From: Candidatus Zixiibacteriota bacterium
GTDB lineage: Bacteria; Zixibacteria; MSB-5A5; RBG-16-43-9
Reading direction: 5' to 3'
Assembly: GCA_022865345.1 (NCBI GenBank)
Contig: JALHSU010000194.1
Location: forward strand, 9,249-73,248
Length of the DNA: 64,000 nt
Shown here: piece by piece, positions 1 through 64,000 of the stretch
Position numbering within the stretch: position 1 is the first letter of the stretch
Layout: the number at the start of each line of letters is the position of its first letter
The notes under the pieces: model-generated
Told to the model about the DNA's origin: nothing
The model's database searches: none
What the model saw: the letters and a program-made list of their open reading frames with translations, nothing else
Translations under genes and position numbers: made by a program

Positions 1-671
1 CCAACTATCACTGCTCTGGCTACTATCGAATGCCCGATGGAGAACTCGTCTATATGTTTTATCCTGGCTATCTCCACGATGTTTTTATAATTCAGCCCAT
101 GTCCGGCATTTATACCTAAACTCAGCCTATAAGCCAAGTCCACCATCCTCTCGATTTTTTCCAGTTCCTCAATCTTTTCGCCTAAGTTTTTCGCCTCAGA
201 ATATTTTGCCGTATTTATCTCCACAAAATCGGTTTTAAGTTTAGCCGCGGCTTTTATCGATTCTATCTCCGGATTAACAAAAAGGCTGAGCAGGATCTCG
301 TTTACCTGTAGTTTGGGAATAATCTGGGACAGCTTTTCGTAGTTATCCACTACGTTCAGTCCGCCTTCTGTGGTTATCTCTCCTTCCCTTTCAGGCACTA
401 AGGTCACCATATCCGGCTTTATCTCCAAAGCCTTTTCTAACATCTCCTGAGTTGCCGCCATCTCTAAGTTCAAACTCGTTTTTACTACCTCTCTGAGAAT
501 CTTCAAATCTCTGTCTTTGATATGCCGGCGATCCCCTCTCAGGTGAATCGTTATCCCATCTGCACCCGCGAATTCGGAAGCTATGGCTGCGGCAATCGGG
601 TCCGGCTCTGAAGATTTTCTTGCCTCCCTTAAAGTAGCCACGTGATCGATATTAATGCTTAATTTAGGCAT
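1..671 (-). CDS. pdxJ: pyridoxine 5'-phosphate synthase PdxJ (partial; C-terminus lies beyond the window start)
   Basis: Not in the ORF track because it runs off the window. Reverse complement of 642-671 reads ATG then MPKLSINIDHVATLREARKSSEPDP..., the PdxJ N-terminal signature (INIDHvATLRnaR). The frame stays open to position 1. Confidence 0.8.
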   Translation of the reverse strand, partial: MPKLSINIDHVATLREARKSSEPDPIAAAIASEFAGADGITIHLRGDRRHIKDRDLKILREVVKTSLNLEMAATQEMLEKALEIKPDMVTLVPEREGEITTEGGLNVVDNYEKLSQIIPKLQVNEILLSLFVNPEIESIKAAAKLKTDFVEINTAKYSEAKNLGEKIEELEKIERMVDLAYRLSLGINAGHGLNYKNIVEIARIKHIDEFSIGHSIVARAVIV

Positions 672-688
672 AACCTCTCCTTTTACTT

Positions 689-1246
689 TTATGGACCTTG
701 AATGGAATTATCCTGCCAGTAAACTATGCGCCAGAAACCATCCTCTGATCTTCTGAATTTGAATTTGGCAAACCCGGTTGCCTCTAAATGTTCATAATTA
801 TAATCCCCGTCGATATCTGTCAGGCTCAAATGGAAATTCGCCTGTCTTAATTTAAGCTCTTCGTGAGTCAGGGAATCATATTCCGAAGGAAGCGGAAAGA
901 CCTCCCAGGTCTCCAGGCGGATGTCGTCGAAAACCTTGAAAACACCCCTTGTTCTCTCCAGGTCATCACTTCGTTGAATCCGCTGCTCCTGCAGCTCTCC
1001 GGGGATGTCGCTCTGGTCAATGTAATAGAAAAGGAAATCCTGGTTCAGGCAGTTCTCGTAAGTGATTATATCCCGGTATTCATAAGCATATTTGAAATTT
1101 TTCATGACGCTGTCCGGATCGGTTTGCGAGGCAACCGGCGCCATAAATCCCGGACCTACTTCAGGAGGCGAAAACGGGTTATAACAGGATAAACCTGAAA
1201 CTAAGATTAAAATTATGTATAAGGCTTTTTTCATCATCCTTCTCAC
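689..1246 (-). CDS. hypothetical lipoprotein (signal peptide plus lipobox LSGLSC, then C-x-NPF)
   Basis: 185-aa ORF with an N-terminal hydrophobic segment ending in a cysteine lipobox. It is a paralog of the adjacent 200-aa ORF (shared block ...KNFKYAYEYRDIITYENCLNQDFLFY... versus ...QNLYNAYTEKIIDNYVMCFSDSFVF...). Confidence 0.6.
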   Translation of the reverse strand: MRRMMKKALYIILILVSGLSCYNPFSPPEVGPGFMAPVASQTDPDSVMKNFKYAYEYRDIITYENCLNQDFLFYYIDQSDIPGELQEQRIQRSDDLERTRGVFKVFDDIRLETWEVFPLPSEYDSLTHEELKLRQANFHLSLTDIDGDYNYEHLEATGFAKFKFRRSEDGFWRIVYWQDNSIQGP

Positions 1247-1845
1247 CTAAACTGGGATTTGAACTTTGCCCAGTCGGATTCTCCAGTCAGAAGCGGACGG
1301 TCAACCCAGGAGTAGATAATCCAGAAATCGTAGGCTGATTGCCGGAGATTGAAAGTCGAGCTCCCTTTAGCCACCCCGATAAGAGGTTCTGCCTTATCGT
1401 AATCATATAAGTAGATCAGGTAATCCCGGTAAAGGATTGCGCTGGTATCCCCTTTCACGTCCGGCTGGTCCGGATTTTTATCCAGGATAAGTACGTATCT
1501 TTTTGAGCTGGAGCTATACAGGTTAAATAGCCCGAAAGTGACGTTCCTTTCAACTGCCAGGTTCCAGTTCCAGAAACGCTCTGGCTGGTTTTGTCCAATC
1601 GCTTCTTGGGAATCCTCAGGCGCGGAGAAGACAAAGGAATCAGAAAAACACATAACGTAATTATCGATTATCTTTTCGGTATAAGCATTATAAAGGTTCT
1701 GGATAACCGTCTCCGGGGTAGTGGGAGGGTTCCAGGTTCCTCTGGGACCTGAAGGTGCGGCTGAGCTCCTGGTCTTAAAGGGATTCTTGCAGCCACAAAG
1801 GACCAGAGTCCCGATGAATATGACAAGGGCGATTTTCTTGACCAT
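1243..1845 (-). CDS. hypothetical lipoprotein, paralog of 689..1246 (lipobox LVLCGC, C-x-NPF)
   Basis: 200-aa ORF with a signal peptide and Cys lipobox. It overlaps the downstream paralog by 4 bp (ATGA), which suggests translational coupling within an operon. Confidence 0.6.
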   Translation of the reverse strand: MVKKIALVIFIGTLVLCGCKNPFKTRSSAAPSGPRGTWNPPTTPETVIQNLYNAYTEKIIDNYVMCFSDSFVFSAPEDSQEAIGQNQPERFWNWNLAVERNVTFGLFNLYSSSSKRYVLILDKNPDQPDVKGDTSAILYRDYLIYLYDYDKAEPLIGVAKGSSTFNLRQSAYDFWIIYSWVDRPLLTGESDWAKFKSQFR

Positions 1846-1848
1846 TTT

Positions 1849-3648
1849 TTACAGAGTCCTTCCCAGGGTTATAGTTATGAAATTGGACAAATCCTCTTTG
1901 CTTCTGCTTTCTTTCTGTGCCCGAACAGTCCAGACAAACCTGATGAAATTTGCCTGATCAGTTACATAATCTATGGAAAAGTTTAACAGATTTCTATAAA
2001 ATTTATAGGTGAAAACTTTTTTCTCCTTCCCAGTTGGCAGGTCCAGAAACAGGCTATAGTCCTTTCTGATCTCATAATTGTATCCAGAGGAGAAGATCAC
2101 GCTTTTGAAAAGTTTATGCCTGACCAAAAGTCCAAAACCCTGGGTTTTCCTTTCCCAGGAGGGTCTTCTCACCCATTCATCCTTCCACAAAAGCTGTCCA
2201 AAATCCTCAAACCGATAAAGGTAACTCAGCTCCCCTTCCAGATTTTCGCTGGCGGAGTAGTTCAAGCGGCTAAAAGTTGAAGCCCTTCTAAAAATCTTGT
2301 TCTGGTTACTCTCGGTCGCCTTCTGAAAATCATAGGAGATATAATTAGCCTGAATCTGGTATTCCTGATAAAACCTCACTTTCTGGCTTATCCTCCAGCT
2401 CAGGCCAGGCGAAAGATTATAGGTCTCGTTGTAATTGTTATTGGCTGATTTCTGGCTGGAAATATATATCTGGTGGAAGTTCTTGAAACCGGTTTTGACT
2501 TTCAAACTGAATGACCGGCTGAAGATGTGCAGGTATTCCACAGACAGTATTTTGGTAAGGACATCCCGGTCATTGAAAAAGGAACCTGGAGCGGTATAAA
2601 AGGAGGTCACGCCCATGGAAGCTGAAATAAAACCTGAGTCGGAATTGCTGAATCTTGCTGAAAACCTCCCTCCCAACTCCCCGCTTTTCATATCCTGATT
2701 TCTTTCGGATAATCCATAGTCTTCCTGCCCGGACATATATTTATAAAACCCTTCCAAGTTAGCCCTGCCGAAAAAAGTTCTGCTCAGGCTCAAAATGTAA
2801 TCTCTCGAGCTGAGGGAATTATCTCTGAGATAAAGAGGGTTGAACAGGGTATCCTCTTCAGAGACGTAGCGGTAAGTGTTCAGTTGAAAGTTATAACCGA
2901 ATTTGAGCAGGAAACCGGAGAATAAACCTCTGGATGTATCCAGTCTTAAGACTCTCTCGGTTTTTCTTTGAGTGCTCGTCTGAGAACCTTCACTGGAGAA
3001 AAAACTTTTTTTTGACCATCCTTCCTGGTACTCTAAGTTCATGGAATCTTTATCTGCTAAGTTTCTATTGAATCGAATTCTCAGGTTCCTCTCCTGACTG
3101 GGTATCCTTTCCAATTTTACCAGGCCTTGATTCAAATCCACAAAAAACTCGGCTTTTTCCCAGGAGAAGGGTCCCAGCCCCAGGGCAAGAGAATAGTTCA
3201 GTCCGGATTCTCCTCCTTTTGTCGCCTCTGATTTCCGGTTGATGGAGCTTATCCCCACATTCTGAGAAACTTTCAGCTTCTGCCAGAGATTGGTCTCGGC
3301 AGTTAAAAGATAATCCTGAGACGTGACCTTCCTTGATCCCACGGAACTTAATTTATGCTGAAGGAGGACGCCGGCTTTGAAGTCCCTTTTTAAAAGATAA
3401 TCGAATTTCACCCTCAAACCCCCATCCTCCTGCCAGCGGTCCTGGATTTCCTGTTTTATCAGAAGTGAATTCAAAGAAAACAAAAATTCCCAGTAGAAAT
3501 TCTTATCCTGATTGTAGATATATTCCAGCCGGTTGTTCCAGTTGTAAGTCTGGTTATTCCGGGAGAAATCCAGGTGCAGGTTCGAGGCATATGCGGGCTG
3601 AATCAGACAAATAATGAGGACGAGAAAACTTAAGTAAACCTTTTTCAT
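1849..3648 (-). CDS. hypothetical secreted protein, probably an outer-membrane beta-barrel
   Basis: 599 aa. N-terminal signal peptide MKKVYLSFLVLIICLIQPAYA. The sequence is rich in Y/S/N/R with alternating-hydrophobic beta-strand-like segments. It overlaps ksgA by 4 bp. Confidence 0.5.
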   Translation of the reverse strand: MKKVYLSFLVLIICLIQPAYASNLHLDFSRNNQTYNWNNRLEYIYNQDKNFYWEFLFSLNSLLIKQEIQDRWQEDGGLRVKFDYLLKRDFKAGVLLQHKLSSVGSRKVTSQDYLLTAETNLWQKLKVSQNVGISSINRKSEATKGGESGLNYSLALGLGPFSWEKAEFFVDLNQGLVKLERIPSQERNLRIRFNRNLADKDSMNLEYQEGWSKKSFFSSEGSQTSTQRKTERVLRLDTSRGLFSGFLLKFGYNFQLNTYRYVSEEDTLFNPLYLRDNSLSSRDYILSLSRTFFGRANLEGFYKYMSGQEDYGLSERNQDMKSGELGGRFSARFSNSDSGFISASMGVTSFYTAPGSFFNDRDVLTKILSVEYLHIFSRSFSLKVKTGFKNFHQIYISSQKSANNNYNETYNLSPGLSWRISQKVRFYQEYQIQANYISYDFQKATESNQNKIFRRASTFSRLNYSASENLEGELSYLYRFEDFGQLLWKDEWVRRPSWERKTQGFGLLVRHKLFKSVIFSSGYNYEIRKDYSLFLDLPTGKEKKVFTYKFYRNLLNFSIDYVTDQANFIRFVWTVRAQKESRSKEDLSNFITITLGRTL

Positions 3649-4478
3649 TTAATTGCTGAAATTATCTTAGCTAACTTCCCCAACTCTTTCAAGTTTAGAG
3701 TCTCACCCCTCTTTTGGGAATCTATTTCTGCATCCTTTAAGATAGTCTGAAGCTCGTCTTTATTCAAGTCCAAACTTTTACTCAAGCTATTCAAAAGGGT
3801 TTTCCTTCTCTGGGAGAAAACTGCTTTTACCAGATCGGTGAAGAAGGGAAACTCCACCTCCACTTTTGGTCTTAAAAGGAACCTGATTTTTATGACCGCC
3901 GAGTCAACTTTCGGAGGGGGAAAAAAGGAATTCGGTTTCAGGGTAAACAGAATTTCCGGATTGGAGAAAAGCTGAATCCCGATGGAAAGCGGGGACCAGT
4001 CAGGCGTGCCTGGTTTGGCACAGATACGTTTTGCCACCTCCTTCTGCACGGTCAAAATGGCTAAATCAATAAGTTCCCGGTTTCGAATAAGATACTCCAG
4101 AATCGGACTTGTTATCTGATAAGGGATATTCCCGATTACCTTTAATCTTCCTTCTTTTTGTGCAATCTTCTTAATGTCAAATTTTAAAATATCTTGATTT
4201 ATAATTTCAAAGTTTTCTTTGTCTTTGAATTTTTCTTTCAGATATAAGCAGAGGTTCCTATCCAGCTCCACTCCATAAACTCTCTTAGCCTTTTCTAAGA
4301 GAAAGTGGGTCAATGCGCCTTTACCGGGTCCAATCTCCAGGACTTTCTCATCTGGTTTTAACTCTAAGTAATCAACAATTCTTTTTGCGGCTTTGAGATT
4401 GACCAGAAAATTCTGGCTGAATCTTTTTCTGGGAAAGATTCTGGAGTCCTTTTGTCTGGGTAAAGAAGAGAATTTCAT
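3645..4478 (-). CDS. rsmA: 16S rRNA (adenine1518/1519-N6)-dimethyltransferase RsmA/KsgA
   Basis: FSQNFLVN...VLEIGPGKGALT...GNIPYQITSPIL motifs of the KsgA/Erm methyltransferase family. Ends with a TGA stop. Confidence 0.9.
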   Translation of the reverse strand: MKFSSLPRQKDSRIFPRKRFSQNFLVNLKAAKRIVDYLELKPDEKVLEIGPGKGALTHFLLEKAKRVYGVELDRNLCLYLKEKFKDKENFEIINQDILKFDIKKIAQKEGRLKVIGNIPYQITSPILEYLIRNRELIDLAILTVQKEVAKRICAKPGTPDWSPLSIGIQLFSNPEILFTLKPNSFFPPPKVDSAVIKIRFLLRPKVEVEFPFFTDLVKAVFSQRRKTLLNSLSKSLDLNKDELQTILKDAEIDSQKRGETLNLKELGKLAKIISAIK

Positions 4479-5236
4479 TCTAATCTGAAGAGTTTTTTTG
4501 TATTCTGAGTGAAAATCTCATCTATCTCTTTAAAAGTATGTGAGTCAGAAAGCTGGACGACTTTTTCTATGACCAGCCTGACCAATTTAGGCTCATTTCT
4601 TTTACCCCGCATTGGCTCAGGAGTTAAATAAGGGCAATCAGTCTCAGTTAAAATCGAGCTTAGGGGGATTTTCTTCACCAGCTCGGCTGACCTGGAATTT
4701 TTATAGGTCAAGGTGCCGTTAAAGGAAAGACAAAAACCAAGATTAAGAGCATCTTTAGCCTCATTCTCATCCCCTGAGAAACAATGAAGAACCCCTTTCA
4801 ACCCTGCGGCGTCAGCTCTGAGAATATCTAGAGCTTTTTTATAGGCATTTCTGATATGGACGACGATCGGGAGTTTTAATTTCCTGGCCAAATCTATCTG
4901 CTCCTTAAAAGCCTTTATCTGCACATTCTCAGGAGAAAGATTTCTGTAAAAATCCAGCCCGATTTCACCTATTGCCACAACTTTTGGATGAGAAGCTATT
5001 TTTTCCAACTCTTTGAAAGCCTCACCGGTCAATTTAGACGCATCATGCGGATGGAACCCCACAGTGGCATAAATATTTTTGTACTTTTCAGCTAACCTTA
5101 TCGACTTTTCAGACGATTCTAAATCCACCCCGATATTGACAATCGACTCTAATCCGGAGGAAAAAGCATCTTCAATAACCTTATCTCTATCCTTATCATA
5201 CTGCGAAAAATCCAAGTGAGCATGGGTATCGATCAT
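4475..5236 (-). CDS. tatD: TatD-family metal-dependent hydrolase/DNase
   Basis: MIDTHAHLDF...GEIGLDFYRN...HCFSG motifs typical of TatD. Confidence 0.85.
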   Translation of the reverse strand: MIDTHAHLDFSQYDKDRDKVIEDAFSSGLESIVNIGVDLESSEKSIRLAEKYKNIYATVGFHPHDASKLTGEAFKELEKIASHPKVVAIGEIGLDFYRNLSPENVQIKAFKEQIDLARKLKLPIVVHIRNAYKKALDILRADAAGLKGVLHCFSGDENEAKDALNLGFCLSFNGTLTYKNSRSAELVKKIPLSSILTETDCPYLTPEPMRGKRNEPKLVRLVIEKVVQLSDSHTFKEIDEIFTQNTKKLFRLE

Positions 5237-5319
5237 AATATTCCCTTACAATTAAAGAATCATCCTTCTCTTTAATAATAAGCCTCCTAAAATTGAATGT
5301 CAATTCCTTTTAGTTGACT

Positions 5320-5437
5320 TGTATCACCCTCAAACAAGTTTGAGGGTGATACCCTATACGGGGCTGGGAGCCCCGCCTACGAGAGAAGGGATCTCTTTTT
5401 CCTTTCGTAGGTCGGGCACCCTTGCCCGACTTTTTTG
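5320..5437. repeat. array of four GC-rich hairpins, ending in a hairpin plus T-run (gtcgggcacccttgcccgac tttttt)
   Basis: tcaccctcaaac/gtttgagggtga (12-bp stem), ggggct-ggg-agcccc, cctacga...tcgtagg and gtcgggca/tgcccgac, all within an AT-rich intergenic stretch. Confidence 0.6.
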
Positions 5438-5445
5438 GAAAAAAA

Positions 5446-5489
5446 TGGAAGGCTAAAAAGTCTCAAGACCTTGAGAACTTCCGCTACAT
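5446..5489. repeat. short repeat family G, copy 1 (atggaaggc...tccgctacat), carrying an inserted gtctcaagaccttgagac hairpin
   Basis: Shares aaaaatggaaggct...tccgctacat with 43480-43506 and 61323-61350. The tctcaagaccttgag hairpin recurs at 54853. Confidence 0.5.
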
Positions 5490-5526
5490 AATAACGATCT
5501 TAAACCTGCCTAACCCTGTCATCAAG

Positions 5527-5558
5527 ACAAAAAAAGAGATGTTCTGCAGAACATCTCT
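5527..5558 (-). terminator. rho-independent terminator of metG
   Basis: Perfect hairpin agagatgttctg/cagaacatctct followed on the minus strand by TTTTTTTG, about 25 nt after the metG stop. Confidence 0.7.
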
Positions 5559-5583
5559 TTTAAAATCTCGATTTACCTGGGTC

Positions 5584-7542
5584 TTAACTTATCTTCGCCC
5601 CGGGTTTAACCTCTTTATCCACTGTTAATATGGTCAGATTTTCCCCGTCCTGAGCGGCAAGGAGCATCCCTTTTGATTCTATCCCTTTTATGCGAGCAGG
5701 TTTTAAATTGGCAAGAAGGATAATCTTCTTTCCGACCAGCTCCTCTGGCTTATAATATTCCGCAATTCCGGCGACTATTTCTCGATTTTCGTCCTCGAAT
5801 TCAACTTCAAGCTTTAAAAGCTTTTTTGCCCCTTCGACTTTTTCTGCTCCTATGACTTGAGCCACCCTTATATCCATTTTAGCGAAATCCTCAATAGTTA
5901 TTTCCATCTTCTCTTCTTTTGCAATTGAAACTTCAGATTTTTCTTTTGAGACCTCAGCCGGTTTTGCCTCTTTAAACCGAGGAAACAAGGGAACGATCTC
6001 CCGGATTTTCGTTCCGGGTTTTAAATAACCCCAGTCTTTTTCTCTTTCTAAATTCGGGATTATCTCATTTTGTGCTAACCCTAAAATCTCTCTTAACTTC
6101 TGACATTTCTCCGGCAGAGCAGGATAGAAAAGAAGACTGATAATCCTCAAGGTTTCTGCTGAGGCATAAAGAACCGTTCCCAATCGGGTTTTATCCTTTT
6201 CCTTGGCTAAATTCCAGGGAGCGGTCTTGTCCACATAGCGGTTGGTGAAGCGGACTAACTTCAGGACCTCATCAAGAGCCTGGTTGAGATTCAGCTCCTC
6301 GATTGAGTCAAAAACCACCTCGACTGTCTTCAGGGCTGAATTTTGCAGCTCCTTTTCATCCACAGAGTAATCCGAAGGCTTTGGAATCTCTCCGCGAAAA
6401 TGCTCCTTGATCAGCTTCAAAACCCGGCTGGCTAAATTGCCAAAATCGTTTGCTAAATCAGAATTATATTTCTCCTCTAATCTTTTCTCCTGAATGTCTC
6501 CATCCTGTCCGAAGGGAAAATGAGTCAAAAGGAGATAGCGGGTAGCATCACTGCCATACCTTTCTATCAGATAATAAGGGTCGATCACGTTGCCTAGAGA
6601 CTTCCCCATTTTTTGACCATTCACCGTGAAAAAACCGTGGATGAAAAGTATGTCTGGTGTTTTTTCTCCGAGCGCAATCAGCATCGCAGGCCAGTAGATG
6701 TTGTGGAATTTCAAAATGTCTTTACCTAAAAGATGTATAACTTTCCCCTCGGTCCACCATTTCTTGAATTCATCAGGATTATCCCCGTAACCGATAGCTG
6801 AAATATAATTTGGCAGAGCATCCACCCAGACATAGGTCTTCTGAGTAGTGTCGAAGGGCAAAGTTATCCCCCAGGTAACCTTTTCTCTCGAAATCGAAAA
6901 ATCCTCTAACTCCTGCTTGAAAAGCCCCAGGGTCTCTTTTTTCTTCTCCTCTGGCAAAATCCTTATTTTATCTTCTGTGATTAGTTTTTCGACCTGTGAC
7001 AGGTATGAGGAGAGCCTGAAAAAGTAGTTTTTCTCAGTTACCTTTTGCGGAGGTTTCAGATGATTGGGGCAAAGTCCGTTTACTAAATCTTTTTCGGTGA
7101 TGAATTTCTCGCAGCCCACGCAGTATAATCCAGTATATTCTCCAGGGTAAACTATCTTTTGACCTTTTTCATCTTTTGCTTGGTAAAGTATGTCCAGAAG
7201 TTTTTCAACTGCCTGAACGTGCCTTTCATCAGTGGTCCGCACGAAATAATCGAAGGATATATTCAGCTTTTCCCAGACCTCCTTGAAGCGTTGGCTATTT
7301 CTATCGCAAAACTCCTGCGGAGAGATTCCCGCCTGCTCGGCTGCCTCTGCTACCTTGCTGCCGTGCTCATCTGTTCCGGTCAAAAAGAAGGTCTCGTCCC
7401 CTTTGATGCGATGAAATCTGGTAAGGATATCAACCGCAACAGTGGGATAGGCGTGTCCGATATGCGGTTTATCGTTCACATAATATATGGGAGTGGTAAT
7501 AAAATATCTTCCTTTTTTGATCTGAGGCTTTAAGCCAGCCAA
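5584..7542 (-). CDS. metG: methionine--tRNA ligase with C-terminal tRNA-binding (EMAP/Trbp111-like) domain
   Basis: HIGH-type motif (PHIGHAY), KMSKS-type motif (KMGKSLGN) and a Zn-knuckle CxxC...CPNH. The C-terminal domain is of the ...GAEKVEGAKKLLKLEVEF... type. Confidence 0.92.
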   Translation of the reverse strand: MAGLKPQIKKGRYFITTPIYYVNDKPHIGHAYPTVAVDILTRFHRIKGDETFFLTGTDEHGSKVAEAAEQAGISPQEFCDRNSQRFKEVWEKLNISFDYFVRTTDERHVQAVEKLLDILYQAKDEKGQKIVYPGEYTGLYCVGCEKFITEKDLVNGLCPNHLKPPQKVTEKNYFFRLSSYLSQVEKLITEDKIRILPEEKKKETLGLFKQELEDFSISREKVTWGITLPFDTTQKTYVWVDALPNYISAIGYGDNPDEFKKWWTEGKVIHLLGKDILKFHNIYWPAMLIALGEKTPDILFIHGFFTVNGQKMGKSLGNVIDPYYLIERYGSDATRYLLLTHFPFGQDGDIQEKRLEEKYNSDLANDFGNLASRVLKLIKEHFRGEIPKPSDYSVDEKELQNSALKTVEVVFDSIEELNLNQALDEVLKLVRFTNRYVDKTAPWNLAKEKDKTRLGTVLYASAETLRIISLLFYPALPEKCQKLREILGLAQNEIIPNLEREKDWGYLKPGTKIREIVPLFPRFKEAKPAEVSKEKSEVSIAKEEKMEITIEDFAKMDIRVAQVIGAEKVEGAKKLLKLEVEFEDENREIVAGIAEYYKPEELVGKKIILLANLKPARIKGIESKGMLLAAQDGENLTILTVDKEVKPGAKIS

Positions 7543-7581
7543 AATCTCCTCCTTTTTCTTATCTGCTATATTGTTATTTTT

Positions 7582-7737
7582 AACTTAGACCTGACTGAAA
7601 TCGGTTTTGTTCATAGCCACTTCAGTGGCGTACCTCTGGTAACTTAGACCCGACTAAAGTCGGTAAGAACAAGCTGGAACAAAATAGAAACCGTTCTGGT
7701 TCGGATATTCATAGCCACTTTAGTGGCGTAACTCTGT
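7582..7737. repeat. two imperfect tandem direct repeats (aacttagacc[c/t]gact..aa.tcggt ... catagccactt[c/t]agtggcgta), each with two hairpins
   Basis: Unit 1 at 7582-7640 and unit 2 at 7641-7737, the second carrying a 45-bp insertion. It lies between the metG start and the ricT stop. Confidence 0.6.
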
Positions 7738-8589
7738 CTACATATTGTCGGACCGGACCGGCACCCGTTTTGCTTTCCTTAATCTTTTCTTAATCTCCAC
7801 CAGCCCGACTTTTTCCTCCTCTCCTTCCTCATGTTTAACCACAATATATTCCTTAAAGAGGTTTATCTTCTCCACCACTCCTTCCCCTTTCTCGGTCTGG
7901 TATTTTGAGCCGATCTTAGGGTAAAGCTCCAGCCCTCTCTCGTAGGTCTCCTTTTCATAAAGCAGACAGCATAAAAGCCTTCCGCAATTCCCTGAGATCT
8001 TGGAAGGATTTAAAGACAGGTTCTGTTCCTTGGCTATCTGGGTGGTGATGGGTGAGAATTCCCGTATAAAGGTAGTACAGCAGAGCTGTAACCCGCAGCA
8101 CCCGTGCCCGCCTAATCTCCTGGCTTCATCCCTGACCCCGATCTGGCGCAGCTCTATCCTGGTCCGGTAGATCGAGGCTAATTCTTTTACCAACTCACGG
8201 AAATCGACCCTCTTCTCCGCGGTGAAGAAAAAAGTCAGCTTGCTCCCGTCAAACTGGTATTCCACGTCCACCAACTTCATCTCCAAATTCCGCTCGTGAA
8301 TCAATCTCTGGCACTCCTCCAGAGCTTTGACCCCTCTTTCCTCGTTCTCCTTCATCCTCTGCAAGTCTTCTGGAGTGGAAAATCTCAGGATATTTAGAGG
8401 TTTCTCTATCAGTTTAGAAGGATCCTCGACCTGGAGCTTTTTTGTCACTCTTCCTAAATCTTCTCCTCTTTCAGCCTGAACTATGACTTTATCCCCGGGT
8501 TTTATCTGAAGACCCTCAGGATTTAAAAAATATTGTTTTCTTGAACCCTTGAATTCCACCAGATATATCTCCATTTTAAGCTCCTCCAA
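7738..8589 (-). CDS. ricT: PSP1 C-terminal domain protein (RicT/YaaT-like)
   Basis: Conserved PSP1 block ...GGHGCCGLQLCCTTF... Sits in the classic position downstream of holB. Confidence 0.75.
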   Translation of the reverse strand: MEELKMEIYLVEFKGSRKQYFLNPEGLQIKPGDKVIVQAERGEDLGRVTKKLQVEDPSKLIEKPLNILRFSTPEDLQRMKENEERGVKALEECQRLIHERNLEMKLVDVEYQFDGSKLTFFFTAEKRVDFRELVKELASIYRTRIELRQIGVRDEARRLGGHGCCGLQLCCTTFIREFSPITTQIAKEQNLSLNPSKISGNCGRLLCCLLYEKETYERGLELYPKIGSKYQTEKGEGVVEKINLFKEYIVVKHEEGEEEKVGLVEIKKRLRKAKRVPVRSDNM

Positions 8590-8608
8590 TCACACCTCTT
8601 TTTTAATA

Positions 8609-9760
8609 TTACGTAACCAGCTTCTCTCTCCTTAACCCTGAGAGGGAGTTCCTCAGTTCAAATCCAAGGTTCAAAAGGGCTAATTTGAGATTGACGTATC
8701 TCAATAGATCACCCCTGATTTTCTCCACTGAGCCTATAGCCTCCTGCACCTGGTCTGAGCCTTTGAAATCATCTGCGAACTTCTCGATCTCAGCTTTCAG
8801 GTCCGGATTTAAAAGTCTTTCTTCTTTTTTAACCTCTATAGTCACATATACATCCCTCAGCAGGCTCAAAAGAGATGCTAAAAGCTCTAAGGCTGACTCT
8901 CTTCCATAATCCTGAAGAAGCTGATTAAGATAATCAACCAGTTCAAATCTATCCTTCTTATTTATGATTTTTAAAAACTCTACTCCTTTTAATCTGACTT
9001 CGTCTTTGTCCCCTTCGACTAAGGAAAAAGCCAGACCTAAGCTCCCTTCTGAAAGCCTGGCATAATGTAGCGCTTTTTTTTCTGGGACATTGAAATCCTT
9101 TTCAAGCCTTTTAGCAATGAGCTCTTCTGACATCCTCTTGAACCTTACCCTTTGACAGCGCGATACAATGGTAGGTAAAAGCTTCTCCGGCTCTGAGCTT
9201 AAGAAGATTAGAAGTGAATTTTTTGGCGGCTCTTCTAAGGTCTTGAGAAAGCAGTTTTCAGCTTCAATCGACATCTTCTCAGGATCCTGAACAATTAAGA
9301 CTTTGACTTTCCCTTCAACTGGCGTGTAAAACAGGTTCCTCTGGGCATTTCTCACCTCTTCTATGGAGATCGAGCCTGGCTTCTCGTATCTGACAATCTT
9401 GTACGGCTCAGCCAGTTTTTCCTCAATGAATTTACTCCGGTTTTTCTGCTCCTCTTCCTCTTTTTCTTTTTTGCTTTTCTTAGAGGAAGAAACAGGGGGA
9501 AGAGGAAAAATCAAGGTCAGATCAGGATGAGTCAAATGACTGATCTTTTTGCAGGATGAACACTCGCTGCAGGAGTCATCTCCTTCTTTCAGGCAATTGA
9601 CCGCCTTAGCCAGCTCAATTGCAAAAAGCCATTTTCCGACCCCAGGCGGACCAGTGAACAGATAAGCATGCGCAATCCTTTTTTCCCTGATTGCCCCCTG
9701 CAGGATTTTTTTAGCGATCTCCTGGTCTATTATCTCTTTAAATGACATTATTTCAACCAT
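8609..9760 (-). CDS. holB: DNA polymerase III subunit delta'
   Basis: AHAYLFTGPPGVGK Walker A-like motif, a CxxC Zn module, and the SRCQ sensor motif. Confidence 0.85.
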   Translation of the reverse strand: MVEIMSFKEIIDQEIAKKILQGAIREKRIAHAYLFTGPPGVGKWLFAIELAKAVNCLKEGDDSCSECSSCKKISHLTHPDLTLIFPLPPVSSSKKSKKEKEEEEQKNRSKFIEEKLAEPYKIVRYEKPGSISIEEVRNAQRNLFYTPVEGKVKVLIVQDPEKMSIEAENCFLKTLEEPPKNSLLIFLSSEPEKLLPTIVSRCQRVRFKRMSEELIAKRLEKDFNVPEKKALHYARLSEGSLGLAFSLVEGDKDEVRLKGVEFLKIINKKDRFELVDYLNQLLQDYGRESALELLASLLSLLRDVYVTIEVKKEERLLNPDLKAEIEKFADDFKGSDQVQEAIGSVEKIRGDLLRYVNLKLALLNLGFELRNSLSGLRREKLVT

Positions 9761-10929
9761 TCTAAAGGATCGAGCTGCTCTTTTCCTTTTCTTATCTCGA
9801 AATGAAGATTGTCTTCAGCCCCTGAGCCACTGATCCTGGCAATAGTCTGCGATTGGCTAATAGTTTCGCCTACATCCGCAAAAACTTCCTTTAGATTAGC
9901 ATAAACCGTATAGAAACCTCCGTCATGCTGGAGGATAATGAAGTTCCCGTAACCCCTGAGCCAGGAAGAATAGACTACCTTACCGTCTGCCACTGCTTTT
10001 ACCTCTTCCGATACAGGCGAGATATCGATTCCCGGGTTAAAGACTTTTGTGTTAAACCTCTTCTCCTCCTGCTGGCCAAAACCTAAGGCTAACTTGCCTT
10101 TGACCGGCCAGGGAATCCTTCCTTTCAAAGCTTTGAATATGCTGGCCTGGGTCTCGATTTCCCCTTCGGATCTTTTTTGCTCTAAGGAGGTCAATAGCCT
10201 CTCGATCTCTTTGGCGCTTTTTTCTAATTCTTTAACCGAACTAAGATAAATTTCTTTCTCAGTTCGGATGGTTTTGAGAAGTTTCTCTTTTTTCCCCTTT
10301 TCCGAGCTTCTCCTCTTTTCCTCTTTATCCTTCTCCTTGATTAACTGAGCTAATTCCCTCCTTTTCGTCTCCAGGGTCTTCTTGGTCTCTTTCACACTCG
10401 CGATCTCAGAGGAAACACCCTGAATCAAAGCCTGATCCTGCTGGGTTATGAGCTTAATATATCTTAACCTTCTCATCAGGTCAAGAGGGGAGGAGGCGCC
10501 GATCAGGATTTCGTATTCCCGGAACCTCATATATTTGTAGATATCCCTTAACCGGCATCCCAGTTCTTCCCTTTTGTCCTGTAACCTGAATTGGGAATTC
10601 TTCAGCAGTTCCTCTTCGGCTGAAATTCCTTTGCCGGTTCTTCTCGATTCCTGATTAAGCCTGGAAACCAGTTTATCTATAAGCTCCAGCTCCTCTTCCA
10701 GGTTTTTAATCTCTATGAAAACCGAGGACTCTTTTTTGGAGAGTTTCTTTATCTTGTCTCTTTTTTCCTCTAACTCTTGCCTGATCCGATGGAGCTCGTC
10801 TTTCTGTTCTGAGATCCTGCTTTCTATCTTCTGAGCCATTAAATCGCTTTGAGTGAAAGGGTATAATAAAAACCCACAGGTCAGGACCGAAAGAAAGAGG
10901 ATCAGACAAAAGTTCAAAAATGTTCTCAT
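9748..10929 (-). CDS. envC: M23 family peptidase with long N-terminal coiled coil (EnvC-like murein hydrolase activator)
   Basis: N-terminal signal/TM, extended coiled coil, and C-terminal M23/LytM domain (...GNFIILQHDGGFYTVYANL...NLHFEIR...). Immediately downstream of ftsEX. Confidence 0.75.
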   Translation of the reverse strand: MRTFLNFCLILFLSVLTCGFLLYPFTQSDLMAQKIESRISEQKDELHRIRQELEEKRDKIKKLSKKESSVFIEIKNLEEELELIDKLVSRLNQESRRTGKGISAEEELLKNSQFRLQDKREELGCRLRDIYKYMRFREYEILIGASSPLDLMRRLRYIKLITQQDQALIQGVSSEIASVKETKKTLETKRRELAQLIKEKDKEEKRRSSEKGKKEKLLKTIRTEKEIYLSSVKELEKSAKEIERLLTSLEQKRSEGEIETQASIFKALKGRIPWPVKGKLALGFGQQEEKRFNTKVFNPGIDISPVSEEVKAVADGKVVYSSWLRGYGNFIILQHDGGFYTVYANLKEVFADVGETISQSQTIARISGSGAEDNLHFEIRKGKEQLDPLEWLK

Positions 10930-10994
10930 TCTACATCTCGTCTATTTTTACAGGGGGTCGACTCCTGCATTAACCGGAATATTTTCATCCATTA

Positions 10995-11846
10995 TCAGTC
11001 AGTTTTTTCCGCTCCGGATAAAAGACCGGCAAATCCGCCAAGGAGAAAACCGAACAATATGAAGGCAACCGAAAGGATTAAAGGTAAAAAACTAAGCTCG
11101 AATCCAAAAGAGCTGAAGAGATTGAATAGCAGATACAGGACCAGAAGGCTCAAAAAAGCGCTCACCGTTCCATTTATGATTCCCTCAAACAGAAAAATCT
11201 TTCTGGAAAAACGGCTTCCAACGCCTAAAAGGCTGAAAAGTTTCAACTCCTCAGCCCTGGACCTGCGGATATTCCTGAGAGTTTGCATCATGGTAAACAG
11301 CGATCCTGAGACCATGAAAACTCCTAAGGCTAAATTTATCCATAATGAGATTTTAAAGACGTTCTCTATTTTTCCGACCCAGAATCTGCCGTAATCTACC
11401 TCTTCCACACCTGCCATCTTCTTTAATTGAATGGAGATTTTCTCCATTTTATCCAGATTCTGATAAGCTGGCTTCAATTTTACCACCCAGGAAGAGGGCA
11501 ATGGATTTGACTCCAGACCTTCCAAGATATTCTGCCCCAAGTAACCTTTCAACTCCTGCAGGGCTTTCTCTTTGGAGCGAAATACGGCCTGGTCTATTCC
11601 TTCCAGCTGGATGATTTTATCTCTAAGCTCGTCGATCTCTTTCTGGGCGAGTTCTTCTTGTAAATAGACATCTATTTCCATCCTGCTTTTTACTTTCTGG
11701 GTGAAGGTGTAAAGATTATAGGTTACTAAAAGAAAGATGCCGAAGATCAAAAAGAAAAAAGTCAGGTTGACCAAAGAGGTAAAGGTGGAACCTTTTTCCC
11801 TGAAAAATCCAGAGACCGATTCCTTTAAAAAGAAGAACAAACTCAT
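10995..11846 (-). CDS. ftsX: cell division ABC transporter permease FtsX
   Basis: 283 aa with the 1 TM, periplasmic domain, 3 TM topology typical of FtsX. Overlaps ftsE by 4 bp. Confidence 0.8.
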   Translation of the reverse strand: MSLFFFLKESVSGFFREKGSTFTSLVNLTFFFLIFGIFLLVTYNLYTFTQKVKSRMEIDVYLQEELAQKEIDELRDKIIQLEGIDQAVFRSKEKALQELKGYLGQNILEGLESNPLPSSWVVKLKPAYQNLDKMEKISIQLKKMAGVEEVDYGRFWVGKIENVFKISLWINLALGVFMVSGSLFTMMQTLRNIRRSRAEELKLFSLLGVGSRFSRKIFLFEGIINGTVSAFLSLLVLYLLFNLFSSFGFELSFLPLILSVAFILFGFLLGGFAGLLSGAEKTD

Positions 11847-12508
11847 TTTCTTATCTCTCCTTTTTCCAGCTGGATTACCCTCCCTTTAAAACTCCTGGCT
11901 ATATCGTCTCTATAAGTAGTCACAAGCACTGTCGAACCTTTTAGATTGATCTCCTTGAAAAAATCGATAATCTCAAAGGTGACCTTTTGGTCCAATCCAC
12001 CAAAAGGCTCATCTGCCAGGATAATCAGGGGCTCGTTTATAACTGCCCGGGCAATGGCAAGCTTTTTCCTTTCCCCGGCCGAGATCTCCTTCGGGAAAGA
12101 TTTTCTTTTGGGATAGAGGTTGAATGCTCCTAAAAGTTCTGCTGTTCTGGACTTGATATGTTTCTCTTTTTTACCTGAGAGCCTCAAAGGTAAGGAGAGG
12201 TTTTCTTCCAGAGTTCTTTCCTTGATCAGCTTTAAATCCTCAAACACCACGCCTATCTTTTGCCTCAGCTCCGGCAATCTCTTTTTATTCTTTTCCAGGC
12301 TGTTGTATTTATCTATGAAGATTACTCCGCTGCTTGGCTCTTCCTCCATCCACAAAAGCTTGAGTAAAGTAGTTTTCCCCGCCCCATTTGGCCCAACCAG
12401 AAAAAGGAATTCTCCCTTTTCTATTTCCAAATCTACATTTTTTAGAGCGCTTCTCCAGCCATCATAGATTTTGGAGACGCCTTGCAATTTTATGAGGATA
12501 TCTTTCAT
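11843..12508 (-). CDS. ftsE: cell division ABC transporter ATP-binding protein FtsE
   Basis: Walker [15 protein letters not shown], an ABC signature variant, and Walker B ILADEP. Confidence 0.85.
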   Translation of the reverse strand: MKDILIKLQGVSKIYDGWRSALKNVDLEIEKGEFLFLVGPNGAGKTTLLKLLWMEEEPSSGVIFIDKYNSLEKNKKRLPELRQKIGVVFEDLKLIKERTLEENLSLPLRLSGKKEKHIKSRTAELLGAFNLYPKRKSFPKEISAGERKKLAIARAVINEPLIILADEPFGGLDQKVTFEIIDFFKEINLKGSTVLVTTYRDDIARSFKGRVIQLEKGEIRK

Positions 12509-12517
12509 CTAATCCAC

Positions 12518-13543
12518 TTAGTTAAACCAGATCTTGTCCAAGTTGTCCGAAGATTCGGCTAACTTCGCTGCCAGCATTATCGCCTTGATCATCCCCCCTG
12601 GGTCTGCTTTTCCTTTTCCGGCAATATCCAAGGCTGTTCCGAAATCGGGAGAGGTGCGAATAACCGGAACCCCGGCTGTCAGATTCACTGAGCTTCCCAA
12701 TCCTTTTATCTTCATCGGAATAAGCCCCTGGTCGTGATACATCGCTACTATACAATCGAATCCAGATGAACGCTTCGGATTGAATAGAGAATCAGCAGCA
12801 AATGGACCGGATACATTTATCCTTTTTCTCTGAGCTTTTTTTATTGCCGGCAGGATTGCTTTTTTCTCCTCTTTTCCGAAAAGCCCTTCCTCTCCGGAAT
12901 GAGGATTCAGGGCACACACGCTGATCATTGGCTTTTTTATTTTAAATAAGAATCTCAAGACCTTGTCTGTCAGTTCTATCTTTTCAAAAACCTTTTGAGA
13001 ATTAATCTCTTTACTTACTCTAGATAAAGGCAGATGTGTCGTTACCAGAATTATCTTTAAATCATCCCTTATAAACATCATCCCGAATTTAGTTGAAGCA
13101 GTAAGAAAAGCAATCATCTCAGTCTGACCAGGGAAATCATACCCGGCTAATTTTAGACCTTTTTTGGATAACGGGGCAGTCACAATCCCGTCGATCTCTT
13201 GAGCTAAGGCAAACTGAACCGCATAAACCAGACAGGTAGCCGCCATACTGCCTGAGGTTTTGTTTACCTTTCCGGTTTTGACCTTTTTATAATCTAAATC
13301 GGTGCAATGCAAGATATTTATAACCTTTCCATCAGTATTCATTTCTTCTACTGAGAAGACCCGATTTAATCTGTACCCCCTTGGATATTTTTTAGTGGCT
13401 TGACGAAAAACATCGATGGAGCCAAAAACCAGAGGCACACAAATTCTTTTAACTTCAGGTTTGGTAATTGATTTAACCACCACCTCCGGACCTATCCCGG
13501 CCGGGTCACCCATCGTAATTCCCAGAATCGGCTTTCTTTTCAT
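12518..13543 (-). CDS. pdxA: 4-hydroxythreonine-4-phosphate dehydrogenase
   Basis: PdxA signature ...ILGITMGDPAGIGPEV... The track ORF starts at 13579, but M at 13543 (MKRKPILGIT) matches the usual PdxA N-terminus. Confidence 0.85.
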   Translation of the reverse strand: MKRKPILGITMGDPAGIGPEVVVKSITKPEVKRICVPLVFGSIDVFRQATKKYPRGYRLNRVFSVEEMNTDGKVINILHCTDLDYKKVKTGKVNKTSGSMAATCLVYAVQFALAQEIDGIVTAPLSKKGLKLAGYDFPGQTEMIAFLTASTKFGMMFIRDDLKIILVTTHLPLSRVSKEINSQKVFEKIELTDKVLRFLFKIKKPMISVCALNPHSGEEGLFGKEEKKAILPAIKKAQRKRINVSGPFAADSLFNPKRSSGFDCIVAMYHDQGLIPMKIKGLGSSVNLTAGVPVIRTSPDFGTALDIAGKGKADPGGMIKAIMLAAKLAESSDNLDKIWFN

Positions 13544-13634
13544 ATCAAAGTAACTTATGCAAAATTTCGAAAATGGCAAGGAAAATCAAAAGTTTCGAAA
13601 ACAAAAAGCAAGAAGCGAGGATCGAGTAGCGGGT

Positions 13635-13742
13635 ATCGGGGGGAAACGGCTTAGCTGAGCCTTCACGACTCTGGTTACTAAATGCAAAGCTCAATAGAGA
13701 GACGCATGCGATGTGTCTCTACTGACTCCATTTTTCCCCGAT
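13635..13742. repeat. MITE-like element bounded by a 12-bp inverted repeat atcggggggaaa / tttttccccgat, with an internal hairpin agagac...gtctct
   Basis: Read directly: the IR arms enclose about 85 bp containing gcatgc-centred hairpins. Confidence 0.55.
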
Positions 13743-13933
13743 GATTTTGAAAAGGTCTCACCCCGATTTAGTATAGCCCATCCCTTTGATGGGTCAACCT
13801 AAAGGTTGATACTCCAACTCAAAATATTGCTTGATAAATCAAGCGACTACAAAATACCCCTACCTGGAAAACCAAAGTCTTCCGCTACAATGTTGAAGAT
13901 TTAATTGAAATGAAGGAATGGATAGGAGAAAAC

Positions 13934-14037
13934 TCAACCCCCGAAAAAATTCTAATCCTTCATCGACTCTAAGAACTTCGGATTGTTCTTGGTCTTTCTT
14001 GTCCGATCCAGTAAGAACTCCATCGCTTCAAGTTGGT
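13934..14037 (-). pseudogene. displaced duplicate of the rho 3' end (last ~28 codons plus ~17 nt of 3' flank)
   Basis: 13951-14037 is about 80% identical to 15220-15306. Reverse-strand translation reads ...[28 protein letters not shown], compared with Rho C-terminus ...[28 protein letters not shown]. The flank aacccccgaaaaaattctaatcc matches aaaccccaaaaagctctaatcc. Confidence 0.8.
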
Positions 14038-14200
14038 TCTGGAATTGGTGTTCCCGAATCAATCCTGCTCAGCCAAGTACGGGAATTCCGATTCCCGCAC
14101 GAACAAGAAGAACTGAAAAACTATTTTGTGAGCAAGATAGATGTTGCGTTTTTTTGGTAAATTACATATAATTATCATAACCACTACTAAAGGAGTAACG

Positions 14201-15082
14201 ATGAAAGCATTTTTAAACCATAGCCTTAGACTATGGATAATAGTGCCTTTGGCAATTACACTACTTTTCTTCACGCTCGTCACCCCTTTCGCAAAGACCC
14301 TGTACCAAGATGGAACCTTTAGTACTACGTTATTAACGGCGTCTTCGATCAAAAATGCCTCAGGTGGATCTCTGAAAAACCTCCAAGTAAAGGGTACTAC
14401 AGGTATAAATCTTATCTCCTTTATACCGATCCAATATCAAAGTATGAACGGTACAAGTGAAGAGTATTATACTGAAGAATACTATTTAGGAAAGCTGGCA
14501 CGTTGGCAAAATTCTTTCAGAATTCGTCAAGGTATCTTATCGTTTCTAATTGGCACTACTTTGGCAGCATACGGAATTTATGGACTCACAAAAAAGAATA
14601 ACGACGGTGTATTATTGACAGCCAGTGGCATATCCATTGATGTTTTAGGATTATATTTAATCTATGGAAAAAGCCGGGCTCAGAAGTCTTATGAGAAGGC
14701 TTGGCAAATGGAAGATGAAGCAGAGAAACATAACTTAACTTTAGAGACCTTGCACTTTTATGCTCGGAATTATAGAGCATTTAGGATAGGCTCTGCAATT
14801 TTGTGTACAGCAGGCGGAATTTGGGTCCTCAAACAGCCAGACCCAGAGGAATGTGAGCCCTGGAATTACGCTCTTGGACCGAATCCCTGTGATCTATTGA
14901 ACCCTGAGGAACAGAAAACTGCAAAAACGATGAGCACAGTTGCTCTCTTCTCTTCAGCCATCTTTCTCTTGGTTTGGAAGAGTCCCCCTGAGAAACTTTA
15001 TAAGAAATATCGAGGTTTGCATCAGAATCTTGGTCTGGATAGAAAAGGGGATGTAATCTTATTCTTTTCCTATTATTTCTGA
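14201..15082 (+). CDS. hypothetical integral membrane protein (AT-rich islet gene)
   Basis: Strong SD aaaggag 7 nt before ATG 14201 (the track ORF starts earlier at 14141). There are several hydrophobic helices. It is one of the few plus-strand genes, has lower GC than its neighbours, and is bracketed by the duplicated rho 3' end. Confidence 0.55.
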   Translation: MKAFLNHSLRLWIIVPLAITLLFFTLVTPFAKTLYQDGTFSTTLLTASSIKNASGGSLKNLQVKGTTGINLISFIPIQYQSMNGTSEEYYTEEYYLGKLARWQNSFRIRQGILSFLIGTTLAAYGIYGLTKKNNDGVLLTASGISIDVLGLYLIYGKSRAQKSYEKAWQMEDEAEKHNLTLETLHFYARNYRAFRIGSAILCTAGGIWVLKQPDPEECEPWNYALGPNPCDLLNPEEQKTAKTMSTVALFSSAIFLLVWKSPPEKLYKKYRGLHQNLGLDRKGDVILFFSYYF

Positions 15083-15219
15083 GCTGATAACAGGTAACAT
15101 TGTTTTTACATTGAACGACCTAGGATTAAGTCAAAGACAGGCTGAAGTTTTAATCTTATTCTTCTTTTATGAATGTAAACTAAAGGGCAGATTAAAGAAC
15201 GATTAAACCCCAAAAAGCT

Positions 15220-16467
15220 CTAATCCTTCATCGACTCTAAGAACTTGGAGTTGTTTTTGGTTTTTCTTATCCTGTCAAGCAAGAACTCCATAGCCTCGAC
15301 TGAGTTCATCTCGTTTAGGAATCTCCTTAAAATCCAGATCTTGCTTAACTCCTCCTCAGACAGAAGCAGTTCTTCCTTACGGGTGCCAGAACGGTTGATA
15401 TCCATAGCCGGGAAGATCCTGCGGTCCTGCAGCCGGCGGTCTAAGACTATCTCCATATTTCCGGTTCCTTTGAACTCCTCGAAGATGACTTCATCCATCC
15501 GGCTGCCGGTCTCGATCAAGGCAGTAGCCATAATGGTGAGGCTCCCGCCCTCTTCGATATTCCGGGCTGCGCCAAAAAACCTTTTCGGTTTCTGCAGGGC
15601 GTTAGCATCCACTCCACCGGAGAGGATTTTTCCGCTGTGAGGAACAACTGCATTATGCGCCCGGGCTAAACGGGTGATACTGTCCAAAAGGATAACTACA
15701 TCCTGCTGGTGCTCCACCAGTCTTTTGGCTTTTTCTATCACCATATCTGCCACCTGCACGTGCCGATCTGCCGGCTCATCAAAGGTGGAACTGACCACCT
15801 CTCCTTTAACCGAACGCTTCATATCGGTGACCTCTTCTGGCCTTTCATCGATCAGAAGCACTATCAGCTTTATCTCCGGGTGGTTGGCGGTGACGCTGTT
15901 GGCGATCTTCTGCAGAAGGATAGTCTTTCCAGCCTTGGGAGGGGAGACAATCAAACCCCTCTGACCCTTTCCAACCGGACAGACCAGATCCATTATCCGC
16001 ATAGAGACTTCTTCGGTAGCGGTTTCCAGTTGAATCCTTTTTTCCGGATAAAGAGGTGTCAAGTTGTCAAATAAAACCTTATGTTTTGCCACCTCCGGGT
16101 TCTCGAAATTAACTGCCTCGATCTTCAAAAGGGCAAAATACCGCTCCGAATCCTTGGGAGGTCTCACCTGTCCGGAGATAGTATCCCCCTTCCTCAAATC
16201 GAACCTTTTTATCTGGGAAGGGGAAACGTAGATATCATCCGGGCCCGGAAGATAGTTATAATCCGGGGAACGCAGGAAACCATAACCCTCTGGCAAAATT
16301 TCCAGAACCCCTTCTGCGAAGATAAGTCCGTTTTTCTCAGTCTTTGCCTCTAAGATCTTGAATATTAGATCCTGTTTTCTCAAGCCCGCGCAGCCGGGGA
16401 TGTCTAACTCCTCCGCCAGTTTCAAAAGCTCCGACACGGTCTTGCTTTTAAGCTCAACTATATCCAT
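15220..16467 (-). CDS. rho: transcription termination factor Rho
   Basis: N-terminal Rho_N domain ([23 protein letters not shown]), cold-shock-like RNA-binding domain and a RecA-type ATPase with a Walker A variant (GKTILLQ). Confidence 0.92.
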
Positions 16468-16606
16468 AAATTCACCTCTTAAAATATGATTTGATTATAT
16501 ATTCCTTAGTTTTTGTCTAATTCTTTATCTAAACCTTCCAGGCAGATAAAAGAAGAGAGATCCTTTTCGATTCAAGCAGTCCGACTTAAAGCTGATCTTC
16601 TGACCT

Positions 16607-16993
16607 TTAGGCAACTGACCTGTTCTTTTTAAGTAGTCTGATTTTTTCTTTGATCTGTTTCACCTTTGCATCCCCCCATAATCTTTCTAACCCGTAGAAC
16701 TCCCTGGTTTCGTCTAAGAAGATATGCACCACCACGTCCACGTAATCTAAAAGTATCCACTTGGAATTCTGGTACCCCTCGGCATGCCAAGCTCTTATCC
16801 CCTTTTTCTTGAGGCTTTCAGTTATATGGTCCGCGATCGCCCTGGCCTGTAACTCCACCTCTGCAGAACAGACTAGGAAGTAATCGGTGATATCCGCCAC
16901 TTTCCTCAGGTCCAGAACCTTTATGTCTGCGGCTTTTTTCTCCAGGGCGTATCTGCCAATTAAATTTGCTAACCTCTGAGAAGAGATTTTCAA
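16607..16993 (-). CDS. rsfS: ribosomal silencing factor RsfS (Iojap family)
   Basis: ...DITDYFLVCSAEVELQARAIADHITESLKK...WILLDYVDVVVHIF... matches the RsfS family. Confidence 0.8.
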   Translation of the reverse strand: MKISSQRLANLIGRYALEKKAADIKVLDLRKVADITDYFLVCSAEVELQARAIADHITESLKKKGIRAWHAEGYQNSKWILLDYVDVVVHIFLDETREFYGLERLWGDAKVKQIKEKIRLLKKNRSVA

Positions 16994-17041
16994 CTTGAGC
17001 TTTTCTTCCTCCCTACGGGTCGTAAAGCTTTTATCGACCTT

Positions 17042-17539
17042 TTAATCTTTTAGTTTAAAAATCTTCTGATAATCCTGACCCAGGATCAGGGTATAGCCTA
17101 TGTTCAGATAATTGTTTTCCAGCTGCCGGGTGAGGATGTTTTTCTTCTTCAGACCGATTTTTTCACCGATCAGCAGGGCGGTTTTCTCCTCTCCCATCCT
17201 ATCCAGAAGAAGACTTTCCTTGACCAGGGAATCCGGCAAGTCTTTCTGTTCAACTATAACCAGATAATAGGGGCTGAAATTTTTTTTCTCCAGGAACTGG
17301 GCAAAACCAGGACTGATTCTTTTGCCTGAGGAGTTCAGCACTTGCACTCGCAAAGGATTCGTTCTCAGACTCCCCTCTGCTTGAGTCTGGGTTAACCTTT
17401 TGGCTGAAGAGAGAACAAATAATATTATCAATAAACCCAAAAAGGCTATACCCAGATCCACAAACCTTCCCCCCCGTTTTGCTTTGGACCTCTTGCGGTA
17501 AAAACGATACCTTTTATCCGCGCCTTTTCGCTTGAACAT
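17042..17539 (-). CDS. membrane-anchored protein with LytR/CpsA/Psr C-terminal (LytR_C)-like domain
   Basis: Basic N-terminus, one TM, then ...PLRVQVLNSSGKRISPGFAQFLEK...DLPDSLV..., which resembles LytR_C domains. Confidence 0.4.
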   Translation of the reverse strand: MFKRKGADKRYRFYRKRSKAKRGGRFVDLGIAFLGLLIILFVLSSAKRLTQTQAEGSLRTNPLRVQVLNSSGKRISPGFAQFLEKKNFSPYYLVIVEQKDLPDSLVKESLLLDRMGEEKTALLIGEKIGLKKKNILTRQLENNYLNIGYTLILGQDYQKIFKLKD

Positions 17540-17651
17540 AATTTTCGGGAATAAAGAAACTCAGCACTGCAGAAAATCTATCTGGAAATAAATTTTAGAT
17601 ATTTTAGTTTTAAAAAAGAAAAAACGTAAAATAGCTTCGATAACCTACCTC

Positions 17652-18074
17652 TTACCTGTACCAATATTCATACCACCCAGGCATACTAGAGACGTCTATC
17701 CTGAGCTGAAAGCTTTTGCTCGGCTGATAAAAGAGCTGAAAATTCGGCAGCAAAACACCGTTAAGGCTCTGGCTGCCTCGGTTGAAGACAGAAAGTGGCT
17801 GGTGCAGATAGGCCAGCCCTACCCTGACCAGCAAAGGCTGGGAGATTCTGTATTCTAAGGTATTAGTGTACAATCCGAAAGTCCCGCTCTGTTTGCCTGA
17901 GGAAAAAAACGAAAAAGTATAACTCTGGCTCATTTTCAACCGGCTCGGATCAAGCAGGCTGAACCCTTTTAATTTGACGGATGGCTCATTGACACTTTTA
18001 TCTTGCGCAAAGCCACTTTGAATTGACAATAATAGGATAGTAAGGATCAAGCTAAGATATATTATTTTTTTCAT
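17652..18074 (-). CDS. small secreted hypothetical protein
   Basis: 140 aa with a signal peptide (...SIQSGFAQ). Beta-rich and ends with the aromatic tail YEYWYR. Confidence 0.4.
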   Translation of the reverse strand: MKKIIYLSLILTILLLSIQSGFAQDKSVNEPSVKLKGFSLLDPSRLKMSQSYTFSFFSSGKQSGTFGLYTNTLEYRISQPLLVRVGLAYLHQPLSVFNRGSQSLNGVLLPNFQLFYQPSKSFQLRIDVSSMPGWYEYWYR

Positions 18075-18124
18075 CTTCCCCTCCTGCGCGAACAGGATTC
18101 AATATAACCTTATTCAACTTTTTG

Positions 18125-18901
18125 TCAAGCCTTATGTTCTACGCCAGATTTTAGTTTTGTGTTTGCCAGGTATTCTTCCATCTGCAAAAGCTCAGAAGTC
18201 GAGTTAACCCCTTTAGTCTCCCAGGGATTTTGAACTCTCAGGGCTTCAACCTTTTCTCCCCCTCTTTTTAATATCCCCAGCACATCGGTAATATAATATT
18301 CTTTTTGAAGATTATCCCTTTTTACTTTCTTTAGAGCGGAGAAGAGCGCTGGAGCAGAAAAGCACATCTCTCCAGTATTGATCTCCCTGATCTTTTTCTC
18401 CTCCGGGGTAGCATCTTTATCCTCTACTATCCTCTCGAAATCCCCATTTTTATTTCTGACAATCCGCCCATACCCTTTAGGGTCCTCTAAGACTGCTGTG
18501 AGGACTGTGGCTTTTGCTTTTTTCTGCTGATGGGTTTTCAGAAGTTCAATTACGGTTTCAGTTTGAAGCAGGGAGACATCTCCGCAGAGAACTAAGAGCT
18601 CTCCGTCGAAATCATGAAAAATAGGTTCCGCCTGCATAACCGCATGCCCGGTGCCCAGCTGCTCTTTCTGCCAGACAACCTCCACATCTTTCCCTTTCAC
18701 AAAATCGATTACTTTTTCCCCTTGATAACCAACCACCACTGCTACCCTTTTTAAATTTAGACTGAGAACTGTGTCCAGAACATACCCTATAAGAGGTTTT
18801 CCGCTTAAAGTGTGCAGAACCTTGGGGAGATCAGATTTCATCCTGACCCCCTTGCCAGCAGCTAAAATTATACAGGAGACCTTGTTTAAGTCAAGATTCA
18901 T
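18125..18901 (-). CDS. sugar-1-phosphate nucleotidyltransferase resembling the GlmU N-terminal uridyltransferase domain, without the LbH acetyltransferase half
   Basis: LAAGKGxRMKSDLPKVLH motif of GlmU/MobA-like nucleotidyltransferases. At 258 aa it has no hexapeptide-repeat domain. Confidence 0.65.
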   Translation of the reverse strand: MNLDLNKVSCIILAAGKGVRMKSDLPKVLHTLSGKPLIGYVLDTVLSLNLKRVAVVVGYQGEKVIDFVKGKDVEVVWQKEQLGTGHAVMQAEPIFHDFDGELLVLCGDVSLLQTETVIELLKTHQQKKAKATVLTAVLEDPKGYGRIVRNKNGDFERIVEDKDATPEEKKIREINTGEMCFSAPALFSALKKVKRDNLQKEYYITDVLGILKRGGEKVEALRVQNPWETKGVNSTSELLQMEEYLANTKLKSGVEHKA

Positions 18902-19252
18902 TTATTTTTGGGATTTATTATTCTTATCGACGTAAACTACCCTGGGCTTGAATTTTTCTGCCTCTTTCTTTTCCATCCAGGAATAGGAGATTACGATTAA
19001 AATATCTCCGATTTCGCCCAATCTCGCCGCAGGTCCATTCAGGCAGATTATCCCGGAATTCGATTTGCCTGGAATGACGTAAGTTTCAAACCTGGCTCCA
19101 TTATTGATGTTGACCACCTGAACTAACTCATAGGGTATCATATCCGCTTTCTTTAAAAGGGTCTGATCTACAGTTAGACTTCCCTCGTAGTTCAGATTTG
19201 CATCGGTAACTTTAACCCTATGGATTTTCGATTTACAAACCGCTATTAACAT
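18902..19252 (-). CDS. panD: aspartate 1-decarboxylase
   Basis: [29 protein letters not shown]... is the PanD family N-terminus, including the pyruvoyl-forming G-S site. Confidence 0.9.
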
Positions 19253-19269
19253 AAGATTCCTTTAAAAAT

Positions 19270-20118
19270 TTAGACACAGATCTTGAGATTATCGATTAAT
19301 CTGGTTTTACCAAATTTTACAGCTAAAGAGAGTAAAAGTTCCCCTTTAATTTTTCTAACCGGCTCAAGAGTCTGAGTATCAGTAAGTGCGATATAATCTA
19401 TTTTTGCCAGAGGCATTTGCTGTATCATCTCTGTCATCTTTTTTATTACCTTCAGGGGATTTTTTTCACCAGCCTTTATCATCTTTTCCCCCAACTTTAA
19501 AGACTGGTACAGGATTTTAGCCTGGTCTCTCTCCTCGGCATTAAGATAACTATTTCTGGAGGAACAGGCAAGCCCATCTTTTTCTCTTACAGTCGGACAT
19601 ACGATTATTTTCACAGGAAAGTTCAGGTCTTCTGTCATTTTTTTGATGATAAGTGCCTGCTGAGCATCCTTTTGACCGAATATGGCATAATCCGGTTGAA
19701 CAATATTAAATAACTTTGCTACAATAGTGCAGACCCCCTTGAAATGCCCGGGTCTGGATGCTCCTTCTAATTTCTTGGACAACTCTTCAACATTGACATA
19801 GGTGAGATACCCCTCTGGATAAATATCTTCCACTCTTGGAACGAAAATAAGGTCACATCCCGCTTGCTGGAGTAATTCCTTGTCTTTTCTTAAATCCCTC
19901 GGGTATTTTTTGTAATCCTCCTTAGGCTTAAACTGAGCAGGATTAACAAAAATACTGGCCACCACAAAATCCCCTAACTTTCTGGCTTTTTGAACCAGAC
20001 TCAAATGACCTTGATGCAAAGCCCCCATAGTCGGCACAAAGGAGATTTTCTTGCCCTTCTTTTTTAAGGAAAGTGCACATTCCTGCATTTTTTTAGGGGA
20101 GGAGATCAAGTGTATCAT
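19270..20118 (-). CDS. panC: pantoate--beta-alanine ligase
   Basis: PTMGALHQGHLSLV HIGH-type motif. The track ORF begins at 20181, but the extension overlaps the HepT remnant and looks unlikely, so M at 20118 is preferred. Confidence 0.85.
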   Translation of the reverse strand: MIHLISSPKKMQECALSLKKKGKKISFVPTMGALHQGHLSLVQKARKLGDFVVASIFVNPAQFKPKEDYKKYPRDLRKDKELLQQAGCDLIFVPRVEDIYPEGYLTYVNVEELSKKLEGASRPGHFKGVCTIVAKLFNIVQPDYAIFGQKDAQQALIIKKMTEDLNFPVKIIVCPTVREKDGLACSSRNSYLNAEERDQAKILYQSLKLGEKMIKAGEKNPLKVIKKMTEMIQQMPLAKIDYIALTDTQTLEPVRKIKGELLLSLAVKFGKTRLIDNLKICV

Positions 20119-20174
20119 TTTAAATTGGTTCCATAACTTCAATGAGTAGCGAGGAGATAGGTATGAGGGATAAA

Positions 20175-20384
20175 TCACCACTCGATTTGTGGATATCTCT
20201 GTTTTATTTCAGACGGAATGTTCTTGGTTGCTTCACCGATTATCTCCAGGTTCCTTATAACTGCGTCGATCAGCATCTGATTGCTGGTAAATTCCTCAAA
20301 CGACTTGCCCTTCACATACTCCAGAATTCTCTTGGCGCAATCCCGTATGTCGGTGATAAAGAGCACATAATCCCTTTTAGGCAT
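20175..20384 (-). pseudogene. hepT: HepT (DUF86) toxin remnant, C-terminally truncated before the Rx4HxY catalytic motif
   Basis: 69 aa matching the DUF86 N-terminal two-thirds (...SFEEFTSNQMLIDAVIRNLEIIGEATKNIPSEIKQRYPQIEW*). The stop falls directly after the conserved P-x-I-(P/E)-W. None of the three downstream frames continues the family sequence. Confidence 0.7.
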
Positions 20385-20688
20385 AAACCGCCTCCGATAA
20401 AATTCTACTTTTTATTTCATCTCTGATCGCAGTTTTAATAACCAGATCTACCTTTGACCCGATGATCTCCTCCAGGAAGAACTTCAGCTCCATATAACGG
20501 TCGAAAGTTTTATAGCCTGGCTCAAATTCAACCAGTATATCTACATCGCTTGACCTCTTCTGCTCTTCCCGAACGTAAGAACCAAAAACACCTATCTCTT
20601 TCATCTTGAATTTATTCCTTAGATCGGCATTATGCTTTTTCAAAATGCTAACCAATTCCTTTATGGATTTTGTTTTCTTGTTTCTCAT
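20377..20688 (-). CDS. mnt: MNT-type nucleotidyltransferase (cognate antitoxin of HepT)
   Basis: GVFGSYVREEQKRSSDVDILVEF is the minimal nucleotidyltransferase GS...D-x-D motif. It overlaps hepT by 8 bp. Confidence 0.75.
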   Translation of the reverse strand: MRNKKTKSIKELVSILKKHNADLRNKFKMKEIGVFGSYVREEQKRSSDVDILVEFEPGYKTFDRYMELKFFLEEIIGSKVDLVIKTAIRDEIKSRILSEAVYA

Positions 20689-20718
20689 CTTTCATCCTCC
20701 ATCAGATCTTATCAATTC

Positions 20719-21522
20719 TTAATAGCTCTCTTCTTCCGAAGGATATTTCTTAGTTTTGACATCATCTATAAAATTCTTGCACGCTTTTCTCATCTCTTTC
20801 GCCAGCTCTGTATATCTTCTCACAAATTTGGGTTTGAATTCCTCGTATAATCCTAAAATATCGTTGACCACCAGAACTTGTCCATCACAATCTATACCTG
20901 CGCCAATTCCGATGGTGGGAATTTTGAGGGTGGAGCTAATCTTTTTGGCAAGCTCTCTGGGGATACACTCTAAGACTATGGAAAAACAGCCTGCATCTTC
21001 TAATGCTTTGGCGCTTTCCAAAAGATATTCAGCTTTCTTCTCATCTTTTCCCTGCACTGAATAACCCCCGAATTTCTCAATCGACTGCGGGGTCATGCCA
21101 ATATGCCCCATCACCGGAATCCCAACCTCTATCAGCCTTTTTACAGTATCCTTCATCTCCAGACCACCCTCTATTTTGACTCCGTGCGCACCGCCCTCTT
21201 TCAAAAATCTTCCCGCATTCAAAATCGCATCCGAGACTGAAGTCTGATAGGATAAAAAAGGCATATCGCCTATTACCAGAGCTCTTTTTGCTGCTTTTGA
21301 TACCGCTTGTGTGTGATAAATCATCTGATCCATACTGATTGAAAGCGTATCCTTAGCCCCATAAAAGACCATATTGGCTGAATCACCCACCAGGATGGAA
21401 TCTATGCCGATATCATCTAAGATTTTAGCAGTGAAAAAATCGTAAGCAGTCAGAACCGCGATTTTCTCTCCTCTCTGCTTCATTTTGAGAAAAGTCTTGA
21501 CAGTCACTTTATCTTCTGGCAT
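20719..21522 (-). CDS. panB: 3-methyl-2-oxobutanoate hydroxymethyltransferase
   Basis: ...TAYDFFTAKILDDIGIDSILVGDSANMVFYG... is the PanB signature. Confidence 0.9.
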   Translation of the reverse strand: MPEDKVTVKTFLKMKQRGEKIAVLTAYDFFTAKILDDIGIDSILVGDSANMVFYGAKDTLSISMDQMIYHTQAVSKAAKRALVIGDMPFLSYQTSVSDAILNAGRFLKEGGAHGVKIEGGLEMKDTVKRLIEVGIPVMGHIGMTPQSIEKFGGYSVQGKDEKKAEYLLESAKALEDAGCFSIVLECIPRELAKKISSTLKIPTIGIGAGIDCDGQVLVVNDILGLYEEFKPKFVRRYTELAKEMRKACKNFIDDVKTKKYPSEEESY

Positions 21523-21534
21523 AAGAGTTAATCA

Positions 21535-22170
21535 CTAAGCTGCAGGCACATAATACCTGGTGCCTGGTTTTTCTTCTTTGACAATATTCACGAGGTCTTC
21601 AAATTGGCTGGGATTCTTTTGAAAATCCAGATTGTCATTTTTTACCACTAATAAATTACCTAAGTTATAATGGAAAAAGAAATGGTTATACGATTCCACT
21701 AAGAGTGAAATATATTCCAAATCTAAGCCTTTTTCAAAATCTCTTCCCTTTTCCTTTATCCTCTTTTGTAAAACCTCCGGACTGGTTTGCAAATATATCA
21801 CCAGATCAGGCCTGGGAATATCCTTTTCCAGAATAGGCAGGATCTTCTCATACAGATAAAGCTCCTTCTGGCTCAAGTTGATCGAGGCGAAGATCCGGTC
21901 CTTCCAGAAAAGGTAATCGCTTATCACCTTAGCATGGAAAAGGTCTAATTCCAGCAAACTTTGCTGCTGTTTGAACCTGGAAAGAAGGAAATAGACCTGG
22001 GTTTGAAAAGCAAACCTCTTCCGGTTTTTGTAAAAATCCAATAAGAAGGGGTTCTCCTCTATCTCCTCTAAAACCAGAGAAGCTCCAAACCTCTCAGCTA
22101 AAAGTTGTGCTAAGCCGGTCTTCCCAGCACCTATTGCTCCCTCCACTACTATGTAGTTTAAACCTGCCAT
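21535..22170 (-). CDS. deoxynucleoside kinase (dAK/dGK/dCK family)
   Basis: P-loop EGAIGAGKT and overall dNK-family layout. 211 aa. Confidence 0.7.
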   Translation of the reverse strand: MAGLNYIVVEGAIGAGKTGLAQLLAERFGASLVLEEIEENPFLLDFYKNRKRFAFQTQVYFLLSRFKQQQSLLELDLFHAKVISDYLFWKDRIFASINLSQKELYLYEKILPILEKDIPRPDLVIYLQTSPEVLQKRIKEKGRDFEKGLDLEYISLLVESYNHFFFHYNLGNLLVVKNDNLDFQKNPSQFEDLVNIVKEEKPGTRYYVPAA

Positions 22171-22658
22171 TTGACCTCAGATAATTTTACCTCCTGACCT
22201 GTCTTTATTTTTTGCAGAAACATCTTAGGAGTTAAATGCAGAGCCGGATGTTTCCATCTTGAACCCAGCTCGATCAACGGTATTAGGACAAATCTTCTTT
22301 TGTGCATCTGTGGATGAGGAAGCGTTAGCTTATCATCATTAATAACCATCTTGTCATAAAGGAGTATATCCAGATCTACTTTTCTCGGACCCCATCTTTT
22401 TCCTCTAACCCTGCCTAACTTCCTTTCTATCCCTTGAAGAAGATAAAGCAGAGATAAAGGCGGGAGTTTAGTCTTGATTTTAATTACCGCATTCAAAAAC
22501 CAGCTCTGATCCTTGAAACCAACCGGCTCAGTCTCATAGATAGAAGAGGTTTTAAGGACTTTAACCATTTTCAGATTCTTAATCTCTTTCAAAGCCTGGT
22601 TCAAGTTCCTTTTCTTATCTCCTAAATTTGAGCCCAGGCACAGATAAGCAATTGCCAA
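22158..22658 (-). CDS. folK: 2-amino-4-hydroxy-6-hydroxymethyldihydropteridine diphosphokinase
   Basis: MAIAYLCLGSNLGD...DLDILLYD is the HPPK signature. Confidence 0.85.
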   Translation of the reverse strand: MAIAYLCLGSNLGDKKRNLNQALKEIKNLKMVKVLKTSSIYETEPVGFKDQSWFLNAVIKIKTKLPPLSLLYLLQGIERKLGRVRGKRWGPRKVDLDILLYDKMVINDDKLTLPHPQMHKRRFVLIPLIELGSRWKHPALHLTPKMFLQKIKTGQEVKLSEVKWQV

Positions 22659-22732
22659 TTATCTTGCTCCTTTAATTTGATCTAACCTGATGTTCGGGTG
22701 GAGATAAACTCCACCTCTACGTGTCTTCTGTT

Positions 22733-23095
22733 TCAGACTTCCTTTCTTCTTTCTATCTCTACCTCGATATCATCTAAGTTTCCAGGAACCGGAGGTATCT
22801 TTTTCCTCACCCTGACCTTTACCAGGTCAGGTTTGAATTTAGTCAGGACCTCATCAGCTATCCGGCTGGCAACTGCTTCTATAAGGGAAAAACGCTCTCC
22901 GGTCATAATATCATGAACTGTCTGGTAAACTTCCTTATAATTGACAGTGTCTTTGAGTCTGTCGCTTTGCTCTGCTCTGGAAAGATCAAGGAAAAGCTCC
23001 AAATCCACCTCAAATCTCCTGCCAGTCTCCTTTTCCGCAGGTGAGACCCCGTGAAACCCGTAGAAGATCATATTGTGCAGTCTGATTATGCCCAT
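22733..23095 (-). CDS. folB: dihydroneopterin aldolase
   Basis: ...MIFYGFHGVSPAEKETGRRFEVDLEL... is of the FolB family. Confidence 0.85.
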   Translation of the reverse strand: MGIIRLHNMIFYGFHGVSPAEKETGRRFEVDLELFLDLSRAEQSDRLKDTVNYKEVYQTVHDIMTGERFSLIEAVASRIADEVLTKFKPDLVKVRVRKKIPPVPGNLDDIEVEIERRKEV

Positions 23096-23099
23096 ATCT

Positions 23100-24317
23100 T
23101 TAACTGCGGTATCTTTTTTGCCAGAAGTGGGAATGCTCTCTTATCCTTTCCCCTGCCTCTTTGAGTTTCTCCTCCGGCTGGTTCAAGCAGAGCCGGATAA
23201 ATCCCTCTCCCGGTCCTCCATATTCGATACCCGGAGAAGCTATCACCCCGGTCTTTCTCAAAAGCATCCGGCAAAACCCCAGGGAAGAATATCTTCCAGG
23301 TATTTGTGCCCAAAAAAAGGGAGTGGCTTTTGGTTTTCTTGCTCTCCAGCCCAGACTCAAGAGGAGCTCGGTCATCACATCTCTTCTAACTTTGTATTCC
23401 TGTTTGTTTCGGCTTATTATCGGGTCGTATTCTTCCAAAAGGACCTCAGCCAGTTTGAGCAGAAGCCGGTTGGGCTGGTGATTGAAAAGCCTGCTCTGGG
23501 ATTCCAGACCTGAGATCATCTCCTTATCACCCACTATAAAACCGCAATCTATGCCAGAGAGTCCCGTGCCTTTGGAAAGCGAATGCAGTTCCACTCCAAC
23601 CCTTCTTCCGCCTTCTGCCTGCATCAGGCTGGGGGGTCCGAAGTTGGATCCATAGGATTGAAACTCCTCAAAATAGATCTCATTGTAAGATGCATCCTGC
23701 ACTACTCTGATGTTATTTTTCAAAGCTACTTCTGCCAGCTCTTTATAGAAAAAAAGGTCGGCTAAGGAGCCTGTGGGGTTATGTGGATAATTTAAGAAGA
23801 AAAACTTCCTCTCGTCTTTGTTCTTATTCTTCAGAAGTCCCAGATTCGGCAGGTAATCATTCCTTTCTAACAGTGGAAGGACCTCTATCTCCCCTTCAGC
23901 TAAAAGTGCACAGCCTTTATAAAGCTGAGCCGCGGGCTCGCATACAAAAATCTTATCCTCTGGATTTATGAAAGAAAGCGCAAGCTGGGTCAGGGTTTCC
24001 CTTTTACCGGAGTAAAAGAAGATCTCGGTTTTAGGATTCAGCGAAACTCCATATCTTTTTTTAAACCAGAAAGAAAAAAGCTCTTTTACTTTGAAGATTT
24101 CCTCTTTCTCCGCATAGCCGAAGTTCTTCTTGTCCTGGAGAAAAGGCAAAATCTTCTGAACAGAGCCTGGTAATGGCAGGGCCGGATCGAATCGGCCTAA
24201 ATCGATTATCTCTACTCCCTTTTTATCCAGCCTTTTTAAAACCCGGTTGAAATCAAATAAAGGATAGGGCGGAACCTTCTCCAGTCTAACTGCTTTTTCG
24301 ATTAAGACTTTTCTCAT
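23100..24317 (-). CDS. PLP-dependent aminotransferase, class I/II
   Basis: 405 aa of fold-type I. The ...HSLSKGTGLSG... segment carries the putative PLP lysine. Confidence 0.6.
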   Translation of the reverse strand: MRKVLIEKAVRLEKVPPYPLFDFNRVLKRLDKKGVEIIDLGRFDPALPLPGSVQKILPFLQDKKNFGYAEKEEIFKVKELFSFWFKKRYGVSLNPKTEIFFYSGKRETLTQLALSFINPEDKIFVCEPAAQLYKGCALLAEGEIEVLPLLERNDYLPNLGLLKNKNKDERKFFFLNYPHNPTGSLADLFFYKELAEVALKNNIRVVQDASYNEIYFEEFQSYGSNFGPPSLMQAEGGRRVGVELHSLSKGTGLSGIDCGFIVGDKEMISGLESQSRLFNHQPNRLLLKLAEVLLEEYDPIISRNKQEYKVRRDVMTELLLSLGWRARKPKATPFFWAQIPGRYSSLGFCRMLLRKTGVIASPGIEYGGPGEGFIRLCLNQPEEKLKEAGERIREHSHFWQKRYRS

Positions 24318-24946
24318 ATCATTTTCAGCTTTTTTAACTTTTCTAAGGACTCATCAGAAAGTTCCTCAGACTTTCCCAAAATTTTACATAATAGATTGAT
24401 TTTAGCCAAATGCTCGACCATCTCCAGACGGTTGTAAGCTTCATATATATCTTTTCCTAAAGTCAAGACCCCATGATTCTCCAATAAAAAGGCATTATGC
24501 TTTTCTATAAACGGAGAAAGAGAGTTTGGCACTTCCTCAGTTGTCGGAGTGGCATAAGGTGTCAATGGGATCTTCCCCAAGAACATTATCACCTCAGGCA
24601 GCAGATTTTGGGATAAAGGTAAATGAGCGCAGGCAAAAGCCAAAGAATAAGGAGCATGGGCATGCACAGCCGCATTGATATCTTTTCTTTTTTGATAGAC
24701 GAATAACTGCATTCTAAGCTCAGAAGAAGGCTCTAAATTTCCGGAGACTTTCTTTCCTTTCAAGTCCACTACCACTAAGTCGTTATCTTTAAGAAACCCT
24801 TTGTTCTTGCCAGCAGGAGTGACCAGGATTCTATTCTCACCCAGCCGGATACTCATATTCCCTTCAGACGCCACCACATATCCTTTTTGATTCATCCTTT
24901 TCCCGATTTCGACTATTTCTTTCTTGGCTTTGAGAATAGAGTTCAT
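24314..24946 (-). CDS. class II aldolase/adducin-family protein
   Basis: ...GYVVASEGNMSIRL...AAVHAHAPYSLAFA is a class II aldolase signature with Zn-ligand histidines. Confidence 0.75.
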   Translation of the reverse strand: MNSILKAKKEIVEIGKRMNQKGYVVASEGNMSIRLGENRILVTPAGKNKGFLKDNDLVVVDLKGKKVSGNLEPSSELRMQLFVYQKRKDINAAVHAHAPYSLAFACAHLPLSQNLLPEVIMFLGKIPLTPYATPTTEEVPNSLSPFIEKHNAFLLENHGVLTLGKDIYEAYNRLEMVEHLAKINLLCKILGKSEELSDESLEKLKKLKMI

Positions 24947-25145
24947 AATTTTCCGGAGAGAATATTAAAGATTCGACTGCCCGAATTTTAGTCCACAGGA
25001 CAGAAAGATGATAATAGCTCCCTTTTTCTTAGTCAAGATAAATCTGATGAAGAAGTAGGGGCACGTTGCAACGTGCCCCCACGATCCCACTCAGAAAGCA
25101 GATTGCTTCGTAGTCTAAATGGACTCCTCGCAATATCAGATGATC

Positions 25146-25568
25146 TCATTTTTGTAACGAACTCAAAATCTCTTTTTCTAAAGTATATAATTTAAACCTC
25201 AAATTCTTAAATTGCTCTGCTGAGCCTTTTTTTATGATTTTCCCGAACTCTTCTAAAACCCTCAAAGCCTCTTCAGCTCTTCTCAAATTCGCCTGGACAA
25301 TCGCTTTTACATCCTTCCTTTTCCCTTCGTGTAGACCCATGCCCTTAGCTCCCAAATCACCCTGACTGTCACGGCATTGAAGAAGGAGTTTCTGATCGAA
25401 ATTCTCCTGCGAGATTTTAGTTAGTTTATGGCGCAGGTTTTTCAGCCCCTTGGAGAGTTTTTCATCCTCCCACATGAACCTGGCAACCTCTTCCACTACT
25501 CGTAGACCTTCCCGCGCCCGGTTCAGGTTAGCATCAATGATTCTGTAGATATTTTCTTGGTCTTTCAT
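25146..25568 (-). CDS. hypothetical protein with internal duplicated helix motif (A-N-L-x-R-A-x-E-x-L-R-V-x-E-E)
   Basis: IDANLNRAREGLRVVEEVARF and IVQANLRRAEEALRVLEEFGKI are repeated within its 140 aa. Confidence 0.45.
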   Translation of the reverse strand: MKDQENIYRIIDANLNRAREGLRVVEEVARFMWEDEKLSKGLKNLRHKLTKISQENFDQKLLLQCRDSQGDLGAKGMGLHEGKRKDVKAIVQANLRRAEEALRVLEEFGKIIKKGSAEQFKNLRFKLYTLEKEILSSLQK

Positions 25569-25699
25569 CTTGTTTCGTGCCGTAGATAGGTAGCGTCCTC
25601 ACTCCCGTGAAGACGATCTTCGTTGCCTGAGCAAACCCCCGTAGGGCAGGAGAGGCAACACTACGGTCTTCTCAATCGATAAGCCCGAGAACCGAGCAA

Positions 25700-26419
25700 C
25701 TACGAGCCTCTAACCAGCCGGCCGTCACTTAAAACTGGAAGAATTTGCAGAGAATTAACCTCAGAGCACAGTTGCAAATCCTTTTCAAAACCTAATTCGA
25801 TAAGATACCTTCCGTGTGAGGATTTTTTCAGCATTTCCAGAAGGTTACCTTTATATATTTCGTACAATTTAAGCGCAGCATAAGCCGCATCATTCAACTG
25901 GCGAACATCCTTATTAACAAAAGCGTCAATATATAGCCCTCCGCAGACTGCATCCTCGATTGAGAACTGATCCAGCTTACCTGAGCAGATGATCGAAAGG
26001 TCATTTAAGTTAGAATTAAGATGTTCTGCAACAGTCTGGAAATTCACAAAGGAGCCTACTGCAAGAGAAAGACCGACTGCTCCCTTAACAATAGCTTTTG
26101 AACCATTGGTGGTGGCGAAAATCAGGGTCTTATCTTTTATCTTTTCAGCCTCATACTCAAAAGGAGAGTTTCCCAGGTCAAAACCCTCGATCTTTTTACC
26201 CTCCCGCTCCCCGCAAAGAAGAGCCGCATCCCTGCCTATTTTCCTGGAAAGCTCAATCGCCGTATCCATTGAGCTGGTGGGGATGATATCTTTGCACCCG
26301 TTGTGAAAAGCATAGGCGATGGTGGTAGAAGCCCTTAGCACGTCTATCACTAAAACAGCTTGATTATTTAATTCCTCCTCTTTAACTTCATTTGGAGTAA
26401 AAAACAGGTCAATTTTCAT
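25700..26419 (-). CDS. comB: 2-phosphosulfolactate phosphatase family protein (ComB-like)
   Basis: ...AVLVIDVLRASTTIAYAF... is the ComB-family hallmark. 239 aa. Confidence 0.75.
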   Translation of the reverse strand: MKIDLFFTPNEVKEEELNNQAVLVIDVLRASTTIAYAFHNGCKDIIPTSSMDTAIELSRKIGRDAALLCGEREGKKIEGFDLGNSPFEYEAEKIKDKTLIFATTNGSKAIVKGAVGLSLAVGSFVNFQTVAEHLNSNLNDLSIICSGKLDQFSIEDAVCGGLYIDAFVNKDVRQLNDAAYAALKLYEIYKGNLLEMLKKSSHGRYLIELGFEKDLQLCSEVNSLQILPVLSDGRLVRGS

Positions 26420-26437
26420 ACCTAGGCAGTCCTCAGC

Positions 26438-27535
26438 TTATTTATGAGTGAAGTTTTTATAAAAGGGCGGCTTGGTGACTTTTGCCAGATAGTCTTTACC
26501 ACGGATGTTTATATTCAGGTCTGCCCCTACCTCAGAGGATTGAATGTCGACATACCCTAAACCAATCCCCTTTTCCAGAGAGGGTGAAAAGGTGCCGGAT
26601 GTCACTTCACCTATCTTTTTTCTGTTTTTTTCTATCTGGTAATGCTGTCTGGGAAAGGCTCTATCAGAAAGCTCAAAGGCAACCAGTTTTCTTTTTAACC
26701 CTTCCTTCTGTAACTTTATGGTCGGCTCTTTTCCAACAAAATCCCCCTTGTCCAGTTTAACTATCCAGCCCAGACCTGCCTCCAGAGGATTTGTGGTTTG
26801 GTCAATATCGTTCCCATACAGCATATATTTCATCTCCAGTCTCAAGGAATCCCTGGCACCCAAACCAATCGGCTCAATTCCAAATTCCTCTCCAGCTTGC
26901 ATAATCGAATCCCAGAAATGTTCGCCGTATTCATTCGGCATATAAAGCTCAAAACCATCCTCACCTGTATAACCTGTTCGGGAGAAAAGTATTTCTTTGC
27001 CTGCAACCTTTCCTCTGGCTGCCCAGTAATATTTGATCTTTTTCAGATCAACATCAGTTAACTTTGACATCACTTTCTCTGCGACTGGTCCCTGAATAGC
27101 TAAAAGCGCAGTCTGGTCACTTATATTTTCCAATTTCACGTCCCCGAACAAATGCTCTTTTAGCCAGTTGAAATCCTTTTCAATATTGGATGCATTCACG
27201 ACCAGGAAGAAACGGTCAGGCAATCTGTAGACTAAAAGGTCATCCACGATCCCGCCATCCTCATAGCACATACAGGAATATTGGACCTGATAATCAGATA
27301 ATTTGGACACATCGTTTGTGGTTGTCTTTTGCAGAAAAGCGAGTGCATCCTTACCCTTAACTTCGAACTCCCCCATATGGGTGATGTCAAAAAGCCCCAC
27401 AGTTGACCTGACCCTGCGGTGCTCCTCCATTATCCCTTTAAACTGGATCGGCATCCAGTAACCGGCAAACTCCACTATTTTGGCATTGTTTTTAAGATGG
27501 ATCTGGTAAAACGGGGTCTTTTTTGGCTCAGACAT
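26438..27535 (-). CDS. gcvT: glycine cleavage system aminomethyltransferase T
   Basis: ...YWMPIQFKGIMEEHRRVRSTVGLFDITHMGEFEV... Start taken at MSEPKK; the track ORF begins 22 codons earlier. Confidence 0.88.
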   Translation of the reverse strand: MSEPKKTPFYQIHLKNNAKIVEFAGYWMPIQFKGIMEEHRRVRSTVGLFDITHMGEFEVKGKDALAFLQKTTTNDVSKLSDYQVQYSCMCYEDGGIVDDLLVYRLPDRFFLVVNASNIEKDFNWLKEHLFGDVKLENISDQTALLAIQGPVAEKVMSKLTDVDLKKIKYYWAARGKVAGKEILFSRTGYTGEDGFELYMPNEYGEHFWDSIMQAGEEFGIEPIGLGARDSLRLEMKYMLYGNDIDQTTNPLEAGLGWIVKLDKGDFVGKEPTIKLQKEGLKRKLVAFELSDRAFPRQHYQIEKNRKKIGEVTSGTFSPSLEKGIGLGYVDIQSSEVGADLNINIRGKDYLAKVTKPPFYKNFTHK

Positions 27536-27703
27536 ATAGAATCCTTTGAAAGATTTTAAAATATACTTGTGTTCTGTCAGGAGTAGCTCCTGACAGAACA
27601 CAAAAACTCAAGCGGATAATATAAATAAAAAAAATTTAAAGTGGAATTTTTTTTGAGAATTTTTTACAGCGTTGTCACTCCAGTGACAACGTAATGACAT
27701 TTT

Positions 27704-27752
27704 GAGTTGTTCGATTCATCGAGCAAAACTCCCAATAAACTGGGCAACTACA
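27704..27752. repeat. TIR-family T element, copy 1 (degenerate left arm gagttgt...; tcgattcatcgag and cccaataaactggg hairpins; gcaactaca right arm)
   Basis: Aligns with 40595-40745 and 47623-47692. Confidence 0.55.
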
Positions 27753-27754
27753 GG

Positions 27755-37494: not shown

Positions 37495-38628
37495 TCAAGG
37501 GACCAGCTTCTGAATTATCGAATCTGATACTAAAATCCCTTTCCGGCTAAGTCTTAGCCTTTCTTTTTCCTTTTTAAGAAATTTTTTCTTTATTAACTCT
37601 CCGACCTCCTCTTTTTTGAACTTTTCCAGATCAAAATTCAAATCCTCCTTCAGTTTTTTTAAGTCTATCCCCTCAGTCATTCTCATGCCCAAAAGGATAA
37701 ACTCGTTTATTTTTTGACTCTCGGTGAGCCTTTCTCTAAAATCAATAAGCAAAGAATTTTTCTCAGACAGCTCTACGTACTCTTTAATGCCTCTTATATT
37801 CCCCCATCTTACCCCCTGGAAATAAGAATGAGCGCCTGCTCCAAATCCTATATATTCCTTCCCCTGCCAGTACCTTAAGTTATGCTGACATTCAAACCCT
37901 TTGCGGGCAAAATTGGAAAGCTCATATTGTCTGTACCCCTGAGCTTTAAGCAGGTTTATACCCTCAAGGTACATTTTCCTTACCTCTTCCTCATCAGGTG
38001 GATCCAATTTCCTTTGCTTCCATAGATGATAGAAGGGCGTGCTCTCCTCGATGGTAAGACTATAGATCGATAGATGCTCTGGCTTGAGCTTTAAAGCCAT
38101 ATTTAGATTTCCTCTCCAGGTCTTTAGACTTTGTCCCGGAATCCCAAAGATCAAATCCAGGCTTAGATTATTAAAATACTTTCTGAGTATCTTATATGAT
38201 TTGATTGCCTGTTCGCTATTGTGAGCTCTTCCTAAGATTTTTAACTCTTTCTCTCTGAAAGACTGGACCCCTAAGCTCGCCCGATTGAAACCTGAATCCT
38301 TAAGCTTTTTTACTTTCTCCTTTATTAGAGTTCCCGGATTTGCCTCTAAGCTTATCTCCGCATCCGGTTTGACCTTAAAGGAGCTGAAAACCTTTTCTAA
38401 GATTTCGCCAAGTTGAGAAGTTTTTAAAATCGATGGAGTCCCACCTCCAAAATAGATAGTCTCAACAAACATCCTTTCTGGTTGACTGTTAGAAAAGGCC
38501 TGAATCTCTTTTAAAAGGGATTTGACATATTCTTCAGCTAAATCGGAGTCTATAACTTTAGAATTGAAATCGCAATATGGGCATTTGGAAAGACAAAAAG
38601 GTATGTGGATATATATGCCAAGAGACAT
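37495..38628 (-). CDS. hemW: radical SAM family heme chaperone HemW / oxygen-independent coproporphyrinogen-III oxidase-like
   Basis: CxxxCxxC radical-SAM motif in IHIPFCLSKCPYCDFNS, plus the HemN C-terminal domain. Confidence 0.85.
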   Translation of the reverse strand: MSLGIYIHIPFCLSKCPYCDFNSKVIDSDLAEEYVKSLLKEIQAFSNSQPERMFVETIYFGGGTPSILKTSQLGEILEKVFSSFKVKPDAEISLEANPGTLIKEKVKKLKDSGFNRASLGVQSFREKELKILGRAHNSEQAIKSYKILRKYFNNLSLDLIFGIPGQSLKTWRGNLNMALKLKPEHLSIYSLTIEESTPFYHLWKQRKLDPPDEEEVRKMYLEGINLLKAQGYRQYELSNFARKGFECQHNLRYWQGKEYIGFGAGAHSYFQGVRWGNIRGIKEYVELSEKNSLLIDFRERLTESQKINEFILLGMRMTEGIDLKKLKEDLNFDLEKFKKEEVGELIKKKFLKKEKERLRLSRKGILVSDSIIQKLVP

Positions 38629-38694
38629 ATATTTATATTACTAATAAACTTGAAAGAAATAAAGGGGTTTATTTTGCTATTGTGGGGAGAGAGC

Positions 38695-38744
38695 GTAGGG
38701 GCGTTCAATCCTGCGGATCCGTTTCCCGGATTGAACGCCCCTAC
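38695..38744. repeat. perfect 17-bp inverted repeat gtaggggcgttcaatcc ... ggattgaacgcccctac (cruciform/hairpin)
   Basis: Read directly. The loop is 16 nt. Confidence 0.6.
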
Positions 38745-38790
38745 AAAAATTCAGACACTATATAGTTAGTAGCCGCCCTACGGGCGTTTT

Positions 38791-38878
38791 AAACTCATCC
38801 CCTTACCCCTTCTCTTAACAAGAGAAGGGGAACATTAGTCCCTCTCTTTTTTTAAGAGAGGGATTCAGGGTGAGCTCG
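38791..38878. repeat. Correia-like element P, copy 2 (aaactcatcccc ... agggtgagctcg)
   Basis: Hairpin A is ccccttctctt-aac-aagagaagggg (11-bp stem) and hairpin B is ccctctctt-ttttt-aagagaggg (9-bp stem). The TIRs carry 1-2 mismatches. It lies upstream of hemW. Confidence 0.7.
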
Positions 38879-38928
38879 GACTGTTAAATGGTTTACAGTC
38901 AATCGCCTTAAGGTATTCGACGCAATAA

Positions 38929-39471
38929 CTACTTCTTTGTCCCTTTCGCTTTTTCTTCTTTCATCTTGGCTAACAAATCCTCAGATGATTGACCAACCGT
39001 GGCGATCGACCCCATTAGCTGGACGATATGCCATTGGTTATCTTCTTTTATCATCGTCATAGAAAGCCGTAGAAGGGCGCGCATCATTTGTTCTGCGATC
39101 ACCAGGTCATACGGGACTTCGAAAAGTGCCGAAGCTAACTTACCATCCGGACTGATTTGCATCGAAAGATATCTCAGCTCGTCGAATTTCTCCAGTTTCA
39201 GCAATTCCCAATCAACTTCAAAATGCGATTTCAATCCATCTAAATTTTTAAACACCTCGGCTGAATCTGTGCCTAACACCAAAAGCTCTGAAGATTTAGA
39301 AAACAAATTGAGAATACCCTCTGTATCCTTGGCTTGTATTGATTTGCTATAGCTAATCGCCACCTCCTCAACCGCCTTTTTCTCTTTAGCGATTTCCTCC
39401 GGTGTCATCTTTTGGGGACCGCAGCCAGCAACTAAAGCCACTATCAAGAGCAATGGAATAATACGGGACAC
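38929..39471 (-). CDS. hypothetical lipoprotein
   Basis: Signal peptide plus lipobox LVAGCG. 180 aa. Its family is not recognised. Confidence 0.5.
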   Translation of the reverse strand: MSRIIPLLLIVALVAGCGPQKMTPEEIAKEKKAVEEVAISYSKSIQAKDTEGILNLFSKSSELLVLGTDSAEVFKNLDGLKSHFEVDWELLKLEKFDELRYLSMQISPDGKLASALFEVPYDLVIAEQMMRALLRLSMTMIKEDNQWHIVQLMGSIATVGQSSEDLLAKMKEEKAKGTKK

Positions 39472-39540
39472 AAAACCTCCTTTTAAAAAGTTATGATTAG
39501 ATATTATTTTTTATCATCCGTTTCTTTTTACCGTCGTTCT

Positions 39541-39651
39541 CGAACTCATCCCCTGGCCCCTTCTCCCCGCCTTTGGCGGGATCTTCGACTTACAAAGAGA
39601 AGGGGGACACAAGTCCCTCTCTTTACAAGAGAGGGATTTAGGGTGAGTTCA
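39541..39651. repeat. Correia-like element P, copy 3
   Basis: TIRs cgaactcatcccc ... agggtgagttc. Hairpin B is ccctctctt-tac-aagagaggg. The cccgcc-tttg-gcggg hairpin sits at a different position from copy 1. It lies in the 5' leader of the lipoprotein gene. Confidence 0.7.
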
Positions 39652-39711
39652 GACTGTGATATGGTTTTCCCCAGCCTACCTTTTTGACTGATAGAGCCTT
39701 GACTTTGCCTT

Positions 39712-39741
39712 TAATAAATTGAGAAATTCTTTGTTTGTCAA
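39712..39741 (-). promoter_or_regulatory. sigma70-like promoter inside repeat module Q3 (TTGACA-N18-TTATTA), reading toward the lipoprotein gene 38929..39471
   Basis: Minus strand: -35 at 39741..39736 and -10 at 39717..39712, positionally equivalent to the promoter in Q1. Confidence 0.5.
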
Positions 39742-39751
39742 CAGGGAAAAT

Positions 39752-39784
39752 AACAAAAAAAAGGGCGAGGAAACCTCGCCCCTA
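39752..39784 (-). terminator. rho-independent terminator of lepB
   Basis: Minus strand: gtaggggcgaggtttcctcgccc followed by TTTTTTTT, about 25 nt after the lepB stop. Confidence 0.7.
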
Positions 39785-39806
39785 CCTGTATGCTGTCTAC
39801 TGTTTG

Positions 39807-40469
39807 CTATTTCACTATTGTCCCTATCCTATCTAGACGCAGTCTATCACCAAGATGTCCTAAATTGTAAAAGATTATCTCCAGAAGAGGGGTGATGTAT
39901 GGGCTTCTGAATTTGGGAGCGTGCGGGTCTTCTGTCCAGGACCAGTACACGATCATCGCTTTGCCTTTGATGAAACTCCGGTCCAAAAAACCCCATTCCC
40001 TGGAATCCTGGCTATTGTCCCGGTTATCCCCTAAGACGAAAAGGTGACCTGCTGGAACTTGAACCGGCCCAAAGTTATCCCTGGTAGAATAATCCTCAGG
40101 CAGGATCCGAGAATCTGAATGTTTTGCCAAAAATGGGTCTGGAATCATTTTCCCGTCCACATAGACAATCTTACTCCTGATCTCCACAGTCTGCCCTTCC
40201 AGGGCAACTACCCTTTTCACCATATCCTTGCTGGGATTCAGGGGGTATTTAAACACAATGACCTCGCCCGGCTTGGGCTCTTTGTAGCGATAATGAAGCT
40301 TATTGACCAGAACAAAATCCCCGGAAAGTAAGGAATCTTCCATTGAGGAAGAAGGAAGCTTGTATGCCTGGACTACAAAAGTTCTCAAAAGGAAAGCAAT
40401 CAAAAGGGATAGGAACAATACTTCTACAAAACCTATAATTGAAGGTTTCTGCTCTTTTCTTTTCATCAT
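39807..40469 (-). CDS. lepB: signal peptidase I
   Basis: N-terminal TM. The catalytic Ser motif is in the SSSMEDSLLSGDFVLVNK block; the catalytic Lys lies in MVKRVVALEGQTV, with the adjacent GDNRDNSQDSR box. Confidence 0.88.
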   Translation of the reverse strand: MMKRKEQKPSIIGFVEVLFLSLLIAFLLRTFVVQAYKLPSSSMEDSLLSGDFVLVNKLHYRYKEPKPGEVIVFKYPLNPSKDMVKRVVALEGQTVEIRSKIVYVDGKMIPDPFLAKHSDSRILPEDYSTRDNFGPVQVPAGHLFVLGDNRDNSQDSREWGFLDRSFIKGKAMIVYWSWTEDPHAPKFRSPYITPLLEIIFYNLGHLGDRLRLDRIGTIVK

Positions 40470-40594
40470 GGTATCTTATCCTCGCGGAAAATACTTGTAT
40501 TTCACCAAGTAGTTTATCGGTAAAGAAACACAAAAGTTTAAGGGTAAGAGCCCGCGTAGGAACGAAGTTTAAAATGGATAAGGGGGTAAAAGAA

Positions 40595-40745
40595 TGTAGT
40601 CGCTCGATTTATCGAGCCAAGAACCCGTAGGGCATCCTGCTAAAAGCGGGACAACTTTGAGGATGACATGTACAAACCTGAAGGTCCAAGATGGATCTTG
40701 AGATTTGCCCTACGAAAAAACCAGCCCAATAAATTGGGCAACTAC
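40595..40745. repeat. TIR-family T element, copy 2 (tgtagtcgc ... gcaactaca, enclosing ~130 bp)
   Basis: The 9-bp terminal IR has one mismatch. Inner hairpins are gctcgat-tt-atcgagc and cccaat-aa-attggg. Confidence 0.6.
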
Positions 40746-40761
40746 AATTCATCTGGAGGGT

Positions 40762-42561
40762 TTATCTTTCCACCTGCAGAATAGCCAAGAAAGCCTCCTG
40801 GGGGATTTCAACAGAGCCTATCTGTTTCATCCGCTTTTTACCCTCTTTTTGTCTTTCAAGGAGCTTCCTTTTTCTGGTTATGTCTCCGCCATAGCATTTG
40901 GCAGTCACATTTTTTCTTAACGGGCTGACTGTTTCTCTGGAGATTACTTTGGAACCTATTGCTGCCTGGATTGCCACTTCGAAAAGCTGTCTAGGTATCA
41001 GCTCTCTTAATTTCTGGCACAGGTTTCTCCCCCAGAAATAGGCTTTCTCTCTATGCACGATAGCAGATAGAGCATCTACTGGATCCCCGTTGATCAGTAT
41101 GCTTAACTTCACCAGATCCGATTCCCTGAAATCTTCCAGCTCGTAATCCAGGGAGGCATACCCGCGGGTAATAGACTTCAGCTTATCGTAGAAATCGAAA
41201 ATTATCTCTGAAAGGGGCAAATCGAAATGCAGGGATACTCTGGTCTTGTCCACGTATTCTGTGGTTTTATAAACGCCCCTTCTTTCCATAACCAGCTTCA
41301 TAATATTCCCTATATATTCAGAAGGAGAGATTATCTGGACCAAGACGAACGGCTCCTCGATTTTCTCGACTTTATCCGTTGGTGGCAAAAGGGCAGGATT
41401 TTCGACATAGACGATCTTACCATCTTTCAAAGTCACCCGATATTCCACGTTGGGAACTGTGGCAATTATTGGCTGCCCATATTCTCTTCTCAACCTTTCC
41501 TGAACAATCTCCAGATGAAGAAGCCCTAAAAAACCGCACCTGAACCCGAATCCTAAGGCATTAGAGCTTTCCGGCTCAAAGGTTAAGGAAGCATCGTTCA
41601 TCTTCAGCTTATCCATCGCATCTCTTAACTCCGCATAATTCTCAGAATCTGCCGGATAGAACCCGGAGAAGACCATAGATTTTATATCCTTAAAACCGGG
41701 AAGCGGCTCAGTTGCCGGATTATTAACCGAAGTTATGGTATCCCCTACTTTGGTGTCGGTGACATTTTTGACATTAGCTATTACATAACCGACCTCTCCG
41801 ACCGAAAGGCTTTTCGTGGGGACTAATTTCAGTCTGAGATACCCCACCTCATCCACATCATACTCTTTCTGGTTCGAAAAGAATTTTATCCGGTCTCCTT
41901 TTTTTAAGGAGCCGTCTTTTATCCTGATATAGGGAATAGCGCCCCTATACTGGTCAAAAACCGAGTCGAAGATCAGTCCTTTTAATGGATTTTTATCCGC
42001 TCCTGAAGGGGGCGGAATCTTGATGATTATCGTCTCCAAAATCTTTTCTATCCCAATCCCCTGCTTGGCTGAGGCCAAGATTATCTCCTGTTCCTCTACT
42101 CCTAAAAGCTCTTTAAGCTGGTTTTTGACTAAATCGATCTGCGCACCTGGCAGGTCAATTTTGTTAATTATCGGGATGATGGCAAGGTTGTTCCCCTGGG
42201 CTAAAAACAGGTTAGAGATGGTCTGGGCTTCAACCCCCTGGGAGGCATCCACCACCAAAAGGGCACCTTCACATGCGGCTAAAGACCTGGACACTTCGTA
42301 GGTAAAATCAACATGTCCGGGCGTATCGATCAGGTTCAGGATATACTCGTTTCCTTCCTCGTTCTTATAGTCCATCCTGATGGCATGAGCTTTAATGGTT
42401 ATCCCTCTCTCCCTTTCCAGGTCCATATTGTCCAGAACCTGCTCTCTCATTTCTCTTGGAGGTAAAGTATGGGTAAACTCCAATAGCCTGTCAGCCAGAG
42501 TGGATTTGCCGTGGTCGATATGGGCAATGATGGAGAAATTTCTTATATATCTCTGATCCAT
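40762..42561 (-). CDS. lepA: elongation factor 4 (LepA)
   Basis: [24 protein letters not shown]1 motif, DTPGHVDF, the NKID G4 motif, and the LepA-specific C-terminal domain. Confidence 0.95.
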
Positions 42562-42563
42562 AT

Positions 42564-43409
42564 TTAAACTTTCTTTCCCATCTTCAAAACAGTTATCATC
42601 TGGGTATGGATCTTACCATTTGTGGCTAAGATATTTTTCTGGTAGATGCTGAATCTTTTACCTGAGAAGTCAGTAACTTTTCCACCTGCCTCTTTGACCA
42701 TTAAACTTCCAGCCGCTGTGTCCCAGGGAGAAAGCTTCAGCTCCCAGAACCCGTCAAAGATTCCTTTTGCCAGATAACATAGGTCCAGAGCCGCAGCCCC
42801 AGCCCTTCTTATTGCTTGAGCACGCAGTGCAAAATTTTTGAAATGGTCCAGATTATTAATCTGGCTTTCTCTTATATCGTAAGGAAACCCGGTTGCTAAA
42901 AGACTCTTAGAAAGGTCCCTTTGGGCTGAGATTTGGATTCTCTTTCCATTCAAAAAGACACCTTTATTCTTCTCAGCCACAAACAGCTCATCCAGAACCG
43001 GATTATAAACCACTCCCAAAATTATTTCTCCCTCTTTTTCTAAGGCAATCGAGATACAATATACGGGAAACCCATGAGCGTAATTGGTCGTGCCATCCAG
43101 AGGGTCGATTATCCACTTATAATCTGATTCTTTTTCGTATCCTTTGCTCTCTTCAGTCAGGATATTATGTTCAGGAAAATTTTTTCGGATGATTTCAATA
43201 ATAGTGTCCTCAGAGAGCCGGTCCGCCCCTGTAACCAGATTCACCACCCCTTTATACCCAACCCTTTTAACCCTGCCTCTGCACTTCTGAACGATCTCCC
43301 CACCTTTAAGAGCCGCCTGGATTGCTACTTTTCTGAATTGGCTTACGTGTTTCACCTTTACTCCTTCTCCTGTGGGAGCTAATATAATTTTTGGGCAAGC
43401 TTTATGCAA
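42564..43409 (-). CDS. suhB: inositol monophosphatase family protein (SuhB-like)
   Basis: ...[17 protein letters not shown]... and ...WDTAAG... are IMPase-family motifs. Confidence 0.8.
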
Positions 43410-43437
43410 GGAAATGTAGGGGCGAACTTTGATGGTA

Positions 43438-43459
43438 GAACAGGCATTCCTGCCTGTTC
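43438..43459. repeat. hairpin family H, copy 1 (gaacagGCattccTGCctgttc)
   Basis: Homologous to 47728-47750 (aacagACattccTGTctgtt) with a compensatory double change in the stem. A third relative is at 63375-63395. Confidence 0.6.
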
Positions 43460-43479
43460 AATATAATATAAAAAGAAAA

Positions 43480-43506
43480 ATGGAAGGCTGAAGCCTTTCT
43501 CTACAA
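43480..43506. repeat. repeat family G, copy 2 (atggaaggctgaagcctttctctaca)
   Basis: Hairpin ggaaggc-tgaa-gcctt(t)c, followed by ctctaca. Confidence 0.5.
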
Positions 43507-43589
43507 TAGATTGTAGGAGCAATTCATGAATTGCCCCTACAGGATACTAAGAATTTTGGCTAATACTTATGTAAAGCTGAAACCTTTTC

Positions 43590-46500
43590 TCAGCAAGGTG
43601 GTGGTCCGCCTTTAAAAAGATAGTTAACTAAATACACTACATCGGAAACAGTTACTTTCCCATCGCAATTAGCGTCTCCGGACTGAATTGGAATAGGGGT
43701 TTGACCCCCTTTGAACAGATAATTTACCAGATAAACCGCATCCGATACAGTTACTTTGTGATCACCGTTAGCATCACCGCACGTGTACTCATATTGATAA
43801 TCATATTCATACACACCCATATCCACTCTGCAACCTCTTATTCTGGGTTTAAAGTCAAAATCAAAATCGGGTAAACCTGAAATATATTTGTCTCCTGCAT
43901 TAACGCAAGGGGAGTTTTCCTGCAAGTGGTAATCAGTGTCCGGATTGACAAACATAGGATTCCTGATAATGTTGTGATAACTGTCGCAAGGGATTCCATT
44001 GACATTAGTTCCCCAGGTGGTATCTCCAATTTCGGGAGGAGGATATCCCTCAGCATCAAAATTACCATCAGCATTGTTCCAAACATCATTATGTGAAATA
44101 CCATAGTAAGAAGAACAGTTCATGAAACTCATCCCGTGACCATCGTTGTTAACGATAATGTTGTTGCTAACATTATGAGTACAAACATTCCATATAAGCA
44201 TTCCATCAGATCCATTGTTTGAGATGGTGTTATTAACAATTCTAGGGCTACCGCCGCTTTCTATGCATATTCCACCACCACCGTCATCGCAACTATTTAG
44301 AATAATCAAGTTATTCACAATTAAGGGGCTTGATGTTCCCCTGCAAGACATACCACCTCCCAGTTCCCACATCCCTCCCGGCTCGCTAGGGATGTGATTG
44401 TTAATAATCAAATTGTTCATTATTGTAGGTGATGAAGAAAAGCAATAAATGCCTCCACCATGGCGTTGCCACCTTCCCAGATAAAAGTTAGTTCCTGTGC
44501 CGCCAGTGATGGTGAATCCTATTAAAATAGATATAGAATCCTCGCCTGAAACAAAAGTTACCACACTGCCTGAATCGGGATTAATAGGTTCACTTCCATC
44601 AATTATAGTTGCTTCAATAGTGGCAGAGTTATGGTCATAGATAAAATGGCTTGCTACAGTTATAGCTTTGCCCCGGAAATTTATATTCTCATAATAAGTT
44701 CCAGGCGCAACCAAAACCGTATCTCCATTCGAAGCAGAATCAATACCTTCTTGAATTGTTTGAAAATCAACCGGAATCCGGATAACATGCGGGCTAGGGG
44801 TAAATGGCTCCAACCGGAAAAGCTTCCCTTCACCAGGACCCAGATAGACTGTAAACATGTCACCTATTCCATTTACCATACCAACTTTCGTGTTGAGGTA
44901 CATATCTCTGATATAGAATGGACCACCTGCTTTGCTTAAAAAGACATCGTAATTTGCTCCTTCGGTTGCCAAGCATTCACGGTTAACCAGCATAAAGTAG
45001 CTGGTATCGCCGGTTTGATTCTCAAAGAATCCGACCTGCACCCAATGGGGTTCATGCCCAGGTGACCTGATGCTGTCGAGGTAACTGCCACCGCAGCCAT
45101 GGAGGTCATTGTTGTTGTAGGAACTGTCTAAGCAGGCATCAATCCAGTCGAGGCTCCGCAGCGTTGTGCCGAGGGAATCAAGCCAGAAATTAATCTGGAC
45201 AACCTCAGTTAGCAAAGTCTCTGGTTGGCTCGAATAAGGATTTGGACCGGGGTAGGTCTCAATAGGCACCCAATCCTGCACATCTTCGTTCCACCATAGC
45301 AATCCACTTTGCCAAGCCGGATTTTGGGGGGTCCATTGTGGGTGACTTGAGTACCGAAAGTACTCCATTCCTTTGGCACCATAAGCCAAGGATAAGTAAA
45401 CGGTGGTCCTTAGCTCGCTGTTGTGCGAATATCTCCACCAATAGGGGTCCCTGAGAGTTTGGGCCACATACCACCATTCGATATTATGTTCGCGTGCGGC
45501 TTCAGCCGCTTGTCGGATGCGCCAGGTAAACAGATTTAGCAGGTACTGAAGAGATTCTGGAACAACCCAGGTAGCTATAGGGTAATCATCATAACATATT
45601 TCATGTGGTTGTACCTCATCCGCAAACTTTTTAGGATGATGCCAGGCTGCATCTCCTGTTGCTTGAATTCCCGGAACATAGTTGAGTGAATCAAGTAGAT
45701 GGCTTATCTCTCTGTTGGTTTTGTAATGCACATAGGCGGGTTCGTCACGCAAGTACCATCGAAATAAAGATGTTCCATGATATTGATTTTCCAACGTTGA
45801 TACTTGTGCAATAATCCTATCTTGATAGGTTGGACTGTGATTCATTAAGGTATCGTAAATGCAATCATAAACTTCGACATAATCTATGAAGAGATCAGTA
45901 TTCTTAAACCAGTGAACTCTGTAATCGACCGAATCATTTCCATAAGGGATTTGGTTGTGGAATGACAGTTCAAATATCCGGTATTGCCCCAGAGTGAAAT
46001 CCCCGTAGAGAAGTAGGGAATCCGCCACTACGCTATCTCTTACCGCGTTCATATAATGAACCTCAATACGTGCAACTGAGTCCAAAGGTTGAGCACCAGG
46101 TGTTACAGGAACCTTAAGGTTAAAGCGGGCATAGTATATTAGTTCATAATAACATCCCCACCAGCTATTTGAGCAGAGCATCTCTCTGCTATAATCAACG
46201 ATGCAACATGTGTCACGGATTCTGTCACAGTCGGGTTGTTCATGCCAGAGTCCCCACAATACCAACCCACCATTATGGGTTACGCTGTCCTTAGATTCGA
46301 ACCATGCGTATCCGTTGCCAGCGTCTGGGTCTTGCACCTGATTGCCATATCCGTTGTGATCCAAACGAGTACTGAGAAAGCGGATTTGATCTCCTGGATA
46401 AGGTTGATAGTAATCTCTGAGATTATGTCTGTCGGCTTCATACTTACTGTACAGTCCATTTCCCGGCTGCAAGTAGATGTAGTCTATCAAGTTAAGAGTA

Positions 46501-46697
46501 TCGACCGAAGCTGAATCATAATCTGCATAAGTAAATCCCCAGGGAAGGGAATGAGCGCAATTAAAACCGTGACTTTTTGTTTTATCGAAATAGGGATAAG
46601 ACCTAAAATCTGGTGTGTGGAGAGGACCGTAGACACCACGATGAAAATTCGGTTCAAAGGCCACTACTGAGGTAAAGAAGAAACCGAGAAAGAGCAA
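43590..46697 (-). CDS. large secreted protein: N-terminal glycoside-hydrolase-like region, parallel beta-helix (PbH1) repeats, C-terminal type-I dockerin pair
   Basis: C-terminus GDANGDHKVTVSDAVYLVNYLF ... GDANCDGKVTVSDVVYLVNYLF has the two Ca-binding dockerin repeats. There are N-N-x-I-x-N-N beta-helix turns. The track start is a TTG. A probable true start, ATG 46739 with SD AGGAG, is separated from this frame by an in-frame TGA at codon 8. Confidence 0.7.
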   Translation of the reverse strand: MLFLGFFFTSVVAFEPNFHRGVYGPLHTPDFRSYPYFDKTKSHGFNCAHSLPWGFTYADYDSASVDTLNLIDYIYLQPGNGLYSKYEADRHNLRDYYQPYPGDQIRFLSTRLDHNGYGNQVQDPDAGNGYAWFESKDSVTHNGGLVLWGLWHEQPDCDRIRDTCCIVDYSREMLCSNSWWGCYYELIYYARFNLKVPVTPGAQPLDSVARIEVHYMNAVRDSVVADSLLLYGDFTLGQYRIFELSFHNQIPYGNDSVDYRVHWFKNTDLFIDYVEVYDCIYDTLMNHSPTYQDRIIAQVSTLENQYHGTSLFRWYLRDEPAYVHYKTNREISHLLDSLNYVPGIQATGDAAWHHPKKFADEVQPHEICYDDYPIATWVVPESLQYLLNLFTWRIRQAAEAAREHNIEWWYVAQTLRDPYWWRYSHNSELRTTVYLSLAYGAKGMEYFRYSSHPQWTPQNPAWQSGLLWWNEDVQDWVPIETYPGPNPYSSQPETLLTEVVQINFWLDSLGTTLRSLDWIDACLDSSYNNNDLHGCGGSYLDSIRSPGHEPHWVQVGFFENQTGDTSYFMLVNRECLATEGANYDVFLSKAGGPFYIRDMYLNTKVGMVNGIGDMFTVYLGPGEGKLFRLEPFTPSPHVIRIPVDFQTIQEGIDSASNGDTVLVAPGTYYENINFRGKAITVASHFIYDHNSATIEATIIDGSEPINPDSGSVVTFVSGEDSISILIGFTITGGTGTNFYLGRWQRHGGGIYCFSSSPTIMNNLIINNHIPSEPGGMWELGGGMSCRGTSSPLIVNNLIILNSCDDGGGGICIESGGSPRIVNNTISNNGSDGMLIWNVCTHNVSNNIIVNNDGHGMSFMNCSSYYGISHNDVWNNADGNFDAEGYPPPEIGDTTWGTNVNGIPCDSYHNIIRNPMFVNPDTDYHLQENSPCVNAGDKYISGLPDFDFDFKPRIRGCRVDMGVYEYDYQYEYTCGDANGDHKVTVSDAVYLVNYLFKGGQTPIPIQSGDANCDGKVTVSDVVYLVNYLFKGGPPPC

Positions 46698-46983
46698 AAG
46701 AAACCAAAAGACAGCTCACGAAACCTTGAATGTGCTCATTTTAGCATCTCCTATTTTGACTTATATTTTCAGTAAAATAAATATTATACAAAAAGTCTTA
46801 TGACCTTTACAAGAGGTTAAACAATTCCTTGGCTATTTTTGCCTCCTTTAAAAGTTTAGGAGATAATAGCTAATCATCACTTTTTCAGCCTAAAGCTATT
46901 TCAATTTAGAATTTCAGAATGGTAAAAGTCAAGGAAAAATATTTGAAAAAAGCTAATGGCGGATGACGAAAAAAAAATAGTTT

Positions 46984-47098
46984 TGTCATTGCGAGGTAGG
47001 CACCAAAGTGGTACATACCGAGGAGTCCATCTGACCGACGAAGCAATTCTTAAAGGGTTAACAGATTGCTTCGCCTCCATATGGGACTCGCAATGACA
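46984..47098. repeat. MITE-like element bounded by a 12-bp perfect IR tgtcattgcgag / ctcgcaatgaca, with a nested IR gaagcaat...attgcttc
   Basis: Read directly. 115 bp. Confidence 0.6.
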
Positions 47099-47123
47099 TC
47101 ATTAATTTTTTTATTTAAAATCC

Positions 47124-47153
47124 TTGACAAACCCTGTTTGGATTTTTTAAAAT
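47124..47153 (+). promoter_or_regulatory. sigma70-like promoter TTGACA-N18-TAAAAT for the Mut7-C gene (near-leaderless)
   Basis: -35 at 47124-47129 and -10 at 47148-47153. The ATG is at 47165 with no obvious SD. Confidence 0.5.
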
Positions 47154-47164
47154 AGACTCATATT

Positions 47165-47626
47165 ATGAAATTCATCTGCGATGACAATCTAGGGAAGTTA
47201 GCCAAATGGTTGAGAACCCTGGGGTATGACACCCTTTTCAGCCAGGAGATAGAGGACACCGAGTTAGTTTCAACGGCTTTAAAGGAAGAAAGGATAATCC
47301 TGAGCCGGGACCAGCAGCTTAAACGGTTCAAATCCGCAGAGAAGAATCTTTTCCTCCTCTCTTTGAACCAGCCCCTGGAGCAGTTGAAAGAAGTTCTGAA
47401 AAAGTTCAACCTTAAACCTGAGGAAAAAAATCATTTTACCCGCTGCATTATGTGCAATACCGTATTGGTTCCGGTTCCTAAAAAAGAAGTAGAGAATAAA
47501 GTCCCGCCCTTTGTCTTCAAGACCCAGGAGAAATTCTTTTATTGTTCTAAATGCAATAAGCTCTTTTGGGCAGGAACGCATGTAAAGAATTTGAAGAAGG
47601 AAATAAGCGAACAGGGTATGCTGTAG
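47165..47626 (+). CDS. Mut7-C (DUF82) PIN-like RNase domain protein with C-terminal zinc ribbon
   Basis: N-terminal MKFICDDNLGKLAKWLR...ILSRD matches Mut7-C. C-terminal CIMCN...CSKCNKLFW is a CxxC...CxxC ribbon. Confidence 0.7.
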   Translation: MKFICDDNLGKLAKWLRTLGYDTLFSQEIEDTELVSTALKEERIILSRDQQLKRFKSAEKNLFLLSLNQPLEQLKEVLKKFNLKPEEKNHFTRCIMCNTVLVPVPKKEVENKVPPFVFKTQEKFFYCSKCNKLFWAGTHVKNLKKEISEQGML

Positions 47627-47692
47627 TTGCTCGATTCATCGAGCTTTTTTTATGTTGCGCCTGGCACTTGCCTGATAAATCAGGCAACTACA
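47623..47692. repeat. TIR-family T element, copy 3 (tgtagttgc ... gcaactaca); the Mut7-C stop codon TAG lies inside the left TIR
   Basis: Perfect 9-bp IR. Inner hairpins are gctcgat-tc-atcgagc and gcctgat-aa-atcaggc (a different sequence, same structure as cccaat-aa-attggg in copies 1 and 2). Confidence 0.65.
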
Positions 47693-47727
47693 GTCTCTTG
47701 TCTTGACCTACACTTTTGAGAATGGTA

Positions 47728-47750
47728 AAACAGACATTCCTGTCTGTTCC
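47728..47750. repeat. hairpin family H, copy 2 (aacagACattccTGTctgtt)
   Basis: See 43438-43459. Confidence 0.6.
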
Positions 47751-47778
47751 TGTAGATAAGTGAGACGATTTCAGGTTG

Positions 47779-47864
47779 CGAACTCACCCTGAATCCCTCT
47801 CTTAGAAAGAGAGGGACTAAAGCTCCCCTTCTCTTCCTAAGAGAAGGGTCAGAGGATGAGTTCG
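47779..47864. repeat. Correia-like element P, copy 4 (inverted orientation)
   Basis: cgaactcaccctgaatccc ... ggatgagttcg. Hairpins are ccctctctt-aga-aagagaggg and ccccttctctt-cct-aagagaaggg. It lies between the convergent Mut7-C and GH57 genes. Confidence 0.7.
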
Positions 47865-47983
47865 AGCAAGAACTACTTTCCCCCCCATTCTCCTGTTGGG
47901 TCAGACAAAAATGTCTGACCCACCAATCACCCTCGCCTTACCCCTCCAGTCGAGGAAGGCAATTTGTCCGATGAATCGGGCGA

Positions 47984-50155
47984 CTATCCGAATGGATCCA
48001 TCCTAGACAGAATATCGATTTTTTTGATTATCCTTGCCTGCCAAACCTCTGCGGGATTTAACCTGATTTTCCAGTTCGGAAACAAGACCGTGCTCTGATA
48101 AGTTTTTTCAAAGCCGGATTCAGATAAGGAGACAGTATATAGGGGGAATTGCCAGATACTTGCGGGTTTATCCAGCTTCAGGTCTATCTGGAGACCCAAA
48201 GCTTCATCCCTTATGCCAAAATCCGTGATATTCTCATCTTCTGTCTTTAGATTGAGTTTTCTGTCTTTTTGCTCCAGGCCTTTGACGTAAAAAGTCTTCC
48301 TCCCGTCGTCCGATGATAGCATCCCGAAGTTAAACTCCATCCCAAACCATAACTCCACAACTTCTGAATGATTATTCCTCAATTCATAATTAATCTCAAG
48401 CTCTTTGCTATTACCTTTGAGGGTGATTCTTTTTGTCACACCGATACTTGCCCTCTCATCGTCCACCCACACAAAACCGTTCCGGGAAAGGATTAATTCA
48501 AGAGAACCTTCTTTTTTATTAATCTCATATTCATAAGGCTGATTGATAAAGTCCCCTTGTTCTGGATACTGACACCTGGCGAAATCATCTAAACTCGCAT
48601 TTTTTCCCAGGAAATGGTCGATAAAAGAACCTTTTCTGTACCAGTCATAGGTCAGAAGCTTTTCTAAGCCTTCCTCCTTGACTCCCAGCAGATCGTGAAT
48701 GCTGGCGAATTTTTCAGTCGGGTTGATCTCAGTATTTTTTATCTCGGAGATCTTTCGGTGATACCCTTCCTCGTGTCTGGACAGAATGTTCAAGAGATTA
48801 AAATCCTTAGGTTTGAAATCCAGCTCATACAAGGTTCCGCCAATAAAGGGTGAAAAGTACAAATTGAAAATTGGAGACTCAATTATGACTTCCTCTTTGC
48901 CATCCTTGTCGAAGTCGGTAACCTCATATTCTATCCAGTTCTCGTCTTGATGACACAGTTGATCAGCAAGCTTATCTGCTTTGATCAGATGCTCATAGAT
49001 CGGCTTCCTGAGATTAGAAAGGTATAATCCACCAAAAACCCCGTGCCAGTAAGGGTCATTGCACTGGCTTTTCCAGCACTCATCTCTGATCATGTTAATT
49101 TTATCTCTATCAACATCAGACAAATCCTCCAGCTCTTTGATCTTCTGACTTAAATAGAGCATCCGTTTGTGCATATGATTGGATTCTGGATATTTTGCCA
49201 GGAAATTCCTCCAGAACCCTCCCCGCACGAAAATACCGTATTTATCAAAAAGGTCTTGCTCTTTAAGGACCTTCTCGAAATCCTCAAACTCCTGAAAGGC
49301 TTTGGGCAGAAGCGCCCAGTGCATCATCTCGTAATATGACGCGGTGGGGAGATAGATTCTGCCTAAAGGGGATAGTTCCTTTAAAACCTGGCTGAAATGG
49401 ACCATCTCGATCCAGTCTGAATTCTCTTTTATCTTTTCGAAAAATCTCTCCAGCCACCTGTCCTCGTAACAGTGCTCATAAGTCATGGGCCAGATCCCGA
49501 ATTTCTCACCATCATCTGCATAGACTACCAGTTTATCCCCATCCTCTGTAGCCAGACTTTTGAGATAGTCGATGATCTCTTCTGGCTCTTTGAAAGGAAT
49601 ATAATATCTCAGCTTCTTGCTTATGGGAAATAGAGCCAGGGTAAAGCCTCCCTCCTCAGTTAAATAGTAACCCAAGAGTTTCTCATCCTCTAAACCAGAA
49701 TACTTGAAGTGTGAATCATCCAGGAGCGCAAAATCGACCCCGGCTTTGGCAAAAAATTTCGGCAGGTGAGGCTCCCAAACCCTTTCTGCCACCCACATCC
49801 CTGAGGGTTCGAAGTAGAAATTTTGCCGGATGAAAGAGCTCAGCTTTTCGATCTGACCGGTCTTATCCTCATCCGGGATAGAAGGAAAGATCGGCTCGTA
49901 ATATCCTCCGGTCAAAAGCTCTACCTGTCTGCTTTTCACCAGGATCTTTAGTTTTTCGATTAGTTCCGGATGATTTTTTAGAAACCAGTCGTAAAGTATT
50001 CCGCAGTTGTGTAAGGAGAGCTTGAAGAAGGGGTACTTCTCTAAAAGCCCCAAGAAGGGAGCATAACATCTCTGAAAGGCTTTCTCGAATATATGCTCAA
50101 AATTCCCGATCGGCTGGTGATTGTGAATCCCGAAGGCAAATTTTATTTTCTTCAA
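47984..50155 (-). CDS. glycoside hydrolase family 57 protein (4-alpha-glucanotransferase/alpha-amylase type)
   Basis: GH57 N-terminal signature ...FAFGIHNHQPIGNFEHIFEKA...HNCGILYDW... 723 aa. Confidence 0.75.
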   Translation of the reverse strand: MKKIKFAFGIHNHQPIGNFEHIFEKAFQRCYAPFLGLLEKYPFFKLSLHNCGILYDWFLKNHPELIEKLKILVKSRQVELLTGGYYEPIFPSIPDEDKTGQIEKLSSFIRQNFYFEPSGMWVAERVWEPHLPKFFAKAGVDFALLDDSHFKYSGLEDEKLLGYYLTEEGGFTLALFPISKKLRYYIPFKEPEEIIDYLKSLATEDGDKLVVYADDGEKFGIWPMTYEHCYEDRWLERFFEKIKENSDWIEMVHFSQVLKELSPLGRIYLPTASYYEMMHWALLPKAFQEFEDFEKVLKEQDLFDKYGIFVRGGFWRNFLAKYPESNHMHKRMLYLSQKIKELEDLSDVDRDKINMIRDECWKSQCNDPYWHGVFGGLYLSNLRKPIYEHLIKADKLADQLCHQDENWIEYEVTDFDKDGKEEVIIESPIFNLYFSPFIGGTLYELDFKPKDFNLLNILSRHEEGYHRKISEIKNTEINPTEKFASIHDLLGVKEEGLEKLLTYDWYRKGSFIDHFLGKNASLDDFARCQYPEQGDFINQPYEYEINKKEGSLELILSRNGFVWVDDERASIGVTKRITLKGNSKELEINYELRNNHSEVVELWFGMEFNFGMLSSDDGRKTFYVKGLEQKDRKLNLKTEDENITDFGIRDEALGLQIDLKLDKPASIWQFPLYTVSLSESGFEKTYQSTVLFPNWKIRLNPAEVWQARIIKKIDILSRMDPFG

Positions 50156-51048
50156 AACAGGCTGACTTTTAAATATTTTTTTGGATTCTTTTTGATATCG
50201 GTTACAAGCTCATCCAGATTATTTGTGGTCTTCCTAAGATCGTTATACAGGGTGCTATCATTGACCAGTTTACCGAAAGTCCCTTGGCCGGATTCTATTT
50301 TCTGAGTTAGGTTCTTTAAGGATATTGAAAGAGAGCTTAAAGTAGTGGTGATGGTATCTAACTTAGCCGAAGAAGTGGTGAAATTGTCCACAGAGGACTG
50401 GAGCTTTTCTTTATTTCTCTCCACCAGGACTTTAAGCTCGGATGAGGTATAGGATAGATCAGTTGCCGTCTTTTCGAGTTTGTCCTTATTCCGGTCCAAA
50501 AGGGTTACCAGGTCTGCGGACAATTTTCTCAAATCCTTTATGGTTTCTTTGAACGACTCCTGGGACCATTCGGTTCCAAAAATCCCTTCCAGATGAGCTA
50601 CCAAACGCCTGATCTCATCCAGCATCTGACCTGCCATGCCCATAACCTCCGGTATTCCGGTATCATAGAAACCCTCGACCGGCCTGGAGAGGTCTAAAAG
50701 CTCTGAAGAGTGACCAGGTGATACGTCGATAAACCTTTCACCCATCAACCCGATATTCATCACGGTGAATTTGGCGTCTTTTTTCAATTTCACATCTGTG
50801 GTTAAGTTGAAAGTCACCAGCACATCCCCTCCCGAAAGGATGATGTTTTCCACTGTGCCCTTCTTTACCCCTAAAACTGTTACCGGATCACCTACCCCCA
50901 ATGCTCCCACATTAGGGAAAAGGACTCCATATTTATATCTTTCAACGTTAAACCGGTATTCCTTTATCCAGATAATACCCAGGAAAAGAATAATCGCAGC
51001 AATAGCTACCACAATTCCAACCCTTAACTCTATGGTGCGATTATCCAT
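50152..51048 (-). CDS. mlaD: MlaD/MCE-domain protein with C-terminal coiled coil
   Basis: N-terminal TM, then MCE domain (...LFPNVGALGVGDPVTVLGVKKGTVENI...), then a helical tail. Confidence 0.7.
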   Translation of the reverse strand: MDNRTIELRVGIVVAIAAIILFLGIIWIKEYRFNVERYKYGVLFPNVGALGVGDPVTVLGVKKGTVENIILSGGDVLVTFNLTTDVKLKKDAKFTVMNIGLMGERFIDVSPGHSSELLDLSRPVEGFYDTGIPEVMGMAGQMLDEIRRLVAHLEGIFGTEWSQESFKETIKDLRKLSADLVTLLDRNKDKLEKTATDLSYTSSELKVLVERNKEKLQSSVDNFTTSSAKLDTITTTLSSLSISLKNLTQKIESGQGTFGKLVNDSTLYNDLRKTTNNLDELVTDIKKNPKKYLKVSLF

Positions 51049-51118
51049 AACCCTCTTTATTATAAAGATAAGACCCTAAAACCGTTGGGTAGTCTTTTTA
51101 GATTGTCGCCAATTTCTT

Positions 51119-52087
51119 CTATTCGATATCGCTCTCTAAATATTCATCCACCATTTTTTTTCGAGAGATCTCTGCTGAAAGTCTTTTGGAGAACTCCCTT
51201 GCCGCATCCTGTCCATACACTTTAAGCATATGATTCATCGCTATCACCTCAGAGATCACCGTGATATTTTTCCCGGGAGAAATAGGTATGGTCACCACTG
51301 GTATCTCCACCCCTAAGATGCGGGTGAATCTATCCTCTATCCCCAGTCTTTCGTAATCCAAGTTATCATCCCACAAGACCAGCCTGACTTCCACCTCGAT
51401 CCTTTTCTGAATCCTGATCGCCCTTATCCCGAAAAGTGTTTCCAGGTCTATTATCCCGATCCCCCTGATCTCCATATGATGACCTAAAAGCTCGCTCCCG
51501 GTCCCCACGATTACCTCCGGAGTCTTACGGATAACCTTGACTATATCGTCTGCTACTAAACGATGACCTCTCTCCACCAGGTCCAGCGCGCATTCGCTCT
51601 TCCCTACGCCGCTTTTACCGGTATAGAGTAACCCGACCCCGTACACATCTACCAGGGTCCCGTGAACTGTGGTATTAGGGGCAAAGATGTTATCTAAGTA
51701 AAGGCTTAGCCGGTCGGTCAGTTCAGTGGTGGTAAGCCGGGACTGAAAAACCGGGGTCTTGGTCTGGTTAGCCATCTCCAGAAGCTCTGCAGGTGGATAG
51801 ATATTTTTGGAGATTATAATGCAGGGTATATCAAAATGGAATACCTTTTCCAGAAGTTCTTTTCTTCTATTAGAGTCCAGATTTTGAAGGAAAGACATCT
51901 CGGTCTCACCGATGACCTGGGTCCTCTCGTAGGCAAATCTTTCTGTGTACCCGGAAAGGGCTAAACCCGGTCGGTGGACCTCATTATTTGGAATCTTCTT
52001 CTTAAGCCCGTCCTCGCTGGTCAAAAGGGTAAGCTCTAAGAAGTCCTTTCTCTCCTTGTAAAGTCTTTCTACTGTGATATTTTCCAT
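51119..52087 (-). CDS. hprK: HPr kinase/phosphorylase
   Basis: P-loop GKSGVGKSE in ...GVGLLYTGKSGVGKSECALDL..., and the HprK C-terminal signature. Confidence 0.88.
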   Translation of the reverse strand: MENITVERLYKERKDFLELTLLTSEDGLKKKIPNNEVHRPGLALSGYTERFAYERTQVIGETEMSFLQNLDSNRRKELLEKVFHFDIPCIIISKNIYPPAELLEMANQTKTPVFQSRLTTTELTDRLSLYLDNIFAPNTTVHGTLVDVYGVGLLYTGKSGVGKSECALDLVERGHRLVADDIVKVIRKTPEVIVGTGSELLGHHMEIRGIGIIDLETLFGIRAIRIQKRIEVEVRLVLWDDNLDYERLGIEDRFTRILGVEIPVVTIPISPGKNITVISEVIAMNHMLKVYGQDAAREFSKRLSAEISRKKMVDEYLESDIE

Positions 52088-52097
52088 CTACGTTTTT

Positions 52098-52454
52098 TTA
52101 TAATTCCTCTTCTTCAGTGCCTGAGGATAATTCTGTAGATTCTTTCCCCCTTTTTCTATCCCGAAATTTTCTTTCTTTCAACTTGGATTTATATTTTTTC
52201 AACTGACTTTCCATTTTCTCTAAGGCTCCCTCTATGGAGGTTCGGAAATCGTTCGAGCTGTGCTGGCTGGTAAGGATCGTTCCGTAGACTTTGAGATTCA
52301 ACTCCGCGTTTTTTCTGTACCCCTCCTCCTCCAGGATCAGGTGCGAGTTTATTATGTGATCATAATATCTCTCCAGTCTGTTTATCTCTTTGCTGACAAA
52401 ATCTTTAAGCTCCTGGGTCAACTCGAAATGACGGGCAGTTGTCCTTATCTCCAT
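52098..52454 (-). CDS. hpf: ribosome hibernation-promoting factor (RaiA/HPF family)
   Basis: MEIRTTARHFELTQELKDFV... is the sigma54-modulation-protein family. Confidence 0.85.
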   Translation of the reverse strand: MEIRTTARHFELTQELKDFVSKEINRLERYYDHIINSHLILEEEGYRKNAELNLKVYGTILTSQHSSNDFRTSIEGALEKMESQLKKYKSKLKERKFRDRKRGKESTELSSGTEEEEL

Positions 52455-52534
52455 ATAAGCACTCCTTTCTTTTTCTAACCGGTTAGCCTGATTTTGATTT
52501 TCTTGCAGCCAACAGAAAAGTCGATAAAATTCTT

Positions 52535-53989
52535 TTAGCCTGTATTTTCTGGGGAGGCGGTATCCTCTTCCCTGGTTTTATCTTCGGGTTTAGTTTTATT
52601 GCTGGTCATTCTTTTACGGAAACGAGCCGGAAGAATTTTAAGCTCCTCCCGATATTTGGTTACGGTTCTCCGGGCCAGGTTAATTCCCTTTTCTTTCAGC
52701 CGGCTGTAAATCTCCCGGTCAGATAAAGGTGAGCCCGGATCCTCTTCTTTGATTATCTCCTCCAGTATGCTCTTGATCTGTCGTTTGGAGATCTCCTGGC
52801 CATCCTCCCTGGTCATCCCGGAGTTGAAGAAATACCTTATCTCGTATAGCCCCTGCGGAGTCTGCACGTACTTATCATTGGAGACCCGGGATACAGTAGC
52901 CACGTTCATATTCAGCTTGCTGGCTATGGCCTCCATGATCAGGGGTCTCAAAAACTCAGGACCTGATTCGAAGAAATCCTTCTGTTCCTCGATGATCGCT
53001 CCCATCACATTCACCATGGTGGTGCGGCGCTGGTTTATGGCATTTAGAAGCCAGCGTGCCTGTTCTAATTTACCTTTGACGTAGTCCCTGGCCTCGGGCC
53101 CGGTCGGGCTATTTTTCTTAAGGAGCTGCTTATAGGCTGGATTTACCCTTAGCCTTGGTATGTTTTTATCGTTATGAAAAATCAGGTATTCGTTTCCTAC
53201 TTTTTCCACGATCAGGTCCGGGATTATCGGCAAAGCCCCGCTTACAAACCTCCCCGCGGCTGGCTTGGGGGAAAGTGTTCGAATTAGGTCCATCGCCTTC
53301 TGAACCTCCTCGAACTCCGTGTCTAAAGACTTGGCTAATTGGGAAAGGCTTTTCTTATCCAGCTCATTTAGATGCTGATTCACTATCCGGTAGGCTAAGC
53401 TCTGCTCCAGACCGCGCTCTTTCAACTGAATCAGAAGTGACTCCCTTAAATCCCTTGCACCAACCCCTGGCGGATCGAAACTTTGAATCAATTTAAGTAT
53501 CTTTCTGGTTGTCTCTAAATCGCTCTTCAAGGCTTCGACTATCTCCTCTAGAGAACAGGTAAGGTAGCCGTTTTCATCGATGCAGCCTATTATGTACTCC
53601 CCGATGTTACATTCCTGCTCAGTCAGTTTGTTGAAATGAAGTTGTTCCGTAAGATGTTCATATAAACTTTTCTCTACTACAGTGGGCCTTTCTTTCTTCT
53701 CCTCCTGTTCCTCTTTCTCTTCCCTTCCCCTGAACCTGAATTCGCTTTCCTCTCCCAGGTATTCATTCCAGTCGATCTTCCCTAACTGAGGATCGATTTC
53801 CGACTGTTCTTCAGTTGACGAGGTATCCGGCTCCTCTAATGCCTCCACCTCTTCCAATAGGGGATTAGTGGAAAGCTCCTGTCGTAAGAGCTGCTCTAAC
53901 TTAAGGATAGGCATCTGAAGAAGTCTTAAAGACTGAATCAGCTGAGGGGCTATGGTCTGTCTGAGTTTTACCTGTAATCCTAATTTCAT
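52535..53989 (-). CDS. rpoN: RNA polymerase sigma-54 factor
   Basis: C-terminal RpoN box ARRTVTKYRE, a helix-turn-helix, and an N-terminal Q/L-rich activator-interacting region. Confidence 0.9.
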   Translation of the reverse strand: MKLGLQVKLRQTIAPQLIQSLRLLQMPILKLEQLLRQELSTNPLLEEVEALEEPDTSSTEEQSEIDPQLGKIDWNEYLGEESEFRFRGREEKEEQEEKKERPTVVEKSLYEHLTEQLHFNKLTEQECNIGEYIIGCIDENGYLTCSLEEIVEALKSDLETTRKILKLIQSFDPPGVGARDLRESLLIQLKERGLEQSLAYRIVNQHLNELDKKSLSQLAKSLDTEFEEVQKAMDLIRTLSPKPAAGRFVSGALPIIPDLIVEKVGNEYLIFHNDKNIPRLRVNPAYKQLLKKNSPTGPEARDYVKGKLEQARWLLNAINQRRTTMVNVMGAIIEEQKDFFESGPEFLRPLIMEAIASKLNMNVATVSRVSNDKYVQTPQGLYEIRYFFNSGMTREDGQEISKRQIKSILEEIIKEEDPGSPLSDREIYSRLKEKGINLARRTVTKYREELKILPARFRKRMTSNKTKPEDKTREEDTASPENTG

Positions 53990-54038
53990 ATCTTTTGTCC
54001 GGTTCTCTCCATTATCTTTTATCGGACTAAAACCTATA

Positions 54039-54764
54039 TCAATTTAACCTGAACTTCTCGCCCAGGTAGATCTTCCTGGCTTCCGGGTCTGAAGCTAAGA
54101 ACTCAGAGGTGCCGGATTTTAATATCTCGCCTTCGCTCATTATATAGGCTCTATCAGTTATTGCCAGAGTTTCTCTGACGTTATGGTCAGTGATCAAAAT
54201 TCCCAGTTCCTTCTGTTTCAATCTGAAGATTATTTTCTGGATATCCTCAACTGCAATCGGGTCGATTCCCAAAAACGGTTCATCTAAGAGCATAAACTTC
54301 GGCTCAGTGACTAGGGCACGCGTAATCTCAACTCTTCTCCTTTCCCCGCCTGAAAGGGTATAAGCCTTATTTTTAGCTAAAGAAGCTATATCCAGTTCAT
54401 TTAACAGGCTTTCCAATCTAATCTTACGTTCTTTTTTATCTATTTTTTGCATCTCTAAAATAGCTAAGATATTCTCTTCCACGGTCAGTTTCCTGAAGAT
54501 GGAAGGCTCTTGCGAAAGATACCCTATCCCTTTTTGAGCCCTTTTATACATTGGTAGACCAGTTATATTCTCTGAATCAATTAAGACCTTGCCGGAATTC
54601 GGCTTGATAAAGCCGATGAACATATAGAAGGTAGTAGTCTTGCCAGCCCCATTAGGTCCCAAAAGCCCAACCACTTCACCCTGTTTAACATCAATTGAGA
54701 CCTCATTCACCACCTTCCTTTTCTTGTAGATCTTAACCAGATTCTCCGACCTTAATATCAGCAT
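54039..54764 (-). CDS. lptB: LPS export ABC transporter ATP-binding protein LptB
   Basis: Walker [22 protein letters not shown], and Walker B MLLDEP. Located immediately upstream of rpoN, the conserved lptB position. Start taken at MLILRSENL. Confidence 0.85.
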
Positions 54765-54882
54765 ATTCTTCCTTTGTGTCAAGAACAACTGTGGAAACAA
54801 TTCTGAAGTATAAACCTTCAGGTTTATAAAAACTAATCGGGGTAAAGCTCAAGTCTCAAGACCTTGAGGCTTTACACTCCAG

Positions 54883-55440
54883 TTATCCGTTCCCCTCTTC
54901 TTTAGGCACCTCTTTGATCTTTCCCTTAACCTCTTTTTTGATCCTGAACTGTTTCAGCTCCTGGTCTGCCTCCAAGCCGTAGCCGGTTATCACATCTTTC
55001 CCTTTGGTTATCTTTACAAAATCCTCTGTAGTAACCTTATTTGTCTTAGGGTTCCAGCTTAAACTCTGGGTTTCCAGAATCATCCCCTGGTCGGTTTTAA
55101 CCACCACATTCCCCATCACCATCAGCTCCTGCCTTTTCTCTTTTATCCAGCCAGAATCAGACTGAAGGGTGGAGACGTGTTTTCCGTCCCGGTCGTAAAT
55201 GTGAGCATAAATTCCCTTGCCTCTGGAAAGGTCCTCCTTTTCGTATTTTTCCAGATGCCTGACCTTGATCTCAGCAGACCTTACCCCGTTAACCGTAAAA
55301 AACATTGTGGTATTTTCCACCACCTGGTCCGGAAAAGTGGTGGGTGTCTGGATTTTCCTCTGACTTTCCACTTTACAAGAAAAGATCAAGCTTAACCCTA
55401 TGAGAAATATAAGCGGTATTATTCTTTTGTCCATACACAT
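54883..55440 (-). CDS. lptC: LptC-like LPS export protein (membrane-anchored OstA-like beta-jellyroll)
   Basis: N-terminal TM, about 185 aa, beta-rich with ...GNVVVKTDQGMILETQSLSWNPKTNKVTTED..., and positioned upstream of lptB. Confidence 0.6.
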   Translation of the reverse strand: MCMDKRIIPLIFLIGLSLIFSCKVESQRKIQTPTTFPDQVVENTTMFFTVNGVRSAEIKVRHLEKYEKEDLSRGKGIYAHIYDRDGKHVSTLQSDSGWIKEKRQELMVMGNVVVKTDQGMILETQSLSWNPKTNKVTTEDFVKITKGKDVITGYGLEADQELKQFRIKKEVKGKIKEVPKEEGNG

Positions 55441-55476
55441 CTCTGCACCTATAAGTTACGTTTTATTTTCATTTTT

Positions 55477-56421
55477 TCAAGGGTTATCTGGAGTTCTGAG
55501 CCAGCGTTTGTGCATCCAGACCCATTGATCCGGGTATTCCCTGATTACCTGCTCTAAAAATTCAGTGCATTTCTGGGTAAGATAATAGATATTTTCCTCT
55601 TTTGTCTTCCCGACCAGAGGTTTGATTTCCTTGTGAATCATTATTTTATAATTCCCCTTCTTGGTCTGGATTATCGCCATAGGGACAATTGGCACACCCA
55701 ATTTTAGAGCTAAGATCGCAGGACCGACCGGGGTTCTGGCTTTCCTGCCGAAAAAATCAACGTATATTCCCTTGACCCTGGAGGTGTCTTGATCTATCAA
55801 AACCCCGATCATCCTGCCTGAATTCAACACCTTGATCACCTCTTTGACACTCGCAGTTGAGTAGATATTTTGCACTCCCATCATCTGTCTATTCTTGATC
55901 AAAAGCTCATTCAGCCTGGGATCATAAAGCTCCCTGCCTATGGCTGAGAGTTTATATCCTTGTAAAGAGACGTATGCGGCTAAAAGCTCAAAATTACCTA
56001 TATGGCCTGTAACTCCCATCACTCCTCTCCCCTGAGAGTAGGCTTTCTCAAGATGTTCTATACCTTCGACTTTAGTTATCTTTTGAATCTCCTCCCAGCT
56101 CATCTTCGGTAGCCTGATTGCATCCACAGCATTCCTGCCGAGGCATTCGAACACTTTTAAGGAGATTTTTTTTATAGAGCCCGTGCCAAGATTAGGAAAG
56201 GCTATTTTTAGATTTTGGAGGGTTGTGCTGCGAGATTCAGGGAGAATTAGATAGGCTAATTTGCCCAAACTTCTCCCTATAGAAAGAGAAAGCCTACGGG
56301 GAAGTAAGTTTAAAAAACTAATTAAGATTAATATGAATCTGTAAATTAGCCAATTCTTTAATCTTTTTTTTGATTTTGACCAAGGAATTTTTCCCATTGA
56401 AATCGATTGACTATACCACAC
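55477..56421 (-). CDS. lpxL: lipid A biosynthesis late acyltransferase (LpxL/HtrB family)
   Basis: N-terminal TM. An HX4E/D-type acyltransferase motif lies in ...TGHIGNFELLAAY... Embedded in the Kdo/LPS cluster. Confidence 0.7.
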   Translation of the reverse strand: MWYSQSISMGKIPWSKSKKRLKNWLIYRFILILISFLNLLPRRLSLSIGRSLGKLAYLILPESRSTTLQNLKIAFPNLGTGSIKKISLKVFECLGRNAVDAIRLPKMSWEEIQKITKVEGIEHLEKAYSQGRGVMGVTGHIGNFELLAAYVSLQGYKLSAIGRELYDPRLNELLIKNRQMMGVQNIYSTASVKEVIKVLNSGRMIGVLIDQDTSRVKGIYVDFFGRKARTPVGPAILALKLGVPIVPMAIIQTKKGNYKIMIHKEIKPLVGKTKEENIYYLTQKCTEFLEQVIREYPDQWVWMHKRWLRTPDNP

Positions 56422-57403
56422 CTGCCTTTAAAAGATCGTGCAGGTGTAAAATCCCTACTGGCTCCTTATTCCCGTTGGGCACAATCAGGCAGGTTATGTT
56501 GAAAAATTCCATCCGGTTCAGGGCTTTAGCAGCCAATGCTTCTTCCTCTATGGTTTTGGGATTTCGGATCATTACTTCCCCGGCTTTCAATTTGAAGATC
56601 TCCTCAGTTCTCTCCACTAGCCTCCTTAGATCACCGTCAGTGAAGATACCCACTAACTCCTTTTTGTCATTGACCACAGTGGTCGCGCCAAACCTTTTGG
56701 AGGTCATTTCTAATATAACATCCTTCATACCCACATTTTCAAACACCATCGGGATACTGTTCCCAGTGTGCATGACATCCTTCACTTTCAAAAGCAGCCT
56801 TTTCCCCAAATAACCGCCTGGATGAAGCAGGGCAAAATCCTCTGCTGAAAAATGTCTCTCCTCTAAAAGGGCAATGGCTAAAGCATCCCCCATAACTAAA
56901 GCGGCTGTGGTGCTGGAAGTGGGGACTAAATTATTTGGGCAAGCCTCCTCGTCCACTGAGACGTCTATGACCACGTCGCTTTTCTCGGCGGTCTGAGAGC
57001 CGGGGCTGCCGGTTAAGCTGATTATGGGGACTCCTAATCTTTTGAATAAAGGGAAGAGCTGCTGCAGCTCTTCGGTCTCACCGCTTTTGGTGATGGCGAT
57101 AACCACGTCATCCCTTCGCACCAGGCCTAAATCTCCATGCAGACCTTCTACCGGATGTAAAAAGAAAGCCGCAGTTCCAGTTGAGGTCAGGGTGGCAGCG
57201 ATTTTCTTGCCGATTATCCCTGATTTCCCAATGCCGGTTACGATCACCCTGCCACGGCATTTGAGGATTATCTCCACTGCTTTCTGAAACTCGGAGTTTA
57301 TTTTCTTCTCTAAGTTCAAAATGGCTTCCGCCTCTTTGCGGATCACCTCTTTGGCTTTTTCGATTATCATTTTAGATACCTCAACGGATTTATTTTCTTG
57401 CAC
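56411..57403 (-). CDS. kdsD: arabinose-5-phosphate isomerase (SIS plus tandem CBS domains)
   Basis: SIS motif ...VTGIGKSGIIGKKIAATLTSTG..., followed by two CBS domains. Confidence 0.85.
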   Translation of the reverse strand: MQENKSVEVSKMIIEKAKEVIRKEAEAILNLEKKINSEFQKAVEIILKCRGRVIVTGIGKSGIIGKKIAATLTSTGTAAFFLHPVEGLHGDLGLVRRDDVVIAITKSGETEELQQLFPLFKRLGVPIISLTGSPGSQTAEKSDVVIDVSVDEEACPNNLVPTSSTTAALVMGDALAIALLEERHFSAEDFALLHPGGYLGKRLLLKVKDVMHTGNSIPMVFENVGMKDVILEMTSKRFGATTVVNDKKELVGIFTDGDLRRLVERTEEIFKLKAGEVMIRNPKTIEEEALAAKALNRMEFFNITCLIVPNGNKEPVGILHLHDLLKAGVV

Positions 57404-57861
57404 TCTAAGATCAAATCGACCACCTCTCTGACTGCCCCCTCCCCACCTCTTTTATTAGTTACGTAAAGAGCTAATCGATTGATCCTTTTATCTCCATTTT
57501 TAACTCCTACCGGGACCCCCACCTTTTCAAATACTCTATGGTCCCAAAGGTCATCCCCCATAAAAAGTATCTCCTCATCTTTCAATTTAAGCCTTTTTTT
57601 CAGCTCTTCGTATCTTTTCAATTTATCATCTATCCCGAAATGGAGCTCTTTCACTTTTAATTCTTTTCCTCTTATCACAGCAGACTTAGAGACTCTGCCT
57701 GAAAGAAAACCCACTTTTATCCCAACCCTCCTGGCAAAATATATTCCCAAGCCATCTGAGACATTGAACCTCTTGAATTCCTTACCGTCATTTCCCAGGT
57801 AGATCGAATTATCAGTCAAAACCCCATCCACATCCAGAAGTAAAAGCTTTATTTTCCTCAA
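57367..57861 (-). CDS. kdsC: 3-deoxy-D-manno-octulosonate 8-phosphate phosphatase
   Basis: HAD motif LLLDVDGVLTD and ...GDDLWD... 164 aa. Confidence 0.85.
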   Translation of the reverse strand: MRKIKLLLLDVDGVLTDNSIYLGNDGKEFKRFNVSDGLGIYFARRVGIKVGFLSGRVSKSAVIRGKELKVKELHFGIDDKLKRYEELKKRLKLKDEEILFMGDDLWDHRVFEKVGVPVGVKNGDKRINRLALYVTNKRGGEGAVREVVDLILECKKINPLRYLK

Positions 57862-57888
57862 TTTTTTATTCAGAGCCGAATTTATGAT

Positions 57889-58725
57889 TCAAGCCTCCTT
57901 GAGCCACGTTCTTCTATGTTCGTCTATCAGTTTCACCTGAAACAAAAGCTGCTCTAATCTATCCAAAGGAAGCATGCTCCCCTTATCGCAGAGCGCTTCC
58001 TCAACCCGCGGATGAGTCTCAATAAACAAAGCATCACAACCGCAGGCAACTGCAGCCCGGGCTAAAGGGAAGATAAACTGAGGCTCACCTGAGGAAAAAG
58101 TTTTTCCTCCACCTGGTAATTGCAGAGAATGAGTAGCATCAAAAACCACCGGATAACCAAGATTGCTCATAATCACCAGTGAACGAAAATCTACCACTAA
58201 GTCATGGTAGCCAAAGAAACTTCCCCTTTCTGTCAATAGAATCTGGTCATTTCCCACTGACTCAGCTTTTTTGGCAATCTGGTCCATATCCTCAGGCGCC
58301 ATAAACTGTCCCTTTTTGATGTTCAGGGCTTTTCCGGTTTTAGCCGCAGATAAGATCAGGTCTGTCTGCCTGCATAAAAACGCCGGTATCTGCAATACGT
58401 CTGCAACCTCAGAGACTGGGGAAGCCTCATCCGGGGAATGAATATCTGTCAAAATCGGGACATCCAGTTCTTTTTTTACCTTTTCCAAAATCCTTAAACC
58501 TTCTTTCATACCCGGTCCAGAATATGATTCTATGCTCAGGCGATTAGCTTTTTTGTAGGAGGATTTGAAGATGAATGGGAACTTCAGTTTATCGGTGACC
58601 TTTTTTATCTTCTGAGCTGTTTCCAGAACTAGAGTTTCAGACTCTATTACACAGGGACCGGCAATTAAGACTAAATGAGAGCCCTGACCTATAGGGATAT
58701 CTTTGATCTTTACGGTTTTTTTCAT
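57889..58725 (-). CDS. kdsA: 2-dehydro-3-deoxyphosphooctonate aldolase (KDO8P synthase)
   Basis: ...LVLIAGPCVIESE... and ...DATHSLQLPGG... are KdsA signatures. Confidence 0.9.
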   Translation of the reverse strand: MKKTVKIKDIPIGQGSHLVLIAGPCVIESETLVLETAQKIKKVTDKLKFPFIFKSSYKKANRLSIESYSGPGMKEGLRILEKVKKELDVPILTDIHSPDEASPVSEVADVLQIPAFLCRQTDLILSAAKTGKALNIKKGQFMAPEDMDQIAKKAESVGNDQILLTERGSFFGYHDLVVDFRSLVIMSNLGYPVVFDATHSLQLPGGGKTFSSGEPQFIFPLARAAVACGCDALFIETHPRVEEALCDKGSMLPLDRLEQLLFQVKLIDEHRRTWLKEA

Positions 58726-58740
58726 AATGCAAAGGTTTCC

Positions 58741-60408
58741 TCACATTTTGGTCAGAGGTTCTTTTTCCCCTACCATTTTCAAATCTCTGGAGTTTTTATA
58801 TCTTAAGGAAGCCTTCACGAAATCGCGGAAGAGCGGGTGTGCTTTCAAGGGTCTGGATTTCAGCTCCGGGTGGAACTGCACTCCAACAAACCAGGGATGG
58901 TCTTCGATCTCGATTATCTCCACCAGGCTTTTATCTGGCGAGGTCCCGGCTATTCTCATTCCGGCCTTGCATAAGACCTCTTTGAAACGGTTGTTGAACT
59001 CATACCGGTGCCGGTGTCTTTCGCTGATCTTCTCCTCTTCATACGCTTTGAAGGAAAAACTGCTTTTATCCAGATTACAGGGATAAGCCCCCAGTCGCAT
59101 AGTTGCCCCTTTGTCCACTACCTTCTCCTGCTCGGCAAGTAAGCTGATGACCGGATATTCAGTATGTCGGTCGAACTCGGTGCTGTTTGCACCTTTCATA
59201 TTGCAGACATTTCTGGCAAACTCGATCACCGCACACTGCATCCCCAGGCAGATTCCAAAAAACGGGATTTTATTTTCTCTGATAAACCTCACTGCCTCTA
59301 TTTTACCTTCTATTCCCCTTTCACCAAAACCGCCTGGAATCAAAACCCCATCTATATCCTTAAGATATTTTCCCGCACCATCTTTTTCCATATCCTCAGA
59401 GGAAATCCAGGAAAGTTCTACCCTAGCTTCATTTTCCTCCCCTGCATGAATGAAAGCTTCGATTATGCTTTTGTAGGAGTCCTTTAAATTGGTATATTTG
59501 CCGCAGATTCCTATCTTGACCTGATGTTTTGGATATTTGATCCTCTGCACCATCTTTTCCCACTTGGTCAGATCCGGCTTCTCGCAGGCTAAATCCAGAT
59601 GCCTGCACACTAAATCATCCAGACCCTGCTGGTGGAAAATCAAGGGTATCTCGTAGATCGATTCCACGTCAATGGCCTCGATCACCGCATGGCTGGGCAC
59701 GTTGCAGAAAAGCCCTATCTTGTCTTTTATCTGTTTAGACAAGGGCCTGGAGGTCCGGCATAAGAGGATATCCGGCTGGATCCCGATCTCCCTTAATTCC
59801 TTGACGCTGTGCTGGGTAGGCTTGGTCTTGACCTCTCCTGCGGACTCGACATAAGGGACCAGGGTCAGATGGATGTAAAGCGTGTTGCTGTGACCGTTTT
59901 CAAGACCCATCTGCCTGATCGACTCCAAAAAAGGAAGTCCTTCGATATCTCCGACTGTCCCTCCGATCTCGGTGATAACCACGTCCACGTCCCCGTTTTT
60001 CTCTGCTACTTTTCTTGCCCTTCTTTTAATCTCGTCTGTTATGTGCGGAACCACCTGAACTGTCGCCCCTAAGTAATCTCCTCTCCTTTCTCTGGAGATA
60101 ACCTCGCCATAAACCTGGCCTGTGGTGACGTTGCTGTCCTTGGTCAGGCTTTCATCCAAAAATCTTTCGTAATGGCCCAAATCTAAATCAGTCTCTGATC
60201 CGTCATCCAAGACGAAGACCTCTCCATGCTGAAAAGGATTCATCGTGCCCGGGTCGACATTCAGATACGGATCGAATTTCTGCAGGGTGACTTTAAGCCC
60301 TCTTTTTTTCAGAAGAAGACTCAAGGAGGAACAGGCAACCCCTTTACCCAGGGAGGAGACCACACCGCCAGTTATGAAGATATATTTTGGCATTTTCTTT
60401 TGAGTCAA
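58741..60408 (-). CDS. pyrG: CTP synthase
   Basis: N-terminal synthetase domain ([16 protein letters not shown]) and a C-terminal glutamine amidotransferase with GICLGMQ. Confidence 0.95.
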
Positions 60409-61190
60409 TTTAATTCCTCTTTATTAAATTTTCTTAAATCTGAAAGGGAATTTATGGATTTCGAATCATAATCTGTTAAAAGCACTTTAATCTTGTAGCC
60501 GTTCTCTAAAACCCTTAACTGCTCTAAGCTTTCAGTTTTCTCCAGGGGGGTCTGTTTCAGTTTAGCATATTTCGACAGAAACCCTTTTCTAAAAGCATAG
60601 ACCCCGATATGCTCATAATAGTTTATTCCTTTTTTCCCGTTTCCCCTTTGAAAAGGAATAGGGAACCTGGAAAAATAAATTGCATTCCCATCCTTGTCCA
60701 GAACCACTTTAACCCGGTCAGGATTTTTGAAAAAATCCGGGTCATTTACCTTTTTAGCCAAAGTCCCCATCTGAACGTCTTTATTCTTTTGCATAAAATT
60801 GATTAACTGATCCAGCATCTTGGGATTCATAAAAGCTTCATCGCACTGGATGTTCAAAACCAGATCGCAATTCAAACCTTTAACTGCCTCAGCCACCCTG
60901 TCGCTTCCAGTCTTAGGTTTACTCGACGTTAAAACCACTTTCCCACCGAAATCGTCCACGCTTTTTCTTATCCTCTGATCATCTGTTGCCACAATTACTT
61001 GATTTAAAAGTCTTGACCGAGAGGCGCTTTCATATACTCTCTGAATCAGAGGTTTTCCTTGAATGGGCAAAAGCGGTTTACCCGGCAAACGTGAGGAGTT
61101 ATACCTGGCTGGAATAACGCCCAATACTCTATCCTTCTTCATATCAAAACTTCTCTTTAAATTATCCTGATTAACGTCTCTAATACGCAA
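60405..61190 (-). CDS. kdsB: 3-deoxy-manno-octulosonate cytidylyltransferase
   Basis: ...[25 protein letters not shown]... is the CMP-KDO synthetase signature. Overlaps pyrG by 4 bp. Confidence 0.88.
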
Positions 61191-61322
61191 CCCATTTTAC
61201 TAAAGTAAACACCCCTTGTCAACAAAAAAATACGGTTAGTTTTTTTCCGTATTTTTCTCCAAACGAACAAACGCCAAACTCCAAACTTTTTATCACCTTC
61301 AGGTTTCCACATGTTTTAAATA

Positions 61323-61350
61323 AATGGAAGGCTGAAGCCTTCCGCTACAT
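61323..61350. repeat. repeat family G, copy 3 (aaatggaaggctgaagccttccgctacat)
   Basis: Perfect hairpin ggaaggc-tgaa-gccttcc followed by gctacat. Confidence 0.5.
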
Positions 61351-61411
61351 AACATCAGCTGTCGGAAGGAAGTTCCTTACTCCATAACAAATATGTGGTA
61401 ATAAGTAAATA

Positions 61412-62464
61412 TTAATGGGTTTTTTCTCTGTTTTTTAAAAACTTAATTCTTGCTTTCTCTAAGATCTCTTCAATGGTCTGTTTTGGTTTCCTTCTTTCTT
61501 CATCAAAATATTTCAGGAGCTTTGGGTTCTGCTCAACCTTCTTTGCCTCATCAGTAGGTAAATAAGCAAGTGCCAATTTCATTACTTTTGAATAAAAGGG
61601 ACCCTTTCCAATAAAATAAGGGACCTTTTCCCATTTTCCATTTTTAAATTCCCAAGTATAACGAATTGAGCCCTCTACATCATCTGCTGGCTGAATTTCA
61701 TACTCACCAACGCTAAATAATAAAGATTTATTAAATTGTTTAAGGCTAACCTTTGACCAAGGATATAATATTGTAAGTGAATAATCTGGATTAATCAAAT
61801 ATGTATTAGGGGCATTTATCTCAAAGTCTCCAGTTAGATTAAAAATATTTACAGTTTGGTTACTTCCAAATGATTCATAATCTTTTATTTTATTCAAAAT
61901 AGACAAGCCACCTACATAATTTTCTGGCTCTTTGAAAAGTCTATCATCGTAATCAAAAATAAAATATTTTTCAATTTGGTATCTCTTTGATGTACTTGTA
62001 TGAGAGTATGCGACATTCCACTTTGAAATTATTCTTGGCTCATATTTCACCCTTAATTTTTCAAAAGCCAAAAGTTGATGCTTTACTTGTTCTAATTCAA
62101 TCTCATCATTTTTCTTTAGATCCCACATACGAGTGCGTGACCCGTTATATACAACGTAATTATAATGTGGAACATCTTCGCCTTCAAATACTTCATCATC
62201 ATGAATCATAAATATTTTCTCTTGGGCCCATATGTCTTTACAGTTTACTAAACCAATATTCTTTATAACAAATTTGTATTTATTCTCCCCTGCAAAATAT
62301 CTATAGAAACATTCGATCTCTGGCTTTAACTGTTCTTTATAATGATTTAACTGTGATTTATAATTACAATATTGAAAGATATTACCGATAACCGATACCA
62401 CTAGCGTGACTAGAGGGACATAGAGTAATAACTTTACCTTGTTCTTCTTATTTTCATCTTCCAT
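61412..62464 (-). CDS. hypothetical membrane-anchored protein (AT-rich ORFan)
   Basis: 350 aa with one N-terminal TM (LLLYVPLVTLVVSVIGNIF). GC is visibly lower than flanking kdsB and ridA. No family recognised. Confidence 0.5.
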   Translation of the reverse strand: MEDENKKNKVKLLLYVPLVTLVVSVIGNIFQYCNYKSQLNHYKEQLKPEIECFYRYFAGENKYKFVIKNIGLVNCKDIWAQEKIFMIHDDEVFEGEDVPHYNYVVYNGSRTRMWDLKKNDEIELEQVKHQLLAFEKLRVKYEPRIISKWNVAYSHTSTSKRYQIEKYFIFDYDDRLFKEPENYVGGLSILNKIKDYESFGSNQTVNIFNLTGDFEINAPNTYLINPDYSLTILYPWSKVSLKQFNKSLLFSVGEYEIQPADDVEGSIRYTWEFKNGKWEKVPYFIGKGPFYSKVMKLALAYLPTDEAKKVEQNPKLLKYFDEERRKPKQTIEEILEKARIKFLKNREKTH

Positions 62465-62622
62465 AAGACATTAAAAAAAGAGATTGTACTGAATTAACAA
62501 AATGATTATTTTTTACCTGCATCAAATTAAAGATATTGTCAAGAATTAAACAAGGAAAAAATTAAAGCATCTACACATTGAGTTTTCCGCAAAACTAAAA
62601 GCCTTGCCCTACGAATTTTATT

Positions 62623-63015
62623 TTAAATCACCGCCACTGCATCTATCTCTATTTTCGCGCCTTTGGGTAAATCTGCGGCGGCGATGGTGGTTCTGGTTGG
62701 TGGGTTTTGTTTGAAATAACCAGCATAGACCTCATTCATCAAAGAAAAATCCTTCATATCCTTCAGATAAACCGTGGTCTTAATAACTTTAGTCAAATCT
62801 GAGCCAGCACCTTCTAAAACCGCTTTGAGATTTTCTAAAACCTGTTTGGTCTCCTGTTTTATATCCCCTGAGACCATCTCTCCGGTTTTGGGGTCTAAAG
62901 GTATCTGCCCGGAGGTGAAGACAAGACCTAAATTTTCAAGCTTTATCCCCTGGCTATAAGGACCGATAGCTTTGGGTGCTTTTTCAGACTGGATTATTTT
63001 TACTGGACTAGACAT
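62623..63015 (-). CDS. ridA: RidA/YjgF-family reactive-intermediate deaminase
   Basis: ...[30 protein letters not shown]... and ...[11 protein letters not shown]... Start taken at ATG 63015, preceded by SD AAGGAG (the track ORF starts 20 codons earlier). Confidence 0.85.
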
Positions 63016-63075
63016 TTTTTCTCCTTTTGTTTGGTTGTGTTTCGTCAATAAAATAAATTCGGACTTAGCTGTCAA

Positions 63076-63491
63076 TCTTTATTCCCTCCTTTGGGGCAAG
63101 GCGAAAATCCCAATCTTTTGTAGGGACAGGGCTTGTCCCTGTCCGACTTCAATACCGATAAACTCCACCCACTCCTCACAGGGCGGAGTTAAACTCCGCC
63201 CCTACGCGGACTTGATTTCATAACCTCTGACAGAAACGTCGGACGCTACGGAATCTTTCCCCTCCCTTGATGGGAGGGGACAGGGGAGGGTGACCCCCTC
63301 TCCCTAACCCTCTCCCACCAGGGGAGAGGGGATTTTTATGCATCGTCACGGACGATGCACTCCATATCAATTATGAACAGACAGGATGCCTGTTCACCTA
63401 CATCTGATAAAAAAACTTCGGGGCTGGGAGAGAAAATTCCCAGCCCCGGGAGGGGAGCTGATGGGCAAAAGAGTTTCAGTCTTTATATCTA
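63076..63491. repeat. ~415-bp non-coding array of at least seven distinct GC-rich perfect hairpins
   Basis: ggacaggg/ccctgtcc; gggcggagtt/aactccgccc; cccctccc/gggagggg; ccctctcc.../ggggagaggg; tgcatcgtc/gacgatgca; gaacag/ctgttc (family H relative); ggggctggga/tcccagcccc. No ORF of 60 aa or more. Confidence 0.65.
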
Positions 63492-64000
63492 TTAGGGCGA
63501 ACCGTAACTTTTCACCATAAACAGAATGCTCTGCAAGGCACCGCTGATATTGGATAGAATCTTGGAATATCTTTTCAAAAGCTCGCTGTACTGCCAGCGA
63601 ATGGAGAAAGCTTTTTCCGGGAACTCGAAAAGGTCTAAAAGGGTTTTCTTGTAGATCTCATCCGCATATTTCAGAACAAAATAAGGATACTCGGAGATAT
63701 TCGGATCCTGGATCTCATTTCTAGATAATCTCTCTTTGTATATCTCAATTTTCTCCAGAATAACCGTGCCGAAACACCAGGGAGACATTATCACTCTTAA
63801 ATCCGAAGAATCCCCATAATAGGAGTAGAGATATCTCAACACCTGGTCAACCAGTAATTTCTTTGCCCGGTAGTAGGACAGACACTCGGTTTTTTTCGAA
63901 TCACACTGGATAATCTTTTTCTCTAAATCTTTTTTCTCCTCCAGGCACCTGGCTTCTGCCCTTTCTAAAAAAAGGTAATAATCCTCAAAATAGACCTTGA
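63492..64000 (-). CDS. hypothetical protein (partial; N-terminus beyond the window end)
   Basis: The track ORF 63492..63842 starts at a TTG. The same frame stays open upstream to position 64000 (...KVYFEDYYLFLERAEARCLEEKKDLEKK...), so the gene continues off the window. Confidence 0.5.
   Translation of the reverse strand, partial: KVYFEDYYLFLERAEARCLEEKKDLEKKIIQCDSKKTECLSYYRAKKLLVDQVLRYLYSYYGDSSDLRVIMSPWCFGTVILEKIEIYKERLSRNEIQDPNISEYPYFVLKYADEIYKKTLLDLFEFPEKAFSIRWQYSELLKRYSKILSNISGALQSILFMVKSYGSP

Follow-up and report, generated by a model that had tools for sequence, protein, structure and literature searches.

A conserved gene trio for a predicted 28-stranded outer-membrane barrel and two paralogous NPF lipoproteins in Zixibacteria

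What is the role of the three genes that lie between ksgA and pdxJ in Zixibacteria, and are they the local counterpart of LptD and LptE? The question arises from a 64,000-nucleotide window of a Candidatus Zixiibacteriota contig, the whole stretch of DNA analyzed here, in which a large protein of outer-membrane type and two small lipoproteins, LipB and LipA, are encoded next to one another. An earlier note on this DNA had compared their neighborhood with that of ksgA and the pdx gene in proteobacteria, and the parallel is real, as evidenced by the E. coli cluster lptD-surA-pdxA-rsmA. The likeness may be a coincidence.

Six genes, all on the minus strand, make up the locus. A tatD-family hydrolase gene (4475-5236; TIGR00010, E = 2.3e-86) is followed by ksgA/rsmA for the 16S rRNA dimethyltransferase (3645-4478; TIGR00755, E = 4.5e-82, above cut-off), by the open reading frames for the 599-aa predicted outer-membrane beta-barrel (1849-3648), the 200-aa LipB (1243-1845) and its paralog LipA (689-1246), and by pdxJ for pyridoxine 5'-phosphate synthase, which starts at 671 and is cut by the window edge (1-671; NF003625, E = 2.7e-92). 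Curated NCBIfam cut-offs are exceeded for RsmA, the YchF/TatD family and PdxJ, and likewise for LptB and LptC. With a GTG start at 1246 LipA comprises 185 aa; the public gene call for the identical locus begins at an ATG at 1237 and yields 182 aa, which we consider the more likely version. The packing is as tight and operon-like as had been claimed, with junctions ranging from a 4-bp overlap to a 17-nt gap: tatD/ksgA and ksgA/barrel overlap by 4 bp, barrel and LipB are separated by 3 nt, the junction of LipB and LipA is a 4-bp overlap if the GTG is the start codon and a 5-nt gap if the ATG is, and 17 nt lie between LipA and pdxJ. Upstream of tatD we found a terminator-like hairpin 3' of metG (5561-5532) and the best promoter-like match of the region (5303-5275), both of them consensus matches of types whose counts do not exceed those in shuffled sequence. 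The transcription unit probably begins with tatD. Note that co-transcription by itself is no proof of a common function, as the operon also holds tatD, ksgA and pdxJ.

The AlphaFold2 model of the 599-aa protein (pLDDT 89.5) agrees with its earlier description as a large barrel of outer-membrane type. Following a signal peptide of residues 1-21, cleaved between A-Y-A and S, 28 long antiparallel strands extend over residues 22-598, an even number that was taken from the DSSP secondary-structure string of the model. Strand 1 begins at residue 22, directly after the signal peptide, and the model contains neither a plug nor an N-terminal domain. All loops are short: none exceeds 13 aa, and they add up to 87 residues on one face and 42 on the other. 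The C-terminal residue is a phenylalanine in the family consensus and a leucine in the protein from the window. Signal peptide, all-beta meander, even strand number and a hydrophobic C-terminal residue together are the marks of an outer-membrane beta-barrel, and the neighbors retrieved by Foldseek are barrels as well. A TonB-dependent transporter, with its N-terminal plug, TonB box and 22 strands, is ruled out by the missing plug. By sequence the protein stands apart: Pfam gave no match even at E <= 1 and NCBIfam gave none, and a profile search of the PDB with the barrel returned nothing at E <= 10.

The nearest solved folds are the 26-stranded barrels MtrB (TM 0.47) and LptD (TM 0.2-0.3, with Foldseek TMq values of 0.18-0.31 for the individual LptD chains). 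These are the two largest single-chain barrels, and both enclose a partner protein. Like MtrB of the MtrCAB complex (PDB 6r2q), whose lumen is filled by one partner and which has a second partner lipoprotein on the cell surface, the modeled protein is a barrel of large size whose loops are short; a TM-score below 0.5 nevertheless means that size and shape of the two barrels are not identical. It differs from MtrB in that the trio has no multihaem partner and in that sequence identity amounts to 8-10%. The sequences of the barrel, LipA and LipB hold no CxxCH motif, and the lack of haem motifs rules out an MtrB-like electron conduit of the porin-cytochrome type. According to the model, the barrel with its 28 predicted strands would exceed in size every solved PDB barrel to which it was matched, and the standard barrel-radius formula gives its otherwise open lumen an estimated backbone diameter of roughly 50 Å.

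LipA and LipB are true paralogs, as had been proposed, with 26% identity in BLASTP (E = 8e-8) and cross-HMM matches of 1e-12 to 1e-14. Both types are found throughout the phylum, and the duplication is thus ancient with both copies retained. They are predicted to be bacterial lipoproteins by signal peptide and lipobox: the lipobox cysteine is invariant and preceded by a hydrophobic h-region in the orthologs of both, and position -1 is G, S or A in 61/62 LipB and S, A or G in 47/58 LipA sequences. The model of LipB (pLDDT 89) comprises the predicted lipidation site Cys19 within C-K-N-P-F, a disordered tether of about 25 residues (approximately 19-43), an NTF2-like alpha+beta cone with three helices on a curved antiparallel sheet (44-184) and a C-terminal helix with the conserved pattern D-W-A-x-F-K-x-x-F-R. 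LipA shares this build, with Y-N-P-F-S-P after Cys21, a tether and an NTF2-like domain, except that the C-terminal helix is missing. No named Pfam family was reached at cut-off by either protein, and neither was an NCBIfam model or a PDB sequence; LipA has no Pfam match, and that of LipB to SnoaL_3 (E = 0.012, 16.4 bits) remains below the cut-off of 22. The cone is common to LipB and the NTF2-like superfamily of SnoaL, DUF4440 and CaMKII-association-domain-like proteins (PDB 3gwr, 3rob, 1tp6). LipA and LipB depart from its members by their lipid anchor and conserved NPF tether, and LipB also by its additional C-terminal helix; neither has known catalytic residues. An unrelated SnoaL_3 lipoprotein is encoded elsewhere in the window.

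The N-terminal segment of both proteins is distinctive. A hydrophobic signal segment and a lipobox cysteine are present in each, together with the C-x-NPF motif described earlier. In LipA the motif reads C-x-N-P-F-[SA]-P in 61/61 orthologs, with the phenylalanine in 60, and in LipB it varies between C-K-NPF, C-x-K-NPF and C-A/T-SPF. The pattern Cys-x(1,2)-[NSD]PF is specific for this family, as it occurs in none of approximately 45 other lipobox-like ORFs in Zixibacteria loci, which rules out NPF as a general lipoprotein sorting signal in the phylum, and in none of the three other lipoproteins in the window. In LipB the segment comprising cysteine, NPF motif and tether spans residues 19-43 (1717-1791, minus strand). 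Residues 24-35 have pLDDT values below 50 and are disordered in the monomer model, yet conservation is higher in the tether (0.65) than in the domain (0.57). A tether that is conserved although it is modeled as disordered would fit a segment that folds upon a partner. In RcsF-OMP and BamC-type lipoproteins, a lipidated cysteine is followed by a conserved disordered N-terminal segment that binds to, or is threaded through, a barrel partner. LipA and LipB recall this arrangement, from which they differ in having no sequence or fold relationship to those proteins.

The three genes occur together in related genomes, a point that the earlier note had proposed to check. Among the 62 species-level Zixibacteria loci of sufficient length, the gene order ksgA-barrel-LipB-LipA has no exception, and it persists down to 25-28% identity of the barrel. 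In 29 loci pdxJ follows directly 3', and in others it has moved away while the order of the trio holds; one lineage (L070) has LipB only. Measured from the preceding stop codon to the codon of the lipobox Cys, the median distance is 53 nt between barrel and LipB and 63.5 nt between LipB and LipA, such that in almost all loci the region coding for each signal peptide adjoins or overlaps the gene before it. Beyond the phylum the picture changes. The barrel belongs to a family of 883 clusters that is spread over Zixibacteria, KSB1 and metagenome lineages and is not represented by any Pfam or NCBIfam model. In a metagenome scan for barrel relatives, run with the P0118 clade alignment, the 80 loci outside Zixibacteria, one member of which is named KSB1, hold no lipoprotein of LipA/LipB type near the barrel, and the gene context is eno-ftsB-barrel-RsbW-like. 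The barrel thus may not require LipA and LipB.

The wide occurrence of the barrel family without these lipoproteins speaks for a rival view, in which there would be no complex at all and the barrel would be a stand-alone large channel or structural outer-membrane protein, with its own loops or an unlinked partner to close it. LipA and LipB would then act in the periplasm as NTF2-like lipoproteins, perhaps as enzymes or binders, and have no more in common with the barrel than a constitutive operon. The functionally unrelated tatD, ksgA and pdxJ in the same operon agree with such a view, as does the fact that many NTF2-like proteins are enzymes, and the SnoaL_3 lipoprotein encoded elsewhere in the window has also been counted in its favor. 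Against this, co-occurrence and order are perfect phylum-wide, even where pdxJ has moved, and the tethers are conserved though disordered; moreover, a plugless barrel of 28 strands with short loops would open a very wide pore through the outer membrane. We regard the absence of a complex as rather improbable.

The most conserved part of the barrel, according to the invariant alignment columns, consists of residues 337-498, that is, strands 17-24 with their loops (2155-2640, minus strand). Motifs common to the wider family are D-R-D (360-362), S-A-N-N-N (401-405), A-N-Y-x-x-Y-D (434-440), R454 and E-D-x-G (481-484), with invariance read from the three alignments A1, A5, which is very diverse, and A6. 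The best conserved loops are on the face that standard outer-membrane protein topology makes extracellular. Together with the family-specific and highly conserved N-terminal motif and tether, and with a strict gene order that suggests ordered assembly, they raise the alternative of a surface-lipoprotein system, where the barrel would serve as the translocon or anchor for surface display of LipA and LipB. The Cys-x-NPF tether would then be an export or threading signal, as in Slam-dependent lipoproteins, the export signal of Bacteroidota or the OMP-threaded RcsF, and the NTF2 cones would bind ligands at the surface and pass them to the channel. In the Mtr complex MtrB, the top structural match, does bear a surface lipoprotein, MtrC. 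The top motifs and conserved loops are however also present in relatives that have no such lipoproteins, which means that these motifs are not the signature of a lipoprotein-binding site. A Slam-like exporter is ruled out, with no match to TPR or DUF560, and no other known exporter was matched either. On balance a surface-lipoprotein system seems unlikely to us.

With respect to LptD and LptE, the comparison put forward earlier holds in its general layout and fails as to family membership. Like LptD/LptE (E. coli b0054/b0641; PDB 4rhb, 5iv8), the trio combines a very large single-chain barrel with lipoproteins of approximately 190 aa, and like lptD the barrel gene is found near ksgA and a pdx gene in a housekeeping setting, with LptD among the nearest solved folds. 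Unlike LptD, the barrel has no OstA/jellyroll N-terminal domain, for which strand 1 at residue 22 leaves no room, it has 28 predicted strands rather than 26, and it shows no sequence or profile similarity: neither an LptD nor an OstA model matched at E <= 1, and hhalign of alignment A1 against E. coli LptD gave a probability of 1.2%. The check for an LptE-like fold likewise turned out negative, with two lipoproteins instead of one, NTF2-like cones in place of the LptE (PF04390) fold, and an hhalign probability of 4.4% against E. coli LptE that spans the signal peptide alone. The trio thus falls outside the LptD/LptE families (PF03968/PF04453, PF04390). The analogy in architecture alone, in which a large barrel would enclose its lipoprotein partners, is plausible.

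A non-homologous or extremely diverged LPS translocon, taking the place of LptD/LptE in Zixibacteria, would explain the neighborhood of ksgA and pdx genes, which mirrors the single E. coli cluster, and a further trait of the window that had been recognized before: lptC (54883-55440) adjoins lptB (54039-54800), and lptA is missing beside them. Genes for LPS synthesis and inner-membrane export are present (kdsA-D, lpxL-like, lptC and lptB), and phmmer with E. coli LptD and LptE finds no LptD- or LptE-like ORF in the window, as noted earlier, nor does it across the 681 kb that the Zixibacteria loci cover. Universality of the trio in all informative loci, its place in a housekeeping operon and LptD as one of the nearest folds point in the same direction. 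The barrel nevertheless lacks the jellyroll for taking LPS from a periplasmic bridge, the hhalign probabilities are very low, the lipoproteins are NTF2-like rather than LptE-like, and relatives of the barrel in other phyla adjoin eno and ftsB and no lpt gene. A canonical lptD may also sit elsewhere in Zixibacteria genomes. Searches of the literature for Zixibacteria in connection with LptD, Lpt or the outer membrane, and for a '28-stranded' barrel in general, found nothing, and those for the Zixibacteria cell envelope and for lipopolysaccharide/LptA returned unrelated papers alone. We consider an LPS translocon of this kind very unlikely. Much the same holds for a new class of outer-membrane translocon, a 28-stranded barrel with a lumen gated by two lipid-anchored NTF2-like ligand carriers, that would export LPS or another envelope lipid with no jellyroll of the LptD type, as a non-homologous replacement for LptD/E, which we would call a long shot.

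We tentatively prefer to see the trio as a housekeeping module of the outer membrane, present throughout Zixibacteria, whose barrel and two lipoproteins form one complex, a reading to which we give somewhat less than an even chance. For its parts our confidence in the models is high: a predicted 28-stranded barrel and two anciently duplicated lipoproteins, each with a cysteine, an NPF tether and a predicted NTF2-like cone. Barrel, LipA and LipB would assemble as a single complex, with the tethers of the lipoproteins docking on or through the barrel wall and one or both NTF2 domains filling or capping the open lumen, in parallel to LptE in LptD and MtrA in MtrB. By this analogy, to plug or cap the barrel is the most likely part for the lipoproteins to play. 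Such a complex could plausibly gate a hydrophobic or amphipathic envelope molecule or carry it over the outer membrane, because NTF2-like cones typically bind hydrophobic ligands. For MlaC, a published study describes lipid carriage by an NTF2-like domain (PMC12153054).

The best reading of the trio is a phylum-specific set of barrel and lipoproteins that resembles LptD/LptE in general layout only. To our knowledge very large outer-membrane barrels are few, and those known, LptD, the ushers, MtrB and SprA, all serve central functions of the envelope. The barrel described here defines a family of approximately 880 sequence clusters outside all Pfam and NCBIfam models. If the three proteins form a complex, it would constitute a new barrel-plus-lipoprotein architecture and a candidate outer-membrane route for hydrophobic molecules or lipoproteins in phyla that have no cultured model organism, and should canonical lptD turn out to be absent from Zixibacteria genomes, it would be of direct relevance to the way in which LPS gets to the cell surface in these bacteria.

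The trio lies on the minus strand within positions 1-7542 of the window, where metG (5584-7542) is followed downstream by six genes: tatD (4475-5236, 253 aa), ksgA/rsmA (3645-4478, 277 aa), the ORF of a 599-aa predicted outer-membrane barrel (1849-3648), the genes of two small lipoproteins, LipB (1243-1845, 200 aa) and LipA (689-1246, 185 aa from a GTG start), and pdxJ, which starts at 671 and is truncated at the edge of the window. In a public gene prediction for the identical locus, LipA begins at an ATG at 1237 (182 aa). Overlaps of 4 bp join tatD to ksgA and ksgA to the barrel gene, 3 nt separate the barrel and LipB genes, and with the GTG start the LipB and LipA genes again overlap by 4 bp. 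The tatD, ksgA and pdxJ products match the NCBIfam models TatD, RsmA and PdxJ above curated cut-offs, as do PdxA, LptB and LptC in the same window, while the match of an LpxL-like acyltransferase to NCBIfam is not above its cut-off. The earlier note had described the locus correctly. By consensus match only, a strong terminator-like hairpin (5561-5532) lies 3' of metG, and the best promoter-like match of the region (5303-5275) lies ahead of tatD.

The 599-aa protein has no match in Pfam or NCBIfam at E <= 1 and no relative in the PDB by sequence at E <= 10. Its AlphaFold2 model, based on a 54-sequence alignment (pLDDT 89.5, pTM 0.75), comprises a signal helix and 28 long antiparallel strands across residues 22-598, with connecting loops of at most 13 residues and neither an N-terminal nor a plug domain. 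The protein is thereby predicted with high confidence to be a giant barrel of the outer-membrane type. Foldseek found no solved chain of this fold at TM >= 0.5; the top match was MtrB (TMq 0.47), and LptD chains scored 0.18-0.31. No single-chain barrels are larger than these two nearest solved folds, each of which encloses a partner protein. Standard barrel geometry, R = b / (2 sin(pi/n) cos(alpha)) with b = 4.4 Å, alpha ~40 degrees and n = 28, yields a backbone radius of ~25 Å, a value from the formula rather than from coordinates, and a lumen of this width should have room for at least one NTF2-sized domain.

LipA and LipB are paralogs as judged by their sequences (26% identity, BLASTP E = 8e-8; reciprocal HMM matches at 1e-12 to 1e-14). 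In both, a hydrophobic signal segment leads up to an invariant cysteine, preceded at position -1 by G/S/A in 61 of 62 LipB orthologs and by S/A/G in 47 of 58 LipA orthologs. At this cysteine, LipA has the motif C-x-N-P-F-[SA]-P in 61/61 orthologs (F in 60), and LipB shows the variants C-K-NPF, C-x-K-NPF or C-[AT]-SPF. A general lipoprotein signal is ruled out for the NPF motif, which occurs in none of ~45 other lipobox-like ORFs in Zixibacteria loci and in none of the 3 other lipoproteins within the window. At the level of sequence the only family match was SnoaL_3 to LipB, below threshold, and a PDB profile search gave no meaningful match. The AlphaFold2 model of LipB (84-sequence alignment, pLDDT 89.2, pTM 0.77) consists of a signal helix, a disordered stretch at 24-35 (pLDDT < 50), an alpha+beta cone at 44-184 and a short C-terminal helix, and both proteins are predicted with high confidence to be lipoproteins of NTF2-like type that carry a conserved tether. 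Conservation over the 25 residues that follow the cysteine at least equals that of the folded domain (LipB 0.65 vs 0.57; LipA 0.70 vs 0.67), which is unusual among lipoprotein tethers and would fit a segment that binds a partner. Matches to the lipoprotein family number 226, all of ~180-210 aa and without Pfam domains, and those with a name are from Zixibacteria only. A further 180-aa lipoprotein in the window (38929-39471, minus strand) has a SnoaL_3 (NTF2-like) domain (E = 4e-6), lacks the NPF motif and is missed by the LipA and LipB HMMs.

Barrel homologs from a word-indexed search are all ~600 aa long, and the named ones all belong to Zixibacteria. Scanning a single genome for each GTDB species yielded 62 loci, and by HMM mapping every one of sufficient length has the order (metG)-tatD-ksgA-barrel-LipB-LipA, with LipB before LipA without exception, down to 25-28% barrel identity. 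The trio genes abut in nearly all loci (median distances of 53 nt between the barrel stop and the Cys codon of LipB, and of 63.5 nt between the LipB stop and that of LipA), and we state with high confidence that they are strictly coupled phylum-wide. One lineage, L070 (GCA_975969635.1, 3132-5464), has tatD-ksgA-barrel-LipB without LipA, and its barrel is shorter (580 aa). Directly after LipA follows pdxJ in 29 loci or, in a deep clade of 22, an unannotated membrane-anchored ~390-aa protein in its stead. Such proteins of ~380-390 aa, encoded on the same strand before pdxJ or in its place (L006 11020-12165; L059 8947-10116), have an N-terminal membrane anchor and no Pfam or NCBIfam match. In many Zixibacteria the tatD ahead of ksgA carries a fused radical-SAM domain (~450-460 aa; L001 5581-6969, L006 5877-7238); that of the window is a plain 253-aa TatD. 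Many MAGs with a Zixibacteria-type trio are labelled 'uncultured Ignavibacteria' or 'Terriglobales' (L008, L010, L011, L013-L015 and others), probably a placeholder or wrong taxonomy.

The barrel family extends well beyond this phylum. An exhaustive HMM search based on the barrel profile retrieved 883 representative clusters at E <= 1e-3, 620 of them at E <= 1e-10 and one named candidate division KSB1; no Pfam or NCBIfam model covers the family as a whole or matched any of ten distant members. Common to its C-terminal part are the polar motifs D-R-D, S-A-N-N-N and A-N-Y-x-x-Y-D and an invariant arginine, which under standard OMP topology would be located in or near loops of the extracellular face. 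Outside Zixibacteria the recurrent context (L071-L150) is enolase, FtsB/DivIC, barrel and an RsbW-like HATPase_c_2 protein, often with an Omp85/POTRA protein or a SpoIIE phosphatase next; this context is seen, for example, in L004 6323-9779, L140 5560-7973 and L100 5965-11242. In one clade outside Zixibacteria, none of 80 metagenome loci has LipA, LipB or ksgA as neighbours, and no NTF2 lipoprotein was found near non-Zixibacteria relatives, KSB1 included. The barrel thus predates the lipoproteins and has a wider distribution than they do, and LipA and LipB appear to be a Zixibacteria-specific addition to it.

The earlier note had likened the trio to LptD/LptE. The likeness in architecture survives, but membership in these families failed every test applied, namely presence of a jellyroll, similarity by sequence or profile, number of strands and the fold of LptE; hhalign gave probabilities of 1.2% for the barrel against E. 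coli LptD and 4.4% for the lipoprotein against E. coli LptE, the latter with the signal peptide alone aligned. The E. coli cluster lptD-surA-pdxA-rsmA is an intriguing parallel to the ksgA/pdx neighbourhood, but it is not evidence of function, as barrel relatives in other phyla adjoin eno and ftsB. Canonical lptD, lptE and lptA are absent from the window and from 681 kb of related loci, a search of this gene neighbourhood only. The reported absence of lptA was confirmed: lptB (54039-54800) directly follows lptC (54883-55440, minus strand; TIGR04409, above cut-off), whose product has a hydrophobic segment and then a lipobox-like I-F-S-C. The window order kdsD, lpxL-like, lptC, lptB, rpoN mirrors, apart from lptA, the E. 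coli order kdsD-kdsC-lptC-lptA-lptB-rpoN. That the trio represents a non-homologous LPS translocon is, in our assessment, very improbable.

We tentatively favor, at somewhat less than even chances, a single complex of barrel, LipB and LipA. The tethers would attach to the barrel and the NTF2 domains would plug or cap its otherwise open lumen, and their cones may bind a hydrophobic ligand, for which MlaC, whose NTF2-like domain is described as carrying lipid (PMC12153054), is a precedent. A dedicated system for display or uptake of surface lipoproteins seems an unlikely role for the trio, and that barrel, LipA and LipB form no complex is in our view just as unlikely. Elsewhere in the window (34614-37433, plus strand), a FadL/Toluene_X outer-membrane channel (474 aa) immediately followed by a lipoprotein esterase (460 aa) constitutes another barrel-lipoprotein pair, possibly with a role in hydrophobic-substrate uptake, and a 1035-aa protein (43590-46697, minus strand) combines a right-handed beta-helix region with a C-terminal dockerin type I domain. 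Barrel, LipB and LipA are 'hypothetical' wherever named, have no family model and no solved relative by sequence, and our literature search found no paper on them. Systems that pair a large outer-membrane barrel with lipoproteins are already known; what is new here is the size of the barrel, its NTF2-like partners and the NPF tether.

Follow-up and report, generated by a model that had tools for sequence, protein, structure and literature searches.

A single-gene insertion between rho and pdxA

Within the window, the 64-kb stretch of DNA analysed here, an intact minus-strand rho gene is separated from the minus-strand pdxA gene by a plus-strand gene for a membrane protein, and a copy of the rho 3' end lies on either side of that gene. 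The features of the locus, read from rho towards pdxA, are as follows.

15220..16467, minus strand: rho, 415 aa, intact, with Pfam domains Rho_N, Rho_RNA_bind and ATP-synt_ab
15220-15307, minus strand: last 88 nt of rho, forming part of the proximal repeat copy
15208..15307, minus strand: proximal (attL-like) repeat copy, the host-type rho end up to the stop and then the first bases of P'
15219..15246, minus strand: 28-nt block matching 13951-13978 exactly, in the rho sense AAGTTCTTAGAGTCGATGAAGGATTAGA
15083..15218, minus strand: P', the islet-side spacer from the rho stop to the convergent cargo stop, sequence stretch GGGTTTAATCGTTCTTTAATCTGCCC
14201..15082, plus strand: cargo gene for a 293-aa orphan membrane protein (ORF and hydropathy), with AAGGAG at 14190-14195
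14040..14200, plus strand: J, the islet-specific spacer from the rho fragment to the cargo start, missing from the empty site of contig L003 and presumed to hold the cargo promoter and 5' UTR
13952..14039, minus strand: distal (attR-like) repeat copy, an 88-nt rho 3' fragment with reading frame and stop intact on translation
13580..13951, minus strand: host flank B', the normal rho-pdxA spacer, now 3' of the rho fragment and collinear with L003
12518..13579, minus strand: pdxA (Pfam PdxA, E = 3.8e-98), the conserved far side of the hotspot described below

A reading made earlier from the sequence alone had proposed that the rho end is duplicated at about 80% identity, that the distal copy still encodes the Rho C-terminus and that a strong Shine-Dalgarno sequence precedes the 293-aa plus-strand gene, and all three points were confirmed. 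A repeat search returned a direct repeat of 100 nt, 81% identical, at 13940-14039 and 15208-15307 with a spacing of 1268 nt, and this pair is the sole long repeat in 12500-17000. By blastn the two copies match at E = 2e-21/2e-22, with no third copy in the 64-kb window, and their longest exact identity is the 28-nt block, which comprises the last 8 rho codons, the stop and 1 further nt. The minus-strand translation of the distal copy is the C-terminus as first written, and AAGGAG stands 5 nt before the ATG of the cargo ORF. The cassette adds 1268 nt to the Zixibacteria rho-pdxA gap, with one gene in about 1.27 kb laid out as P', the membrane-protein gene, J and the roughly 88-nt rho fragment, and its unique 1168 nt consist of that single ORF and the two short spacers. 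Alignments also hint at possible decayed rho homology 5' of the rho fragment, at 14040-14110. Neither an Rfam search (E<=1) over 12000-17500 nor a tRNA/tmRNA search of the whole window gave a match; the insertion target is not an RNA gene.

Comparison with related contigs shows that the cassette is a true insertion at the rho 3' end, as had been proposed, and that it is polymorphic, with an exact empty site in relatives. The Rho protein is 100% identical on contigs L003-L007 and the window, and the best Rho matches are labelled candidate division Zixibacteria. L003 carries the exact empty site, with rho directly beside pdxA and with its one rho end aligning to both window copies; the two sequences are collinear over 21 kb, and the sole break near rho is 14030-15207. 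B' follows the L003 sequence, beginning at the rho end and continuing into pdxA, at 90-91% identity, and the 408 nt between the fragment stop and the pdxA ATG in the window equal the distance from the rho stop to pdxA in L003. The empty site recurs in L090 and L091, from a sister lineage, and the rho-pdxA-ftsE adjacency is also found in the distant Ignavibacteriaceae/Melioribacter MAGs L027, L049 and L056.

Across strains, the rho-pdxA gap is a general gene-exchange hotspot in Zixibacteria, with at least six cargo states in addition to the empty one: the gap may be empty or may encode proteins of 293 aa, 319-332 aa, 539 aa, 260+539 aa, 443+481 aa or 1315 aa plus more. None of the other cargo sets in the gap is surrounded by a rho duplication. 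The palindrome GCTTGATTTATCAAGC was considered as an att site of the hotspot cassettes and was rejected, as it is not duplicated around the large cassettes. The 293-aa cassette seems to be a neat example of such exchange, though not an especially unusual one.

Four hydrophobic helices are clear in the cargo protein and a fifth is possible; they comprise an N-terminal signal-anchor and three to four more. The suggestion that it might belong to a defence or abortive-infection family was not borne out: there was no PADLOC match at E<=1 and nothing above threshold in Pfam or NCBIfam, and the only PHROGs match was to a family of unknown function (E = 0.044); no defence or phage family was matched. 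A profile search of 1.84 billion representatives yielded eight sequences at E<=1e-3, all weak relatives with no informative domains; one homologue (P0002) is 45% identical to the cargo and shares long conserved blocks with it. The gene was not found in species-representative genomes or viral contigs, a metagenome scan recovered only L006, and the AlphaFold2 model is unusable (pLDDT 39). Like the other cargoes at this site, the protein is probably an envelope protein involved in strain-specific surface variation.

Hybrid repeat copies and a second host

The two repeat copies differ in a way that bears on how they arose. Here we write W for the window's own rho type, Y for that of a related Zixibacteria lineage and V for the variant cassette of a second host. 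The proximal copy is 97-100% identical to the L003 rho end up to the stop and diverges beyond it, and the distal copy consists of a foreign, Y-type rho-like left arm, the 28-nt identical block and then the host flank. Approximately 13981-14030 in the distal copy carries Y-lineage bases, and the sequence from 13978 down to the stop is W type, such that the 14 sites distinguishing W from Y in rho read Y W Y Y Y Y o W o W W W W W. Beginning at codon 5, nine synonymous and two non-synonymous codon differences separate the distal fragment from the functional rho, and because the differences are mostly synonymous, the Y-like arm stems from the functional rho of another lineage and not from decay in place. 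The first 50 nt or so of P' (about 15166-15218) likewise share homology with the sequence that naturally follows rho in Y-type lineages, with a local alignment score of 30 against the L094/L090 flanks, compared to 16.4 +/- 2.4 for shuffles (0/1000 reached it), and a local alignment of P' with the W-type flank of L003 gave no significant similarity. The cassette thus carries a mosaic rho 3' region of about 140 nt, made up of Y-like codons, W-like last 28 nt and a Y-like flank.

These alignments give the repeat copies a hybrid structure of the attL/attR kind, and the junction topology is that of a reciprocal (Campbell-type) insertion, with the crossover in the window's host probably falling within the 28-nt block. 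The cassette itself may have originated in a Y-like lineage. Its composition is only slightly unusual for the window, and the description of an AT-rich islet holds weakly: the islet has a GC of 0.388 and the window one of 0.428, cargo GC3 is 0.378 where the mean is 0.477 (sd 0.062), and 6 of 41 long ORFs are lower in GC. The GC of rho, 0.49, exaggerates the apparent contrast. The islet value of 0.388 lies in the range of the A/Y lineages (0.38-0.40), the probable donor side, and outside what the window as a whole shows.

Essentially the same cassette, with a divergence of about 1.4%, lies at rho in a second lineage, A/Y2 (L107, L106 and L006), with differences from the window at 3/137 positions in P', 7/882 in the cargo and 7/161 in J. 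On the rho side it adjoins an A/Y-type rho 3' end, its rho fragment is of Y2 type and matches the rho end that occurs naturally in L102 at 99.7% identity, and on the pdxA side the distal part of L106 is 99.8% identical to the 53-kb A-type contig L109. Since identity between the second host and the window is no more than 73-78% across pdxA-ftsEX and 85% across rho, a unit that differs by about 1.4% probably spread in its present one-gene form. All of the loci compared come from metagenome contigs, and the second host is represented mainly by the 1.4-kb L107, with which the distal sides of L006 and L106 are concordant. The junction alleles of L107, a TAA stop and ATCTTTTTCGGG, are absent from both parent types, and V-type J and a Y2-type rho fragment recur in four contigs from four datasets. 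L006, L106 and L108 switch between W- and V-type alleles at different points, which resembles strain collapse or chimeric assembly. We discarded the idea that L006 and L106 represent a W-type rho that travelled with the cassette into a Y2 genome, given that the switch points differ and that the L107 rho end is of A/Y type.

The J/rho-fragment junction (GGGAAMACCAATTCCMGAACCAACTTGA) has the form ..CCAATTCC[A/C]GAACCAACTTGA.. in the window, L001, L002, L006, L106, L107 and L108, and does not differ between the two host backgrounds. The crossover appears to differ in position: for the A/Y2 host we place it left of position -31, in the Y-like arm, such that its location seems to track local identity in each of the two hosts, a comparison of two events, the second of which lies on short contigs. 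Recombination does occur in this stretch, as natural rho alleles are themselves mosaic near -33, with A-type rho having a body that is 99.4% Y2-like and a last 33 nt that is 97% W-like. The sequence-only reading had further held that the element supplied a replacement 3' end to rho and left the displaced original on the far side. L107 agrees with this, in that the last 30 nt or so on the rho side differ from the far copy; the window does not, as the left 60 nt of its far copy are Y-like and only the last 28 nt or so and the flank are of host type.

Routes of insertion

No integrase or recombinase gene is present in the cassette or within +/-10 kb of it, where there are only housekeeping genes, and the unique 1168 nt hold no mobility pseudogene fragments. 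The interval 34100-34600, which had been suggested as a place for integrase remnants, is only a spacer between uvrA and an outer-membrane-protein gene. A transposon or MITE was rejected as well, with terminal inverted repeats scoring 9 compared to 8.6 +/- 1.7 in shuffles. P' had no match in viral contigs, and no attP-type or circular junction was seen among the loci compared.

On balance, our data lean modestly towards a minimal mobile cassette that lacks a recombinase gene and was inserted by host homologous recombination through the rho copy that it carries. Homologous recombination is favoured over a site-specific recombinase because the crossover seems to sit, for each host, where the carried copy is closest to the host's own sequence: in the 28-nt block for the window's host and in the Y-like arm for the A/Y2 host. 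Under this reading, the carried mosaic rho copy would pair with the resident rho 3' end, and recombination of the host's RecA type would insert the cassette, either through one reciprocal crossover, if the incoming DNA was circular, or through two crossovers, if it was linear, with donor rho then providing the left arm and the rho fragment the right. Either route would leave rho intact and a partial rho duplicate on the far side. Both the RecA-type joining and the form of the incoming DNA are deduced from the product. Several observations weigh against this reading: identity over no more than 28-60 nt supports homologous recombination inefficiently, the single-crossover route requires a circular double-stranded intermediate for which the model offers no source, and the model does not account for the first formation of the J/rho-fragment junction. 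In addition, all three mosaic boundaries fall within about 20-60 nt of one another at the rho end, an arrangement that a recombinase acting in trans could also give.

A more ambitious version of this idea, which we regard as rather unlikely, is a self-sufficient "homology-arm hitch-hiker" whose mosaic rho fragment would offer perfect-match stretches to diverged hosts, with RecA knocking the cassette in and the fragment being renewed each time from the rho of the new host. Were this correct, it would allow insertion at the same site across a genus-level distance (about 73-78% identity in neighbouring genes).

Among the rivals to insertion by homologous recombination, one that we consider improbable though worth weighing is a satellite-type integrative element that would borrow its site-specific recombinase, in trans, from a helper phage, a conjugative element or the chromosome, and for which the rho 3' end would be the attP sequence with a defined core. 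Such an element would be expected to hit the 3' end of a conserved essential gene, to restore it with a fragment that it carries and to be bounded by repeats at both ends, as is found here, and the presence of one cassette in two hosts and the confinement of all mosaic boundaries to the last 60 nt or so of rho also suit it. The absence of any recombinase gene nearby, of an attP junction and of a viral-contig match speaks against it, as does a crossover that appears to depend on the host, lying in the 28-nt block for the window's host and left of -31 for the A/Y2 host. Upstream of the crossover, the cassette also carries about 57 nt of homology to rho, for which a site-specific system would have no use.

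Somewhat less probable again is a one-off event, either homology-facilitated illegitimate recombination or a local duplication, after which the locus was inherited or had its flanks shuffled, leaving the rho fragment as a scar with no role and making the second host an assembly artefact. Displaced 3' ends are known in T6SS and Rhs arrays (PMC5361080), the J/rho-fragment junction arose once, many other cargo sets occupy the gap with no rho duplication, and the allele switching in L006, L106 and L108 is typical of collapsed strains. An artefact does not readily account, however, for the junction alleles peculiar to L107, for the recurrence of V-type J with a Y2 fragment in four contigs and four datasets, or for the close match of the L106 distal side to the 53-kb A-type contig, and a local duplication cannot give Y-like sequence at both inner repeat ends in a W-type genome. 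Least probable is the interpretation first offered, a decayed remnant of a larger island or prophage that has lost its integrase and other genes: att-like hybrid repeats with no integrase and a composition slightly off for the host would fit, but the mobility pseudogenes are missing, and the same 1.27-kb, one-gene content and the same J/fragment junction in hosts 15-27% divergent in their flanking genes would require that the decay came before the transfer or took place identically twice.

Comparison with known systems

If insertion by homologous recombination is correct, one accessory gene can cross between lineages that are only about three-quarters identical in their common genes, with no mobility gene, and a short piece of a conserved essential gene would serve as its landing pad. 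If it is wrong, the cassette is one more scar at a variable locus. Cassettes of this size escape the length and gene-content thresholds of island finders and, if the reading holds, may be an under-counted source of strain variation in the envelope genes of uncultured phyla.

In the minimal mobile elements of Neisseria, differing gene cassettes lie between the same conserved genes, and their exchange is attributed to homologous recombination. The alternative whole-gene cassettes between rho and pdxA and the absence of mobility genes are common to both systems. In classical minimal mobile elements, the flanking genes supply the homology and no duplication is left, whereas the cassette described here comes with a copied piece of one flank and leaves about 90-140 nt of its target duplicated. 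Minimal mobile elements are also defined as having no repeats, and a 100-nt direct repeat flanks this cassette and not the others in the gap.

Integration into a protein-coding gene has familiar examples in e14, which inserts at icd, and SGI1, which inserts at trmE. According to a survey of integrative genetic elements, protein-coding genes are among their targets, and the repeat blocks can reach about 250 bp (PMC7192596). The general design, in which the 3' end of a gene is hit and a fragment borne by attP restores it, has been outlined (PMC7192596, PMC8409611). The rho locus resembles this design in the use of a conserved-gene 3' end, the intact gene, the direct repeats made of a gene fragment and the uninterrupted site in relatives, and in the second host the 3' end on the rho side differs from the displaced one. 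It departs from it in that the cassette has no integrase or other mobility gene and consists of one gene in 1.27 kb, in that its homology reaches upstream of the crossover and in that the two hosts seem to differ in where the crossover fell. The TIGER mapping tool works from integrases and takes no element shorter than 2 kb, and rho is not mentioned in the main text of the survey (PMC7192596).

Homology-facilitated illegitimate recombination is also held to produce the displaced or orphan 3' modules of T6SS effector-immunity arrays, Rhs and CDI loci (PMC5361080). The anchor at those loci is a toxin gene with a variable C-terminus; here it is a housekeeping gene whose protein end is essentially unchanged, and no toxin or immunity function is evident. 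What the two have in common is the arrangement itself, in which a conserved upstream gene acts as the anchor, DNA is inserted behind it and the old 3' end is pushed downstream.

A one-gene cassette between rho and pdxA

The 1.64-kb gap between rho and pdxA in the window holds one ORF, placed between two copies of the rho 3' end:

12518-13579, minus strand: pdxA
13940-14039: distal copy of the repeat, with a rho 3' fragment
14201-15082, plus strand: cargo ORF, 293 aa
15208-15307: proximal, rho-side copy of the repeat
15220-16467, minus strand: rho

A repeat search returned these copies as a direct repeat of 100 nt (81% identical, spacing 1268 nt), the sole long repeat of the rho neighbourhood and without a third copy within the 64-kb window. 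This agrees with the sequence-only reading, which had described a duplication at about 80% identity and a distal duplicate still readable as the Rho C-terminus; on translation that frame is indeed open. A 28-nt block (13951-13978 = 15219-15246) is identical in both copies. The ORF, likewise described there as a membrane-protein gene with an SD, is preceded by AAGGAG and encodes four or five hydrophobic helices. The islet was also called AT-rich, which holds in that its GC is 0.388 vs 0.428 for the window but is overstated, as 6 of the 41 long ORFs are lower in GC. GC3 of the cargo lies 1.6 sd under the mean, and the islet GC matches the A and Y lineages (0.38-0.40; Y is a related Zixibacteria lineage), not the window's own lineage (W).

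The best Rho matches carry the source name candidate division Zixibacteria, and Rho identity to the nearest species-level genome representative is only 83%. On L003, a 167-kb contig encoding an identical Rho protein, pdxA follows directly after rho, and both window copies can be aligned with its one rho 3' end. Window and L003 are collinear over 21 kb, with 14030-15207 as the sole break near rho, and in L003 pdxA lies as far from the rho stop as the window's pdxA ATG lies from the distal rho-fragment stop (408 nt). Two sister-lineage contigs (L090, L091) also have an empty site; the proposed check for relatives with rho adjoining pdxA came out positive. Ignavibacteriaceae and Melioribacter MAGs likewise have rho, pdxA and ftsE side by side, and an insertion is therefore the most likely direction of change.

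The rho-pdxA spacer (13585-13850) is conserved with L003 and gave no match in an Rfam search. It folds somewhat better than shuffled sequence does (minus strand z = -2.0, plus strand z = -2.7); a leader or small RNA could lie here, ahead of pdxA, or nothing at all. The palindrome GCTTGATTTATCAAGC (window 13829-13844; L003 11354, L005 3315, L094 6302, L006 3874 and 3959) is found in all Zixibacteria lineages compared at a conserved place a little beyond the rho stop, 54 nt away at Y-type loci and about 106-108 nt at W-type loci, with a terminator-like score on the minus strand. It occurs twice, 85 nt apart, in L006, L096, L097, L099-L101 and L106, and similar palindromes whose stems carry compensatory changes occur at window 40602-40617 and 47670-47685 (5 matches vs 0.8 expected).

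Junctions in two hosts

Followed in the rho orientation, the proximal copy stays host-type as far as the rho stop and then enters P', the islet-specific flank reaching to the cargo stop, while the distal copy passes from a divergent arm through the 28-nt block into normal host flank. Scored at the 14 rho sites that tell W from Y, the distal copy gives the series Y W Y Y Y Y o W o W W W W W (o, neither), so that its left arm is Y-like and its last ~28 nt are W-type. Counted from codon 5, 9 of the codon differences between this arm and functional rho are synonymous and 2 non-synonymous; the arm was therefore copied from a functioning rho in another lineage, rather than decaying where it lies. 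Over its first ~50 nt, P' is homologous to the flank that naturally follows Y-type rho (score 30 vs 16.4 +/- 2.4 for shuffles, with 0 of 1000 reaching it), and no such homology to the W-type flank was found. Put together, the two inner insert ends give an unbroken ~140 nt of Y-like rho 3' region, which is the topology of a reciprocal (Campbell-type) insertion. The 28-nt block is W-type in both copies and is the one perfect match that the Y-like arm has with W rho; element-specific bases stand on either side (CCG left in the distal copy, AGC... right in the proximal copy), which probably places the exchange inside the block.

The cargo cluster has six members, and a variant cassette (V), seen in a second host of the A/Y2 lineage, occurs on contigs L107, L106, L006 and L108. 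L107 starts with a rho 3' end that matches natural A/Y-type rho at every position (compare L109 and L114) and has junction alleles of its own, a TAA stop and then ATCTTTTTCGGG; P', cargo and J (the islet DNA from cargo start to rho fragment) come next, and the contig ends with a Y2-type rho fragment and 24 nt of Y2 flank, which together match the natural L102 rho end at 99.7% identity. On its pdxA side, L106 is 99.8% identical to the A-type contig L109 (53 kb). Second host and window are 73-78% identical over pdxA-ftsEX and 85% in rho; their cassettes differ at 3 of 137 positions in P', 7 of 882 in the cargo and 7 of 161 in J, with an identical junction of J and rho fragment. Near-identity and the common junction indicate that the cassette passed from lineage to lineage as the one-gene unit it is now.

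In the cargo region of L006, L106, L108 and L117, from different assemblies, W- and V-type cassette alleles are mixed and the switch points differ, a warning against linkage claims from the samples concerned. These contigs are either real population recombinants or strain collapse during assembly; we took L006, L106 and L108 as strain-collapsed or chimeric, left their rho sides out of the second-host analysis and read its proximal junction from L107 alone.

Routes of insertion

In the second (A/Y2) host, the change from host to element within the proximal copy comes left of -31, in the arm that matches Y2 perfectly. The crossover thus seems to move to the best-matching stretch in each host, which homologous recombination predicts and a fixed-core recombinase does not. 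We give somewhat more credence than doubt to insertion by host recombination, in which the carried rho fragment would pair as a homology arm and the cassette would be joined to the resident rho end; the observed structure would follow from one crossover of a circle as well as from a double crossover if the incoming DNA is linear and includes the donor's rho. No circle-type junction was seen among the loci compared, and cargo and P' had no match in viral contigs.

A recombinase acting in trans is unlikely. The cassette and the 10 kb on either side hold no integrase or other mobility gene, as the sequence-only reading had stated for the islet, and terminal inverted repeats of the cassette were not found; such an enzyme, if bound to a fixed core, would have to be squared with the moving crossover. 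It is rather improbable that a one-off illegitimate event, together with artefacts of assembly, explains the locus. That the islet is a decayed larger island, as first proposed, is very improbable, since the unit was apparently already one-gene when crossing between lineages. The stretch 34100-34600, proposed as a place to look for integrase remnants, falls within a spacer (34051-34613) that has no ORF of at least 70 aa and is bounded by:

31219-34050, minus strand: uvrA
34614-36038, plus strand: outer-membrane-type protein, 474 aa

Natural rho alleles are themselves mosaic: the A-type body is 99.4% Y2-like, its last 33 nt (L109 9216-9248) are 97% W-type and only 76% Y2-type, and the A-type downstream flank also carries the W-family hairpin. 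The last ~30 nt of rho thus travel together with the cassette that follows them.

Hotspot, cargo and known systems

The rho-pdxA gap is a hotspot, with the following content across contigs:

nothing
the 1.27-kb cassette
319-332-aa Por_Secre_tail protein
539-aa Por_Secre_tail protein
539-aa Por_Secre_tail protein and 260-aa dockerin-like protein
443-aa and 481-aa pair
1315-aa S8 peptidase, then 908-aa Por_Secre_tail protein

The other cargoes are mostly secreted or surface proteins, and a second rho end is absent beside all of these other sets. The panB-panC gap, ~5 kb from rho, is a second hotspot, with accessory genes that differ by lineage (an MNT/HepT toxin-antitoxin pair, an NmeDI_C restriction-like gene, or N6_N4 methyltransferases; L003 5306-5975, L096/L097/L099 446-1394, L103 1-1378, L109 962-5244; window side ~20170-20180). 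Another small presence/absence polymorphism is a 255-aa HNH_2 endonuclease gene between metG-like and TatD genes (L003 19595-20373), where the window has only ~225 nt (5357-5582).

The cargo has one 45%-identical relative, P0002 on contig L008, which does not adjoin rho, and long blocks conserved between them show that the cargo is a real gene. A profile search returned only 8 of 1.84 billion representatives at E<=1e-3, none informative, and the structure model was unusable. Comparison with defence and abortive-infection families, as had been proposed, matched no defence family, and phage, Pfam and NCBIfam families gave no match either. The W and V cargo alleles (14201-15082 vs L107 272-1153) differ at 6 non-synonymous and 1 synonymous codons, counts too few to interpret, although the difference may hint at relaxed or diversifying selection. 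From its position and by analogy with the other hotspot cargoes, we infer that the cargo may be an envelope protein adding to strain-specific surface variation.

In design the cassette resembles those integrative elements that insert at the 3' end of a gene and make the gene whole again with a fragment from attP (PMC7192596, PMC8409611); unlike them, it has no integrase. The rho-pdxA site behaves as a minimal-mobile-element hotspot, yet the cassette differs from minimal mobile elements in that it carries a piece of its target along and leaves the target duplicated. The displaced rho 3' end is reminiscent of T6SS and Rhs arrays, where homology-facilitated illegitimate recombination leaves such products (PMC5361080).

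Follow-up and report, generated by a model that had tools for sequence, protein, structure and literature searches.

A probable remnant of a disarmed HepT/MntA toxin-antitoxin cassette between panB and panC in Zixibacteria

In a 64,000-nt stretch of DNA from Candidatus Zixiibacteriota bacterium (GCA_022865345.1, JALHSU010000194.1:9249-73248; hereafter, the window), a MNT nucleotidyltransferase gene and a 69-amino-acid fragment of a HepT toxin lie between panB and panC. We think it likely that these two ORFs are what is left of a type VII toxin-antitoxin system that was recently disarmed, and that they sit at a hotspot for insertions. The locus is a degraded member of type VII, not a working one: relatives contain the intact cassette at the orthologous position, and the window carries a real mutation that removes essential residues of the toxin.

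The cassette within the pan operon

On the minus strand, the genes are in the order panB, MNT, the 69-aa HepT ORF, panC, panD. The features of the region are:

20719..21522, minus strand: panB (ketopantoate hydroxymethyltransferase), upstream of the cassette (PF02548, E=1.5e-116)
20689..20718, minus strand: panB-MNT spacer of 30 nt, with a Shine-Dalgarno sequence (GGAGGA) at 20700..20695, 6 nt ahead of the ATG of MNT
20377..20688, minus strand: MNT/MntA-type nucleotidyltransferase antitoxin gene, 103 aa, apparently intact (PF01909, E=6.8e-18)
20175..20384, minus strand: HepT N-terminal remnant, 69 aa plus a TGA stop (PF01934 HepT-like, E=3e-13)
20177..20178, minus strand: deletion junction, which falls between TGG of W69 (20180..20178) and the TGA stop (20177..20175)
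20119..20174, minus strand: pre-panC spacer of 56 nt; its homolog in relatives is the right inverted repeat and spacer of an element with a 23S-rRNA-IVS-protein gene, which occupies this site there
19270..20118, minus strand: panC (pantoate-beta-alanine ligase), with its true start at ATG 20118 (PF02569, E=5.5e-110)
18902..19252, minus strand: panD (aspartate 1-decarboxylase), downstream operon member (PF02261, E=4.1e-50)

The ORFs and the Pfam matches agree with a prediction made earlier from the sequence alone (the original prediction), which placed a 103-aa MNT protein with an intact GS...DxD motif between panB and panC. The MNT and HepT ORFs share 8 nt (ATGCCTAA). The original prediction also had the 5' end of panC abutting the HepT ORF, which was mistaken, since the upstream extension of panC to the GTG at 20181 is spurious. 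The GTG-extended panC ORF has 303 aa; because its Pfam match begins at residue 25 and the orthologs start at the equivalent of ATG 20118, we take that ATG as the start.

The genes on either side are co-oriented with the cassette. From 25058 down to 17033 on the minus strand, the string is aminotransferase, folB, folK (HPPK), deoxynucleoside kinase (dNK), panB, the MNT and truncated HepT genes, panC, panD, and sugar-nucleotidyltransferase. It is conserved throughout the clade, and its overlapping gene pairs are folK/dNK and MNT/HepT. The window as a whole contains no tRNA genes and no Rfam matches. Predictions give no terminator and no strong promoter in the panB-panC interval, and the panC and panD transcripts presumably read through the cassette.

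The 69-aa ORF covers positions 1-80 of the 120 positions of PF01934, and comparison to this HepT-like family profile confirms that the catalytic motif is missing. As had been predicted, the ORF stops after YPQIEW and before Rx4HxY. It ends with ...YPQIEW-TGA, at an invariant Trp that lies seven residues short of the motif; full-length relatives go on with KKIAGLRDMVIHQY, which contains Rx4HxY. The nearest database homologs of the 69-aa product have 112-119 aa, and in these proteins YPQIEW is followed by KKIAGLRDMVIHQYFG.D.EILWD.... W69, R76, H81, Y83, and W92 are invariant in the full-length relatives (alignments of 34 and 50 sequences). R76, H81, and Y83 fall in the deleted part of HepT, so the window's protein has no RX4HXY.

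The family profile matches the HepT of Shewanella oneidensis (PDB 5YEP, 6M6U, 6M6W, and 7BXO), and in the profile alignment W69, R76, H81, and Y83 correspond to L90, R97, H102, and Y104 of that protein. This HepT is reached by the family profile only: phmmer with a full-length HepT found no match among PDB sequences. We also considered the AlphaFold model (AF2) of P0002, a 117-aa relative that is 90% identical over the shared part. The model (pLDDT 88.7) has helices at 3-24, 36-54, 75-83, and 88-116, and its best fold matches in the PDB are chains of S. oneidensis HepT (TM ~0.68, probability 1.0). Of the four core HEPN helices, the 69-aa product keeps only two, alpha1 and alpha2. The catalytic helix and the long C-terminal helix are missing from it, and so are the catalytic Arg and His and the Tyr that accepts AMP. 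Because the Rx4H residues and the AMPylated Tyr are gone, the 69-aa peptide is neither an RNase toxin nor a substrate for the antitoxin, and we infer that toxicity has been lost. The ORF scores 24 bits against HepT_toxin (NF047751), below the cut-off of 60 for this NCBIfam equivalog; part of this shortfall is explained by the truncation.

The antitoxin gene is in better condition. The GSx10DxD motif is exact (G36 and S37, ten residues, then D48, V49, and D50), all 11 of the invariant columns in a 49-sequence family alignment are kept, and the protein is 100% identical to an NCBI protein from "candidate division Zixibacteria". It scores 46.3 bits against MntA_antitoxin (NF047752), another NCBIfam equivalog with a cut-off of 60, so we assign it to a distant subfamily. 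We considered if the change G41E might damage the enzyme, but we dropped this idea, as Asn and Asp are found at position 41 in relatives. MNT is probably still an active adenylyltransferase, with no cognate target left.

In the HepT/MntA system, which is defined by RX4HXY and GSX10DXD, Y104 takes three AMPs from MntA (Yao et al., PMC7641770). Type VII (class I) HepT/MntA systems include SO_3166/SO_3165 of S. oneidensis (PDB 5YEP and 6M6U; PMC7641770) and CL1_0071/0070 of Thermococcus cleftensis. As in these systems, the window has an MNT gene (PF01909) with GSX10DXD and, immediately downstream and in an overlapping frame, a HepT gene (DUF86/PF01934). The full-length relatives at this locus have Rx4HxY (R76, H81, and Y83), with Y83 comparable to Y82 of the T. 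cleftensis toxin, and the predicted fold of the full-length relative resembles S. oneidensis HepT. At 103 aa for MNT, and 114-117 aa for HepT in the intact relatives, the proteins do not reach the lengths of the Shewanella pair, and their scores under the equivalog cut-offs mark them as a distant subfamily of type VII. Unlike type VII systems, the window's toxin gene lacks codons 70 onward, and with them the RNase motif and the AMPylation site, and unlike stand-alone type VII cassettes, this one lies inside a biosynthetic operon. In the HEPN/MNT system of Aphanizomenon flos-aquae (PDB 7AE2, 7AE6, and 7AE8), a HEPN RNase is neutralized by MNT through AMPylation of a Tyr beside Rx4H. Its fold match to the full-length relative is weaker (TM ~0.6), the identity is lower (13-16%), the proteins are longer, and the window's copy lacks the relevant region altogether.

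The deletion and the panB 3' end

We searched for related loci by looking up exact proteins and by scanning GTDB species representatives with panB as the anchor. Four of the contigs (L006-L009) are from the window's own population. Another five (L001-L005) represent a sister lineage with 94.5% nucleotide identity over 8.7 kb and the same panB-MNT-HepT69-panC arrangement; its 69-aa ORF is 93% identical to the window's and has the same truncation. Intact cassettes are present at the same position, with fully syntenic flanks, in two other genomes. L015 (JAUYBY010000061.1; panB 94%) encodes panB, MNT103, an intact HepT114 (PF01934 at 6.3e-31, profile positions 1-119 of 120), a decayed IVS-protein gene remnant, and panC. 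L011 (GCA_040961595.1; panB 89%) encodes panB, MNT103, HepT117, and panC, and the TGA of HepT directly meets the pre-panC spacer. The cassette is absent from the site in L016 (panB 90%), L018, and L021. These intact and empty sites support the proposal of an insertion into the operon followed by decay of the cassette.

A neighbor-joining tree of the HPPK, dNK, and panB proteins has the topology (((L019,L015),(window,L001)),(L016,L011)), with the L017/L018/L020 clade outside. Given this tree and the state of each site, the cassette was gained once and lost in L016, or else it was later exchanged between lineages. Several of these relatives (L016, which is DATKKH010000152.1, and L017, L023, L028, and L029) have Zixibacteria-like synteny and panB proteins at 69-90% identity, yet are labelled Terriglobales or Ignavibacteria; these labels are probably taxonomic errors for metagenome-assembled genomes.

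The endpoints of the deletion can be mapped. The BLAST alignment of the window to L015 stops right behind the W69 codon and picks up again 309 nt later (L015 5346..5654 is missing). The two HSPs overlap by 6 nt, with GAGTGG at 20183..20178 of the window and GAGAGG in L015, which is a microhomology. Relative to L011, 144 nt (48 codons) are missing and the TGA of HepT is kept. The ancestor could thus have been similar to L011, with 144 nt lost and HepT's own TGA in use, or similar to L015 and L017, with 309 nt lost and the stop of the IVS-protein gene in use. (The IVS-protein gene of L017 ends with AGG-TGA, which resembles TGG-TGA in the window.) The 144- or 309-nt loss supports the original prediction that the toxin was truncated by deletion. 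As both the window's population and its sister have it, the deletion is a derived character that the two lineages share.

The 56 nt past the window's TGA align with a conserved pre-panC spacer, CCCTCATACC..CTCGCTACTCA..GGAACCAAT, which L001, L015, and L011 share with L016, a genome that has no cassette. L017 and L018 contain the repeat core, CCCTCATACC..CTCGCTACTCA, as well. Alignment of these 56 nt with L015, L011, L016, L017, and L018 found no HepT C-terminal sequence left. Since the sequence after the stop is the conserved spacer, the C-terminus of HepT was truly deleted, and the statement that no downstream frame continues the family holds. We also looked for a continuation of HepT in three frames past the stop. 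A tblastn alignment extended for 18 residues with only 4 identities, which we attribute to chance because the same DNA aligns with the pre-panC spacer in cassette-free genomes.

Between HepT and panC, L015 contains a decayed gene for a 23S-rRNA-IVS protein (a four-helix bundle) at 5525-5657. Its N-terminal part, MIKRFKDLEVW..., and its C-terminal part, ...IEEIARMLSGLIKSIRER, are in different frames. The remnant is flanked by inverted repeats, as is the intact gene in L017. The window keeps the right repeat only (20143..20170), and no further copy of the core motif of this repeat was found in the window.

Other insertions have occurred at the 3' end of panB. In L017 (CAZMZF010000002.1), the gene after panB is an intact 23S_rRNA_IVP (PF05635, 2.4e-36) with 35-nt inverted repeats on either side; next come a partial second copy of 23S_rRNA_IVP, a pair of PF05168 HEPN and MNT genes, and a DNA methyltransferase. 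Between the inserted units, the end of panB (its last 15-61 nt) is repeated four times (L017:4738-6431), and there is no panC within 4 kb past panB. In L010 (491-616), a copy of the panB 3' end (82-83% over ~66 nt) comes after a full-length HepT, which shares 90% identity with the fragment in the window. L016 (3930-4012) has only fragments of the left and right repeats, which look like a scar. We did not see a recombinase in the DNA that these loci cover. From these sequences, the 3' end of panB appears to behave as a recurrent integration site in this clade, with MNT-HepT as one of several passengers. The cassette also occurs elsewhere: L013 and L014 encode MNT and a HepT that is 83% identical in an unrelated context, a defense island with GmrSD, Fic, methyltransferases, and a second HEPN/MNT pair. 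This implies that the cassette is mobile.

The divergence of the region is patchy. Along 15208-23890 of the window relative to L001, and along 17033-25058 relative to L015, tracts with 97-100% identity alternate with tracts at 76-88% (150-nt windows), and in L008 and L009, which are recombinants, the window's cassette is joined to divergent alleles of panC and panD. These mosaics indicate that homologous recombination is frequent among these Zixibacteria populations. dS is 0.03-0.13 for the cassette versus 0.19-0.85 for the pan genes. We considered if the cassette might be younger than the split of its hosts and rejected this: low divergence is not special to the cassette (in L001 or L015), as the region is a recombination mosaic. 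Only for the cassette of L011 does dS (0.43-0.58 versus ~1.2) remain suggestive of a later exchange.

Short HepT ORFs, selection, and alternative explanations

Among the best 120 matches to the 69-aa product, six are short HepT ORFs (67-70 aa). Some of this clustering of lengths is an artefact of using a 69-aa query. The six are:

P0001, 69 aa: sister lineage, same deletion
P0088 (L095:2501-2830), 67 aa: TGG to TAG at the W69 codon; the remainder is in frame and intact, including Rx4HxY
P0021 (L098:1017-1370), 68 aa: TGG to TAG at the W69 codon; the remainder is in frame and intact, including Rx4HxY
P0101 (L106:44-390), 69 aa: TGA one codon after W69; the remainder is intact, including Rx4HxY
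P0089 (L107:736-1040), 70 aa: out-of-frame internal deletion; the Rx4 segment, including the Arg, is gone and HxY is kept
P0022 (L105, a 500-nt contig), the sixth short match: diverges after codon 48, from another breakpoint or a chimera

Only the sister lineage owes its short HepT to common descent with the window. MNT is intact upstream in L095, L098, and L107, and the L106 contig is too short to show it. As read from their sequences, P0088, P0021, P0101, and P0089 are independent knock-outs of the toxin, not a short subfamily. TGG is one transition away from a stop codon, and the Trp is just upstream of the catalytic motif, so that a stop there disarms the toxin; this plausibly explains why W69 recurs. 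The clustering of knock-outs at this Trp likely reflects both mutational opportunity and selection for the loss of toxicity. As for P0022, its 500-nt ENA contig (L105:250-500) joins the end of an L015-type MNT to the start of HepT, and diverges completely after codon 48 of HepT. Either the cassette was independently rearranged a second time, or the contig is an assembly chimera. When metagenomes were scanned with a conserved 20-mer, the scan found 6 contigs (1 already known and 5 with distant HepTs) and did not extend the distribution of the truncated allele.

To ask how the remnant has evolved, we compared the two truncated lineages (Nei-Gojobori). We obtained a dN/dS of 1.24 for HepT69, from 5 non-synonymous differences and 1 synonymous difference, and of 0.31 for MNT, from 5 and 4. 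In the same comparison, dN/dS is 0.06 for panB, 0.11 for panC, and 0.00 for panD. Between the intact cassettes of L015 and L011, dN/dS is 0.26 for codons 1-69 of HepT and 0.13 for MNT. We used L015 and L011 as outgroups to polarize the substitutions. The window's branch has G14S, V29M, G41E, and S95R in MNT and two synonymous changes, and the sister branch has I13M, L21Q, and K25Q in HepT69 and one synonymous change, in the MNT gene. None of the changes in MNT are at an invariant column, and I13 of HepT, which is altered in the sister lineage, is a nearly invariant position. In total, there have been ~7 non-synonymous and 3 synonymous changes since the truncation, which are counts too small for significance (p ~0.2 by a Fisher test against the intact-cassette comparison, a hand estimate). 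The ~7:3 pattern fits relaxed selection and is not statistically separable from weak constraint.

Given these data, is the short ORF a remnant at all? The window is part of a metagenome-assembled genome, so we checked if the truncation might be an artefact of assembly or sequencing, such as a collapsed repeat or a frameshift. The same 21-nt junction, ATCGAGTGGTGATTTATCCCT, is found in nine contigs (L001-L009, from JGI, ENA, and Logan), which come from different samples and from two diverged lineages, and the missing piece is 144 or 309 nt, not the 1-2 nt of a frameshift. Because nine independent assemblies have an identical junction, we regard an artefact as effectively excluded, and with it the frameshifted continuation that the original prediction had allowed for. 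The other possibility raised there was a minimal HepT, that is, a member of a naturally short and functional subfamily. P0021, P0088, P0101, and P0089 do end within 1-2 residues of the same position. But all four arose by different lesions, as nonsense or deletion alleles, with C-terminal coding sequence still readable downstream; at this locus, the closest relatives of the window have a full-length HepT; and a 69-aa protein would have only two of the four core helices, and neither the catalytic Arg nor the catalytic His. None of these four is a short functional homolog, and we consider a minimal variant very improbable.

Alternatively, a true remnant might have been kept for a function. MNT could be an orphan, anti-addiction antitoxin that AMPylates related HepTs, either from the genome or from incoming cassettes, and HepT69 could be its translationally coupled partner or a dominant-negative subunit. 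Some observations weigh against decay and for this idea: MNT retains GSx10DxD and every invariant residue, and both ORFs are open in two lineages (nine assemblies) that are ~5.5% diverged over the region. Related cassettes, with 83% identity in HepT, are mobile and are found in a defense island (L013), the panB site has repeatedly taken in HEPN/MNT cassettes (L017), and orphan antitoxins have been proposed to be anti-addiction modules (PMC7354431). However, the HepT fragment has been near neutral since its truncation (dN/dS 1.24), and in the sister lineage it was altered at conserved positions (I13M and L21Q). The window's MNT has four lineage-specific amino-acid changes versus two synonymous changes, and the 64-kb window does not contain a second HepT. 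Also, divergence is so low that intact ORFs are expected by chance; our hand estimate of the probability of no disruption under neutrality is ~0.15-0.25. The cassettes of the truncated lineages differ at just 12 of 511 nt (~2.3%), so that still-open ORFs are no evidence of function. We therefore view retention for a function as unlikely. A specific version, in which MNT, possibly with the 69-aa HepT hairpin, is kept as an immunity module against the HepTs of cassettes that integrate at the 3' end of panB, seems to us rather doubtful.

A disarmed remnant remains our preferred explanation, and it accords with the original suggestion of a toxin-disarmed cassette with its antitoxin kept: RX4HXY is deleted and MNT is intact. 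We propose that the cassette inserted directly past the stop codon of panB in the ancestor of this Zixibacteria clade. It would have been co-oriented with folB-folK-dNK-panB-panC-panD and was probably co-transcribed with them. A single deletion, in the ancestor that the window's lineage shares with its sister, would then have taken HepT from codon 70 to its end and put TGA directly behind Trp69. If the ancestor was similar to L015, the same deletion would also have taken the decayed remnant of the 23S-rRNA-IVS-protein gene 3' of HepT. Disarming may have been favored because the toxin lay inside an operon that must be transcribed. Since then, the MNT and HepT69 ORFs have most likely been in neutral drift, and they would still be open because the deletion is young (~2.3% difference between the truncated cassettes).

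Implications

This locus is an ordinary and well-documented kind of toxin-antitoxin decay. Degraded loci and orphan antitoxins are frequent, and the literature describes them well (reviewed in PMC7354431). As in those loci, an intact antitoxin lies beside an inactivated toxin, relatives have intact cassettes, and independent knock-outs are common. Unlike the degraded loci that have been reviewed, here the ancestral state, the empty site, the endpoints of the deletion, and the lesion as a shared derived character can all be reconstructed from relatives.

For annotation, we recommend "HepT pseudogene" or "HepT remnant" for the 69-aa ORF and "orphan MntA-type nucleotidyltransferase" for MNT; a label such as working toxin-antitoxin system or new short toxin would be wrong for either. 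Beyond annotation, the remnant itself matters little; the hotspot at the 3' end of panB and the recurrent knock-out of HepT at an invariant Trp may be of greater interest. If the immunity reading were true, the host would tolerate or exclude incoming HepT/MntA elements without having a toxin in an essential biosynthetic operon. The sister lineages form a clean natural series of decay, with empty, intact, and disarmed cassettes at one orthologous position, and this series could be used to ask if MntA outlives its toxin for a reason.

Follow-up and report, generated by a model that had tools for sequence, protein, structure and literature searches.

Within a 64-kb stretch of DNA from a Candidatus Zixiibacteriota genome (hereafter the window), two unrelated minus-strand genes, one for a Ser/Thr protein kinase and the other for a lipoprotein, are preceded by what looks like the same composite of repeats, which raises the question of how they came to share it. 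The preliminary description took the composite for a promoter-plus-leader cassette, either delivered to the two genes by a repeat or bringing both under a shared regulatory input. Every element that it listed is present, in that a P element, a segment of about 100 nt, a 23-nt hairpin and AGTAGAC heptamers recur at 30750-31180 and 39536-39812. Three distinct repeat families, a 3'-end module, a kinase head and the P element, are juxtaposed in the composite, and the repeated "promoter cassette" is the conserved upstream region, together with the initial nine codons, of a family of Ser/Thr kinase genes present in multiple copies in this Zixibacteria genome. Very probably, the kinase head has been kept in place at both loci and the kinase body at the lepB locus has been lost to a SnoaL gene; the head would thus be inherited where it stands, and the gene downstream of P would be what varies between relatives.

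Three repeat families side by side

The 3'-end or terminator module consists of heptamers and a GTAG-GGGCGAGG hairpin and is found after many unrelated genes. At the two loci it forms the 3' end of the gene that lies upstream, lepB in one case and uvrA in the other, with the hairpin (GTAG-GGGCGAGG...CCTCGCCC) presumably terminating or insulating the transcript of that gene. The hairpin GGGCGAGGAAACCTCGCCC occurs without a single difference at 31101-31119 and 39763-39781 (23 of 23 bases with the flanking CTAC), with no further copies in the 64-kb window and none in shuffles, and variants of it follow other genes. The sequence GTAGGGGC with a palindrome occurs at 25055, 31101, 38695, 39763 and 63181, and the variant GTAGGGAC at 63120; GTAG precedes hairpins only modestly more often than other tetramers do (5.8% versus 2-4%). 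On the lepB side, the REP-like hairpin GTAG-GGGCGAGGTTTCCTCGCCC (39753-39785, on the minus strand like all the parts mapped at the two loci) is followed by T8, and a terminator-like element of 10 pairs is called at 39783-39761. Its uvrA counterpart (31101-31123) has no T-run, so that the earlier view of the hairpin as a terminator-like element of the upstream gene, with a T-run at lepB only, is borne out. At uvrA, a second hairpin with a T-run (terminator-like GGACAGAACATCGTTCTGTCC, 31087-31067) is supplied by an insert, rich in hairpins, that separates the 3' module from the kinase head; this insert, which had been put at about 130 bp, measures 138 nt (30963-31100) and is also present in L142, the uvrA-locus orthologue among the related loci retrieved.

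The AGTAGAC heptamers form a degenerate array that overlaps the lepB stop codon (39788-39808), a second array after uvrA (31147-31176) and a third, of three copies, that contains the kinase stop codon (27790-27811) and is followed by a different terminator hairpin; this third array had been left unlinked in the preliminary description. In the window and related loci, such arrays follow the stop codons of uvrA, of the 975-aa kinases and of other genes, and their copy number varies between near-identical strains. Hairpin and heptamers are ruled out as part of a kinase cassette because the module is likewise found behind other genes and behind the stop codon of the kinase itself.

The kinase head comprises a promoter-like motif of about 55 nt, a leader of about 30 nt with a Shine-Dalgarno sequence and the first nine kinase codons; P is placed exactly after codon 9, followed by a linker of 21-24 nt and a complete new kinase start. 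P therefore lies, as described earlier, between the promoter-like segment and the real start codon. An observation to be added to that description is that the roughly 27 nt between motif/leader and P are a vestigial kinase start codon region. In the copy at 30.9 kb, where the arrangement is intact, the vestigial start ATGCTGGGCAAAAAAATTTCACATTAC (MLGKKISHY; 30862-30888) adjoins P and matches the real kinase start at 23 of 27 positions. A 21-nt linker, GATAACTGAGCGTAATAGATT (30735-30755), with stops in all three frames and of a type also seen in L022, L130, L133, L136 and L142, stands directly before the real ATG of the kinase gene (27807-30734), which encodes 975 aa with the N-terminus MIGKTISHYKILEKLGEGGMG and a Pfam Pkinase domain (E=1.4e-57) plus TPR families. 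Transcription would most likely begin on the minus strand at about 30919, with vestigial start and P forming a structured 5' leader ahead of the expressed kinase.

The copy at 39.7 kb has the same parts in decay. Its leader, AAGGCTCTATCAGTCAAAAAGGT (39678-39698), carries a Shine-Dalgarno-like AAAGG and has its homologues in the leaders of kinase genes that lack P, and the adjoining start, AGGCTGGGGAAAACCATATCACAGTCT (39651-39677), which also abuts P, has AGG in place of ATG and 17 of 27 positions in common with the kinase start of the window; in orthologues of this locus the vestigial start reads ATGCTGGGGAAAACCATATCACAGTCT (L135) and ATGTTGGGG.... (L146). On the other side of P, at 39491-39541, lies the linker GAGAACGACGGTAAAAAGAAACGG, of the type found before intact kinase starts in L150 and L149, followed by ATGATAAAAAATAATATC..., which, aligned by eye, is probably the remnant of a second kinase start.

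The vestigial ATG of the first copy opens an upstream ORF of 43 codons that ends at a TGA within the right end of P. Among kinase-linked copies, the ORF stays open through P in about 18 of 26, and the 85-nt and 109-nt forms of P share a frame for the sole reason that a single, discrete element of 24 nt makes up the nested insert; no function is claimed for the upstream ORF on this basis. Fresh duplication of the 27-nt start at each insertion was likewise set aside, as the left copies form clades of their own (ATGCTGGG..., ATGGTTGG...), by which most copies are inherited.

The P element itself is a widespread palindromic repeat of about 85 nt. The kinase copy has a 106-nt form with a 21-nt nested hairpin (30756-30861; RNA fold z-score -5.9), and the lepB copy a 109-nt form with a 24-nt nested mini-hairpin, whose multibranch fold is closed by the terminal inverted repeat (39542-39650); the window has two more, at 38791-38877 and 47780-47863. 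Copies with both inverted repeats number 125 in the loci examined, with a modal length of 85 nt, and are short, non-coding and dispersed, as MITEs are. P occurs in metagenome-assembled genomes (MAGs) labelled as several phyla, and about 90% of the elements have neither kinase nor motif nearby; of 96 elements sampled independently of the motif, only 9 have a kinase start within the next 70 nt downstream, although this is still some 45-fold more than expected by chance. The flanking repeat of P at kinase genes, a 27-nt start-codon copy on one side and an unrelated 21-24-nt linker on the other, with flanks that vary by lineage, is not a typical target-site duplication. Across 53 diverse copies, none of 26 stem pairs shows a compensatory change and the stems are almost invariant, so that selection on an RNA structure finds no support here; P behaves as a sequence family. 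A literature search with the terminal sequences of P returned only unrelated primers.

The promoter-like motif and the genes that it heads

The motif, TTTCTTAGTTGACAATCAAATAAYTTCTCAATTTATTAARGG, occupies 30912-30962 at the kinase (nhmmer E=1.4e-13; 55 of 55 positions identical to L142) and 39699-39751 at the lipoprotein gene (E=9.5e-14), both copies aiming at the downstream minus-strand gene as previously noted. The conserved segment matches at 77 of 101 positions between 30862-30962 and 39651-39749 (76%), and its 52-nt core at 43 of 52 (83%); a degenerate 45-nt core pattern finds only these two sites in the 64-kb window, with none expected in shuffles. On the minus strand both copies read TTGACA-N18-TTATT(G/A), with a perfect -35 TTGACA (30954-30949 and 39741-39736), an invariant TTTATT 17 nt later (30931-30926 and 39718-39713) and, about 7 nt beyond, a conserved C-A at motif positions 36/37, which is the predicted transcription start (30920/30919 and 39707/39706). 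Across 32 distinct copies TTGACA is invariant or nearly so (TTGACT in six), a conservation to be read with the fact that the 27 metagenome copies were fetched by a pattern fixing GTTGAC. Conservation in the information profile is restricted to motif positions -8 to +45, the flanks being unalignable, and the kinases downstream are only 37-85% identical in protein.

The preliminary description had called this a sigma70-like promoter, a label that survives in its perfect -35 but not in its -10. A standard sigma-70 consensus scan leaves the motif uncalled at either locus, and the candidate -10 hexamers TTTATT, TTATTA and TATTAA (at spacings of 17, 18 and 19 nt) each lack one key base, the A at position 2 or the T at position 6; the label is therefore lowered from a canonical sigma-70 promoter to a perfect -35 with an atypical -10. 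A TATAAT/CATAGT block 28 nt past TTGACA was dropped as an alternative -10 for want of a -35 at workable spacing, and fits better as the start-site region. Even so, the conserved segment behaves like a promoter region, and promoter activity is suggested by its position directly after the upstream terminator, with a gap of only 15-25 nt that leaves no room for any other promoter, by its distance of about 73 nt from the ATG where P is absent, by its occurrence only before array-first kinases, and by a conservation far above that of its flanks. No description of the 55-nt motif was found in the literature searched, and a search on Zixibacteria and kinase gave nothing specific.

The association with kinases holds across the family. 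In the window and 150 fetched loci (about 1.07 Mb, or 2.15 Mb counting both strands), regex and nhmmer agree on 39 copies with 32 distinct sequences, all at E<1e-10 and nothing weaker up to E=1. The motif heads 29 array-first kinase genes and none of the 16 internal kinases of tandem arrays; because the motif itself served to retrieve the 27 metagenome loci, the proportion of motifs followed by a kinase is free of bias, whereas that of kinases preceded by the motif is not. These kinases are homologous Ser/Thr kinases, and genes other than kinases are found behind the motif only in the lepB-locus orthologues (and L053). The distance from motif to ATG is 73-77 nt with and without P: in the P-free loci L125, L132, L134 and L137 the start of the motif is separated from the kinase ATG by 73-74 nt, and in P-bearing loci the vestigial ATGCTGGG... 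start lies at that same distance. The motif occurs without P in at least nine loci, and no copy was found in the Calditrichota, Ignavibacteria and Bacteroidota loci that carry P.

Since the whole 45-nt stretch, spacer included, is conserved beyond the need of a minimal promoter, an extra bound factor or an alternative sigma factor is likely. Taken further, the 45-55 nt could serve chiefly as an operator, bound by a dedicated regulator or an alternative sigma factor through which all kinase arrays and, by inheritance, the SnoaL gene are co-regulated; it would then be a regulon signature instead of an ordinary housekeeping promoter. This is a real possibility, if short of a probable one: spacer and hexamer flanks are conserved as strongly as the hexamers, the -10 is atypical, the motif is confined to array-first kinases, and orphan copies score like kinase-linked ones (46.9-51.9 versus 42-56 bits). 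However, the factor is putative, with no candidate identified, and gene conversion among heads could also give the conservation. Such a regulon is in any case compatible with a kinase head that stayed in place, and would refine that reading without excluding it.

Inheritance and probable replacement at the lepB locus

How the lipoprotein gene came to stand behind a kinase head is suggested by the relatives. The head is present at the lepB locus in L135, L124, L028, L146 and L136 as well as in the window, and at the uvrA locus in L142, where the order is uvrA (96.5% identity), heptamers, hairpin, insert, motif, P and kinase, making it the orthologue of the first copy. At the lepB locus, L146 reads lepB (96%), motif, P, kinase, P and HemN (90%), and L136 reads lepB (87%), motif, P, kinase and HemN; in the window the order is lepB, motif, decayed start, P, SnoaL lipoprotein, P and HemN. 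The slot between lepB and HemN thus holds SnoaL in the window, L135 and L002, and a frameshifted glycosyltransferase-like gene in L028. Its other end is the P element at 38791-38877, in direct orientation upstream of HemN and with a start-like left flank (38878-38906); orthologous elements precede HemN in L028, where the copy is preceded by ATGATTGGAAAAATG..., and in L146. With a kinase in this slot in L146 and L136, and a decayed start followed by SnoaL in the window, the second copy is an orphaned kinase head, and the loss of a kinase at one locus, with no promoter having moved, would account for a head shared by two unrelated genes. The kinase was probably lost in the window lineage and not gained in L146 and L136, an order read from the vestigial start codons rather than from a rooted phylogeny.

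The gene that now fills the slot, between two direct P elements, lies at 38929-39471 and encodes a lipoprotein with a SnoaL_3 domain (Pfam E=4.3e-6), a GTG start, an AAGGAGG Shine-Dalgarno sequence and the lipobox LVAGC. It is probably transcribed from the orphaned kinase promoter, with a start near 39706. There are weak terminator-like hairpins inside P, and transcription is assumed to continue through P as far as the SnoaL gene because P occupies the equivalent place at many intact kinases.

The homology of relatives breaks at P. Between the window and L142, identity is 99% up to the vestigial start and about 75% from P onward, and a similarly sharp drop is seen in L022/L140, L130/L139, L129/L134 and L119/L128; there is practically no correlation of identity in the motif with identity in the kinase (Spearman 0.11). 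Such a break between close relatives suggests that the downstream gene was exchanged behind a fixed promoter, which could have come about by ordinary homologous recombination among paralogues. In a more speculative version, which is rather unlikely as a whole, the kinase heads are fixed expression sites and P, with its regenerated start, is the exchange junction of a sensory-kinase cassette system. The genes exchanged would as a rule be kinase paralogues drawn from tandem arrays that lack promoters, and now and then foreign ones such as SnoaL, P would be a non-disruptive element that targets codon 9 of a signalling-gene family and brings a replacement start, and the vestigial ATG with its upstream ORF might couple translation to the real start.

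Very improbable is the proposal with which the locus was first read, that P and the promoter segment transpose as a unit and bring a promoter to unrelated genes. Putative mobile promoters have been defined as upstream regions of >50 nt that align at >=80% identity between CDSs that align neither upstream nor downstream, clusters with homologous downstream genes being excluded as gene-plus-promoter duplications (PMC3488235). The window pair formally falls under this definition, with 82.7% identity over the 52-nt core (76% over the whole 101 nt), non-homologous upstream CDSs (uvrA and lepB) and, for this pair alone and not family-wide, non-homologous downstream CDSs (Pkinase/TPR and SnoaL_3). 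P is also a dispersed repeat with terminal inverted repeats, and a clean 136-nt insertion/deletion of start, P and linker separates L127 and L150, which are otherwise 96-100% identical. Nevertheless, 29 motif copies precede homologous kinases, and the non-kinase cases are orthologues of one locus (and L053) whose relatives keep the kinase. The positions are syntenic down to 87% LepB identity, motif and P each occur without the other, no motif being found at the P-bearing loci of the further phyla named above, the stretch from motif to P is a vestigial coding start and not transposon sequence, and the heptamer/hairpin module is the 3' end of the upstream gene. As the cassette positions are inherited vertically, promoter delivery is rejected.

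The least credible alternative makes the conserved segment a transcribed cis-regulatory RNA leader (riboswitch or attenuator) instead of a promoter: the region from motif through P does fold very stably (z-scores -5.9 and -3.0) and the upstream ORF is often open, but the stability is due to P, which lies mostly away from kinase-family genes and has no compensatory stem pairs, the terminator that ends just before the motif leaves a promoter nowhere else to sit, and Rfam returned noise only (whole window at gathering thresholds, both loci at E<=1), on which a known RNA family is rejected.

Comparison with known systems

The kinase head, which probably stayed in place while one gene was replaced behind it, defines a discrete motif of about 55 nt at the front of Ser/Thr-kinase tandem arrays in an uncultivated phylum, and the motif and the predicted starts at 30919 and 39706 offer a handle on the control of expanded signalling families. 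The location of P exactly after codon 9, the regenerated start and the homology break hint, in addition, that kinase genes are exchanged by way of the repeat.

Neisseria Correia elements, enterobacterial ERIC/IRU and REP/BIME are repeats of the MITE/REP type that are co-transcribed in 5' leaders. P resembles them in being short, dispersed and non-coding, with terminal inverted repeats and strong hairpins inside transcription units, and the GC-rich palindrome with its GTAG that follows lepB and uvrA is like a REP element both in form and in lying 3' of genes. In contrast to these repeats, P has no recognisable promoter hexamers, the promoter-like motif being separate and also found free of P; it is common to MAGs labelled as several phyla; and in this lineage it sits at one precise coding position, after kinase codon 9, with a regenerated start downstream. 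To our knowledge, Correia and ERIC elements have not been described as sitting after a fixed codon with a regenerated start.

Integron cassettes behind Pc and gene conversion of the pilE/pilS type are expression-site and cassette-exchange systems, which the kinase loci resemble in combining a fixed promoter site with an exchangeable gene, in the two direct P elements around the SnoaL slot and in a homology break exactly at P. The likeness is in layout only; the analysis turned up neither an integrase nor an attI/attC signature nor a store of silent cassettes.

A further comparison is with putative mobile promoters and promoter reuse (Matus-Garcia, Nijveen and van Passel 2012, PMC3488235; PMC3575422), where highly similar upstream regions of >=50 nt likewise precede non-homologous genes in one genome. 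A look-alike of such a pair can arise with no promoter movement, when the head of a paralogous family is conserved, the body of one member is lost and another gene inherits the head, which calls for caution in genome-wide screens of promoter propagation. The present case differs from mobile promoters in that the downstream genes are, family-wide, homologous kinases, and in its lone non-homologous instance it is the downstream gene that appears to have been replaced, the promoter having remained stationary.

Layout of the two window loci

In the window, the same series of elements is found on the minus strand at two loci, one ahead of a Ser/Thr kinase gene (copy 1, 30750-31180) and one ahead of a lipoprotein gene (copy 2, 39536-39812): the upstream stop codon (uvrA, 31219; lepB, 39807), heptamers, a hairpin, a conserved segment, a palindromic repeat termed the P element (30756-30861 and 39542-39650), and the downstream gene. 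The composite unit reported in the preliminary description is borne out by direct reading of both loci and by repeat searches, as are its gene identities: the kinase (975 aa) is Pkinase plus TPR, the upstream genes encode UvrA and signal peptidase I (LepB), and the lipoprotein, 180 aa long, has a SnoaL_3 domain and a lipobox; nearby genes encode HemN and LepA. The hairpin, GTAG-GGGCGAGGTTTCCTCGCCC, is identical at 23 of 23 bases between the loci, and the conserved segment of ~100 nt at 76% (83% in its 52-nt core); within the window, the hairpin sequence and the core pattern each occur at these two sites only, and neither appears in shuffled controls. The extra insert noticed in copy 1 is present as 138 nt (30963-31100) between hairpin and conserved segment. 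Two more P elements are found at 38791-38877 and 47780-47863, and a third heptamer array (27790-27811) is located on the kinase stop codon.

An exact-protein look-up with LepB retrieved three near-identical metagenome contigs, whose intergenic region is as in the window, except that one strain has an additional unit the size of a heptamer. Scanning a genome collection with the P terminus GGGATTYAGGGTGAGYTC gave at least 120 loci, with ~69 chance matches expected for this pattern; nonetheless, these loci yielded at least 96 distinct P elements that are full-length and have both inverted repeats. Among the matches listed, P-bearing MAGs are labeled Zixibacteria, Calditrichota, Ignavibacteria, Bacteroidota, Eisenbacteria, and others; BLASTN against the listed loci assigns the window to Zixibacteria: L054 (Zixibacteria RBG_16_43_9) is 90-94% identical to the window over >4 kb, and L028 is syntenic with it at 85% identity. 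Another 27 loci came from scanning metagenomes with a degenerate form of the promoter-like motif described below.

A promoter-like head in a kinase family

The contexts of all nhmmer matches divide the conserved segment into three parts: the motif, TTTCTTAGTTGACAATCAAATAAYTTCTCAATTTATTAARGG; a leader of ~30 nt after it, with a Shine-Dalgarno-like AAAGG at its end; and a vestigial kinase start of 27 nt that adjoins P. In copy 1 this start reads ATGCTGGGCAAAAAAATTTCACATTAC (MLGKKISHY); at 23 of 27 positions it agrees with ATGATTGGCAAAACAATTTCGCATTAC, the kinase's actual start 21 nt past P. In copy 2 it has decayed to AGGCTGGGGAAAACCATATCACAGTCT. Given that the motif lies 74-77 nt from the relic ATG in P-containing loci and 73-74 nt from the true ATG in P-free loci, the relic is the original start.

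Regex and profile searches of the window plus 150 loci fetched for comparison (~1.07 Mb; 2.15 Mb on both strands) agree on 39 motif copies, 32 of them distinct. These constitute a discrete family, since every copy has E<1e-10 and no weaker match exists up to E=1. Where the sequence extends far enough downstream, nearly all copies precede a kinase gene starting MIGKTISHY..ILEKLGEGGMGVVYKAQD, in one of three layouts: motif, leader, and ATG without P; motif, leader, vestigial start, P, linker, and real ATG; or motif, a hairpin-rich leader of ~150 nt, and kinase, with or without P. On many contigs, two to four kinase genes stand in tandem; the motif is found upstream of 29 array-first kinases and of none of 16 internal ones. 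Positions -8 to +45 of the motif carry high information content, which drops to zero beyond them, and the kinases downstream share only 37-85% protein identity.

On seven contigs (L127, L128, L134, L144, L147, L148, and L150), Ser/Thr kinase-TPR paralogs form single-strand arrays of two to four with the motif at the first gene only, and the internal genes often have a start-P-linker-start structure of their own. The long leader, bracketed by GGTAGCCGCAAGC...GCGGCTACC and absent from the window, follows the motif for ~150 nt in L119, L127, L128, L131, L138, L063, L106, L136, L147, and L150; it contains repeated hairpins, and a TATAAT-like block comes directly after the motif.

As for promoter function, the -35, the placement, and a conserved candidate start speak for it; the -10 region and the spacer speak against a textbook sigma-70 site. 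The -35 is a perfect TTGACA, and the upstream terminator ends only 15-25 nt before the motif, leaving no room for another promoter. An invariant TTTATT lies 17 nt downstream of TTGACA, and a conserved C-A ~7 nt past it (39707/39706 and 30920/30919 in the window) agrees with the start sites predicted from sequence in the preliminary description. Each -10 candidate in the motif lacks A at position 2 or T at position 6, the sigma-70 consensus scan left the site uncalled, and conservation of the spacer equals that of the hexamers. We conclude that the conserved segment is a putative promoter region, with an extra bound factor or a specialized sigma factor probably acting at the motif.

Heptamers, hairpins, and P elements

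Heptamers and 'AGGGTAGGGGCGAG...CTCGCCC' hairpins, found 3' of the stop codons not only of lepB and uvrA but also of the 975-aa kinases and other genes, are a 3'-end module of the upstream gene. The proposal that the hairpin terminates the upstream gene fits its terminator-like form. In pairing GTAG with a palindrome, the module recalls REP elements; the enrichment is modest. AGTAGAC arrays start at or inside the stop codons of several unrelated genes (window 27790-27811, 31147-31176, and 39788-39808; L002 880-900); the kinase TAG stop is inside the first heptamer, and heptamer copy number differs among near-identical strains, L002 having 7 extra nt. More GTAGGG(G/A)C-plus-palindrome hairpins with differing stems (window 25055-25078, 38695-38744, 63120-63144, and 63181-63205) suggest, together with those of lepB and uvrA, a REP-like family.

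P is a separate, widespread family of ~85 nt with the core GAACTCACCCTrAATCCC...GGGGATGAGTTC, matching no family in Rfam. Its stems are nearly invariant across 53 canonical copies from several lineages, with no compensatory changes among them, and its flanks are lineage-specific. In the P-only sample (matches listed), 9/96 copies lie <=70 nt upstream of a kinase start, still ~45x the chance expectation. On some contigs P is clustered, as in L064 (at least 4 copies within 1.3 kb). Within P elements, at varying sites (window 39563-39586 and 30823-30843), a very small hairpin, CCCGCC-NNN-GGCGGG, is nested as part of a unit of 21-24 nt (for example TCGAAGATCCCGCCAAAGGCGGGG), and a related CCGCCGAAGGCGG occurs within the loop of the lepB terminator hairpin, upstream of the motif, in the relatives L028, L124, and L146; the hairpin looks like a mini-element inserting into other hairpins.

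The orphan copy at lepB and comparison with known systems

Motif identity is essentially uncorrelated with kinase 5'-coding identity (Spearman 0.11). At orthologous loci (window/L142, L022/L140, L130/L139, L129/L134, and L119/L128), sliding identity is 96-100% from the upstream region to the vestigial start, motif included, and falls sharply to 55-80% from P onward; L127 and L150 are 96-100% identical except for a clean 136-nt start-P-linker insertion/deletion. The drop at P and this indel suggest that the promoter may have stayed in place while the gene behind it was swapped, through recombination at either P or the duplicated start. In L128 (~7100-7250, minus strand) and L129 (~550-650), kinase genes are interrupted after ~codon 20 by another element of ~90 nt (TCCCAAAACTGCC...GGGAGGTGTGATCT), each time with a fresh ATGATTGG start downstream; start regeneration after 5' insertion into a kinase gene is therefore not unique to P.

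By tBLASTN synteny, the interval between lepB and HemN holds motif, vestigial start, P, a 775-aa kinase, and a degenerate P in L146 (lepB 96%, HemN 90%); motif, P, and kinase in L136 (lepB 87%); and motif, decayed start, P, SnoaL, and P in the window, L135, and L002. In L028, the closest syntenic relative among the loci listed, it contains, between two P elements, a frameshifted glycosyltransferase-like gene (1521-2776) whose N-terminus differs in frame from the remainder, either a pseudogene or an assembly error. The right end of the first P is exactly where homology among these relatives stops, to return at the start-like flank of the second; past the first P, the window has an L150/L149-type linker and an apparent remnant of a second ATGAT... 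start. Because of this synteny above all, the homology break, and the retained linker with its start remnant, we read copy 2 as the head left by a kinase gene after replacement of its body. At the uvrA locus, L142 (UvrA 96.5%) has heptamers, hairpin, 138-nt insert, motif, P, and kinase all as in copy 1; this match and the lepB synteny indicate that both cassette positions are vertically inherited.

The earlier interpretation thus holds for a promoter-like segment and a terminator-like hairpin, but not for a mobile promoter cassette: there is no sign of promoter movement, the downstream genes are homologous across the family, and positions are inherited vertically. Under the operational definition of 'putative mobile promoters' (PMC3488235), the window pair qualifies; the motif family as a whole does not, since the definition demands non-homologous downstream genes. 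P is reminiscent of MITE/REP-type repeats co-transcribed in leaders, but its fixed site after codon 9 and the regenerated start set it apart from them. Expression-site or cassette systems are alike in layout (fixed promoter, exchangeable gene, bounding repeats), but none of their defining components was found here, and we regard P-mediated cassette exchange at kinase expression sites as unlikely. The conserved segment is a new, uncharacterized, kinase-family-specific promoter-like head with one orphaned copy.

Follow-up and report, generated by a model that had tools for sequence, protein, structure and literature searches.

A hairpin with paired stem substitutions in the spacers of a Zixibacteria contig is probably a GTAG-type REP element

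What keeps the two arms of a short intergenic hairpin complementary while the letters of its stem change? The question is raised by a 64-kb stretch of Zixibacteria DNA (analysed as a whole and hereafter called the window), in which the hairpins at 43430-43459 and 47720-47750 appear to be copies of one element, here called family H. The preliminary description of this locus held the two to be homologous, read the difference between their stems as a compensated change, and offered a small regulatory RNA motif or a protein-binding hairpin as explanations. The sequences bear out both the homology and the compensation: a single G>A on one arm is matched by a C>T on the other, so that one G-C pair has become an A-T pair. 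Below we weigh whether this pairing is kept for an RNA, for a double-stranded operator or for folded single-stranded DNA (ssDNA), and argue that family H is, with high probability, a GTAG-type REP (repetitive extragenic palindrome), a non-autonomous selfish DNA element recognised as folded ssDNA by a RAYT (TnpA_REP) protein. Two marks define REPs: a 5' GT[AG]G foot, and RAYT genes with REPs on their flanks (PMC2817692, PMC3733652, PMC6006769).

Family H hairpins in the window

Nearly every gene in the window lies on the - strand, and the spacers are packed with short perfect hairpins of several families, many of them GTAG-headed or CTAC-tailed; about 40 intergenic hairpins have stems of at least 7 bp. 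The first H copy (43435..43459, +) reads GTAG-AACAGGCATTCCTGCCTGTT-C and has the anatomy of a canonical REP, with the G-C form of stem pair 7. Its hairpin (43438-43459, GAACAGGCATTCCTGCCTGTTC) consists of GAACAGGCA-TTCC-TGCCTGTTC, a perfect 9-bp stem closed by a TTCC loop, and its GTAG foot (43435-43438) is made up of three unpaired nucleotides (43435-43437) and the first G of the stem. The stem-loop is therefore as originally described, but the conserved unit begins 3 nt earlier than had been thought, with the unpaired foot. Folded as DNA, copy 1 reaches -9.9 kcal/mol (z = -5.3), and a covariance model of the family (R1), a step that the preliminary description had proposed, scores it at 39.9 bits (E = 4.9e-10). 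Copy 1 shares its spacer, between a beta-helix/dockerin gene (43590-46697, -) and an inositol monophosphatase-LepA operon, with two other hairpins. One is a terminator-like hairpin 3' of the beta-helix gene and before copy 1 (43484..43497, -; AAGGCTTCAGCCTT then CCATTTTTCT), and the other is a GTAG...CTAC "double-foot" palindrome of another family (43512..43541, -; TGTAGGGGCAATTCATGAATTGCTCCTACA). The LepA of this operon shares 100% identity with a protein that NCBI assigns to a candidate division Zixibacteria MAG.

The second copy (47725..47749, +), which reads GTAA-AACAGACATTCCTGTCTGTT-C, occupies the spacer where a GH57 gene (47984-50155, -) and a Mut7-C gene (47165-47626, +) converge. It carries the A-T form of stem pair 7 and a degenerate foot, and the GTAA of that foot also breaks the outermost stem pair; the hairpin (47729-47748, AACAGACATTCCTGTCTGTT) has the form AACAGACA-TTCC-TGTCTGTT, with an 8-bp stem and the same TTCC loop. 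Copy 2 scores 32.5 bits against R1 (E ~1e-7) and folds as DNA at -6.8 kcal/mol. The same spacer holds, in the opposite orientation, a relative that had been overlooked when three were found: a sister REP of the same superfamily at 47899..47923 (-), reading GTGG-GTCAGACATTTTTGTCTGAC-C, with the stem GGTCAGACA/TGTCTGACC and a loop mutated to TTTT (31.8 bits, E = 1.8e-7). Its GGTCAGAC stem represents the commonest sister type in other genomes.

A third copy had been placed at 63375-63395, within a hairpin array (63100-63460). It is indeed a relative, but a decayed one (63375..63401, -; GTAG-GT-GAACAGGC-ATCCT-GTCTGTTC). Its loop shows the core (63375-63395) to be inverted with respect to copies 1 and 2; that loop (ATCCT) is 1 nt shorter, the foot is shifted by 2 nt, and the covarying position holds an uncompensated intermediate, A.C on the + strand and G.T on the - strand. 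Copy 3 scores only 10.2 bits against R1 (E = 1.3), and its DNA fold reaches -7.1 kcal/mol on the - strand and -5.4 kcal/mol on the + strand. The window thus holds four family members in 64 kb, of which one alone has the canonical foot. A more distant GTAG-headed REP is found at 5407..5431 (+; GTAG-GTCGGGCA-CCCT-TGCCCGAC; R1 19.3 bits, E = 0.0017).

Because short base-balanced palindromes are common, and the window is rich in intergenic hairpins with stems of 7 bp or more, the resemblance among these copies might be thought accidental. We consider this practically excluded by three results. First, the pattern AACAGRC-N4-10-GYCTGTT matches the window three times, against 0.01 matches expected from 100 shuffles. 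Second, the R1 E-values of copies 1 and 2 are 5e-10 and 1e-7. Finally, a scan of one genome per GTDB species with the pattern AACAGNCAGGAATGNCTGTT, in which both covarying positions were left free, matched at least 120 tiles, where about 17 would be expected by chance according to our own rough estimate.

Stem pairing across genomes

The H-bearing tiles come from at least 68 species-level assemblies, nearly all of them MAGs, with up to 10 tiles per assembly among the matches listed. The assemblies are labelled Verrucomicrobiota, Planctomycetota, Lentisphaerota (Lentisphaerae), Ignavibacteriota (Ignavibacteria), Chloroflexota, Acidobacteriota, Spirochaetota (Spirochaetia), Caldisericota, Latescibacterota, Zixibacteria, Desantisbacteria and Hydrogenedentes, among others. 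The tiles span GC contents of 0.31 to 0.73 and are therefore not misbinned contigs of one organism. The flank consensus of the copies elsewhere is g-AACAGRCAGGAATGYCTGTT-CTACC, the other strand of which reads GTAG-AACAG...; the foot therefore belongs to the family.

Among the 136 copies listed, stem pair 7 is A-T in 85, G-C in 44, G.T in 2 and something else in 5. Since sublineages that have amplified swell the numbers of A-T and G-C forms, single copies cannot be treated as independent events; when each assembly and pair type was counted once, there were 42 A-T, 29 G-C, 2 G.T and 1 A.C (Fisher p = 4e-17). The preliminary description had named uncompensated copies at a similar frequency as the observation that would speak against it. 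Copies that are neither A-T nor G-C number 7 of 136, and several of these look like chance matches, so the description withstands this check.

A second data set was anchored on the loop instead. The loop and closing pair, CATTCYTG, occur at 328 sites over 944 kb, where 58 are expected by chance, and the distribution of stem lengths at these sites is bimodal. At least five contiguous stem pairs are present at 224 sites, and GTAG stands at one fixed register in 126. The outer stems vary by type (GAACAG, GGTCAG, GGACAG, GCTCAG, GCACGG, GGCCGG and others), always with a matching 3' arm. Covariation was evaluated in 57 distinct sequences picked by foot and loop alone, against 500 shuffles and slid-register controls. 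Paired cells make up 91.4% of this set (79.6% in shuffles), and double-change cells number 58 (16 in shuffles). The covariation score is 0.363, compared with 0.144 in shuffles, none of the 500 reaching the observed value, and with at most 0.113 in the slid controls. Compensatory changes are found at 6 of the 9 stem pairs. The pairing constraint first read from two copies was thus a correct inference, and it is general beyond those copies.

What produced the covariation is a separate matter. A mutational mechanism (hairpin-templated correction, or template switching inside a quasi-palindrome), or one old event carried forward in two amplified sublineages, could have left the same pattern. Such an origin is compatible with REP identity, but it would weaken covariation as evidence of selection; we regard it as unlikely, though deserving of real weight. 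The A-T and G-C forms occur together in 7 of the 68 assemblies among the matches listed, and in the window, as would be the case if sublineages coexist. Copies of H in one genome have long stretches of identical flank, implying that they were copied as blocks, and intermediates (G.T, A.C) are rare, amounting to 3 of 136 among the matches listed plus copy 3 of the window. The tool that counts covariation itself cautions that cells are not events. However, the purine-pyrimidine switch at pair 7 appears on several outer stems (GAACAG, GGACAG, AAACAG and CACAG), which suggests several events, and five other pairs covary too. Additionally, stem mismatches nearly abolish cleavage by another RAYT (PMC8266576), which amounts to a selective filter.

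Gene context, turnover and the RAYT partner

If selection acted on an RNA fold that terminates transcripts, stabilises their 3' ends or serves as a small regulatory RNA motif, H should behave as part of a transcript, and several observations can be read in that way. On the - strand, copies 1 and 2 read CA-GGAA-UG, which by our reading would form a GNRA-type tetraloop, and the mismatches of copies 2 and 3 turn into G.U on that strand. Among the matches listed, fewer copies lie in divergent spacers (10) than in convergent ones (22). E. coli REPs stabilise upstream mRNA. Yet the orientation of H is unbiased: among the matches listed, the GGAA strand runs with both neighbouring genes in 24 cases and against them in 28, and copy 3, which shares its transcribed strand with copies 1 and 2, has the opposite orientation. 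The stem is not followed by a T-run on either strand (TACCATCA follows on the - strand and AATATAAT on the + strand), and a terminator scan called two neighbouring hairpins and not H, which lacks the form of an intrinsic terminator. An Rfam scan of the whole window gave zero matches at the gathering score. The conserved GTAG foot lies outside the helix and would have no role in it, and an RNA element would leave unexplained both the occupancy differences and the RAYT linkage described below. We therefore judge an RNA-level element improbable, and the earlier suggestion of a small regulatory RNA motif is not upheld.

The distribution of H is that of a dispersed repeat. Among the matches listed, 107 of 138 copies are intergenic, and occupancy differs among close relatives. 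At the orthologous site of copy 1, H is present in L129 (LepA 95% identical) with a 1-nt loop deletion, and in L130 (LepA 88%) with a sister REP 5 nt away; in L131 (84%), a different, CTAC-tailed hairpin is found there instead of H. The site of copy 2 is without H in both L129 and L131, although the spacer edges are conserved and other tagged hairpins are present. Insertion polymorphism between related genomes is a feature of GTAG-type REPs, and these differences point to the behaviour of a mobile repeat and not of a conserved regulatory site.

Copy 1 could nonetheless be taken for an operator, a palindrome in double-stranded DNA through which a dimeric transcription factor would regulate the inositol monophosphatase-LepA operon. 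It is a perfect 9-bp inverted repeat that is retained in L129 and L130. Moreover, it stands 28 nt upstream, on the gene strand, of a putative promoter-like element (TTGCAT-N17-TATATT, 43381..43409, -) that lies about 26 nt upstream of the inositol monophosphatase GTG start and is conserved in L129 to L131. This element was read by eye; it falls below the threshold of the consensus promoter scan, which did not call it. The operator model fits poorly with the rest of the family. At copy 2, between convergent genes, there is no promoter to regulate, and in at least 68 assemblies of many phyla the sequence recurs next to unrelated genes, no gene family being enriched beside it. In addition, compensatory changes are unexpected in double-stranded DNA in which both half-sites contact the protein alike, and the conserved loop is asymmetric and the foot one-sided. 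An operator is thus a very improbable reading of H. As a REP, copy 1 may still have been co-opted for a local role next to the promoter-like element; its retention at the orthologous site down to 88% LepA identity, beside that conserved element, makes such a role conceivable. Effects on neighbouring genes, such as transcript-end stabilisation or terminator/promoter insulation, would be secondary.

Other classes of repeat were considered and rejected. As CRISPR repeats, the hairpins lack regular spacers and have arrays that mix families; as integron attC sites, they have housekeeping flanking genes and units that are too short; and as a LexA-like GAAC...GTTC box, they have the wrong spacing and are multi-copy across phyla. 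A phage vector was also considered. A scan of viral contigs gave 10 matches in three phage-contig groups, each a single copy with no GTAG foot; they were judged unrelated hairpins, and the scan thus offers no evidence of such a vector.

The REP reading, by contrast with that of an RNA element, accounts for the genes that adjoin H in other genomes. RAYT genes emerged solely from a motif regular expression, which picked out two tiles, and from tblastn. The protein encoded at 4450-4914 of L036 (a 155-aa segment) scores 88.1 bits against NCBIfam NF047646 (REP-associated tyrosine transposase; cutoff 80) and 36.9 bits against Pfam Y1_Tnp (cutoff 23). Its H67-x-H69 (HUH) motif and Y127 are conserved in 22 homologues, and its gene is bracketed on both sides by GTAG-hairpin arrays that end in H copies. 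By tblastn, two further close RAYTs were found directly flanked by H copies (L085 and L107), with weaker matches in L020 and L022; no RAYT gene was detected in the 64-kb window. In L085 the two flanking copies are direct, not inverted, and carry GTAC in place of GTAG.

A total of 66 homologues, each about 150 aa long, were found for the L036 protein, and the only labels that the cluster look-up gives for this clade are "Planctomycetota bacterium" and "bacterium". Four independent homologue loci were fetched (L124, L126, L127 and L128), and all four have the REPtron layout, in which GGTAG-stem-ATTCYT-stem precedes the gene and stem-ARGAAT-stem-CTACC follows it; at L128 the upstream REP is H itself. 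Superfamily hairpins thus directly flank a RAYT gene at seven independent loci (these four together with L036, L085 and L107), which provides, in other genomes, the flanking of a RAYT by the same REP that marks a REPtron. When 2,113 crude ORFs from 120 H-bearing tiles were compared all against all, no protein family proved generally enriched beside H, as would be expected if the enzyme is single-copy.

REP type also co-varies with RAYT divergence. Most of 80 metagenomic RAYT relatives have inverted flanking hairpins, and the ATTCYT core stands beside 6 of the 9 that share at least 44% identity, 3 of the 33 in the 38-43% range and none of the 38 at 32-37%. More distant RAYT relatives, of 32-40% identity, are flanked by CCCT-loop REPs, the loop type of the REP at 5407..5431 of the window.

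Taken with what is known of studied pairs, this linkage suggests a mechanism. RAYTs are HUH/Y1 single-strand DNA transposases that would act when the GTAG-carrying strand folds into a hairpin; by analogy, the H-associated enzyme would bind that strand as folded ssDNA, cleave it and re-join it nearby. Three features should guide its recognition: the GTAG foot, left unpaired; a perfectly paired stem of about 8-9 bp; and the loop together with the pairs that close it (C-A-TTCY-T-G). The outer stem would be free in sequence provided that pairing is kept, and a stem that is free but paired would give rise to compensated differences, such as the G-C/A-T switch, among copies and sister families. On this model the stems covary because the element must fold as ssDNA to serve the transposase, the GTAG foot and the ATTCYT loop being conserved, and pairing would persist since unpaired copies stop being substrates. 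The earlier suggestion of a protein-binding hairpin was accordingly near the mark, in that a RAYT/TnpA_REP HUH transposase is the best-supported partner; what the comparison with studied pairs adds is that the protein would bind H as an ssDNA hairpin.

Work on a perfect-palindrome REP of Stenotrophomonas maltophilia supports such a reading. There, mutations at foot positions 3-4 abolish cleavage, reversal of the loop abolishes binding, the complementary strand is inert, and a mid-stem mismatch nearly eliminates cleavage (PMC8266576). These mutant effects map onto H, in which foot, loop and closing pairs are conserved and the outer stem covaries. By the same analogy, copy 1, a short palindrome that folds as a stable single-strand hairpin and retains the unpaired one-strand foot, is probably still a competent substrate. 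Copies 2 and 3 lack that foot in its proper form and are presumably dead relics, the former with its GTAA and the latter with its short loop, mismatch and displaced foot.

Breadth of the family and comparison with known REP systems

The genomes that carry a near-identical 20-nt H are labelled as more than a dozen phyla, almost all uncultured, and the H-associated RAYT proteins have diverged to about 50% identity. An identical DNA core beside enzymes at about 50% identity indicates that the substrate is more conserved than the enzyme. We tentatively propose, at somewhat less than even confidence, that one REP/RAYT lineage keeps a near-invariant apex and foot (GTAG ... C-A-TTCY-T-G), with the H type identical over 20 nt in at least 60 species-level genomes. 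If so, few known REP families would be as widely distributed, which would imply either an unusually strong and ancient constraint on the substrate or repeated transfer between phyla. Either would contrast with the picture of REPIN-RAYT systems as lineage-specific and vertically inherited, and with the family present in many uncultured phyla, horizontal movement of REP-RAYT systems becomes a question that can be addressed. The family also provides a natural mutational map of what a poorly studied RAYT clade reads, with foot, loop and closing pairs fixed and the outer stem free but paired. More generally, REP/BIME-like selfish DNA, and not a set of riboregulators, is the best reading of the many intergenic hairpin arrays in the Zixibacteria window, and stem covariation in such repeats should not count as evidence of a functional RNA.

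Among known systems, IS200/IS605 elements have sub-terminal hairpins that, like H, are ssDNA hairpins, and the Y1 HUH transposase that recognises them is from the same superfamily. Those hairpins, however, are the ends of autonomous insertion sequences with their own tnpA, whereas the H hairpin is dispersed alone and its RAYT is not multi-copy. The REP/BIME-TnpA_REP (YafM) system of E. coli and the REPINs of Pseudomonas fluorescens also consist of extragenic GTAG-foot palindromes; their arrays alternate in orientation, an HUH Y1 enzyme recognises them as ssDNA, and the inverted doublets seen in L130 and L038 resemble REPINs. E. coli REPs differ in being imperfect palindromes in which the bulge itself is recognised, unlike the perfect stem of H. 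The S. maltophilia REP (SMAG / REPSm), served by a group 3 RAYT, shares with H a perfect 8-bp palindrome, the GTAG foot and a short loop, and the experimental roles of its foot in cleavage, its loop in binding and its unbroken stem in activity (PMC8266576) parallel what is conserved in H. Its stem and loop sequences are different, its RAYT belongs to subclass 2.5 with the motif DH[LF]H, and it is confined to Xanthomonadaceae and pseudomonads, unlike H.

The nearest match is with the subclass 2.7 REPs (Quentin et al. 2018, PMC6006769), which share with H the GT[AG]G foot, the perfectly palindromic stem of about 8-9 bp and the short loop of pyrimidines. GTAG-type REPs in general have many extragenic copies per genome, a property that H may share, with four family members in the 64-kb window and up to 10 tiles per assembly among the matches listed elsewhere; a RAYT between inverted REPs is common to both. 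The motifs of the RAYTs found here (DHVH, WQ and YIxxNP) match the subclass 2.7 signature ([ND]HVH, WQ and YI[LR][NQ]NP), an assignment made by motif resemblance and not by phylogeny. These proteins are about 150 aa long, compared with a subclass median of 213 aa, and the stated range of the subclass ("Cyanobacteria and few other phyla") differs from that of H, which includes PVC, FCB, Chloroflexota, Acidobacteriota, Spirochaetota, Caldisericota and others. The xxCAGRC stem family and its core strings were absent from the literature and supplements searched, among them Di Nocera 2013 with its supplements. The supplement of Quentin 2018 holds one relative, a subclass 2.7 REP of Solibacter usitatus (GTGG-GGCAGCCA-TTCC-TGGCTGTC; PMC6006769), which has the same architecture as H and the same CA-TTCC-TG apex. 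Family H thus probably belongs to a known class of REPs, in which paired substitutions are normal, and its breadth across phyla is the sole unusual point.

Variation in H hairpins within and beyond the window

A one-nucleotide deletion in the loop of the GTAG-footed REP hairpin H, from AGGAAT to AGGAT, is found both in the third window copy (63375-63395) and in L129, a relative syntenic with the LepA region of the window, at about 2600-2625. The L129 hairpin is the orthologue of the first window copy. The deletion arose independently in the two hairpins, which suggests that slippage in the loop is recurrent.

In locus L085 (5286-5952), two H copies flank a gene for a REP-associated tyrosine transposase (RAYT) in direct, not inverted, orientation. 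Both copies carry the foot GTAC instead of GTAG, and in one of them the covarying stem pair 7 is an uncompensated T.T. The IMG/VR viral contigs recovered with the hairpin (L132-L141) form three phage-contig groups, each with a single AACAGRCATTCCTGYCTGTT hairpin lacking the GTAG foot, extended in one group to GGCAAACAGG...CCTGTTGCC. These phage hairpins are probably unrelated and terminator-like.

A REPtron within a restriction-modification gene

In the Guaymas MAG 'bacterium B46_G16' (L036), a 1,643-aa Type ISP / IIG restriction-modification ORF (2365-7296) with HSDR_N, N6_Mtase and Type_ISP_C domains holds a complete in-frame REPtron, composed of REP arrays and a RAYT, that adds no stop codons to the ORF. 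A further REP pair lies within the same ORF at 2740-2810.

Gene content and labels of syntenic relatives

The 1,035-aa beta-helix/dockerin gene of the window (43590-46697) is missing at the orthologous position in L129 and L131, where the inositol monophosphatase gene directly follows Mut7-C. The gene is a lineage-specific insertion with REP-rich spacers at its borders. A near-identical strain (L002, 3090-4870) has, in the interval from LepA to the signal peptidase gene, two ORFs absent from the window: one of 155 aa and one of 353 aa that contains DUF3644.

L131, L010 and L102 belong to one assembly (CAZEDM / GCA_964511075.1), a MAG that is labelled 'Ignavibacteria' but has a syntenic locus and a LepA 84% identical to that of the window. 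Zixibacteria provide the best named matches of the window. These MAGs carry conflicting taxonomic labels.

Other hairpins of the window

Two more abundant hairpin families, TCCCTCTCTT-N3-5-AAGAGAGGGA and CCCCTTCTCTT-N3-AAGAGAAGGGG, lack the GTAG foot and are frequently adjacent to one another (at 38806-38863, 39614-39636, 30771-30795 and 47794-47848). A hairpin at 27567-27603 (TTGTGTTCTGTCAGGAG-tag-CTCCTGACAGAACACAA) overlaps the 5' end of ORF 26438-27601; its stem of 17 bp is longer than any other perfect stem of the window.

At 63100-63460, with a minus-strand gene on either side, at least eight different perfect hairpins form an array that includes GTAG/CTAC-tagged hairpins (63124-63144 and 63181-63201, among several) and two poly-purine/pyrimidine palindromes (63258-63280 and 63308-63330). 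The arrangement of this array is BIME-like.
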